37,747 nt of DNA, taken from the NCBI GenBank assembly GCA_003223145.1, contig QHXY01000135.1, positions 4,288 through 42,034 of the forward strand, read 5' to 3'. This stretch comes from Acidobacteriota bacterium. GTDB taxonomy: Bacteria; Acidobacteriota; Polarisedimenticolia; Gp22-AA2. The notes under the pieces are model-generated. The model was not told the origin of the DNA. It made no database searches and was given only the letters and a program-made list of their open reading frames with translations. Of this stretch, positions 1 through 37,747 are shown in pieces. Every line of letters begins with the position of its first letter. The stretch's first letter is position 1. A program made the position numbers and the translations under genes.

Positions 1-2421
1 TTCTTCGAGATGCTGGGGAATTTCTCCTTCGGCGATTACTTCAAGAAGGAGGCGATCGAGTACGCCTGGGACCTGATGACCCGTGCCTTCGGCCTGCCGA
101 AGGAGAAACTGTCGGTGACGATCTACCGGGACGACGAGGAGTCCTACCAGGCCTGGCGCGGGGGGATCGGCCTGGCGCCCGAGAGGATCATCCGTCTGGG
201 CGAGAAGGACAACTTCTGGTCGATGGGGGACACCGGACCCTGCGGGCCCTGCTCGGAGATTCATTACGACCGCGGGCCGCGGCTCGGATGCGGCCAGGCC
301 ACCTGCGGGCCGGGCTGCGAGAGCGAGGGGTGCGAGCGCTACATGGAGCTCTGGAACCTCGTGTTCATGCAGTTCGATCGCCAGCCCGGTGGCGAATTGA
401 AACCGCTGGCGAAGACCGGCGTTGACACCGGGATGGGTCTGGAGCGGATCGCCTCGGTCCTGCAGGGCGTCGACAGCAACTACGAGACCGACCTGTTCAG
501 GCCCATCGTGGCCGCCGCGGAGGCGCTGGCCGTCAGGGACGGGGGATGGCGGCCCCCGGGGCATGCCGAGGACCGGGTGGCCCTGCATGTCATCGCGGAT
601 CATGTCCGGGCGATGACCTTCCTGATCTCGGACGGCGCCGTGCCGAGCAACGACGGGCGCGGCTACGTGCTGCGCCGCATCATGCGCCGCGCCATCCGGT
701 TCGGGCGGACGCTCGGCCTGGAACGGCCGTTCCTGTGGGAGCTTTCCGGCACGGTCATCGAGGTCATGAAGAACCCCTACGAGGAGCTCGTGGCGCACCG
801 CGACCTGATTGCGCAGACCGCCCGCCGCGAGGAGGAGCGCTTCGCCGAAACGCTGGCGGTGGGTCTCGCCAAGGTCGAGGAACTGGCTCACGGCCTGAGC
901 GCGGACAAGCGGGCGGTCATCCCCGGCCCCGAGGCCTTCCGTCTCTACGACACCTTCGGTGTGCCGCTCGATCTGATCAAGGACGTCGCCCACGGCTGGC
1001 ACCTGACGGTCGACGAGACCGGTTTCGAGAGCGCGATGCAGGAGCAGCGCGAGCGCTCCCGCAGGGGCATGAAGCCGACCGCGTCGGCGGCGCCGGCCGT
1101 GGCGGCGCGACTGCCGGTGCGGCACATCGAATTCGGCGGCTACGAGACGACCACCATCGAGGGCGCGCGGGTCCTGGCCCTGGTGCGCGGCGACGCGCTG
1201 GTGGATGAGCTGGCGGCGGGGGAGGAAGGACAGGTCCTGCTCGATCGCACGCCGTTCTACGCGGAAGGCGGCGGGCAGGTCGGCGACACCGGCTTTCTGA
1301 CCGCCTCGACCGGCGTGGCGTTCGTGCGTGACACGCAGGCGCCGCTCCCGGGGCTCAACATGCATTCGGTCGTGGTGCGCGAGGGCCGTCTGCGGGCGGG
1401 TGATCGGGTGCGCGCGGAGGTGGACCGCGGCCGGCGCGAGGCGGTGATGCGCAGCCACGACGCCACCCACCTGCTGCACGCGGCGCTCCGGGACGTGGTG
1501 GGGCTGCACGTCAAACAGGCGGGATCGCTCGTCAATCCGGACAGGTTCCGGTTCGACTTCAGCCACTACGCCGCCCTGTCCGACGACATCCTGGCGCAGG
1601 TCGAAGACGAGGTGAACGACGTGATCCGCCGGGACCTGCCGATCAGGACCAGCGTCATGCCGTTGGACGAGGCGCTGCGCCGCGGAGCACTCGCCTTCTT
1701 CGGGGACAAGTACGGCGACCAGGTGCGTGTCGTCGAGGTGCCCGGGTTCAGCATGGAGTTGTGCGGCGGGACGCACGCGGCCAGCACCGGGTCGATCGGC
1801 GTGCTCAAGGTGACTCAGGAGCGCGGCATCGCCGCCGGCATCCGCCGCATCGAGGCGCTGGCCGGTGAGGAGGCCCTCCGCCGGGCGCGCGAGGATGGCG
1901 CCCTCGTCGAGCGCGTGCAGACGACCCTCAATGTTGACCGCCACGGCCTGCACGAGTCGCTGCAGCGGGTCCTGGAGCAGAACCGTTCCCTGCAGCGGGA
2001 AATCGACTCGCTCAAGCTTCAGATGGCCGCGGGTAGCGGCGCGGCGGACGGCGAGGACGAGATCCGGGAGGTCGCGGGAGTGAAGGTCATGGTGCGCGGG
2101 CCGCAGGAAGGGCTGGACAAGGACTCGGTGCGGGCCCTGGTGGATCACAGCCGGCGCCGGCTGCCGACGGGTGTGATCGTGCAGTGGTCGGTGCGGGAGG
2201 ACCGGGTGACCGTGACCGTGTCCGTGAGCCGGGATCTGATCCCGCCGCTGCACGCGGGAGAGATTGTCAAGGAGCTGGCCGGCCTGTTCGACGGGCGGGG
2301 CGGCGGCCGCCCCGATATGGCGGAGGCCGGCGGACGGAGGCCGGACGATCTGAAGGCGGCGCGGGGCCGAACCCTCGAGATGGTCGAGAAGATCATCCGG
2401 AAGGTGGGCGCGGCGCGATGA
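1..2421 (+). CDS. alaS: Alanine--tRNA ligase (5'-truncated by window edge)
   Basis: In frame from base 1: FFEMLGNFSFGDYFK, GPCGPCSEI, ELWNLVFMQF, DTGMGLER, editing HxxxH (HDATH) and ELCGGTH, C-terminal GGGRPDMA. Confidence 0.99.
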   Translation, partial: FFEMLGNFSFGDYFKKEAIEYAWDLMTRAFGLPKEKLSVTIYRDDEESYQAWRGGIGLAPERIIRLGEKDNFWSMGDTGPCGPCSEIHYDRGPRLGCGQATCGPGCESEGCERYMELWNLVFMQFDRQPGGELKPLAKTGVDTGMGLERIASVLQGVDSNYETDLFRPIVAAAEALAVRDGGWRPPGHAEDRVALHVIADHVRAMTFLISDGAVPSNDGRGYVLRRIMRRAIRFGRTLGLERPFLWELSGTVIEVMKNPYEELVAHRDLIAQTARREEERFAETLAVGLAKVEELAHGLSADKRAVIPGPEAFRLYDTFGVPLDLIKDVAHGWHLTVDETGFESAMQEQRERSRRGMKPTASAAPAVAARLPVRHIEFGGYETTTIEGARVLALVRGDALVDELAAGEEGQVLLDRTPFYAEGGGQVGDTGFLTASTGVAFVRDTQAPLPGLNMHSVVVREGRLRAGDRVRAEVDRGRREAVMRSHDATHLLHAALRDVVGLHVKQAGSLVNPDRFRFDFSHYAALSDDILAQVEDEVNDVIRRDLPIRTSVMPLDEALRRGALAFFGDKYGDQVRVVEVPGFSMELCGGTHAASTGSIGVLKVTQERGIAAGIRRIEALAGEEALRRAREDGALVERVQTTLNVDRHGLHESLQRVLEQNRSLQREIDSLKLQMAAGSGAADGEDEIREVAGVKVMVRGPQEGLDKDSVRALVDHSRRRLPTGVIVQWSVREDRVTVTVSVSRDLIPPLHAGEIVKELAGLFDGRGGGRPDMAEAGGRRPDDLKAARGRTLEMVEKIIRKVGAAR

Positions 2422-3134
2422 AGCACGCCGCCTGCGTCGTCCTCGCGAGCGCCGGCCTCATGCTCCCGGCGGCCGCCGGCGAGGAGATCTACTACCGCAG
2501 GGACGCCAACGGCGCGCTGGTCCTGACCAACGTGCCCGACCGCCAGGACCTGCGCGCTTACCGCGGCCACGGCCCGCTTCCTGTGACCAGCTCCGGGAAG
2601 GAGTACCGGGAGCTGATCGAACGCACCGCGCTCCAGCACGGCATTCATCCGGACCTGGTGTTCGCCGTCGCCGCCGTCGAGTCGAACTTCAACGTGCGCG
2701 CGGTCTCCGAGAAGGGGGCGCAGGGGCTGATGCAGCTCATGCCGGAAACCGCGGCGCGCTTCGGTGTCGTCGACCCCTTCAACCCTGCCGAAAACGTCCT
2801 GGGCGGCGTGCGCTACATGCGCTACCTCCTCGATCTGTTCAAGGGAGATTCGCGCCTCGCGGTCGCCGCTTACAACGCCGGGGAGAACGTGGTGATCGCC
2901 AGCCGCGGGGTGCCGCCCTATCCGGAGACCCGCCGTTACGTCGACCGGGTCCTGAAGATGTTCGGCGGCAAGCGGCCGTTCGTCCCCGGGGCGGGCGCCC
3001 GGGCGCCGGCGGCCCGCGCCACTCCCCAGCCGATCAGCTCGTATACCGACGCCGCCGGGGTGGTGCATATCACCGACGGTGAGGCGCCGAAGCCCGGGGC
3101 TTCCCCGACGGCGCCGCCCGACCTGCCTCGTTGA
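2418..3134 (+). CDS. Exported lytic transglycosylase (SLT domain) with DUF4124-like segments
   Basis: ATGA overlap with the alaS stop; signal peptide MKHAACVVLASAGLMLPAAA; SLT motifs VESNF, GLMQL, AYNAG, ETRRYV. Confidence 0.92.
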   Translation: MKHAACVVLASAGLMLPAAAGEEIYYRRDANGALVLTNVPDRQDLRAYRGHGPLPVTSSGKEYRELIERTALQHGIHPDLVFAVAAVESNFNVRAVSEKGAQGLMQLMPETAARFGVVDPFNPAENVLGGVRYMRYLLDLFKGDSRLAVAAYNAGENVVIASRGVPPYPETRRYVDRVLKMFGGKRPFVPGAGARAPAARATPQPISSYTDAAGVVHITDGEAPKPGASPTAPPDLPR

Positions 3135-4159
3135 GCGACCGCGCCGGTTCTCCCGGTTTCGCGCGCCGCCTCCCCAAGGCGGAGATCCACCTGCACCTCG
3201 AGGGGTCGATCGAGCTCGCGACCCTGGCGCGGATCGCGGGTGGCGAGGGCGCCGGGAGCCGTGCGCGTCTGGCGGCCCTCTACACGCATCGCGATTTTCC
3301 CGATTTCCTGCAGAATTTCCGGCGCGTGTGCGCGGAGATCCGGAGCCCCGGGGACTTCGCCTCGATCACGGAGGCGCTGTCGCGCCGCCTCGAGGAGGAG
3401 AATGTGCGCTACGCCGAGGTGTTCTGCTCGCCCACCATCTTCCGGCGCGCGCACGGGATGTCCGCCGGGGAGATCCTGGACGCCGCGTGCGGCGCGGCGC
3501 GCCGGCGGGAGAAGGCGGGCGGGCCGCGCCTGCGGTTTCTGCTCGACGGCGTCAGACAGTTCGGGATCCCGGCCATGGAGGAGATGGTGGAGACCGCGGC
3601 CGCCTGCCGGAGATACGACGTCATCGGCATCGGTATGGGTGGCGACGAGAGGTCCGCGCCGACGGCGGCGTTCGCCGGGCCGTACCGCGAGGCCCGCCGT
3701 CTCGGTCTGCACACGACCGTCCACGCCGGCGAGTTCGACGGACCGCGCTCTGTTTGGGAGGCGATCGAGATCCTCGAGGTGGAGCGCATCGGCCACGGCG
3801 TGCGCGCCGTCGAGGACTCCGAGCTCGTGCGCGTCCTCCGCCGCCTGGGCGTCGCGCTGGAATGCTGCCCGACGAGCAACGTGAAAACCGGGGTGGTCCC
3901 CGGCTGGGGGCGGCACCCCATCCCCGCGCTGCACCGCTCGGGCGTGGCCGTCACCGTGAACAGCGACGACCCGGCGATGTTCGGCACGACCCTGTCGAAC
4001 GAATGGGAGGTCCTCCTGACCCGGCTGGGCCTCGAACCCGAGGAGGTCATGGCAATCGGGCAGCGCACGGCGCGGGCCACTTTCCAGCCACGCGCCGAGC
4101 AGGAGGCGCTGGTCGACGACCTACGCCGGGCGGCCGCCCGTGAGGGAATCGTCGCGTGA
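3131..4159 (+). CDS. add: Adenosine/adenine deaminase family protein
   Basis: LPKAEIHLHLEGS, HAGE, RIGHG, CPTSN, NSDDP; TTGA overlap with the upstream gene. Confidence 0.95.
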   Translation: MSDRAGSPGFARRLPKAEIHLHLEGSIELATLARIAGGEGAGSRARLAALYTHRDFPDFLQNFRRVCAEIRSPGDFASITEALSRRLEEENVRYAEVFCSPTIFRRAHGMSAGEILDAACGAARRREKAGGPRLRFLLDGVRQFGIPAMEEMVETAAACRRYDVIGIGMGGDERSAPTAAFAGPYREARRLGLHTTVHAGEFDGPRSVWEAIEILEVERIGHGVRAVEDSELVRVLRRLGVALECCPTSNVKTGVVPGWGRHPIPALHRSGVAVTVNSDDPAMFGTTLSNEWEVLLTRLGLEPEEVMAIGQRTARATFQPRAEQEALVDDLRRAAAREGIVA

Positions 4160-6255
4160 CGGAGAGCGGCCAGGTCCGGGACCCGGGAGGACGGCGGGCC
4201 GCCCTCATCCTGCTCGCGGTCCTGTGCGCCTACGTAGTCCTGATGGACGCGTTGCTGCGGCCCTCCGGCGGTCTTCTGTTCCGACCCTGCAGCGGCCTGC
4301 TCGGCAGGTATCTGATCTCCGGAGAGGGCGGGCTGGAGACCCCGGTCCACGAGAGGGTCGATGCGCGCCTCGACTTTCCGGTGCCGCAGCGGCTCGACGC
4401 CGCCTACATCTTCCACTGGGACATGAAGCGGCTCGGTCTGCCGGTCTCGATGCCGCCGTACAGCATCCACTGGAGCGGTCTGCTCCATGCCCCCGAGCCG
4501 GGAGTGTACGGATTCACGCTCGACGCGCAGGGGGAGGTCCGTCTACGGATCGACGGCACGCAGCTCGAGATGCATCAGGACACGCTGACCGAGCGCCATC
4601 TTGCGGCGGGCTGGCACCCGATCGCCCTCGATTACGGGCTGGCGCAAGGGGACGCCCGGCTGGTCCTGTCCTGGAAGCCTCCGCGAGGGGCGCTCGCGCC
4701 GGTTCCCTCGCGCTGTCTGGCGCCCGACGGCGCGGCGATCGCCGCCTCGGCGACGCGGCGCGTCCTGGCGTGGGTCCTTCTCGCCGCGGGCGCCGCCACC
4801 GCCCTCGCCCTGTACGCGCTCGGGCGGAGGCAAGAGACCGCGCCGGCCCGGTATCTCCGGGCGCTGGGCACCCAGCGGGTCACCCTCGCCGTCGGCGCCA
4901 TCGTGATCCTGGCGGCGCTTCTGCGCTTTCACGATTTCGCCCTAGTGCCGTTCCACCACGAGACGGCGGACGAGTACCAGCACGCCTGGGAGGGCTGGTC
5001 CCTCCTGCACCAGGGGGTGCCGCTGGCCTGGAGCACGTTCCCCGATCGCTATCCGATCGACCAGACGCTCGATTTCCGCTGGTTCGGGGACCGGTACGTC
5101 GTGGTCCGGCCGTACTTCGATCACCCGCCGCTGTTCTCGATCCTCGTCGGACTCGTCACCTCTCTCGTGCAGGCGCTCACGCCCTCGTTCGGGTACGGAT
5201 TCGCCTCGTACCCCGCTCCCTGGGATTTCCTGTCCTGTACTCTGACGGTCATGCGTCTCGTGCCGATCGTGCTGAGCCTGATCGGCATCGTTCTTCTGTA
5301 CCGGCTGGCGCGCGCGTACGGCGCGTCCGAGCGCGCCGCCCTTCTGGGCTCCCTGGTGTACGCGACCCTGCCGGTGATCGTGCTGACGCACCGCCTGGTG
5401 AAGGCGGAGAGCCTCCTGGCGCTCCTCTTCATGGGCGCGATCCTCGCCACCCGCCGCCACGAGCTGTCGGGGAGCGCGGGAAGCGCCATCCTGGCGGGTC
5501 TTCTCTGCGGGCTGTCGATCTGGACGAAAGCCACGGGACTCGCAGTGGTGGCCGTGATCCTGGTGCTGCTTCTCGCGGCCCGGCGATACCGTGGAGCGCT
5601 CCTCGCCCTCGGCATCACGGGCGGATTCCTGCTGCTCTACCTGATCTATGCCTGGGCGCTGGATTTCGGCATCTTCCTGAAGGTGATCGAGGCGCAGTCG
5701 ACGACGAAGCTCATCGGTCTCGAGGCGCTGCAGGACCTGGTGAACGGAAAGATTGTCACAAAATACTTCGGGCGCGGCTGGTACCCCTGGCTCCTGCTGT
5801 GCGCCGCTCTCGCCGCCTTCCGTCGGGAGCGCGGCCTCCTGCTGCCGCTTGCGGTGTACGGCATGGTGATCGCCATGACCGCCGACTACCGCGTCATCTA
5901 CGGCTGGTACAGGATACCCCTCTACCCGTTCTTGTGCGTCGCGGCCGGCTGTGCCCTCGAAGAGATGATCGACGAGGCCAACCTGTTTCGCGTCGCCCCG
6001 TTCGCGGTCATGGCGGTATCGACGGGTCTTCTGTACGCCCTGCCGGCATCGCTGACCGGAACACGATGGGCTGTCTACCTGTTCGCCCTGGCGGCCCTCG
6101 TGCCGTTTCTGCCGAGGCTGATCTCCGAGCGTCCCTGGACCGTCCTGGCCGCCCGTCTGGCGACGGGTGTCCTGGTCGCGATCTTCCTGATCACCAGCCT
6201 GGTGACGATCGGCGGCCTGCTGGAGATTTACGCCGCAACGCGCGGCCTCCCGTAG
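4156..6255 (+). CDS. PA14-domain plus GT-C fold (PMT_2/GT39-GT83-like) polytopic membrane glycosyltransferase
   Basis: PA14-like strands (YSIHWSGLLHAPEPGVYGF, LRIDG, GWHPIALDY, LVLSWKPP), then LRF..ADEYQH and DHPPL loop motifs and many hydrophobic helices. Confidence 0.8.
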   Translation: MTESGQVRDPGGRRAALILLAVLCAYVVLMDALLRPSGGLLFRPCSGLLGRYLISGEGGLETPVHERVDARLDFPVPQRLDAAYIFHWDMKRLGLPVSMPPYSIHWSGLLHAPEPGVYGFTLDAQGEVRLRIDGTQLEMHQDTLTERHLAAGWHPIALDYGLAQGDARLVLSWKPPRGALAPVPSRCLAPDGAAIAASATRRVLAWVLLAAGAATALALYALGRRQETAPARYLRALGTQRVTLAVGAIVILAALLRFHDFALVPFHHETADEYQHAWEGWSLLHQGVPLAWSTFPDRYPIDQTLDFRWFGDRYVVVRPYFDHPPLFSILVGLVTSLVQALTPSFGYGFASYPAPWDFLSCTLTVMRLVPIVLSLIGIVLLYRLARAYGASERAALLGSLVYATLPVIVLTHRLVKAESLLALLFMGAILATRRHELSGSAGSAILAGLLCGLSIWTKATGLAVVAVILVLLLAARRYRGALLALGITGGFLLLYLIYAWALDFGIFLKVIEAQSTTKLIGLEALQDLVNGKIVTKYFGRGWYPWLLLCAALAAFRRERGLLLPLAVYGMVIAMTADYRVIYGWYRIPLYPFLCVAAGCALEEMIDEANLFRVAPFAVMAVSTGLLYALPASLTGTRWAVYLFALAALVPFLPRLISERPWTVLAARLATGVLVAIFLITSLVTIGGLLEIYAATRGLP

Positions 6256-7654
6256 CGTCCCGTTTCGGGTCCAGCCGCAGGCGCTCCAGACCGGCCCGCA
6301 CCAGACGATCGACAAGCGCCGGCGTGCGGGCCTCGCAATAGACGCGCAGAATCGGCTCGGTGCCCGAACCGCGGAACAGGATCCAGCCGTGGTCGCCGAA
6401 CAGGAGCCTCACGCCGTCGAGTGTATCGATCGCTTCGACCGCCAGTGTGTCGAGGCGTGAGGGCGGGTCCTCCTTGATCCGCGCCACCGCCACGCGGGCG
6501 CTCTCGACGGGCATCGGCAGATCGACGCGCCGGTAGGCGTATCGGCCGAATTCCTTCTCCAGACGTGCGACCCGGCGGCTCAGCTTGCGATCGCCGGTGG
6601 TGAGCATTTCCAGGAGCAGGAGCCCGATCAGGATCCCGTCGCGCTCGGGCAGATAGCGCTTCACCCCGATGCCGCCGCTCTCCTCCCCTCCGATCAGGAT
6701 GTCCTGCTCGAGCATCAGTCGGGCGATGTGCTTGAAGCCGACCGGCAGGTCGAAGAACGGCAGGCCGAACCGCCGGGCGATGCGCTCGGCGACCAGGGTG
6801 TTCGCGAAAGTGCGCGCGATCCCGCCCGTCCACTTCTTCTGCTCGATGAGATGCAGCGCGACCAGGGAGAAGATCTGGAAGGGAGAGAGGACCCGCCCGT
6901 TCTCGTCGCAGGCCCCGATCCGATCGGCGTCCCCGTCGGTGGCGATGCCGATGTGGGCGCGGCGCTGCACGACCGTGCGGCGCAGCGACGCGAGATTCTC
7001 GGGACGTGGCTCGGGCGCTTTGCCGCCGAATAGAGGGTCGGCTTCGCTGCGCAGGGTCACGACGTCCGCGCGGCGTCCGCGCACGAGGTTCTCGAGGATG
7101 CGGCCGCCGCTGCCGTGCATGCTGTCGACGATCGCTCGCAGAGGCGAGCGCCTGACGGTGTCGAGATCGGCGACGGCCTGCAGACGCGGCAGGTAGGCCG
7201 GCAGGAACGGATGGCGCCTGTCGGGAGGACGTCCGGAGCGTGGGGGTGTCCGTCCAAGCAGGGCCTCGACGCGCGTCGTCATCTCCGGGGGCGCGCTGCC
7301 TCCGAACGCCGCCTTGAGCTTGAAGCCGTTGTACTCGGGAGGGTTGTGGCTGGCCGTGATGCAGATACCGAGCGGCGCGCCGGAAGCGACCACCTGGCAG
7401 GAGACCATCGGTGTGGTCACCGGCCCGTCGGGCAGCATCGTCGGGATGCCGTTCCCCTCCAGCACCGCGGCCACCGCCTCGGCGAAGCGTCCGCTCAGGA
7501 AGCGCACGTCATAGCCGACCGGCACCGGCGCCTTCGGCGCGCTTTCGTCCCGGATCAGACCGGCGACCGCCTGCGCCACGACCCGGACGTTGTCGAAGGT
7601 GAAATCCTCGGCGATGAGGCCGCGCCAGCCGTCCGTCCCGAAGCGAATCGCCAT
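6191..7654 (-). CDS. Phosphoglucomutase/phosphomannomutase family protein
   Basis: FGTDGWRG, TASHNP (phospho-Ser), DGDADR, GEESGG, RGSGTEP. Confidence 0.96.
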   Translation of the reverse strand: MAIRFGTDGWRGLIAEDFTFDNVRVVAQAVAGLIRDESAPKAPVPVGYDVRFLSGRFAEAVAAVLEGNGIPTMLPDGPVTTPMVSCQVVASGAPLGICITASHNPPEYNGFKLKAAFGGSAPPEMTTRVEALLGRTPPRSGRPPDRRHPFLPAYLPRLQAVADLDTVRRSPLRAIVDSMHGSGGRILENLVRGRRADVVTLRSEADPLFGGKAPEPRPENLASLRRTVVQRRAHIGIATDGDADRIGACDENGRVLSPFQIFSLVALHLIEQKKWTGGIARTFANTLVAERIARRFGLPFFDLPVGFKHIARLMLEQDILIGGEESGGIGVKRYLPERDGILIGLLLLEMLTTGDRKLSRRVARLEKEFGRYAYRRVDLPMPVESARVAVARIKEDPPSRLDTLAVEAIDTLDGVRLLFGDHGWILFRGSGTEPILRVYCEARTPALVDRLVRAGLERLRLDPKRDATGGRALRRKSPAGRRSSPGW

Positions 7655-7664
7655 GCGCCTCCCG

Positions 7665-7694
7665 TTGACCGTCCCGCTCGCCCTGTGCTAGGTT
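7665..7694 (+). promoter_or_regulatory. Putative sigma70-type promoter for the pgsA operon
   Basis: TTGACC (7665-70), 18 bp spacer, TGc-TAGGTT (7686-94) in the divergent pgm/pgsA gap. Confidence 0.45.
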
Positions 7695-7790
7695 TCTTCG
7701 GCCCGCCAGCAGCGAACGACCGCCGGCCCGGGCGCATGCGGGGCGCCGCCCCGCGGCATTCTACACTCGGACTCCCTGGCAACCGACGGG

Positions 7791-8387
7791 ATGATCAACC
7801 TTCCGACCTGGATTACGATCATCCGCATTTTCCTGACCCCGGTCATCGTTGTGGTTCTGATGTCGAAGCCGACGGCGTTCGAGCCGATCGGTCTGTCGTG
7901 GCAGATGATCGGCGTGATCGTGTTTCTGGTCGCTTCGTTCACCGACTACCTGGACGGCTGGCTGGCGCGCCGGCGCAACGAGGTGACCACGCTCGGGATC
8001 CTGCTCGACCCGATCGCCGACAAGCTCCTCACCTCCGCCGCCTTCATCTCGCTGGTGCAGATCGGCGCTGCGCCGGCCTGGATGGTGTGGGTCATCATCG
8101 GGCGCGAGTTCGCCGTGGACGGTCTGCGCATGATCGCCTCGAGTCAGGGCGTGACCATCGCGGCCAGCGTCTGGGGGAAATACAAGACCGGCTCGCAGGT
8201 CGTCGCGATCGTCCTGCTGATTTTCGGAAACAGGTATCTCGGCGCCTGGGACAGAGCGGGCGATCTTGCCATCTGGCTTGTCGTGGGGGTGGCGACGCTG
8301 TCGGCGGCGGACTACTTCGTGAAGTTCTCCCGGAAGTTAGGCGTTCTCGGCGGTGGTGTCGGGTCGGCCGGGGGTGGCCTTGGTTAG
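7791..8387 (+). CDS. pgsA: CDP-diacylglycerol--glycerol-3-phosphate 3-phosphatidyltransferase
   Basis: TDYLDGWLARR..T.LG.LLDPIADK CDP-alcohol phosphotransferase motif; IIGREFAV; GKYKT. Confidence 0.95.
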   Translation: MINLPTWITIIRIFLTPVIVVVLMSKPTAFEPIGLSWQMIGVIVFLVASFTDYLDGWLARRRNEVTTLGILLDPIADKLLTSAAFISLVQIGAAPAWMVWVIIGREFAVDGLRMIASSQGVTIAASVWGKYKTGSQVVAIVLLIFGNRYLGAWDRAGDLAIWLVVGVATLSAADYFVKFSRKLGVLGGGVGSAGGGLG

Positions 8388-9057
8388 AACGGGGCGCGAC
8401 ACCCGGACGCTTCTTGGCAACCTGCGCGGGCACTTCTTGACGGGGCTGGTGATCATACTCCCCCTGGTCATAACCGTCTGGATGCTGGGTATCCTGTTCG
8501 GCATTGTGCATGGTGTGTCAACGCCGTTCATCCTGAGAATTCTGAGACTTCTGGGCCTGTCCTTGGTGGACGATGCGGGCTTCACCACCTATCTCGCGCC
8601 CCTGATCGGGGTGACGGCCACCCTGCTTTTGATCCTCCTGGTCGGTCTCCTGACGACCAACTTTCTCGGCCGCCGTATCGTCAAAGAGTTCGATCGTCTG
8701 ATGCTCCGCATACCCTTGATCAAGCCTATCTACGGCGCCGCCCGACAGCTCCTGGACGCCCTGAACCGGAAGACCGATACCTTCCAGCGGGTCGTGGCGG
8801 TGGAGTACCCGCGAGCCGGGGTTTTCACGATCGGGTTCGTGGCGCGCGATGACACGACGCTGCGGTGCTCCGACGAGCGCACGGGCATGACGGGCTACAC
8901 CCTGGTCTTTCTTCCGACGACACCGAACCCGACCTCGGGCTGGCTGGCGGCGCTTCCCGAGCGCGAAGTCGTTCCGCTGGATATGACGGTCGAAGAGGGC
9001 ATCAAGACGATTGTCAGCGGCGGTCTCGTGGTGCCGCCGCGATGGGAGCGCAAATGA
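8380..9057 (+). CDS. DUF502 membrane protein (start uncertain, 8353-8380)
   Basis: FLTGLVIILPLVIT, RIPLIKPIY, VEYPR, FLPTTPNPTSG, MTVEEGIK..VSGG. Confidence 0.9.
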   Translation: MVRTGRDTRTLLGNLRGHFLTGLVIILPLVITVWMLGILFGIVHGVSTPFILRILRLLGLSLVDDAGFTTYLAPLIGVTATLLLILLVGLLTTNFLGRRIVKEFDRLMLRIPLIKPIYGAARQLLDALNRKTDTFQRVVAVEYPRAGVFTIGFVARDDTTLRCSDERTGMTGYTLVFLPTTPNPTSGWLAALPEREVVPLDMTVEEGIKTIVSGGLVVPPRWERK

Positions 9058-9096
9058 GGGCGGGCGAAGCGCCGCAGGCGGGATGACGGGGGGCCG

Positions 9097-9702
9097 ATGT
9101 TCTACTGGTTCGTCAAGGGGATCTTTTTCCCGTTCGCCCGGCTCTATCTCGGGCTGACCCGGGACGGTCTCGAACATCTGCCACGACGCGGGCCGGCGAT
9201 CGTGGTATCGAACCACGCGTCGTATGCCGACGCCATCATTCTGGGCTCGGCCGCACCCCGTCCGATCCACTTCGTGGTCCTGCAGTCGATGTACGATCTG
9301 CTGCTGATCCGCTGGTTTTACTGGGGCATGGGGACCATTCCGGTGCGCGCCGAGGGACAGGATTCCGGCTCGATCAAGAGGGCGGTCCGCCTGCTGTCGG
9401 CGGGCGGCATCCTGGGCGTCTTTCCGGAAGGCGGCCGCAGCGCCGACGGCGCGCTGAGCCAGCCGAGACTGGGGGCGGCGATGATCGCCGCCCTCAGCGG
9501 CGCGCCGGTCGTCCCGGTCTACATCGACGGAGCGCGCGACTCGCTGCCGGTCGGCGGGGCCTTCCCCAAGCCCGCGCGGATTCACGTGCGCTTCGGCCCG
9601 CCGCTCCGGTTCGACCGGCGGCGCGGCGAGGGCCGGGAGTCGCTCGCGGCATTTGCGCGGGAGATGCTCGAAGCGATCCGCCGGCTCGGGGTTCCGGCGT
9701 GA
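9097..9702 (+). CDS. plsC: 1-acyl-sn-glycerol-3-phosphate (lysophospholipid) acyltransferase
   Basis: NHASYAD (HxxxxD) and FPEGGRS motifs; context among phospholipid genes. Confidence 0.88.
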   Translation: MFYWFVKGIFFPFARLYLGLTRDGLEHLPRRGPAIVVSNHASYADAIILGSAAPRPIHFVVLQSMYDLLLIRWFYWGMGTIPVRAEGQDSGSIKRAVRLLSAGGILGVFPEGGRSADGALSQPRLGAAMIAALSGAPVVPVYIDGARDSLPVGGAFPKPARIHVRFGPPLRFDRRRGEGRESLAAFAREMLEAIRRLGVPA

Positions 9703-10943
9703 GCCTTCGGCGTGCCGAGCTGATCGCTGTCGGTTCGGAGCTTCTCGAGCCCTGGCGCACCGACACGAACGGCTCCTACCTGTCGCGGGTGCTGGGTGAG
9801 CGCGGCATCGCGGTGCGTTTCCGCACGGTCGTCGGGGACGTCATGCAGGACATCCAGACCGCCTTCCGCGTCGCGCTCGAGCGTGCCGACCTGATCGTCG
9901 CCACCGGCGGTCTCGGTCCGACGATCGACGACCTGACGCGGGAGGCCGTCGCCGGTCTTCTCGGCCTGGCTCTTCATGAGGACGCGAGCGTCCTCCGGCG
10001 TATCGAGGAGCGATTCCGCCGGCACGCCCAGCCGATGCCGCCGCAGAACCGGCGCCAGGCGATGGTGCCCCGGGGGGCGGAAGTCCTGCCGAACTGGCTG
10101 GGGACTGCCCCCGGTCTCCTGCTGACGACCGGCACGGTCACCATCGTCCTGCTGCCGGGCGTGCCGGACGAAATGCGGTCCATCACGCAGGAGTCGGTGC
10201 TGCCGCGGCTGGGTGCGGCCGCCGAGCGCTTCGCCTACCGAATCATCAAGATCGCGGGCCTCACCGAGTCGGAGGTGGACCGGCGGCTCGCCGAGGTGGC
10301 GCGCCACGCTTCTCCAACCGACTGGACGATCCTGGCCGCTCCGGGGCAGGTGGAGATCCATCTGCGCGAGCGCGTGCCCGGCGGCCGGCCGGCCGACGCC
10401 ATCGACAGGATCGACGGTGAGATCGCCCGAGAGCTAGGGCTCCATGTGTTCGCGCGCGACGAGGAGACCATGGAAGACGTCGTCGGGAGCCTGCTGGTCG
10501 TCCGGGAAGAGAGTCTGGCCTGTGCCGAGTCGCTCACCGGAGGCGAGATTGCGCAGCGAGTCACCCGCGTGCCCGGCGCGTCGCGCTACTTCCGTGGCGG
10601 GGTCGTGGCCTACACGGAGGAAGCCAAGAGAGCGATCCTGGGCGTGCCAGCGGCCACCCTGGACGCCGAGGGGTCGGTCGGCCCGGAGACCGCGGGTGAG
10701 ATGGCGCGGGGCGCACGTCGCCTGTTCGGGTCGACCTGGGCCCTGTCGGCCACCGGGTACGCGGGACCGGAGGGAGGCGGCCCGGGCCAGCCGCCCGGGA
10801 CCGTCTTTGTCGGTCTCTCCGGTCCACGCGGGGAGGAGACCCGCGAGCTGAAGATCCCGGGAACCCGGGAGACGGTGCGCTCGCGGGCCGCCCGCACGGC
10901 GCTCGACCTTCTCCGGCGCGCGATGTCGGAAACGGCGGCATGA
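9699..10943 (+). CDS. cinA: Competence/damage-inducible protein A (MoCF-like domain plus PncC/NMN deamidase domain)
   Basis: GSELL..DTN, GGLGPTIDDLTRE, LPGVP, AESLTGG, TGYAGP; GTGA overlap. Confidence 0.95.
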   Translation: MSLRRAELIAVGSELLEPWRTDTNGSYLSRVLGERGIAVRFRTVVGDVMQDIQTAFRVALERADLIVATGGLGPTIDDLTREAVAGLLGLALHEDASVLRRIEERFRRHAQPMPPQNRRQAMVPRGAEVLPNWLGTAPGLLLTTGTVTIVLLPGVPDEMRSITQESVLPRLGAAAERFAYRIIKIAGLTESEVDRRLAEVARHASPTDWTILAAPGQVEIHLRERVPGGRPADAIDRIDGEIARELGLHVFARDEETMEDVVGSLLVVREESLACAESLTGGEIAQRVTRVPGASRYFRGGVVAYTEEAKRAILGVPAATLDAEGSVGPETAGEMARGARRLFGSTWALSATGYAGPEGGGPGQPPGTVFVGLSGPRGEETRELKIPGTRETVRSRAARTALDLLRRAMSETAA

Positions 10944-10959
10944 TATCCGGGCGAGCGGC

Positions 10960-11553
10960 GTGAGGCTGTTCGTCGCCGCCGAGCTTCCGGCAGGGCTGCG
11001 CGACAAGCTCAGTTCGATCCAGGAGTCGCTCAGACAGGCGCCCCTGCCGGTGCGGTGGGCGCGCCCGGAGGGTATCCATCTGACGTTCAAGTTCCTCGGG
11101 GAGACGCCCGACAGCCGTCTGGGCGAGATCACGGAGGTGTTGCGGCCAGCGGGGGAGGGTATCGCGCCGTTCCGACTGGAGGCGTGCGGCGCGGCCCCCT
11201 TTCCCGACCGCGGAGCTCCGCGTCTCCTCTGGGTCGAGACGCGCGGCGATCTGGAGACCACGCGACGGCTGGCCGCGTCGATCGACGCCGCAACCGCCCG
11301 CATCGGTTTCCCGGCGGAAGCCCGCGAGTTCCGACCCCATCTCACGCTCGGACGTGTCAAGGGCCCGGCCCGTGGGGAGTGGAGGGGGATGCTGGAGCGT
11401 GTGGCGGGACAGGCGGCCGGACCGTTGGAGGTGCGGGAATATGTGCTGTTCCAGAGCCGGCTTGGCCCCGCGGGCGCGCTCTATACGCCGCTCCAGCGGT
11501 TCCCGCTGGGGCGGGAGGCGGGCGCGGGGCAGCGGCCGGAGATCGAGCGGTGA
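10960..11553 (+). CDS. thpR: RNA 2',3'-cyclic phosphodiesterase (2H family)
   Basis: MRLFVA, two HxT motifs (HLTFKFLG, FRPHLTLGR); usual position after cinA. Confidence 0.94.
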   Translation: MRLFVAAELPAGLRDKLSSIQESLRQAPLPVRWARPEGIHLTFKFLGETPDSRLGEITEVLRPAGEGIAPFRLEACGAAPFPDRGAPRLLWVETRGDLETTRRLAASIDAATARIGFPAEAREFRPHLTLGRVKGPARGEWRGMLERVAGQAAGPLEVREYVLFQSRLGPAGALYTPLQRFPLGREAGAGQRPEIER

Positions 11554-12158
11554 CCGTCATGGAGGTGCTCTGTCTGAGCCTGGCGTTCATTCTCGGCAGC
11601 CTGCCGTTTTCCCAGCTGATCGCGAAACGGCGTGGCGTCGATCTCCGATCGGTCGGGAGCGGCAACGCGGGGGCGACCAATCTGGCGCGCGTCCTGGGCT
11701 ACGGGGCGGGTGCCACCGGCCTGCTGCTCGACGCCGCCAAGGGGGCCGCCGCGGTCGGGCTGGCGCGCGTGATTCTCGGAGCGGCGGTGACTCCCGCGGT
11801 CACGGCGGGCACGGCAGTTCTGGCGGTCGCCGGTCATGCCTTCTCGCCGTTGCTGCATTTCAGAGGCGGCAAAGGGGTGGCGACGGGCGCGGGCGCCTTC
11901 GCCGTCCTGGCGCCGCGGGCCACGCTCGCGGCGCTCGGCGTGTTCGCGGTCGTGCTGGCCCTCGGTCGCGTGGTGGGACTCGCCTCCGTCCTGGCCGCCC
12001 TCACGCTGCCGGTGGCCGCCCACGTTCTCGGAGCACAGCGCGCGGTGACCGCCGCGGCCGCGCTGGTCGCCGCGCTGGTCATCCTCAGACACCGCGACAA
12101 TCTCCTCCGGCTGGTGCGCGGCACGGAGCACAGGCTGGGCGCGGGGGGCGACCGGTGA
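11550..12158 (+). CDS. plsY: Glycerol-3-phosphate acyltransferase
   Basis: GSGNAGATN, DAAKG, GH..S...FRGGKGVAT, HRDNL.RL..GTE; GTG start overlapping the thpR stop (alternative ATG 11559). Confidence 0.96.
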   Translation: MTVMEVLCLSLAFILGSLPFSQLIAKRRGVDLRSVGSGNAGATNLARVLGYGAGATGLLLDAAKGAAAVGLARVILGAAVTPAVTAGTAVLAVAGHAFSPLLHFRGGKGVATGAGAFAVLAPRATLAALGVFAVVLALGRVVGLASVLAALTLPVAAHVLGAQRAVTAAAALVAALVILRHRDNLLRLVRGTEHRLGAGGDR

Positions 12159-13201
12159 CGAGGGTCCGCCAGGAGGGGGGGAGGCACCCCGGATCGGACC
12201 CCGGGCACGCCGCGGTGCTCGGAGCGGGGTCGTGGGGGACGGCGCTGGCGGTGCACCTGGCGCGCTCCGGCAGGCGCGCGGTCCTGTGGTCCCGGAGCGC
12301 GCGCGGCGCCGAGGCTCTCGGCGCTGCCCGCGAGAACGCCGTTTACCTTCCTGGCCATCACTTCCCGGAGACGCTGCAAGTGACCGGCGATCTCCACGAG
12401 GCGTTGCGCGGGGCCGGCATCGTGTTGTTTGTCGTGCCGGCGCAGTGGAGCCGTCCGATCTACCGCGCCGCGTCGGAGCATCTGGAAGCTGCCGTCGATC
12501 TGGTCATCGCCTCGAAGGGGATCGAGCAGGACAGCCTGCTGCGGCTCTCGGAGGTCATGGCGCAGGAGGCGGGGGACGAGGCGGGGGAGCGGGTCGCCGT
12601 CCTGTCGGGGCCCAGCTTCGCGGCCGAGGTGGCGCGTGGCGATCCGACGGCGGTCGTGATCGCATCGGAGGACGCCGGAGTGTCCGCCCGCGTGCAGACG
12701 AGCTTGTCGCACGGTAATCTGCGTGTCTACCGCAATGCCGATCGGGTCGGCGTGGAGATCGCGGGCTCGCTCAAGAACGTCGTCGCCCTGGCCACCGGGA
12801 TTGCCGAGGGTCTGGGGTTCGGTTCGAACACGCGCGCCGCCCTGATCACGCGCGGCATGGCCGAGATCGCCCGCCTCGGCACCTGCCTCGGCGGCCGGGC
12901 CGGGACGTTCGCCGGTCTGGCAGGCGCGGGTGACCTGATTCTCACCTGCACCGGGGAGCTGAGCCGCAACCGTTCCGTCGGGATCGAGATCGGTCGCGGC
13001 CGCCGCCTGGACGAGGTGCTGCAGGGCATGCGGATGGTCGCCGAAGGGGTCGCGACCACGCGCGCGGCGGTGGCGCTGGCGCGCCGTCGGAGCGTCGAGC
13101 TGCCGATCGCGCAGAAAGTGCATCAGGTCCTGTTCGAGGCGGTGCCGGCGCGCGAGGCCGTGGCCGACCTGCTGGCGCGGCCGCTCAGGGAGGAGACGTG
13201 A
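12155..13201 (+). CDS. gpsA: NAD(P)H-dependent glycerol-3-phosphate dehydrogenase
   Basis: VLGAGSWGTALA, SKGIE, LSGPSFA, GSLKNVVA, GDLILTC, SRN, EGV; GTGA overlap. Confidence 0.97.
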   Translation: MTRVRQEGGRHPGSDPGHAAVLGAGSWGTALAVHLARSGRRAVLWSRSARGAEALGAARENAVYLPGHHFPETLQVTGDLHEALRGAGIVLFVVPAQWSRPIYRAASEHLEAAVDLVIASKGIEQDSLLRLSEVMAQEAGDEAGERVAVLSGPSFAAEVARGDPTAVVIASEDAGVSARVQTSLSHGNLRVYRNADRVGVEIAGSLKNVVALATGIAEGLGFGSNTRAALITRGMAEIARLGTCLGGRAGTFAGLAGAGDLILTCTGELSRNRSVGIEIGRGRRLDEVLQGMRMVAEGVATTRAAVALARRRSVELPIAQKVHQVLFEAVPAREAVADLLARPLREET

Positions 13202-13992
13202 TCGATCTGCACAATCATCTCCTCCCCGGCATCGACGACGGGGCCAAGAAACTCGAGGAAACGCTGGAATTCCTGCGCATCGCGAGCCGGGACGGCGTGA
13301 AGGTGGTGGTCGCCACACCGCACATGAAACCCGGTGTGTACGACAACCGGCGCGAGACCATCCTCCAGCGGGTCGCTCTGGTGCGCGAGGCGCAAAGAGG
13401 CGACGAGTCCGAAGGCGTGACGCTCCTTCCCGGCGCCGAGGTCTACTACACCGCCGACCTCGCGGCGCGGGCGCGGGCGAATGAGCTGATGACCGTCGGT
13501 GATGGCGGTCGTTATCTGCTCCTCGAGCTGCCGTACCAGCAGGCCCCGCTGCGCGTGGACGACACGATCTTTCAGTTGAGGCTCCTCGGGATCACACCCC
13601 TCATGGCGCATCCCGAGCGGGTGGCTTACTACCTCGAGGACATCGAGCGGGTGGCCGCTTCCGTCCGGCTCGGGGCGCTGACGCAGGTGACCGGGTCCTC
13701 GCTCACCGGCAGGTTCGGAGACAAGGCGCGCGATTTTGCGCGCGCCATGCTGGAGCGCAATCTGATTCACGTTCTCGCCTCCGACGGCCACGACGTGCGC
13801 TACCGGCCGCCGGTCCTGTCGGATGCGGTGCGAGCGGTGGACTCTCTGATCGGGGAGACTGCGGCACGCCGTCTCGTGGAAGACACGCCGCAGGCGATCC
13901 TGGACGGCCGGGAGGTCGAGATCGAAGAGGCCCTCCCGCCCTTTCGCCGGCGCGGGCTGTTCTCACGAGTTCGATCTTTCTTCCATCGCTAA
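13198..13992 (+). CDS. CpsB/CapC/YwqE-family PHP protein-tyrosine phosphatase
   Basis: MIDLHNHLLPGIDDGA, ATPH, GAEV, YLLLELP, AHPER, ASDGH. Confidence 0.92.
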   Translation: MIDLHNHLLPGIDDGAKKLEETLEFLRIASRDGVKVVVATPHMKPGVYDNRRETILQRVALVREAQRGDESEGVTLLPGAEVYYTADLAARARANELMTVGDGGRYLLLELPYQQAPLRVDDTIFQLRLLGITPLMAHPERVAYYLEDIERVAASVRLGALTQVTGSSLTGRFGDKARDFARAMLERNLIHVLASDGHDVRYRPPVLSDAVRAVDSLIGETAARRLVEDTPQAILDGREVEIEEALPPFRRRGLFSRVRSFFHR

Positions 13993-14021
13993 TTTACAAA
14001 AGTCGTTACGTTTGATAGGAT
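13993..14021 (+). promoter_or_regulatory. Putative sigma70-type promoter (extended -10) for the TPR-ftsY-rib-ffh run
   Basis: TTTACA (13993-98), 17 bp spacer, TGa-TAGGAT (14013-21), in an AT-rich gap. Confidence 0.65.
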
Positions 14022-14080
14022 TACACCTCCGCGGAGCGGCGGAAATCCGCGCCCGCCAGTGCGTCAAGACGAGGAGAGCA

Positions 14081-14773
14081 TTGAAGGCTGTGCGCGTTCT
14101 GTCCGCCCCGGCGGCCGCTGTCGTCTTCACCCTGGTCCTCCTGGGGCTGGGTCTCGTCCTGCCGGCCATGGCGTCGCGATCGGAAAAGCGGGACGATGCG
14201 CAGCGCTATTTCCGCCTGGCCCAGGTGCAGTACGAGCAGGGAAGCACCCGGAACGCCATCGAATCGGTGCAGAAGGCCCTCAAGCTCGATCCCGACTACG
14301 CCGAGGCCCACTATTATCTCGGGTTCATTCACTACCAGCAGAGCGAGTACAAGCCGGCCGAGAAGGAATTCCGCAGGGCGATTCACCTGAATTCGTATTA
14401 CACGGACGCTCACAACCATCTCGGACTGGTCTACAGGGAGATGAAAGAGTACGACAAGGCGCTGAGCGAATTTCAGACGGCGCTCAACGACAAGTCGTAC
14501 AAGTCCCCGGAGAAGATCTACCTCAACATCGGCCACCTCTATCTGGTCCGCAGCATGTTCCCCGAGGCGATCACGAGTTTCCAGAAATCGGTGGCGCTCA
14601 ACCCATCTTACCTGCGCGGCATGCTCGGGCTCGGAACGGCTTATTTCCGGGCCGGCCAAAAGGATCTGGCCGACAAGGAGCTGCGCAAGGTGGTCGCCCT
14701 CGGACCCGACTCCCCGGAAGCCGCGCAGGCGCGGCTGCTGCTCGACCCGAAGGCCAAGCCGGCGGGATCATGA
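14081..14773 (+). CDS. Exported TPR protein, PilW/PilF/Tgl-like
   Basis: GAGGAG RBS before TTG 14081; hydrophobic signal ending AMA; about 5 TPRs (AEAHYYLG, DAHNHLG, Y.SPEKIYLNIG). Confidence 0.78.
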   Translation: MKAVRVLSAPAAAVVFTLVLLGLGLVLPAMASRSEKRDDAQRYFRLAQVQYEQGSTRNAIESVQKALKLDPDYAEAHYYLGFIHYQQSEYKPAEKEFRRAIHLNSYYTDAHNHLGLVYREMKEYDKALSEFQTALNDKSYKSPEKIYLNIGHLYLVRSMFPEAITSFQKSVALNPSYLRGMLGLGTAYFRAGQKDLADKELRKVVALGPDSPEAAQARLLLDPKAKPAGS

Positions 14774-15714
14774 CCGCGCCGGAGCCGCCGAAGGGCGCCG
14801 GGCGCATTGAACGGCTGCGCCAGGGATTGCGCCGCACCCGGGAAGGCATCCTGGGTCGTCTCGGTTCCCTGTTCCGCTCCGGGGCGATTGTCGGGGACTG
14901 GCGCGGCGATCTCGAAAGCGCGCTTCTGCAGGCGGACCTGGGGCCCAAGACGACCGATCGGATCGTGGAGGCGGTTGCGGCCGGGGCGAAGGGTGCCGCG
15001 CCCCCGTCGTGGGACGGAGTGAGAGACACGGCGCGCAGCGTGCTGCGTGACATCCTCTCCGCCAGACCGCAGGCTCCGGCGGCGTCGTGGCAGCCTCCGC
15101 GGGTCATCCTCGTGGTGGGTGTGAACGGCGGGGGCAAGACGACGACCGCCGGCAAGCTGGCGCGGCGGATCCGGGGCGAGGGGAAGAGGGTCGTCCTGTG
15201 CGCCGCCGACACATTCCGCGCCGGCGCCGGTGAGCAGTTGCGCCAGTGGGCCGAGCGTGCCGGGGCCGAATTTGTCGGCCACCGGCCGGGAGCGGACCCG
15301 TCGGCGGTGGTCTACGACGCGGCCGCCGCGGCGCTGGCGCGCGGCGCCGATGCGCTGGTGGTTGACACGGCCGGGCGGCTGCACACTCAGGACCCTTTGA
15401 TGCGGGAGCTGGAGAAGATCGTGCGTGTCGTCGGGCGGCGCATCGCAGGAGCGCCTCACGACGTGCTCCTGGTGCTGGACGCCACCACCGGACAGAACGG
15501 CGTCAGCCAGGCGCGGCAGTTCCTCGACGCGGCGCACGTCAACGGGCTGGTGGTGACCAAGCTGGACGGCACGGCCAAGGGGGGCGTGGCCGTGCGGATC
15601 GTCCAGGAGCTCGGCATTCCGCTGCGCTACATCGGCGTCGGCGAGGGGCCGGACGACCTCCTGGATTTCGATCCGGACGAGTTCCTGGAAGGGCTGCTGC
15701 CCTCGGCCGCGTGA
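14770..15714 (+). CDS. ftsY: Signal recognition particle receptor FtsY
   Basis: GVNGGGKTTT, DTFRA, DTAGR, DATTGQN, TKLDGTAKGG; ATGA overlap. Confidence 0.97.
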   Translation: MTAPEPPKGAGRIERLRQGLRRTREGILGRLGSLFRSGAIVGDWRGDLESALLQADLGPKTTDRIVEAVAAGAKGAAPPSWDGVRDTARSVLRDILSARPQAPAASWQPPRVILVVGVNGGGKTTTAGKLARRIRGEGKRVVLCAADTFRAGAGEQLRQWAERAGAEFVGHRPGADPSAVVYDAAAAALARGADALVVDTAGRLHTQDPLMRELEKIVRVVGRRIAGAPHDVLLVLDATTGQNGVSQARQFLDAAHVNGLVVTKLDGTAKGGVAVRIVQELGIPLRYIGVGEGPDDLLDFDPDEFLEGLLPSAA

Positions 15715-16904
15715 GCGCTGGGACGGTCGGGACGGGGCGCCGGCGGGGCGCGGCGCGGCGACGGGGATTGAGTCGGGACGGGGAGCGATTTCTTCGCCTG
15801 GCATTGAAGCTGGCCGCCCGGGGGGAAGGCGAAACTTCACCGAACCCCATGGTCGGGGCCGTGCTGGTGCGGGACGGGCGTGTGGTGGGCAGCGGATACC
15901 ACACGCGCGCCGGCGCCCCGCATGCCGAGGCGGTGGCGCTCGAGCAGGCGGGCAGCCGCGCGCATGGCGCGGTGCTGTACGTGAACCTTGAGCCGTGCTG
16001 CCACTTCGGGCGCACTCCTCCGTGCGTCGACGCGATCGTGGCCGCGAGGGTGCGCGAGGTGGTGGCCTGCATGCGCGACCCGGACCGGCGCGTCCGGGGC
16101 AAGGGGTTCCGCGCCCTGGGGGCGGCCGGGGTGCGGGTGCGTGTGGGATTGCTGGAGCGCGATGCGCGACGGCTGAACGAGCGTTTCCTGCGGCGGGTCG
16201 CCGCCGGCCGGCCGTTCGTGACGCTGAAGGCGGGCATGAGCCTCGACGGACGGATCGCCACGCGATCCGGCGAGTCGAAGTGGATCACTTCGCAGCACGC
16301 GCGGGCGGCGGGGCGCGAGCTGCGGTGTGCGCATGACGCGGTGATGGTCGGCGTGAACACGGTGCTGCGCGACGATCCCCGGCTGACGGCGGGACCGGCG
16401 CCACGCGAGGGGGCAGTGGCGATGTTGCGGCCGCTTCCCGCGCGGGTGGTGCTCGACGGACGTCTGAGGACGCCGCCGGGCGCGCGGCTCCTGCGTGCCG
16501 CCGGCGGACAGCCGATCATCGTGACGCTGCCGGGGGCGCCGGTGCAACGTCGCCGCCGGCTCGAAAAGGCCGGCGCCCTGGTGCTCGAGGTGGCCGGGCG
16601 CAACGGGCGGATCAGCGTCGGGGCGGCGCTCCGGGAGCTCGGCCGACGCGGTCTCAGCAGCGTGCTGATCGAAGGGGGTTCGGAGCTCCTGGGTTCGGCC
16701 CTGGACGAGCGTCTCGGTGATCGTCTCGTGGTGTTCGTGGCGGCCCGCCTGATCGGAGGGCGCCGGTTGCTACCGGTCTTCGGAGGCCGGGGCGCGGCGG
16801 AGCTGCGCCAGGCACCGAGGCTGCGGGAGGTCACGGTGCGGACGGTCGGACCGGACCTGAGGGTCGAGGGCCGGCTGGAGTTCCCACGCCGGGGAGGCGG
16901 TTGA
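15711..16904 (+). CDS. ribD: Riboflavin biosynthesis deaminase/reductase
   Basis: PNPMVG, HAE, LEPCCHFGRTPPC, SLDG, WIT, EGG. Confidence 0.97.
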   Translation: MSAGTVGTGRRRGAARRRGLSRDGERFLRLALKLAARGEGETSPNPMVGAVLVRDGRVVGSGYHTRAGAPHAEAVALEQAGSRAHGAVLYVNLEPCCHFGRTPPCVDAIVAARVREVVACMRDPDRRVRGKGFRALGAAGVRVRVGLLERDARRLNERFLRRVAAGRPFVTLKAGMSLDGRIATRSGESKWITSQHARAAGRELRCAHDAVMVGVNTVLRDDPRLTAGPAPREGAVAMLRPLPARVVLDGRLRTPPGARLLRAAGGQPIIVTLPGAPVQRRRRLEKAGALVLEVAGRNGRISVGAALRELGRRGLSSVLIEGGSELLGSALDERLGDRLVVFVAARLIGGRRLLPVFGGRGAAELRQAPRLREVTVRTVGPDLRVEGRLEFPRRGGG

Positions 16905-16910
16905 TAGGCG

Positions 16911-17579
16911 ATGTTCACGGGCCTGGTGCAGACGACCGGACGGATCGTCCACCTGGAGCGCCTCGGAGGAGAGCGCCGGGTGCGGGTCGAGGCCCCGTTC
17001 GCCGCCGATCTGCGGCGGGGGGAGAGCGTTGCCGTCGACGGTGTCTGCCTGACGGTGACACGATGCGCCGACGCGTGGTTCGAGGCGGTGGTCTCCCCGG
17101 AGACCCTGTCGCGCACCACCCTCGTCTTGCGCGCGCCGCGCGACCGGGTGAACCTGGAGCGGGCGCTGCGGGCGGGTGATCGTCTTGGAGGCCATATCGT
17201 GCAGGGTCACGTGGACGGCGTCGGCGTGGTCGAGGCGATGCGGCCCGAGGGAACCGGCGCCCGGACGCGCGTCCGCTTTCCGGCGGGGCTGTCGGACTGC
17301 ATCGTCACGAAAGGATCGATCGCCGTGGACGGGGTCAGCCTGACGGTGGCGGACGTGCGGGGCCGGTGTTTCGAGGTGGCGCTCATCCCGGAGACCCTGG
17401 CGAGCACCCGGCTGCGGGAGTACGCCCCCGGCACGGCGGTCAATCTCGAGGTGGACATCATGGGACGTTATGTGGTCGAGTATCTGAGGGGGCGGGCGGC
17501 GGGAAGCCGGTCGGGCCCCGCGGTCACCCGGGATGATCTCGCCCGGCACGGGTTCGCAGGGAAGGAAGGATCGCGATGA
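16911..17579 (+). CDS. ribE: Riboflavin synthase (alpha chain)
   Basis: [38 protein letters not shown]. Confidence 0.97.
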
Positions 17580-18808
17580 GCAGGAGCGGGAACGGCCGGG
17601 ACGGATCGGGCTTCGCCCCCATCGAGGACGCCATCCTCGATGTGGCCCGCGGGCGCTTCGTCATCGTGGTGGACGACGAGGACCGCGAGAACGAGGGAGA
17701 CCTGACCATCGCCGCGGAGAAGGTGAACCCCGAAGCGATCAACTTCATGGCGCGCTACGGGCGCGGCCTCATCTGCATGCCGATGACCGAGGAGCGGCTG
17801 GAGGAGCTGGAAGTCCCGCTGATGGTGAAGGACAACACCTCCCCCTACAACACGGCCTTCTGCGTGTCGATCGAGGCCCGGCGCAACGTCTCCACCGGAA
17901 TCTCGGCGGCCGATCGCGCCCATACCGTGAAAGTCGCCATCGATCCGCGCACGCGCCCGCGCGACCTGACGCGCCCGGGCCACATGTTCCCGTTGCGGGC
18001 GCACAAGGGGGGGGTGCTGAAGCGCGCCGGGCAGACCGAGGCAGCGGTCGACCTGGCCCGGATGGCGGGCCTGTATCCCGCCGGGGTCATCTGCGAGATC
18101 ATGAACGACGACGGCACGATGGCGCGCCTGCCCGACCTGATGCAGTTCTCCCGGCGTCACGGCGTCAGGATGATCACAGTCGCCGATCTCATCGCCTACC
18201 GCATGCGCAACGAGCGTCTGGTGCACCGCGTGGCGCAGCCGTCCCTGCCGACGATCTACGGTGACTTCCGGCTGGTCGCCTACCGCAGCGGCATCGAGCG
18301 CAAGACCCATCTGGCCCTCGTTCTGGGCGAGGTCAAGACGGAAGACAAGGTCTTGGTGCGCGTGCACTCGGAGTGCATCACCGGTGATGTGTTCGGATCG
18401 CTGCGCTGCGACTGCGGCACGCAGCTCCGCAGCGCCATGGAGATCGTGTCGCGGGCCGGCCAGGGCGTGATCGTCTATCTGCGGCAGGAGGGCCGTGGGA
18501 TCGGGCTCATCAACAAGCTGCGCGCCTACGAGCTCCAGGACCAGGGCAAGGACACGGTGGAGGCGAATCACAAGCTCGGCTTCAAGGCCGATCACAGGGA
18601 CTACGGCATCGGGGCGCAGATTCTGCGCGATCTCGGGTGCCAAAAGATCCGCGTCCTGACCAACAACCCGGGCAAGTTCTCGGCCCTGAGGGGCTACGGG
18701 CTGGAGATCGTCGAGCGGGTGCCCCTCGAGGTGGCCCCCAACGACAACTCCCGCAGGTATCTCAAGACGAAGAAGGAGAAGATGGGGCACCTGTTGTCGC
18801 TCGTTTGA
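17576..18808 (+). CDS. ribBA: Bifunctional DHBP synthase/GTP cyclohydrolase II
   Basis: [43 protein letters not shown]. Confidence 0.98.
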
Positions 18809-18832
18809 GCGGCCGGGCTCCGCAGAGGACGC

Positions 18833-20173
18833 ATGTTCGAAGCGCTGGGCGAACGACTGCAGACGATCTTCAGGACGCTGCGCGGCCACGGTCACTTGAC
18901 CGAGAGCGAGATCCGCGAGGGCGTGCGCGAGATCCGCACCGCGCTCCTCGAAGCCGACGTCGATCTCTCGGTCGTCAAGGAGTTCACGGAGGTGGTCCGG
19001 CAGAAGGCGATGAGCGAGGAGATCCTGAAGAGTCTCACGCCGGGTCATCAGGTCGTCAAAGTCGTGCGCGACGAGATGATCGCCATCCTCGGGCAAGGGG
19101 ACGAGGCATCGCTCAAGAGGGCGTCCCAGACGCCGTCGGTGTACCTGATGGTCGGCCTGCAGGGCTCCGGAAAGACCACCACCAGCGCCAAGCTGGCCCG
19201 GCTGCTCAAAGGGCTGGGGCGATCGCCCCTCCTGGTCCCGGCCGACGTGCGCCGTCCCGCGGCGGTCGAACAGCTGGGCGTCCTGGGGGGGGAGATCGGC
19301 GTGCCGGTCGCGCCGGCCCGGCCCGGTGAGGACGCCGGCGCGGTTTGCCGCGCGGCGCTCAAGGAGGCCCGGCAGGTGGGGCGCGACCCCCTGGTCGTGG
19401 ACACGGCCGGTCGGCTGCACATCGACGAGGACTTGATGTCCGAACTCGCGGAATTGAAGACGGCGCTCGAGCCCGTGGAGATCCTCTATGTCGCCGACGC
19501 AATGACCGGGCAGGACACGGTGCGCGCGGCCAGCGCGTTTCACGCGCGCCTGACGCTGACCGGCGTCATTCTGTCGAAGACGGACGGTGACGCCCGCGGC
19601 GGCGCGGCCCTGTCGATCCGCAAGGTCCTGGGCGTCCCGATCAAATTCATCGGGGTCGGGGAGCACACGGAGAACCTCGAGGCATTCCACCCTGACCGGA
19701 TGGCCTCGCGTATCCTCGGCATGGGTGACGTCCTGACGCTCATCGAGAAGGCCGAGGCGGCCGCTTCGGTGGAGGAGTCGGAAGCCCTGGCGCGGCGGCT
19801 GAAGAAGAGCGAGCTCACGCTGGAGGATCTGGCGGACCAGCTCGATACGATGAAGCGTCTCGGCTCGCTGCGGCAGATCCTGGATATGCTCCCCGGTGCG
19901 GCGTCGCTCAAGGACATGCCGCTCGACGAGAAGGGTATCGGCCGCACGCGCGCCATCATCTCGTCGATGACGCGGGAAGAGCGCCTTCGACCCGAGATCA
20001 TCGACGGCAGCAGGCGAGCGCGCATCGCCCGCGGCTCGGGGACCGCGGTCTCCGATGTGAACGTGCTGCTGAAGCAGTTCAAACAGATGCGCAAGATGAT
20101 GAAGAGCATGACGCGCGGCGGTCCGGGAATGCGCTCCGGGCTGTTCGGGGCCGCGCGATCGTTCAGACGCTAA
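18833..20173 (+). CDS. ffh: Signal recognition particle protein Ffh
   Basis: ALLEADV, GLQGSGKTTT, DTAGR, DGDARGG, FHPDRMASRILGMGD, SRRARIARGSG. Confidence 0.98.
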   Translation: MFEALGERLQTIFRTLRGHGHLTESEIREGVREIRTALLEADVDLSVVKEFTEVVRQKAMSEEILKSLTPGHQVVKVVRDEMIAILGQGDEASLKRASQTPSVYLMVGLQGSGKTTTSAKLARLLKGLGRSPLLVPADVRRPAAVEQLGVLGGEIGVPVAPARPGEDAGAVCRAALKEARQVGRDPLVVDTAGRLHIDEDLMSELAELKTALEPVEILYVADAMTGQDTVRAASAFHARLTLTGVILSKTDGDARGGAALSIRKVLGVPIKFIGVGEHTENLEAFHPDRMASRILGMGDVLTLIEKAEAAASVEESEALARRLKKSELTLEDLADQLDTMKRLGSLRQILDMLPGAASLKDMPLDEKGIGRTRAIISSMTREERLRPEIIDGSRRARIARGSGTAVSDVNVLLKQFKQMRKMMKSMTRGGPGMRSGLFGAARSFRR

Positions 20174-20225
20174 CCGAAAAGTCAGACACGGGACCCGAGC
20201 GGTGCCCGTGCGAGGAGGCAGACGA

Positions 20226-20474
20226 GTGTTGGTCATTCGCTTGAGCAGAGCGGGTACGAAGAACAAGCCGTTCTACCGGGTGGTGGTCTCCGAGTCGGCG
20301 CGCACGCCGCGATCGAAGATCACCGATCAGGTCGGCTACTACGATCCCAAGCGCAAACCGGAGGTCATCGCCATCGACGTCACCAAGGCCGAGAGCTGGA
20401 TCAAGAAGGGGGCGCACGCCTCCGACACGGTCCGCAGGCTTCTCGAGAGGGCGCGGGAAGCGCGGCCGGTCTAG
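20226..20474 (+). CDS. rpsP: 30S ribosomal protein S16
   Basis: GAGGAGG RBS then GTG 20226; IRLSRAG..KPFYRVVV, GYYDP, WIKKGA..SDTV. Confidence 0.97.
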   Translation: MLVIRLSRAGTKNKPFYRVVVSESARTPRSKITDQVGYYDPKRKPEVIAIDVTKAESWIKKGAHASDTVRRLLERAREARPV

Positions 20475-20499
20475 GAGCCTCAGCGGGGAGGGACACGCG

Positions 20500-20745
20500 T
20501 TGGCGACACCGGATATCGGGGCCTGGGTGGCGGCCATGGCGCGCGACCTCGTGGACCATCCCGAGGCGGTCAGCGTCGCCTCGTTCGAGGAAGATGGGAT
20601 CATGGTCTTCGAGCTGTCGGTCGACCCTCCGGAGCTCGGTCGCGTCATCGGGCGGCAGGGCCGCACGGTCCAGGCCCTGCGCACGCTGCTCGAGGCCGCA
20701 GGGGCCCGGCAGGGCGCCTATTACGAACTTGAAATCGTGGAGTGA
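20500..20745 (+). CDS. khpA: KH-domain RNA-binding protein (KhpA/YlqC)
   Basis: LVDHPEAV, GRVIGRQGRT; conserved rpsP-KH-rimM position. Confidence 0.92.
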   Translation: MATPDIGAWVAAMARDLVDHPEAVSVASFEEDGIMVFELSVDPPELGRVIGRQGRTVQALRTLLEAAGARQGAYYELEIVE

Positions 20746-20779
20746 CGACGGGTGCGGGCGCTCCGGCGGCAACGTCGAG

Positions 20780-21310
20780 GTGCCGGTCGCGACCGGTCTC
20801 AAGCTGCGGGGGGCGGGAGGTCGTCTGACAGCCCGGCTGGTGCCGGGCGGCATCGACCAGCTGGAGGGTCGCGACTGGGTGCTCGTCGGGCGGCTGGGAG
20901 GGATCCTGAGGCGTGTTGCGATCGAGGAGTACTCGATCTACAGGGATAAGGTCGTCCTGAAATTCCGGGGAATCGATGCGGCGCCCGCAGCCGCCGAGAT
21001 CGTCGGTCAGGATATCTTGATACCCTGCAACGGGTTGGTTGATCTCCCGGAGGGCAGCTACTATATTTTTGAGCTGATCGGCCTGACCGTCCGGACGCGC
21101 GGGGGCCGCGAGATCGGCACAGTGCGCGGCGTCGTGCAGACGGGCGGCACACCCCTGCTCGCGATCGAGCCGGGGGCTGACCTCGGGCCGTCCGTGCAGG
21201 ACGAGATCCTGCTGCCGGCCGCGCGATCCATCTGCACGGCCATTGACCTGGCCGCCGGCTGCATCACGATCGAGCCGCCGGACGGCCTTCTGGAACTTTA
21301 TGGACTTTGA
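20780..21310 (+). CDS. rimM: 16S rRNA processing protein RimM (start uncertain; in-frame TTG 20729 or GTG 20780)
   Basis: [42 protein letters not shown]; synteny. Confidence 0.9.
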
Positions 21311-22019
21311 CATCATCACCGCCTTCCCGGGCATGTTCGAGGGTCCGCTGTCGCACAGCATCGTCAGGAGGGCGCGCGACAAGGGGCTGGTCGAGATCCG
21401 CGTCCACGACCTGCGTGCTGACGCAACGGGAAGGCACCGCAAGATCGTCGACATCCCCTACGGGGGCGGCGGCGGCATGATCCTGATGCCGGGTCCCCTG
21501 TTTGCGGCGGTGGAGGCGATCCAGGAGCGCCACCCGGCGACGTCGTCGCGAACTGTCCTTCTGTGTCCTCAGGGAGCGAGGTTCGACCAGGAGCGCGCCA
21601 AGCGGCTGGCCGTCTGCGGCCGGCTGATCCTCATCTGCGGCCACTACGAGGGCGTGGACGAGAGGGTGCGTGAGCATCTCGCCGACGAGGAGATCTCGAT
21701 CGGCGACTACGTCCTGACGGGAGGCGAGATCCCCGCGATGGTGATGGTCGACAGCCTGACGCGACTGCTGCCGGGGGCCCTGGGCGACGAGGATGGCGCG
21801 CGGCACGACTCGTTCTTCGAGGAGGGATTCGATCACCCCCACTACACGCGACCCGCGAGCTTTCGCGGCTTGAAGGTGCCCGACATCCTGCTCTCCGGAC
21901 ACCACGGACGCATCGCCGCCTGGCGGCGGGCCCGGGCGCAGGAGGCCACGGCACGCAAACGACCCGATCTCTTGAAGCCCCGCGCTCGCGGCAGGGCTGA
22001 AGCGATCCAGGAACACTGA
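21300..22019 (+). CDS. trmD: tRNA (guanine37-N1)-methyltransferase
   Basis: [41 protein letters not shown]. Confidence 0.98.
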
Positions 22020-22048
22020 ACAGGAGAGGAGCGCGGAGGCAGAACACC

Positions 22049-22396
22049 ATGGATTTCGTGAAGCTGATCGAACAGAGAGAGATCAAGGGCAACCCGCCCT
22101 CCTTCCGGGTAGGCGACACCGTCAAGGTGCACGTGAAGGTCAAAGAAGGGGAGAAGGATCGCATCCAGGTCTTCGGCGGCATGGTGATCGCCATGAAGGG
22201 GGGCGGCACCGGCAGCACCTTCACCGTCCGGAAAATCTCCGACGGCATCGGCGTCGAGAGGATCTTTCCGATGCACTCGCCGATCATCGGCAAGATCGAG
22301 GTCGTGCGTCGGGGCAAGGTGCGAAGGGCGAAGCTCTACTATTTGAGGGATCGCAAGGGAAAGGCAGCGCGCGTCGAAGAAGAAACCCAGGGGTAG
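22049..22396 (+). CDS. rplS: 50S ribosomal protein L19
   Basis: [45 protein letters not shown]. Confidence 0.99.
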
Positions 22397-22400
22397 ACGG

Positions 22401-23005
22401 GTGGCCTGCCGCGGCACCGCCGGCTGGACACACGAGCGGCGACTGTCCGTCGAAGGATACCGGGTCGTGGCGGGCGTGGACGAAGTGGGTCGGGGCTGCC
22501 TGGCGGGCCCGGTGGTGGCGGGAGCGGTCGTTCTCGACCGGGACCTTCCGGTCCAGGGCGTCCGCGACTCGAAGCTGCTGGCCCCGCCCGACCGCGAGCG
22601 CCTGGCGCGGGAGATCGCGGCGCGGGCGCTGGCATTCGCGCTGGGGGTGGTCGATCCGGACGAGATTGATCGGACCGACATCCTGCGGGCGACGCTTGTG
22701 GCGATGAGGCGCGCCGTGGAGGCGCTCAGGGTGCGGCCCGATTTCGTGCTCGTGGATGCTCTGACCATCCCGGGGATCGCAACCCCGCAGAGGGGCATCG
22801 TGCACGGGGACCGGCTCTCGGCCAGTATCGCGGCGGCTTCGATCGTCGCGAAGTTCTACGGCACAAGGGCTACGGCACCCGCGACCATTTCGACGCGCTG
22901 GCCCGCTATGGCCCCACTCCGCTGCACCGCTCCACTTTCCGCGGCGTGCGGCCCGAGGTCGCTCCCGTGGCGCCGCTCTTCTCGACGCCCGGGCGGGTGC
23001 CTTGA
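22401..23005 (+). pseudogene. rnhB: Ribonuclease HII, broken by an internal deletion plus frameshift near 22860 (true pseudogene or assembly error)
   Basis: [24 protein letters not shown] in the first frame. [26 protein letters not shown] resumes at 22862 in another frame and stops at TGA 23003-05. Confidence 0.88.
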
Positions 23006-26000
23006 TGCCCTTCGACCGCGCCAAGACGCTCGCCAGCGCCGAGAAATTCGTCAGGGCCGGCAAGATCCCCGAGGCCATCGGCGAGTACAAGAAACTCTTC
23101 GAAGACAACAGTCGCGACATGGGCGTGCTCAACAAGCTGGGCGACCTCTGCGTCCGGGTCGGGAAGAACCAGGACGCCATCCGGTTCTTCCTGCGCATCG
23201 CCGAGTTCTACTCCGCGGACGGCTTCTTCCTCAAGGCGATCGCCATGTACAAGAAGGTGAGCAAGCTCGATCCGGCGAACGCCGACTGTCTGCAGAAGCT
23301 GGCCGGTCTCTACCAGCAGCAGGGGCTGACGATCGAGGCCAAGGCCCAGTATCTCGCGGTGGCGGACCGTCACATCAAGGGGGGTCACTTCAAGAAGGCC
23401 ATCGAGGTGTTCGCCAGCATCCTCGAGATCGAGCCGGACAACATGAAGATCCGGCTGACGTACGCGGACATGCTGGTTCGGGCGGGCAGCACGCCGGACG
23501 CCGGCGCGCAGTTCCGCGTGGTCGCCCAGGACCTGGCGAGGAAGGGAATGTTCGACGAGGCGCTCAAGGTCGCGCAGAAAGGGTCGAAGATCGTCCCCGG
23601 CGATCCCGACATGATGAGCCTCGTGCTGGCGCTGACGAAAGAGGCCGAGAAGAGTCCGGGGGAGCTTCTGTCCACGGTCGTCGCCATGGCGAAGGCGAAC
23701 GGCGACAATCCGCGCTCGCTGGCCCTTCTGGGTGAAGCCTACCTCGCTGCCGGCAAGACCTCGGAGGCCGAAAAGGTCTTTCAGAGACTGCGGGGGATCG
23801 AGGACGCGCCACCCGAGGTCGCCTGCGCCCTGGCGCGCTTCTACATCTCGAAGGACGAGGCGGACCCCGCTCTCGAGTGGGTGTCGCGCGCGGCGGAGGG
23901 CTACCTGGGTGCGTCCCGGCCGACGGACGCGGCCGGGATGATGGACGAGTTCCTGCGCGCCTTCCCCAATCATCGCGGCGGCCTGATGAAGCGCGCGGCG
24001 GTCGCCGAGCAGGCGGGTGACAAGAAGGCGCAGTTCGAGGCCTTGCAGGGGCTCGCCGAGACGCTCCTGCACTCCGGCGAGCGCCAGGAGGCAGCCGGTA
24101 TCGTCAAGACGATGCAGGGGCTGGATCCGCAGAACCCGAAGTGTGCCGAGATGCTCGATCGACTCAGTGAGCGCGCGGGTGGCGGCGCGCCCAAGGCGGC
24201 GCCTGCAGCGGCTCCCGGAGCGGGCGGCGGCCCCCGGGCCCAGGCGGCGGCAGCGCGCGTTCCCGACATCCAGGAAGGGGCGCTCGACCTCGAGGAAGAG
24301 CCGGCCGCTGCGGTTCCGATCGATGAGACGGAAGTGGCTTCCGGGGCCGACGCTCTGGGGGACGTCGAGGAAGAGCCGTACGGACCGCAGAGCAAGATCC
24401 AGGACATGCAGGCGGAGCCCGACGAGGAGGGCGACGAGCCCGAAGACGACGACTTCATCACCGAGCACTTCACGGAGGCCGAGGTCTTCGTCAAGTACGG
24501 GCTCCTCGATAAGGCGAAGGAACAGCTCCTGAAGGTCCTCGCCAAGTACCCCAAGCACGTCCCGTCGCACTCCAAGCTGAAGGAGATTTATTACGAGGAA
24601 GGGGACAAGGAGAAGGCGGTCGCCGAGTGCCTGTCCCTGGCGTCGATCATGAAATCGCGCAACCGCGCGGAGGAGGCGCAGGACCTCGTCAACGAGGCGA
24701 TCCGGATCGACCCGAACAATCCGCGCCTGCGGGAGTTCACCGCCGCGCCTGCCGCCCCCGAGCCGGCGAAGGCCGCACCGGTTGCGGCCCCGCCAAAGCC
24801 GGCGGCTCCGGTGAAGCCCCCGAAAGTACCGGCCGCCGCAAAGCCGGCGCCACCGGCGGCAGCACCTCCCCCGGAGCTGGAGATCGAGGAGATCGGCGGC
24901 GGGACCGAGCTGGAGATCGAGCCGACAAGCCAGATCGGCGCTCCCGTCAGGGATGACGCGGTAGAAGTCCCGGGCTCGGACATGGAGCTCGAGCTCGAGA
25001 TGCCCGAAGAACCTGAAGGAAAGAAGCCGGCCGCGCCTCCGCGCGCCGCCACGCCGGCCTCGGCGCGCCCCCAGGCGGCGGTCCGTCCGGCGCCCGAGAA
25101 GATCGAGGAGGAGACCCCGGACGACCTGGCGGGCGGTCTGTCTCTCGACCTGAGCGACGATGAGATCACCATCGAGGTGGAAGACGACGGAGGCGCGACG
25201 CCTCCCGCATCAGCGGGCGCGGACCGCTCCCCGGCGTACGCCGCGGCGGGGGGCGGCGATCCCGATGCCGAGAAGCTGGGAGAGGTCGATTTCTACATCG
25301 ATCAGGGGCTTCTGGAAGAGGCGCGCGCCGTGCTGTTCCAGCTCCAGAAGCAGTATCCGGGAAGCCAGGAAGTGGCCAACCGTTTCGAGCGGGCCAACCG
25401 TCCGGCGGCGGAGATGCCCGCGGCGCGCGCCGCGCCGCCATCCCAGCCGGGCGAGCTCGACCTGGACGTCGAGCGCGCCTTCGGAGCGCAGACGATGGTC
25501 CTCCCGGCGCCCCGTCCCGTGCCCGCGGACATGCCGCGCGCGACCAAGGCGACGCCCGTATTCCGCGTCGAGAAAGCCGAGCCCGCTGCCGAGGGCGACT
25601 TCTTCGACCTGGCGGGCGAACTGGACCGCAGCCTGGCGGAGGCGCACGTGGCGGTCGACACACAGGAGCAGGAAGCGCTCGAGGGACCGGGGCACAGCCT
25701 GGACGAGATATTTCGTGCCTTCAAGAGGGGGGTCGAGCAGCAGGTCGACTCGCAGGACTACGAGACGCACTACAACCTCGGGATCGCTTACAAGGAGATG
25801 GGCCTCGTGGACGAGGCGATCGGGGAATTCCAGTACGCCGCGCGCGACCCGGCCAAGACCGTCGAATGCTGCGGCATCCTGGGACTGTGCTTTCGCGAGA
25901 AAGGCATGCCACAGCTGGCGCTGAAGTGGTACCAGAAGGGTCTGGATATGCCGGCGCTGGGGGAGCACGAGGCGATCGGCCTGCGCTACGACATCGCGGA

Positions 26001-26124
26001 GGTGTTCCGCGAGCAGGGGGATTACAAGAAGGCCATGCAGGTCTACACCGAGGTGTACGGACTGGACTCGACCTACCGCGACGTCACCGCCAAGATCAAG
26101 GAGTTGAAGAAGCTCCTTGGCTGA
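23005..26124 (+). CDS. Large cytoplasmic TPR protein with acidic/Pro-Ala linker (SgmX/FimV-like architecture)
   Basis: N-terminal TPR array; internal EAEVFVKYGLLDKA and EVDFYIDQGLLEEA helical repeats; C-terminal TPRs DYETHYNLGIAYKEMGLVDEAIGEFQ...LRYDIA; TGATG overlap with the rnhB stop. Confidence 0.85.
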   Translation: MPFDRAKTLASAEKFVRAGKIPEAIGEYKKLFEDNSRDMGVLNKLGDLCVRVGKNQDAIRFFLRIAEFYSADGFFLKAIAMYKKVSKLDPANADCLQKLAGLYQQQGLTIEAKAQYLAVADRHIKGGHFKKAIEVFASILEIEPDNMKIRLTYADMLVRAGSTPDAGAQFRVVAQDLARKGMFDEALKVAQKGSKIVPGDPDMMSLVLALTKEAEKSPGELLSTVVAMAKANGDNPRSLALLGEAYLAAGKTSEAEKVFQRLRGIEDAPPEVACALARFYISKDEADPALEWVSRAAEGYLGASRPTDAAGMMDEFLRAFPNHRGGLMKRAAVAEQAGDKKAQFEALQGLAETLLHSGERQEAAGIVKTMQGLDPQNPKCAEMLDRLSERAGGGAPKAAPAAAPGAGGGPRAQAAAARVPDIQEGALDLEEEPAAAVPIDETEVASGADALGDVEEEPYGPQSKIQDMQAEPDEEGDEPEDDDFITEHFTEAEVFVKYGLLDKAKEQLLKVLAKYPKHVPSHSKLKEIYYEEGDKEKAVAECLSLASIMKSRNRAEEAQDLVNEAIRIDPNNPRLREFTAAPAAPEPAKAAPVAAPPKPAAPVKPPKVPAAAKPAPPAAAPPPELEIEEIGGGTELEIEPTSQIGAPVRDDAVEVPGSDMELELEMPEEPEGKKPAAPPRAATPASARPQAAVRPAPEKIEEETPDDLAGGLSLDLSDDEITIEVEDDGGATPPASAGADRSPAYAAAGGGDPDAEKLGEVDFYIDQGLLEEARAVLFQLQKQYPGSQEVANRFERANRPAAEMPAARAAPPSQPGELDLDVERAFGAQTMVLPAPRPVPADMPRATKATPVFRVEKAEPAAEGDFFDLAGELDRSLAEAHVAVDTQEQEALEGPGHSLDEIFRAFKRGVEQQVDSQDYETHYNLGIAYKEMGLVDEAIGEFQYAARDPAKTVECCGILGLCFREKGMPQLALKWYQKGLDMPALGEHEAIGLRYDIAEVFREQGDYKKAMQVYTEVYGLDSTYRDVTAKIKELKKLLG

Positions 26125-26194
26125 GGGCGCACATCCTGCCGGGGGAGGGCGGGCGCGACGCGCCCCTCCCCGGACCACAGTCTCCGAGGACGGA

Positions 26195-27508
26195 TTGAAT
26201 CGCAGCGCAGGACGCGCGGCCCGTCCGATCAGTGTGCCGGGGATCGCCACGCGAGCCCTGCGCTCCGGATATTACAGCGACGCGTACTTTCTCAACGCCT
26301 CGCGCATTCTCGCGGCCGCGGCGCGTACCGGAGAACGATTCGTCGGCCGGCCCCCGGCGGCCCATGCGGGCATCCGGCCTGTCGAGTCGTTCGTGCCCGG
26401 CGACGCCGAGGTCGAGATGCAGTTCTTCGCCCGGCGCGCGCCGCGTTTTGTCGCGGCGGGCATCGGACCGGCCCTCGGCATCCTCAGGGATGGCATTCGG
26501 GGAGGGCGGCGCGGCGCAGCACGCCTCCGGGTTCGTGCAGTCACGGAAGGGAGCCTTGCACGCCCGCTGGATCCGGTGCTGGTGGTGCGCGGCAGGTATC
26601 GCGATTTCGCGCACCTCGAAACCCCGGTTCTTGGCGTCCTGACGCGTTGCAGCCGGGTGGCCACGAACGTCTACGAGTCTCTCCTGGCCTCGCGCGGCAA
26701 GCCGATCCTGTTCTTCCCCGCCCGCTTCGATCTGCCGCACTGCCAGCCTCTGGACGGCTATGCGTACCGCGTGGCGCTGGCGACCTACGCGGCCGTCACG
26801 GGGATCCGCGTGCCGGCGCACGTCTCGACGGACGCGCAGGGCGCGCTCTGGGCGGAACGCGGCAGTGGGACCATGCCGCACGCCTTCATCCTGTGCTTCC
26901 TGGGGGATACGGCGGAGGCCGTGCTGGCCTTCTGCCGGCACGCGCCCCCCTCGGTGATGCGTGTCGCCCTCGTCGACACGACCAACGACTGCGTGGGGGA
27001 ATCGGTGCGCACGGCCCGCCGGCTGCTCGAAGAGCATCTCCGCCTGTTGCGCGCCGGTCGGTCCGCGGAGGCGGCGCGCTACGTCCTGCACGCTGTGCGG
27101 GTTGATACCGCGCAGGATCTGCGGGACAAGAGCGTTCCGGCGTCGCCCGACCCGCGTCTGGAGCGTGGCGTCACGCCGGTCCTGGCGAAGCTGGTGCGCG
27201 GCGCGCTGGACCAGGCGTCCCAGGGTATGGGTCTTTCAGGTCGCTGGCGGACGGCCGCCGATCGCTACGTTCGCGGCGTCCGGATCGTGGCGACCGGGGG
27301 TTTCGACCCCGGCAAGATCCGCTTGTTCGAAAAACGGCGGGCCCCGGTGGACGTCTACGGCGTCGGGTCGTTCTTGCTGCGCGGTGCGGCCAACGATTAC
27401 ACCGCGGACGTGGTGCGGGTTCGTGTCGGGGGTCGCTTTGTCACCATGGCGAAGACGGGCCGCCGCCCGCGTCGCAGCCACGAGCTGAGACCGGTACGGC
27501 TTTGCTGA
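26195..27508 (+). CDS. Nicotinate phosphoribosyltransferase-like type II PRTase (start uncertain: 26117/26195/26234)
   Basis: GYYSDAYF, VEMQFF, VATN, GTMPH, ALVD..NDCV, VRVDT, GGFD, VDVYGVGS, DYTAD, AKTGR; GAGGA precedes TTG 26195. Confidence 0.85.
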   Translation: MNRSAGRAARPISVPGIATRALRSGYYSDAYFLNASRILAAAARTGERFVGRPPAAHAGIRPVESFVPGDAEVEMQFFARRAPRFVAAGIGPALGILRDGIRGGRRGAARLRVRAVTEGSLARPLDPVLVVRGRYRDFAHLETPVLGVLTRCSRVATNVYESLLASRGKPILFFPARFDLPHCQPLDGYAYRVALATYAAVTGIRVPAHVSTDAQGALWAERGSGTMPHAFILCFLGDTAEAVLAFCRHAPPSVMRVALVDTTNDCVGESVRTARRLLEEHLRLLRAGRSAEAARYVLHAVRVDTAQDLRDKSVPASPDPRLERGVTPVLAKLVRGALDQASQGMGLSGRWRTAADRYVRGVRIVATGGFDPGKIRLFEKRRAPVDVYGVGSFLLRGAANDYTADVVRVRVGGRFVTMAKTGRRPRRSHELRPVRLC

Positions 27509-27531
27509 AGACGCTGAGAAAGGGACGCGGC

Positions 27532-28210
27532 ATGCAGCGAAGGTCGGGACGATCCCGTGCCACCGGGCGGCTCCTGAACGGCCCGGGCGGAGCGGCCGTC
27601 GTCCTCCGTCCCGCTCGCCCGGTCAGGGGGCTCCGCATCCTCCGCAAGCTGCCGTCTGGCGGGACGGGGTTCCTGACACTGGAACGGTTGCTTGCGAGGA
27701 ATCTGTATCATGACGGCAGGCGGTCACCGATCTACCGGTTCGAGGTTGTTCATCGTCGTGGGGTCGACGCGGTCGCAATCCTGCCTTTCTATTTCGATCC
27801 GCCGAGACGTCTGATGATCATCTGCAAGATCGGGTTCAGGCCCGGACTGTACACCCGCTCAAGACTGCACCCGCCCGTCCGGGATCGGCGCGTCTACAGG
27901 TCGGTGATCGAAGCGGTGGCGGGCAGTCTCGAGCCGGGCGACCGGGGTGAGGCCGGGATCAGCGCGCGGGCTCGGGCGGAGCTTCTCGAGGAAACCGGAT
28001 TGAGGCCTCTGGCCGCCGGAACGCTGCGCCTGGGAAGCGGCTTTTTTCCGTCGCACGGTCAGTCCACCGAAAAGGTCCACTTGCGCGCCTTCAGGGTCGA
28101 CCCTCCTCCTCATGTGTCGCCGTGGTCTCATCGAGGACCCGAAGGTCGAGATCGGTGTGACCCGATTGATGCGGGCCATCGGCCGCCGGCCTCGAATCGG
28201 CAGAACCTGA
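27532..28210 (+). pseudogene. Nudix hydrolase (ADP-ribose pyrophosphatase-like), broken by an internal deletion plus frameshift near 28102
   Basis: DAVAILP, variant Nudix box AGSLEPGD...ELLEETGL, FPSHG.STEKVHL. The typical end MCRRGLIEDPKVEIGVTRL lies in the +1 frame from about 28103, stop 28208-10. Confidence 0.8.
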
Positions 28211-28243
28211 AATTGTGGCCGCCAGCGGACACGAAGTGACCAC

Positions 28244-28352
28244 TTTTGACGCATGCGGCGTCAGGCCACTGCCGTTGCGTCATCATCTTTGACGCACGGT
28301 AAACTTCTGAAAACAAAAGACAACATTCATCCTGCGTCGGGCTGCGTCAAAA
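28244..28352. promoter_or_regulatory. Array of TGCGTCA/TGACGCA half-sites, candidate enhancer (UAS) for a sigma54 activator
   Basis: TGACGCA 28247-53, GGCGTCA 28257-63, TGCGTCA 28276-82, TGACGCA 28290-96, TGCGTCG 28333-39, TGCGTCA 28343-49. Confidence 0.6.
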
Positions 28353-28481
28353 TGCCCTAAGAAAACTGCCGAACAGCCCGCAGAATCTGCTGTTGAGCGC
28401 TGCATCGAAACTCTTTTAACTCGTTTCCTTAAAGCAATTTGGGTACGGAGATACGGTCGCGCGAGTAGTTCGTCAGGATAA

Positions 28482-28497
28482 AGGCACGATGTTTGCA
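28482..28497 (+). promoter_or_regulatory. Sigma54 (-24/-12) promoter
   Basis: AGGCACGATGTTTGCA versus consensus TGGCACG-N4-TTGCW (one mismatch, exact GG-N10-GC spacing); intergenic. Confidence 0.75.
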
Positions 28498-28524
28498 AGA
28501 TACCTCAAATCGTTCATCGTCATA

Positions 28525-28719
28525 AACGGACTCCATGATAGGAAGCGAGATGCTGAAATCCGCAAGTCTCTCCGGCAGCCGGTGTCCCAATCCTGACTTT
28601 CCCTCCATCCCATTTTCCTTCCCCCCCTCGTTCGCAGATGGCAGAGAGATCGGCGACGCCGGCTGTCGGGGACTGGATTTGATCGGAGGGCACATCCTTG
28701 ATTTCGTGACGGAGCCGTT
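28525..28719 (+). ncRNA. Candidate structured RNA / long 5' leader (nested imperfect hairpin)
   Basis: Nested complementary segments: 28525-34/28711-19, 28556-61/28675-80, and an 18-bp stem 28569-86/28655-72 with 3 G-U pairs. Folded by eye only. Confidence 0.55.
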
Positions 28720-28749
28720 GGACCCTCGGGGTCTAGAGAGGAGCTTTCG

Positions 28750-29052
28750 ATGCTGAAGGGCATGGGGACAACCAAGACCGTTTTCGACTTCGACCCATTG
28801 GGTGCGCTCGCCGGTGGTGCAGGCGGGGCGATCCTGTGGGCTCGTCAGGGAAGGATTTACGTCGATCGGGGTGACCTGGTCGGCGCCCTGCAGTCCTACC
28901 AGCGCTCTCTCGAAGCCGACATGGATTGCGTGGAGGCCTGGATCGGTCTTTCGGAGGTGTTCACGAAGATGCAGGACCGCCGGCGCGCGGAGAACTGTCT
29001 GGACGTGGCGCGCCGCATCCGCAGCATTTCCGCCCGCCACGCCACCGCCTGA
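28750..29052 (+). CDS. Small (100 aa) TPR-containing protein
   Basis: AGAGGAG RBS; TPR pattern W..QG..Y...GD..GA...Y..SL..D.....AW..L..VF; high-GC3 codon usage in the 3' part. Confidence 0.75.
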   Translation: MLKGMGTTKTVFDFDPLGALAGGAGGAILWARQGRIYVDRGDLVGALQSYQRSLEADMDCVEAWIGLSEVFTKMQDRRRAENCLDVARRIRSISARHATA

Positions 29053-29072
29053 AGTTCAGACCCCCGCAGTCC

Positions 29073-29101
29073 TTGACACCGTTTTAGGCGTCTGCTAGCA
29101 T
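29073..29101 (+). promoter_or_regulatory. Sigma70-type promoter for the aldehyde dehydrogenase-ald operon
   Basis: TTGACA (29073-78), 17 bp spacer, TGc-TAGCAT (29093-101). Confidence 0.72.
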
Positions 29102-29181
29102 CCCCTTCCCGTCGCGCCCCATCAGATAGGAAGCAAACGACTTTTTCCGCGTCGACCGATCTCCCAGAAACAGGGAGCAGC

Positions 29182-30678
29182 ATGGCCGAGCCGAAAACCT
29201 ACCGGAATTTTATCGATGGCGAATGGATCGAAGCGAGCGCCCGGCAGACGCGCGAGAATCGCAATCCCGCCGACAAGAGCGAGGTCATCGGCACTTTTCA
29301 AAGCTCTGGACAGGCCGACATCGATGCGGCCGTCGAGGCCGCGCGCAAGGCCTGGAGGAGATGGCGCCAGGTTCCGGCTCCCAAGCGGGCCGAGCACCTG
29401 TTCCGCATGGGAGAGATCCTGGTGCGGCGCAAGGAGGAGTACGCCCGGGAGATGACGCGCGAGATGGGAAAGCCGCTGCGCGAGGCGCGCGGCGACGTGC
29501 AGGAGGCGATTGACGTCTGCTATCACATCGCCGGAGAGGGGAGGCGGCTGCATGGCCACACCACCCCTTCGGAGCTGCCGAACAAGTCCTGCTTGTCGAT
29601 GCGCGTGCCGCTGGGCGTCTGCGGCCTGATCACGCCCTGGAATTTTCCGATGGCGATTCCATCCTGGAAGCTGATCCCGGCGCTGGTGTGCGGGAACAGC
29701 GTGATCATCAAGCCGTCGAGCGACGCGCCGCTCTCGGCGTACCATCTCGTCAAGGTCTGCCAGGAAGTGGGCATCCCGCGGGGAGTGGTCAACTACGTGA
29801 CCGGGGACGGGGAGTCGGCCGGGACACCGCTGACACGTCATGCGGGTGTGGCGCTGATCTCCTTCACCGGCTCCTCCGAGACCGGCCGACAGGTCAACCT
29901 CGCCTGCGCCGACACCTACAAGCGCGCCGCGCTCGAAATGGGCGGCAAGAACGCCATGATCGTCATGGACGACGCGCGTCTCGATCTCGCGGTGGAAGGG
30001 GCCCTCTGGGGCGCCTTCGCGACCACGGGCCAGCGCTGTACCGCCACCAGCCGGATCATCGTCCACAAGAAGATTCTCAAGGAGTTCGTGGATCGTTTCG
30101 TCGAGCGGGCCGGCAGCCTGAAGGTGGGCGACGGCCTGGACGAGTCGGTGGACGTCGGCCCCCTGATCAACGAGGCGCAGCTCAAGAAGGTCATGGACTA
30201 CATCCAGATCGGGCGCGACGAGGGTGCCGACCCAGTCCTCGGCGGCGTGCGGCTGACCAAGAATGAGTACGGTCGCGGATTCTTCTTCCCCCCGACCGTC
30301 TTCACGGGCGTCACCCGCGGGATGCGCATCGCCCGCGAGGAGATCTTCGGTCCGGTGGTGTGCGTGCTGGCTGCGGACAGCCTGGAGGATGCGCTGGAGA
30401 TCGCCAATGATTCGCCGTATGGCCTGTCTTCGTCGATCTACACTCAGGACGTGAACAAGGCGTTCGCGGCGATGCGCGACCTCGAGACCGGGATCACCTA
30501 CGTGAACTCATCCACGATCGGCGCCGAGACCCACCTGCCGTTCGGAGGCCTGAAGAAGAGCGGCAATGGCCACCGCGAGGGGGCGGCGCACACCGCGATC
30601 GATATCTTTTCCGAATGGAAGACGGTCTACGTAGATTACTCCGGCAAGCTTCAGAAGGCCCAGATGGACAACAACTGA
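29182..30678 (+). CDS. NAD(P)-dependent aldehyde dehydrogenase family protein
   Basis: ITPWNFP, KPS, FTGS, LEMGGKN, GQRCTA (catalytic Cys), EEIFGPV, PFGG.K.SG. Confidence 0.96.
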
Positions 30679-30719
30679 GCAGGGGCGGCCGGTCCAGCGG
30701 GGCCGGTCGAGGCTTCAGG

Positions 30720-31832
30720 ATGCAGGTCGGGGTACCGAAGGAAATCAAGGACCACGAGTACCGCGTCAGCATGGTGCCCGCCGGGGTGCACGCGCTCGTG
30801 CAGGCCGGGCACACGGTGCTGGTGCAGGACGGCGCCGGTCTCGGAAGCGGCATCGAGAACGCCGCCTACGAGGCGGCCGGGGCGGTGATCGTGACGGACG
30901 CCGCCGCGGTCTTCCGGCGCGCCGATCTGATCCTCAAGGTGAAGGAGCCGCAGGAGCAGGAAATGCCGATGCTCCGGCGCGGGCAGATCCTGTTCACCTT
31001 CCTGCACCTCGCTCCCCAGCCCCGGCTGACCCGCGCCCTGCTCGACTCCGGCATCACCGCCATTGCCTACGAGACGATCACCGACGACGGCGGCGGTCTG
31101 CCCCTCCTGACGCCGATGAGCGAGGTCGCCGGCCGGATGTCGATCCAGGTCGGTGCCTTCTATCTCCAGAAGACGCTCGGTGGCCGCGGCATCCTGCCGG
31201 GCGGCGTGCCCGGCGTCCCGCCCGGCGACGTGGTCATCCTGGGTGGCGGGACGGTCGGCATCAACGCGGCGATGATGGCGATCGGTCTCGGGGCGCGAGT
31301 GACCATCATCGACCGGTCGTTGCCGCGGCTGCGCTACCTGGACGAGATCTTCCACAGTCAGGTCGTGACCATCTACTCGACCGGCGCGTATGTCGCCGAG
31401 TCGGCGCGCCGCGCCGATCTCCTGATCGGGGCCGTCCTGATTCCCGGCGCCTCGGCACCGCGATTGGTGAGCCGGGAGATGGTCGGCACCATGAAGAAGG
31501 GGGCCGTGATCGTGGACGTGGCGGTCGACCAGGGGGGCTGCATCGAGACGACCCGGCCGACGACCCACTCTGCGCCGACGTATGAAGTGGATGGGGTCAT
31601 CCACTACTGCGTGGCGAACATGCCGGGGGCGGTGCCGCGCACCTCCACCTTCGCGCTCACCAACGCCACGCTGACCTACGTGCTCAAGATCGCCGAGCGG
31701 GGCTTCCGGGACGCCGCCCGCGAGGACCCGAGCCTGCGCGCCGGCGTGAACACGCACGCCGGCAAGGTCACGCACGAGGCGGTGGCGCGCTCGCAGGACT
31801 TGCCTTACGTGGCGCTCGACAGCCTGCTGTAA
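30720..31832 (+). CDS. ald: Alanine dehydrogenase
   Basis: [58 protein letters not shown]; ATG 30720. Confidence 0.97.
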
Positions 31833-31876
31833 GCCGACCGGGACGAAGGCGCGACCACGACCTGCGGGAGGCTCCC

Positions 31877-33403
31877 CTGGGTCTGATTTTCGATCGAGCC
31901 GTCCGTTATGCCCGGAGCCATCTCTGGACCCTGGCCCTCGGAGCGGCGATCGTGCTGGCGACAGGGCTCCGTCTGCATGGCCTGACACGGCATCCCTTCT
32001 GGCTGGACGAGGCCTACTCCGTCACCGTCGCCCGCCAGCCCCTGTGGGCCATCGCACCCTCCCTGGCCGACGAGTCGGGGCCGCCCCTGTACTACCTGCT
32101 CCTGCATGGATGGATCAAGCTGCTCGGCGAGGGCCAGGCCGCAGGCCGCCTGCTGTCTGTGCTGTGCGGTGTCCTGCTGGTTCCGGCAACGGCCCGATTG
32201 GCGCGACGGGTCGCGGGGGAGAGGGGCGGTCTTGCCGCCGCCTTCCTGATGGCGGCCACACCGATGGCGGTGCAGTTCTCCCAGGAAGCGCGTATGTACA
32301 CGCTGCTGCCGCTTCTCACGGTCCTGGCAGGCGAGCGGCTGCTGGTCTGGCTCCAGGACGGGATGCGCGGTGCGCTGCTGGCGCACGCCCTGCTTCTGGC
32401 GGCGATCTTCTACACGCACAACTGGGGGCTGCTGGTCCTGCCGGCGGCGGGGGCCGTCGCCCTGCTCTACCCGGGCGAGCGGATCCGGGGCTGGCTCATC
32501 GCGGCGTCGCTGGCCCTGCTGCTGTACGCTCCGTGGGTGCCGGTTCTGGTGACGCAGGTCCGCGATCCGTCCTATCAGTTCATCCGGATGATCCAGACGA
32601 TTCCCTGGTGGCAGCTGCCGCTTCGATCGCTCTTGATCTTCGCCGTCGGCGTCGGCGATATCGGAGGACAAGCCACCACACTCGTGCCGGCCCCGGCGAG
32701 CTACCTGTTCGCCGGCTGGTTCCTGTGGCTGCTGGTCGCGCCGATCCTGTCGGGCGTAGGCCGCCGCGAATCCCTGGCGCTGCTGCTGTACACAGCCGTG
32801 CCTCCGGTGGGCGCGGCGCTGTTCACCGCGCTGGCGCGGCCGATCTATCTCCTGGGACGCTACGAGATCCTGATCCTCCCCGTGGCCATCGCCGCAGCCG
32901 GCGTGGCAGTCGCGAAGATGTTCCGCGGAAGGCGTCTTTCCCTCCTGGTGGCGATCTGGGTGCTGGCCCTCGCCGGGCTGTCGGTGCGCTACACGGCAGG
33001 TGTGCACAGGCGGTTTCCCGAGCCGATCATGACCGGTGTCCTGGCCCCCAACCTGCGGCCCGGCGATCACATCGTGTTCTGTGGTCTGTACCGGGCCGCC
33101 ATGGAGTACCACCTGCGCCAGAGGGGTGCGACTTTCGAGCCGGCCTCGTTCCCGGCCGAGGCGGCAAACCACCTGGGGTGGTACTACGAGAGCCTCTACC
33201 GTCCGGACGCACCGGCCCTGATGACCGAGGCCAGCGCGCAGTGCCCGCAGCCCGGCAGCCGCACCTGGGTGGTGGCCACCAGCGGGGCGACCTGCGGTGT
33301 CCTCATCGACACGCTCAGGACCTGCTCCAGCCTCTCCAGTCCCTTCTTGAACCTTGGGGTGCCGGCGAATCAGGTCCTGCTGGCGGAACCGCGGGTTAAC
33401 TAG
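31877..33403 (+). CDS. GT-C fold (GT39/PMT_2-like) membrane glycosyltransferase; start probably upstream of the GTG at 31952
   Basis: LRL..L...FWLDE, PPLYYLLL, SQEARMY, YTH, LYAPW, RY motifs; the frame is open upstream and extends TM1. Confidence 0.82.
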   Translation: MGLIFDRAVRYARSHLWTLALGAAIVLATGLRLHGLTRHPFWLDEAYSVTVARQPLWAIAPSLADESGPPLYYLLLHGWIKLLGEGQAAGRLLSVLCGVLLVPATARLARRVAGERGGLAAAFLMAATPMAVQFSQEARMYTLLPLLTVLAGERLLVWLQDGMRGALLAHALLLAAIFYTHNWGLLVLPAAGAVALLYPGERIRGWLIAASLALLLYAPWVPVLVTQVRDPSYQFIRMIQTIPWWQLPLRSLLIFAVGVGDIGGQATTLVPAPASYLFAGWFLWLLVAPILSGVGRRESLALLLYTAVPPVGAALFTALARPIYLLGRYEILILPVAIAAAGVAVAKMFRGRRLSLLVAIWVLALAGLSVRYTAGVHRRFPEPIMTGVLAPNLRPGDHIVFCGLYRAAMEYHLRQRGATFEPASFPAEAANHLGWYYESLYRPDAPALMTEASAQCPQPGSRTWVVATSGATCGVLIDTLRTCSSLSSPFLNLGVPANQVLLAEPRVN

Positions 33404-33414
33404 ACACGCGCCCT

Positions 33415-36162
33415 TCAGTCGTTGTTGATGTAGATGGTTTCAGCCGGCCGGCCGTCCACGCCGAAGTGCGTCGGGGCCTCCGTTCCGGGGCCGGGAGACG
33501 GGCTCGGCCGCGGATCGACCGCCGGGCCTCCCCCGGGCGTGGCGAGAGTGTCGACAGCCCCGTGGCGCTCGCTACGGCTGATGTCCAGAGGCACCTGAAG
33601 GTCCTTCCCGTCGAAGTGCACGAGGATCTCTTTGCCACCCGACTGCATCTCGACCTCGCCCTGCCCCTCGCTCACCAGGTGGACCAGGGCGTCGCCGTCG
33701 AGGCTCAGCTCCAGGTCGTTCGTCACCTCGAAGCTCTGCAGATAGTAGGGGAGCGACTGGCGGAAATGCTCGACGGCCGAGCAGGCCTTGGCAGGCTCCG
33801 TCCCCGCCAGGAACGCCTCCAGGAAGGTCACGGGACAGTTCGACTCGACGGTCGCCCGCAGGCCCGTATTCCGGTCGATCGGCACGTAGACGATGTTGGC
33901 GGGCTTGGGGAACTCCTCCGGCGGCTTGCCTTTCAGCCCCTCCTTCATGAACTGGATCCAGATCGGCAGGGCGGCGCGCGCCCCCGTCTCCCCTTCGCCG
34001 AGCGGCTTCTTCTGGTCGAAGCCGACCCAGACGCCGGCCACCAGGGACGGGCTGAAACCGACGAACCAGGCGTCGGCGTGGCTGTCGGTCGTCCCGGTCT
34101 TGCCGGCGACCGGCCGGTTCAGCTCGCGCGCGGCGGCGGCGCCGGTGCCGCTCTCCGTGACGCCCTCCAGGAGGTAGGTCATCAGGTAGGCGATGTCGGC
34201 GCGCAGCACCTCGATCACCTGGGGCTTCGACTCCTCGCGCATCTTGCCGTCGCGGTCGGCGACGTAACGGATGAAGTGCGGCTCGACGCGCACCCCCTGG
34301 TTGGGGAAGATCGAGTAGGCCGTGGTCAGATCGATGAGCGAGACCTCCTCCGTTCCGAGCGCCATCGACGGGTACGGCTCGAGCTTGCTGCTGATCCCCA
34401 TCTTGCGCGCGGTCTCGATGGTGCGCGAGTAACCGATCTGGTTCAGCAGCTTGACCGCCACGATGTTGCGCGACTCCTCTATCGCCTCGCGCAGGGTCGT
34501 GACGCCGTAGTACTTGCGGTAGTAATTGTCGGGCTGGTACTCGTCGCCGGTCTTCCTGTCGACGAACACCGTCGGCTTGTCGAAGATCGTGTCGGCCAGA
34601 GTGTGACCGGAGTCCAGGGCCGTCGTGTAGACGAACGGCTTGAAGGCCGAGCCGGCCTGGCGGTACGACTGCATGGAGCGATCGAACTCGCTGCGGTTGA
34701 AATCGTAGCCGCCGACCAGCGCCTTGATCTCCCCGCTCGCCGGGTCGATCGCCATCAGGGCCCCCTCGACCAGCGGCTCCTGGTCGAGCTTGACCCGCAG
34801 CTCCCTCTTCCCCTCGTCGATCCCCAGGACCAGGAAGGGGGAGACATCCCCGACCTTCAGCACCTGGTTCGGGATCGTCTTGCCGGTCCAGTCGATCCCC
34901 TCGGGACCGAAGTGGGCCGTGAAATCGCCGAGCTTGACCGTGGCGGTGCGCCGGTTCACCTCGGTCACCACGCCCGTGCGCAGCTTGCCGACGGACGGCG
35001 CCTTGCTCCAGGCGGCGGAGGTGAAGGTCGCCAGATCGCCACCGTCCTTGAGGACGTTCTGCTTGATCGGCCGCAGACCCTGGCGCTTGTCCAGAACGCG
35101 CAGCCCCTCGAACACCGCCTGGTTGGCCGCCTTCTGCATCGCCGGATCGAGCGTGGTGTGGACCTCCATCCCCTCCTCGTAGAGGGCCACCTCGCCGTAC
35201 TTGGAATCGAGGTACCGCCGGACCTCCTCGACGAAGTACGGCGCGATGTTGTCCTCCTCCGGCAGCTTGGCCACCTCCACGGGTGTCGCCATCCCCTGGT
35301 CGGCGACGTCGCGGCTGATCTTGCCCTCCTCCGCCATGCGGTTCAGGACATGGTCGCGGCGCGACCGGGCCTTCTCGGGCGAACGGCACGGCGAGTAGGC
35401 CTCCGGCCGCTGCACCAGCCCGGCCAGGAGCGCCGCCTCGGGGCGCGTCATCTTGCTGGCCGTCTTGCCGAAGTAATACTCGGAGGCCGCCTCGATGCCG
35501 TAGCGGCCGTGCCCCATGTACACCTGGTTGCAGTAGAAGCCGAGGATTTCCGGCTTGGTGAACGCCTTCTCGATCTGCACCGCCAGCACCATCTCCTGCA
35601 GCTTGCGGCGCATGGTCTTCTCGGGTTTCAGGAACAGCGAGCGCGCCAGCTGCTGGGTGATGGTGCTGCCGCCCTGCGCCTTCCTGAGATGGGTGATGTC
35701 CGTTATGATGGCCCGCGCGATCCCCCAGGGGTCGATGCCGACATGCTCGTAGTAGTGCGAATCCTCGGTGGCGACCAGGGCGTCAAGGAACTCCTTCGGG
35801 ATCTGGTCGAGCCCGACCACGATCCGTTTCTCCGCACCGAACTGGTAGAGCACTTGGCCGTCGGCGCTATAGATCGTCGTGACGACCGGCGGCTTCCAGT
35901 CCTGCAGATGGGTCACTTCGGGTATGTCGAAAGTCAGGAAATACCCGAGCACCGAGCCGGAACCGCCTGCCAGGAGCAGACCCGACAGAATGATGATGAT
36001 CAGGTTCTTGGGCTTGCGCCAGAACCGGACCCGTGGGGGTGGAGCGCTCGGGGGACCCCCTGGCGGAGGGGTGCCAGACGGGGGACTCCCCGGTGGGGGA
36101 GTACCCGCTTTGCCTGGTCCGCTCAAGTGGGTGAATGAGATGGTTTTATCGTCGATTCCCAA
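33415..36162 (-). CDS. Class A penicillin-binding protein (PBP1A family)
   Basis: Transglycosylase TEDSHYYEH, GGSTITQQL, RKLQE; transpeptidase SAFK, SRN, KTG; N-terminal TM anchor. Confidence 0.96.
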   Translation of the reverse strand: MGIDDKTISFTHLSGPGKAGTPPPGSPPSGTPPPGGPPSAPPPRVRFWRKPKNLIIIILSGLLLAGGSGSVLGYFLTFDIPEVTHLQDWKPPVVTTIYSADGQVLYQFGAEKRIVVGLDQIPKEFLDALVATEDSHYYEHVGIDPWGIARAIITDITHLRKAQGGSTITQQLARSLFLKPEKTMRRKLQEMVLAVQIEKAFTKPEILGFYCNQVYMGHGRYGIEAASEYYFGKTASKMTRPEAALLAGLVQRPEAYSPCRSPEKARSRRDHVLNRMAEEGKISRDVADQGMATPVEVAKLPEEDNIAPYFVEEVRRYLDSKYGEVALYEEGMEVHTTLDPAMQKAANQAVFEGLRVLDKRQGLRPIKQNVLKDGGDLATFTSAAWSKAPSVGKLRTGVVTEVNRRTATVKLGDFTAHFGPEGIDWTGKTIPNQVLKVGDVSPFLVLGIDEGKRELRVKLDQEPLVEGALMAIDPASGEIKALVGGYDFNRSEFDRSMQSYRQAGSAFKPFVYTTALDSGHTLADTIFDKPTVFVDRKTGDEYQPDNYYRKYYGVTTLREAIEESRNIVAVKLLNQIGYSRTIETARKMGISSKLEPYPSMALGTEEVSLIDLTTAYSIFPNQGVRVEPHFIRYVADRDGKMREESKPQVIEVLRADIAYLMTYLLEGVTESGTGAAAARELNRPVAGKTGTTDSHADAWFVGFSPSLVAGVWVGFDQKKPLGEGETGARAALPIWIQFMKEGLKGKPPEEFPKPANIVYVPIDRNTGLRATVESNCPVTFLEAFLAGTEPAKACSAVEHFRQSLPYYLQSFEVTNDLELSLDGDALVHLVSEGQGEVEMQSGGKEILVHFDGKDLQVPLDISRSERHGAVDTLATPGGGPAVDPRPSPSPGPGTEAPTHFGVDGRPAETIYINND

Positions 36163-36193
36163 TGGACCTCGCCACGCTCGAGGAGCGGTCTAA

Positions 36194-36937
36194 GTGATTA
36201 TACACGCAAAGGTTCCGGTCTTCCCCCTGTCCATCATCATGCCCACGCTTGATGAAGAATATGTCCTTCCCGAGGCGCTTGCCAGCCTCGAGCGGCAAAA
36301 TTTCGACCTCTCCCTCGAAGTGATCCTGTCGGACGGGGGAAGCGGCGACGGGACAGTGGCGACTTTCGAGCGGTTGACCCGCTCCTGGCCGGCCCGGAGC
36401 CTGGCCGCCCGGGTCGTCGTCTGCCCGCGTCCCGGGCGGGCAGCCCAGATGAATGCGGGGGCGCGTGTGGCCCGGGGAGACATCCTTCTCTTCCTGCATG
36501 CCGACACCTCCCTGCCGCCAGATGGGGCGCACGCGGTCATGGGGGCGCTGATCGATCAGGAGGTCGTCGGGGGCGGATTCCGGCACCGGTTCAGGGAATC
36601 GGGAACCCTGCTGCGCGCCATTTCTGGATACGCAACCGCTCGATCGGTCGTGCGCCGGATCCACTACGGCGACCAGGCCATGTTCGTCCGGCGCTCGGTA
36701 TTCGACGACCTCGGCGGTTTCCCCGACATCCCGCTGTTCGAGGACCTGCGACTTTCGAGGGCCCTGCGCGCGCGTGGCAGGGTGGTGACCCTGTCGCTCC
36801 CGGCGATCACGTCCGCGCGCCGGCTGCGGCAGGGGGGTGTCGTGCGCACGGCGGGGCGCTTCGCCTGGCTCAAGCTGCGCGATGCGCTCGGAGCCGACCC
36901 GGCGAGGCTGAAGGCGGACTACCCGGATGTCAGATAA
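36194..36937 (+). CDS. Glycosyltransferase family 2 (TIGR04283-like)
   Basis: LSIIMPTLDEE, DGGSGDGT, GRAAQMNAGA, LFLHADT, YGDQAMF, PLFED, TSARR. Confidence 0.9.
   Translation: MIIHAKVPVFPLSIIMPTLDEEYVLPEALASLERQNFDLSLEVILSDGGSGDGTVATFERLTRSWPARSLAARVVVCPRPGRAAQMNAGARVARGDILLFLHADTSLPPDGAHAVMGALIDQEVVGGGFRHRFRESGTLLRAISGYATARSVVRRIHYGDQAMFVRRSVFDDLGGFPDIPLFEDLRLSRALRARGRVVTLSLPAITSARRLRQGGVVRTAGRFAWLKLRDALGADPARLKADYPDVR
36197..36202 (-). promoter_or_regulatory. Possible -10 element for the PBP1A gene
   Basis: Perfect TATAAT on the - strand about 35 bp upstream of the start; no convincing -35. Confidence 0.35.
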
Positions 36938-37747
36938 GGCGCGCCCCGGAGACGGAACGAAAAAACAGCAAGGACGGGCGCCCCGAGTCCCCTCGCCGTG
37001 GGGTCAGTCACATCCGCGCAGCATCCGTCTTGCGCCGGACTCCCAGATCGTGCCCGCCGGAACGCTACGCGTGCTCCTCAAGAAGGGCGCGCGGCTTGAA
37101 GTCGTCTACACCGGCTTCGTTCTCGAGCCGTGGATCGCCGACGGCGATCGTGTCACGCTCGATGGAAACCGCCGTCCGCGCGAAGGGGACTTGGCTCTGT
37201 GCGCTGTAGACGGCTGGGGGGAAATCCGCAGAATTCTGGGCCGTGCCGTCTCTGGCGGGTATATCACGGGTCTCGACCCCTGTCCCGGCATCCGTGAGGT
37301 GATCGCTTCGGACGGGGTTCTGGCGGTCGTCGCCGGCAGGCGGGGCGCGGGTGGGGCGCTCGGCCGGGCCGTGGCCGCGGCCTTCCCGTTCTGGTCGCGC
37401 TGGGCGGCGCTGTGCTACTGGTTTCGGAAGGTGCGCGAGGCCCCGCGGTTCGGTGGGGATGCGATGGCCTCGGTTCAGAGGAAATACAAAGGCCAAGTCG
37501 AGAGTTACACGGACATGCTGTCGTTCCCTCTGGGAGACGACGATTTATACGCGCTTCTCGTGAGCACCTTCCCGAAGGGTGGCTCGGTCCTGATCGCGGG
37601 AAGCGGGGCGGGAGGGGAGGCGATTCACCTGGCCCGGGACGGCTACCGGGTCACGGGGTTCGATTTCCTGCAGGACATGGTCCGGGCCGCAGAACGGAAC
37701 GCGCGGGCCGCGGCATGCTCGGTCGAGTTCATGGTGGCCGACATGGG
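36927..37747 (+). CDS. S24/S26-peptidase-like domain fused to class I SAM methyltransferase (3'-truncated; not in ORF track)
   Basis: Hand translation from ATG 36927 is open to the window end: VVYTGFVLEPWIADGDRVTL...EGDLAL...EIRRI, then VLIAGSGAGGEAIHLARDGYRVTGFD...EFMVADM. Confidence 0.75.
   Translation, partial: MSDKARPGDGTKKQQGRAPRVPSPWGQSHPRSIRLAPDSQIVPAGTLRVLLKKGARLEVVYTGFVLEPWIADGDRVTLDGNRRPREGDLALCAVDGWGEIRRILGRAVSGGYITGLDPCPGIREVIASDGVLAVVAGRRGAGGALGRAVAAAFPFWSRWAALCYWFRKVREAPRFGGDAMASVQRKYKGQVESYTDMLSFPLGDDDLYALLVSTFPKGGSVLIAGSGAGGEAIHLARDGYRVTGFDFLQDMVRAAERNARAAACSVEFMVADM

Follow-up and report, generated by a model that had tools for sequence, protein, structure and literature searches.

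What kind of unit occupies the stretch of lowest G+C content in this DNA of an uncultured soil acidobacterium? In the window, which is the whole stretch of 37,747 nt that was analysed, the minimum lies at 28201-28800. Two 300-nt bins there have G+C fractions of 0.507 and 0.560, and all other bins reach at least 0.587, in agreement with the earlier note, which singled out the only long, lower-GC intergenic region here. The note described repeated half-sites, a -24/-12 box, a long hairpin and a 100-aa TPR gene, and proposed a self-contained unit controlled by sigma-54. It suggested looking for co-conservation of the GG-N10-GC box, the GCGTCA sites and the fold upstream of homologues, and for rpoN and enhancer-binding protein (bEBP) genes in the genome. 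The site cluster, the box, the hairpin and the TPR gene keep their positions among relatives in the Acidobacteriota (Ca. Polarisedimenticolia). Together they occupy a fixed chromosomal place, directly upstream of an aldehyde dehydrogenase/alanine dehydrogenase operon, in one order-level clade of Ca. Polarisedimenticolia. With moderate confidence, we read the locus as a sigma-54 unit that needs an upstream-bound activator and whose transcript carries a conserved RNA element and, in the lineage of the window, a coupled small ORF and TPR gene. Its features are the following; the distal dyad and the A+T-rich spacer were read from the sequence.

28247-28263, forward strand: distal upstream candidate activator site, a perfect TGACGC-N5-GCGTCA dyad some 236 bp before the -24 GG
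28276-28296, forward strand: second dyad, GCGTCA-N7-TGACGC, whose position (-206/-193) recurs in G004, G023, G043 and G016
28307-28324, forward strand: conserved block CTGAAAACAAAAGACAAC between the candidate activator sites; same-genus sequences read CTGGAAACAAAG.AGAAC
28332-28356, forward strand: proximal candidate activator site, whose core GCGTCAAAATGCC at 28344-28356 is the best-conserved upstream element
28405-28440, forward strand: A+T-rich spacer between the candidate activator sites and the promoter, with a CAACAATTTGA-like stretch in some relatives
28482-28497, forward strand: sigma-54 promoter AGGCACGATGTTTGCA, with the -24 GG at 28483-28484 and the -12 GC at 28495-28496; expected start at about 28506-28510
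28540-28545, forward strand: ribosome-binding site AGGAAG of the small ORF; same-genus loci have an AGGAA/GGGAA-type purine run 4-9 nt before the ATG
28550-28756, forward strand: small ORF of 68 aa (MLKSASLSGSRCPNP...ERSFRC), whose stop TGA overlaps the TPR start (ATGCTGA)
28556-28685, forward strand: conserved RNA element of about 130 nt, the span of the covariance model (models R1 and R2; G000:C79:32843-32972)
28571-28584, forward strand: 5' arm of the 14-bp core helix, TCCGGCAGCCGGTG, from the covariation alignment
28657-28670, forward strand: 3' arm of the core helix, CGCCGGCTGTCGGG, from the covariation alignment
28750-29052, forward strand: mini-TPR gene of 100 aa, Pfam TPR_2 at 28.7 bits (cut-off 27)
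29073-29101, forward strand: sigma-70-type promoter of the downstream aldehyde dehydrogenase operon, outside the unit and marking its 3' limit

The promoter is considered first. AGGCACGATGTTTGCA is the sole match in the window to TGGCAC-N5-TTGCW at up to one mismatch, and it has one mismatch. The box alone is not significant: at least one match is found in 45 of 100 shuffles, and GGCAC-N5-TTGC occurs 24 times in the genome. The -24/-12 box claimed by the earlier note is accepted because of its conservation in 25 of 26 orthologous loci, not because of the match in a single genome. In 23 of these loci the distance from a GG-N10-GC box to the RNA element downstream of it is 69-97 nt; in two it is shorter, and one locus has no box. 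Background alone would place 0.016 boxes in each interval searched. One sigma-54 box was found in each of the 17 upstream fragments. The box is found at none of the eight loci where the element precedes a PDZ-protein gene (below). The genome encodes rpoN (one Sigma54_DBD match, 216.5 bits). It also matches the Sigma54_activat domain 29 times; 21 of these matches are full length, so that at least 21 complete ATPase domains of enhancer-binding proteins are available. With its GG and GC doublets 10 nt apart, and with rpoN and activators in the genome, the site can be classed as a putative sigma-54 (RpoN)-dependent promoter. In five genomes (G005, G012, G017, G025 and G026), no Sigma54_activat gene was found on the contig of the element, which fits the proposal that the activator is encoded elsewhere.

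Exact matches to TGACGCA/TGCGTCA number nine in the window, and four of these fall within 28247-28349. The total is not unusual (5.5 expected; 12 of 100 shuffles reach nine). The clustering is what bears out the repeated half-sites, although the count for the window lies within the shuffle range: the 3.86-Mb genome averages 0.89 TGACGC/GCGTCA hexamers per kb, and only here does it have five or more of them within 130 bp. TGACGC-N5-GCGTCA at 28247-28263 is the sole exact match with a 5-nt spacer in the genome, and the position of this distal dyad (-236/-225) is kept in G007 and G009 and partly in others. Of 19 loci, 15 have a GCGTCAAAAYGCC-like sequence at -134 to -141, counted from the -24 GG; three sister-family genomes and G017 have a GCGCCAAAATG variant at -118 to -136. 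The upstream GCG(T/C)CAAAA site and the promoter box keep their sequence and spacing across genera. Activator sites are expected roughly 80-250 bp from the promoter, and the position-fixed dyads, the conserved GCGTCAAAAYGCC core and the genome-unique cluster make this region a candidate for such sites. The A+T-rich spacer may be a bending site. A genome-wide scan for TGACGC-N4-7-GCGTCA at up to one mismatch gave 77 scattered matches with no second promoter-linked site, and a regulon defined by the dyad was therefore set aside.

The RNA element consists of a long stem closing a loop with a C-rich 5' part and a purine-rich 3' part with UCGGCGA. Anti-Shine-Dalgarno-like C runs are kept in the loop in all contexts. 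The long hairpin of the earlier note is real: its arms lie at 28569-28586 and 28655-28672 in the window, and they covary. Folding energy does not set the 282-nt leader apart from shuffled sequences (-103.2 kcal/mol versus -99.4 +/- 5.9; z = -0.64), since 48 of 200 shuffles fold equally well or better. Among 17 sequences, 96.6% of the cells pair and both-side changes number 13 versus 5.3 in shuffles (0/500 reach this), and among 28 sequences 95.9% pair with 25 such cells versus 8.4 (0/500), shuffle statistics that are inflated because the sequences are related, on alignments that are partly fitted to the model structure (A5). With 28 sequences, compensatory double changes are seen at 7 of the 14 pairs of the core helix. 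An example is G012, in which CCAGTGGCCGG pairs with CCGGCCACTGG. When the partner columns are slid, pairing falls to 22-55%. The core cells comprise 350 Watson-Crick, 26 G-U and 16 other combinations, and because of the 26 G-U cells the pairing works on the forward strand only. A co-varying outer stem extends the 14-bp core. Its flanks pair with -8.0 kcal/mol within a sequence versus -3.9 across sequences, a value reached by none of 10000 permutations, and the test on 17 sequences had the same outcome. All 30 single-sequence folds contain the long-range stem, with 15-28 pairs. The consensus fold supports no inner helices in the loop. The transcript thus carries an RNA element of about 130 nt with a long, covarying and strand-specific stem.

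Nothing in the window reached a gathering threshold in searches with the 4227 models of Rfam 15. For 28100-29200 the limit was relaxed to E = 10, and for the element in eight related loci to E = 1, again with no match. With covariation above the controls and several genetic contexts, the element is a candidate new RNA family. The covariance model finds it in 28 of 119 genomes of the class, namely that of the window and 27 others. Of these others, 24 belong to the family (28 genomes searched) and three to the sister family (five searched); the remaining 85 genomes do not contain it. It is present in 26 of 29 family genomes, at two to three copies per genome. At least 120 stretches matched in a metagenome pattern scan; among the 80 listed, the model accepts one (L127) as a true element, and the others are chance matches of the G+C-rich pattern.

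Three contexts are seen. The element lies upstream of the TPR gene, directly before the dehydrogenase promoter in loci that lack a TPR gene, or in the leader of a gene for a PDZ protein. Neither the TPR gene nor a conserved ORF accompanies the promoter and element in three sister-family genomes (G025, G026 and G028) or in G017, G019, G020 and G044; in G017 and G044 terminator-like hairpins follow the element. The second copy in the genome of the window (G000:C151:26994-27113) is the 5' leader of a PDZ-protein gene that starts with a signal-peptide-like hydrophobic stretch. The promoter in front of this gene is unrelated and of a non-sigma-54 type. Two close relatives carry a 1-nt indel in the PDZ context that shifts the frame. 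Copies within the same genome have diverged from each other. Across genera they are syntenic, always in the same orientation and just downstream of a promoter. The RNA hairpin is the most widely kept part of the module. Its conserved core is the RNA element with the sigma-54 promoter and not the TPR gene, since the sister family and several members of the family lack the latter. The regions upstream of the homologues conserve the GG-N10-GC box together with the GCGTCA sites and the fold.

In the lineage of the window, the element falls within the first 45 codons of the 68-aa ORF. In all 13 loci compared, its frame stays open over at least 68 codons, which neither of the other two frames does. 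A 12-nt indel keeps the frame, GC3 exceeds GC1 and GC2 in nine of nine ORFs, and differences in codons 42-68 amount to 427/378/671 by codon position. The dN/dS ratio is 0.25 in frame versus 1.75 and 1.42 out of frame. Gene callers have called the ORF elsewhere (5 clusters). These features indicate that 28550-28756 is protein-coding and under purifying selection in 10 genomes of the clade of the window. The earlier note had not seen this ORF. The "~240-nt structured leader/sRNA" that it described holds as a conserved structured RNA; what stands here, however, is a predicted 5'UTR of 42 nt followed by the coding ORF of 68 codons, which is probably coupled to the TPR gene by translation. Translation of the element does not appear to be a general feature, because the peptide is conserved in only about 10 genomes, the frame across the 3' arm differs in other genera (G016, L127, G010, G012, G013 and G041) and the indel in the PDZ context shifts the frame. 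No Pfam or NCBIfam family matched the small protein, and the ESM Atlas gave chance-level neighbours only (0.81). Among 1.84 billion representative sequences, 11 proteins matched it at E up to 0.001; some six of them are genuine small relatives, and P0011-P0013 are long and repetitive. The overlap with the TPR gene has no slippery heptamer at GCTTTCGATGCTGA, and for this reason programmed frameshifting was set aside.

The second small protein is the 100-aa TPR protein announced by the earlier note, and its TPR_2 score above the Pfam cut-off supports that call. It also matches TPR_19 at 25.5 bits (cut-off 25). The structure model (pLDDT 82.6) has a disordered N-terminus (residues 1-23), four helices that make two TPR motifs, and a long last helix (77-99). 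It superposes on consensus-TPR structures with an rmsd of 0.8-1.2 A over 64 residues. By score and predicted repeat fold, the protein belongs to the TPR repeat proteins (Pfam clan TPR). The gene is present in 19 of 28 family genomes and in that of the window. A TPR frame extending further upstream in the window was rejected because of a stop 16 codons upstream. The small-ORF product and the TPR protein most likely act together, since other genera (G010, G012, G013, G024 and G041) have the upstream frame and the TPR domain joined in one fusion. Complex prediction for the pair scored 0.02, with the fold of the partner uncertain, a result that counts neither for nor against a complex.

Expression was followed in four soil metatranscriptome runs of one study, as low-depth assembled contigs from RNA libraries, which can contain DNA. 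Contigs cover 28540-28723 and 28764-29043, and the four runs have nothing on 27900-28539 or 29088-29500. One contig (28572-28832) bridges the small ORF and the TPR gene. The contigs begin at 28540-28545, about 33 nt downstream of the predicted start near 28508. At 28666 all four runs read C where the window has T, so that a G-U pair of the core helix becomes G-C. The sigma-70-type promoter that the earlier note placed at 29073-29101 was found, and it is kept before the aldehyde dehydrogenase gene in relatives: a TTGAC-N17-19-T(G)CTAGCAT/TGATAGGGT site precedes this gene in 8 of 8 TPR-less loci. The claim of a self-contained unit stands in so far as the next operon has its own sigma-70 promoter and the RNA contigs lie on the unit and not on its neighbours. 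It is weakened by the lack of any terminator-like site in 27800-29400 of the window, which makes read-through from the TPR gene into the dehydrogenase operon possible.

How might such a unit work? With the -24 GG as reference, an unlinked enhancer-binding protein would bind the dyads at about -137, -200 and -230 and switch on transcription from about 28508. The stem begins 6-10 nt after the AUG of the small ORF and for that reason may limit or time ribosome loading and mRNA stability. Ribosomes finishing the small ORF would re-initiate on the TPR gene at AUGCUGA. Since copies of the element follow two stress-type promoters that differ from each other, they are probably the target of a shared post-transcriptional factor. 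Such a factor could be RNase III, a protein that binds the RNA, or a partner that pairs with the C-rich, anti-Shine-Dalgarno-like loop. Genes for RNase III and Hfq are present, and CsrA was not found in this 88%-complete genome.

The loci in which the promoter and element stand without the TPR gene or a conserved ORF invite another explanation, namely a stand-alone, trans-acting sigma-54-dependent sRNA whose C-rich loop (CCCUCC/CCCACCU) pairs with the Shine-Dalgarno regions of targets, the ORFs in the lineage of the window being secondary or untranslated. The terminator-like hairpins of two of these genomes, the C runs kept in every context and the presence of Hfq point the same way. We nevertheless consider this unlikely for the window. 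Purifying selection on the ORF extends beyond the element in its clade; the ribosome-binding site, the ATG and the stop/start overlap are all kept there; no terminator directly follows the element; and, because a contig bridges into the TPR gene, the RNA here is at least also an mRNA. In another reading, the sigma-54 promoter would be a second, far-upstream promoter of the aldehyde dehydrogenase/alanine dehydrogenase operon, with the element as its cis leader and the two small genes as passengers. The aldehyde dehydrogenase gene directly follows the unit in 24 of 28 loci in two families (it was not found in the available stretches of the other four), the window has no terminator-like site between the TPR stop and this gene, and the element is clearly a 5' leader in the PDZ context. 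The operon, however, has its own conserved sigma-70-type promoter in the eight TPR-less loci and in the window, terminator-like hairpins lie behind the element in G017 and G044, and the RNA contigs end at 29043, which in four low-depth runs is a weak point. We therefore regard this reading, too, as improbable.

Two further explanations concern the hairpin. Conserved codons of the small ORF (GSRC, GCRG) contain both arms within the genus, and most arm positions are invariant there, as would be expected of an ordinary two-gene protein operon in which the hairpin is a by-product of the codons. Yet the arms stay complementary in other frames and in untranslated leaders, double compensatory changes are found as in G012, the outer stem varies in sequence and remains complementary, and the element persists where the genes are gone. 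A codon by-product is thus very unlikely. The two to three copies per genome, with arms that are G+C-rich and partly self-palindromic, could also suggest an inverted repeat that acts as DNA, either as a protein-binding palindrome or as the remnant of a small mobile element. Strand asymmetry disfavours this: the 26 G-U cells become A-C mismatches on the opposite strand, where the model also scores far lower (for example, 55.5 versus 37.4 and 67.5 versus 36.4 bits). Neither the divergence of the copies within one genome nor their synteny across genera, in constant orientation just downstream of a promoter, fits such a repeat, and we find it extremely improbable. The sigma-54 unit with a conserved RNA element and coupled small genes is the reading that we retain.

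Its history may hold more. Tentatively, an ancestral sigma-54-transcribed non-coding RNA could have been overprinted by reading frames differently in each lineage, so that the transcript today would be a true dual-function RNA; we see this as possible but doubtful. The locus would then be non-coding in the sister family, would carry the 68-aa ORF and TPR gene in the genus of the window and an ORF running over the 3' arm in another frame in G016 and L127, and would be a TPR fusion in the five genomes with a fused frame. If so, it documents how protein-coding sequence arose on a structured regulatory RNA, and the copy in the PDZ leader marks a small post-transcriptional regulon in which the sigma-54 signal is tied to an envelope-type (ECF-like) response. 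Depending on the lineage, the same conserved nucleotides belong to an untranslated leader or form coding sequence, the latter in more than one frame, and this makes the locus useful for studying the origin of small proteins on regulatory RNAs. The place of the unit before the aldehyde dehydrogenase/alanine dehydrogenase operon suggests a link to amino-acid or nitrogen metabolism. The element adds an RNA motif outside Rfam that is supported by covariation in three genetic contexts. Regulation in the Acidobacteriota is almost unexplored, and the locus offers a concrete, testable sigma-54 regulatory unit with defined candidate activator sites. The titles and abstracts found under the name Ca. Polarisedimenticolia report no cultured member, and those on Polarisedimenticolia, Acidobacteria sigma-54 small RNAs and sigma54-dependent sRNA/small-protein systems contain nothing on the present unit.

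Several known systems resemble parts of this unit. Two canonical TPR motifs with a long final helix behind them (77-99 in the TPR protein) are shared by this protein, the designed CTPR2/CTPR3 and the TPR domains of Hop and CHIP, which are peptide-binding; the profile of the protein matches CTPR chains at E = 1e-15 to 1e-9 for designs of 91-125 aa. In contrast to these, the present protein has only 100 aa, its 23-aa N-terminus is disordered and it occurs in one bacterial family only. The class II type III secretion chaperones LcrH/SycD are likewise small all-TPR proteins, and they hold a partly unfolded partner. The protein is not a member of this group (NCBIfam 23.4 bits versus a cut-off of 104.8), and no secretion genes lie nearby. 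At the RNA level, RNase III cleaves the long 5' stem-loops of the E. coli rnc and pnp leaders and thereby sets mRNA stability or translation. The present stem (15-28 pairs) is similarly close to the 5' end and the start codon in a genome that encodes RNase III, whereas it contains bulges and G-U pairs and closes a large loop of about 70-90 nt with conserved sequence; cleavage here is hypothetical.

Sigma-54-dependent regulatory RNAs include Qrr (with LuxO), CrcZ (CbrB), GlmY (GlrR) and Pxr of Myxococcus. Like the present unit, they combine a -24/-12 promoter with upstream sites at fixed positions, and their conserved product is a short structured transcript. Unlike them, the element belongs to another phylum, has no Rfam match, contains translated ORFs in the lineage of the window and is also an mRNA leader behind a non-sigma-54 promoter. 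When it was scored against the Rfam models of Qrr, CrcZ, GlmY/GlmZ, Pxr and the Acido motifs, no family came near its gathering threshold. Dual-function RNAs, such as SgrS/SgrT, RNAIII/delta-haemolysin and SR1/SR1P, both regulate and encode a small protein. Here the structure lies inside the coding region and not beside it, and a second gene is probably coupled to the first by translation. The likeness, drawn from sequence only, is that of a structure conserved at the RNA level overlapping an ORF under coding constraint, and as would be expected of a dual-function RNA, the element persists in genomes without the ORFs.

The region between 28240 and 28749 is the sole long gap between large ORFs of its vicinity. 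It also holds the lowest G+C of the window, with two 300-nt bins at 0.507 and 0.560 and all other bins at 0.587 or more; the unusual low-GC intergenic region of the earlier note is thereby borne out. The assembly has 474 contigs, 88% completeness and 68% G+C. The surroundings include the housekeeping genes ribD, ribBA, ffh, rpsP, rimM, trmD and rplS, together with genes for a 1040-aa TPR protein, a nicotinate phosphoribosyltransferase-like protein, alanine dehydrogenase and a penicillin-binding protein. No mobile-element genes were seen among the annotated genes around the unit. A 245-aa ORF (27502-28239) lies 3' of the nicotinate phosphoribosyltransferase-like gene and stops shortly before the first dyad. 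Neither Pfam nor NCBIfam has a match for it, but its C-terminal part is kept upstream of the unit in 18 of 28 loci compared. The 1040-aa protein (23002-26124) carries TPR repeats at each end, separated by a long low-complexity middle rich in Pro, Ala and Glu. In genera without the two intervening genes, the 3' end of its gene is directly upstream of the sigma-54 unit. The features are as follows.

28482-28497, + strand: sigma-54 box AGGCACGATGTTTGCA, a -24/-12 match with one mismatch
28550-28756, + strand: small ORF of 68 codons, with AGGAAG upstream and a stop that overlaps the TPR start at ATGCTGA
28569-28586 with 28655-28672, + strand: 18-nt inverted repeat
28750-29052, + strand: mini-TPR gene, 100 aa, matching TPR models
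29073-29101, + strand: sigma-70-type site preceding an aldehyde dehydrogenase gene

The 282-nt leader as a whole folds no better than shuffles (z = -0.64). The evidence for the hairpin comes from comparison between genomes. The arms stay complementary in distant genera, although the ORFs there read them in other frames. In the 14-bp core, 96.6% of cells pair on 17 sequences and 95.9% on 28 model-aligned sequences, where double changes occur at 7 of the 14 pairs; CCAGTGGCCGG with CCGGCCACTGG in G012, a related genome, is an example of compensation. Doubly changed cells number 13 versus 5.3 in shuffles for the 17 sequences and 25 versus 8.4 for the 28 (0/500 shuffles reach the observed value in each case), statistics that are inflated because the sequences are related and the alignment A5 was fitted to the model. 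Less exposed are the slid controls, in which pairing on the 28 sequences drops to 22-55% when the partners are moved by 1-3 columns, and the permutation of the outer flanks. The flanks vary in sequence between genera and keep complementarity within each sequence, with energies of -8.0 kcal/mol within a sequence versus -3.9 kcal/mol across sequences (0/10000 permutations reach the observed value). In G010, flank pairing adds 11 pairs beyond the core, and single-sequence folds give 15-28 long-range pairs in each of 30 copies. The unpublished genome G023 forms one row in alignments A1, A2, A3 and A5 and is counted among the genomes; no claim is made on it alone.

The core cells comprise 350 Watson-Crick, 26 G-U and 16 other combinations, and covariance-model scores on the reverse strand are much lower. 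Because of these G-U cells and low reverse-strand scores, the pairing is meaningful only in the sense of the transcript. In the loop of 70-90 nt, the 5' part is rich in C (CCCUCC, CCCACCU) and the 3' part in purines, with UCGGCGA adjoining the 3' arm; the consensus fold contained no conserved inner helix there. Judged from this comparative pattern, we regard the hairpin as an RNA element in its own right.

The same segment also carries an ORF. By DNA search, 28540-28758 is the best-conserved intergenic part, with seven genomes of the genus at 73-79% identity. All eight genus members share the two ends of the small ORF, as do G023, G043 and G014, although a contig end truncates the G014 copy. 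In 13/13 loci the frame of the ORF stays open for 68-109 codons; the TPR frame there meets a stop 16-114 codons upstream, and the third frame closes after 3-84 codons. A 12-nt indel preserves the frame. GC3 exceeds GC1 and GC2 in 9/9 sequences, more weakly than in neighbouring genes, and the differences at the three codon positions number 423/275/488 for codons 7-41 and 427/378/671 for codons 42-68. The last 19 codons lie beyond the RNA element and have an in-frame dN/dS of 0.25, versus 1.75 and 1.42 in the other frames. Gene callers predict the protein in a few assemblies (5 clusters). Because of these signs together, we take the small ORF to encode a real small protein confined to the lineage of the window. 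No Pfam or NCBIfam model matches the family, which has only about six representatives among 1.84 billion proteins. The product contains Pro and Cys, with C39 and C68 invariant, and is probably disordered. The structured leader or sRNA of ~240 nt proposed in the earlier note is therefore upheld in its hairpin, which is conserved as RNA, but the leader here also holds the ORF 28550-28756.

The covariance model R1 finds the element in 26/29 family genomes. A second model, R2, finds it in 28/119 genomes of the class: 24/28 in the family, 3/5 in the sister family and 0/85 elsewhere. Three contexts are seen, and G041 also holds a third context (c) at locus L077.

Context (a), the type of the window: sigma-54 promoter, element, small ORF, TPR gene, dehydrogenase gene
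Context (a-minus): sigma-54 promoter, element, the dehydrogenase's own sigma-70-type promoter, without the TPR gene
Context (b): element in the 5' leader of a PDZ-protein gene, whose protein starts with a signal-peptide-like hydrophobic stretch
G000:C151:26994-27113: second copy of the element in the window's own genome (G000), ahead of a PDZ gene starting near 27202

The reading frames differ between genera. G010, G012, G013, G024 and G041 have one continuous ORF that starts ahead of the 5' arm and extends into the TPR domain, with the 3' arm read in another frame. The 63-64-aa ORF of G016 and of the metagenome contig L127 passes over the 3' arm in this alternative frame as well, but ends at the same ATGCTGA overlap. 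Context (a-minus) is found in G019, G020, G044, one G017 copy and all three sister-family genomes with a match; in G017 and G044 the element is followed by terminator-like hairpins. G015 likewise lacks the TPR gene but keeps the element; no sigma-54 box was found there. The context (b) gene matches PDZ_2 (E = 1.9e-12), and its promoter has the form GGAC(A/T)TTTACA-N11-CGTA(C/A)AC, which resembles ECF-sigma promoters. The G000:C151 arrangement of promoter, element and PDZ gene recurs in 8 other genomes. In this context the element is non-coding, because a 1-nt indel between two close relatives shifts the frame across it. In 23/31 copies the core is preceded at 6-21 nt by an ATG; in three (b)/(c) copies this ATG falls inside the outer stem.

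Several observations accompany these loci. In the region G000:C151:26890-27113, TTTAC(A/G) motifs recur and a GGCGACATTTACA-N11-CGTACAC site is present. At L079:1566-1725 (G022:C174), ~650 nt downstream of a PDZ-linked copy, lies a cobalamin riboswitch (72.3 bits) that is truncated by the locus end and has no relation to the finding. In G021 the RNA model found no element; the main TPR locus (L016) has a sigma-54 box, a GCGTCAAAACGTC site and a leader of only ~70 nt, and a second, shorter mini-TPR-like match lies at L058 (G021:C61:4978-5106).

Each promoter signal is weak by itself. A one-mismatch sigma-54-like box occurs in 45/100 shuffles of the window, and GGCAC-N5-TTGC occurs 24 times in G000. 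Exact TGACGCA/TGCGTCA heptamers number 4 within 28247-28349 and 9 in the whole window, a total within chance (12/100 shuffles reach 9). What stands out in G000 is hexamer clustering: at least five TGACGC/GCGTCA hexamers within 130 bp occur at one place in the 3.86-Mb genome, the unit. Across genomes, exactly one GGCA(C/T)-N5-(T/C)TGC box is present per upstream fragment, always upstream of the gene (17/17). A GG-N10-GC box, with a background expectation of 0.016 per window, lies 69-97 nt before the element in 23/26 orthologous loci and closer in 2 more; it was not found in G015 and occurs in 0/8 PDZ-context loci. In 15/19 loci from more than a dozen genera, GCGTCAAAAYGCC stands 134-141 bp before the -24 GG; this spacing is kept although the intervening DNA has diverged. 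The sister family has a GCGCCAAAATG variant at -118 to -136. Part of the genus and a few other genera also keep the distal dyads, TGACGC-N5-GCGTCA at -236 and GCGTCA-N7-TGACGC at -206. This layout is the pattern expected for sigma-54 activator sites, to which an activator would bind. RpoN is encoded in G000 (profile search), along with 29 activator ATPase domain matches, 21 of them full length; no activator gene was present on the unit's contig in five genomes checked. The checks proposed in the earlier note, for sigma-54 and activator genes and for co-conservation of box, upstream sites and fold upstream of homologues, thus support it.

The 100-aa TPR gene and the sigma-70-type site of the next operon were also found as the note had described them. 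The mini-TPR protein has clear relatives in 17/40 nearest genomes; by profile, at E up to 1e-8, it is found in 19/28 family genomes and 3/90 elsewhere in the class. In its predicted structure (pLDDT 82.6) a disordered N-terminus precedes four helices, and its best structural and profile matches are designed consensus TPR proteins. The model points to a generic two-repeat peptide-binding scaffold. Membership in LcrH/SycD was rejected, the weak match being far below the family's cut-off. A conserved stretch, perhaps another regulatory element, lies in the dehydrogenase leader (29102-29181), 3' of the sigma-70-type promoter. Its sequence is CCATCAGATAGGAAGCAAACGACTT in the window; relatives have ATCAGAT(A/T)GGCAGCAAA(A/G)GACTT, and the sister family has CAATTGCCATAAAACAAACGAGATA.

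Contigs from four soil metatranscriptome runs, all of one study, cover 28540-28723 and 28764-29043, and one bridges 28572-28832. Compared over 27900-29500, no RNA contigs fell on 27900-28539 or 29088-29500. These contigs weakly suggest that a single RNA, reaching from a point downstream of the box to the TPR stop, is made from the unit at a level above its neighbours; the suggestion is weak because the runs were selected by words of the 28240-29060 sequence and transcript ends and levels cannot be read from contigs. All four runs have C at 28666, which gives a G-C pair in the stem. One 100-nt contig of run X4 matches 28596-28648 twice with 17 other letters between; this double match in the C-rich loop is probably an assembly artefact or from a relative.

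We propose that an unlinked activator would bind the dyads and drive sigma-54 transcription from about 28508. The mRNA would begin with a ribosome-binding site and AUG, followed 6-10 nt on by the base of the long stem, which would hinder ribosome loading and which translation would have to open. The stem would be long enough as an RNase III substrate; RNase III and Hfq are encoded in G000. On reaching the end of the small ORF at AUGCUGA, ribosomes would pass to the TPR gene. The role of the element is probably post-transcriptional and shared between contexts, because it is kept behind two signal-dependent promoters and where genes have been lost. It could act in cis, by affecting translation or stability, or in trans via the C-rich loop.

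Sigma-54-dependent RNAs, dual-function RNAs and mini-TPR proteins are known kinds. The RNA motif has no Rfam match, and among the literature titles and abstract beginnings searched none described the unit. What is new here is the RNA motif, its combination with ORFs overprinted in several frames, and the phylum.
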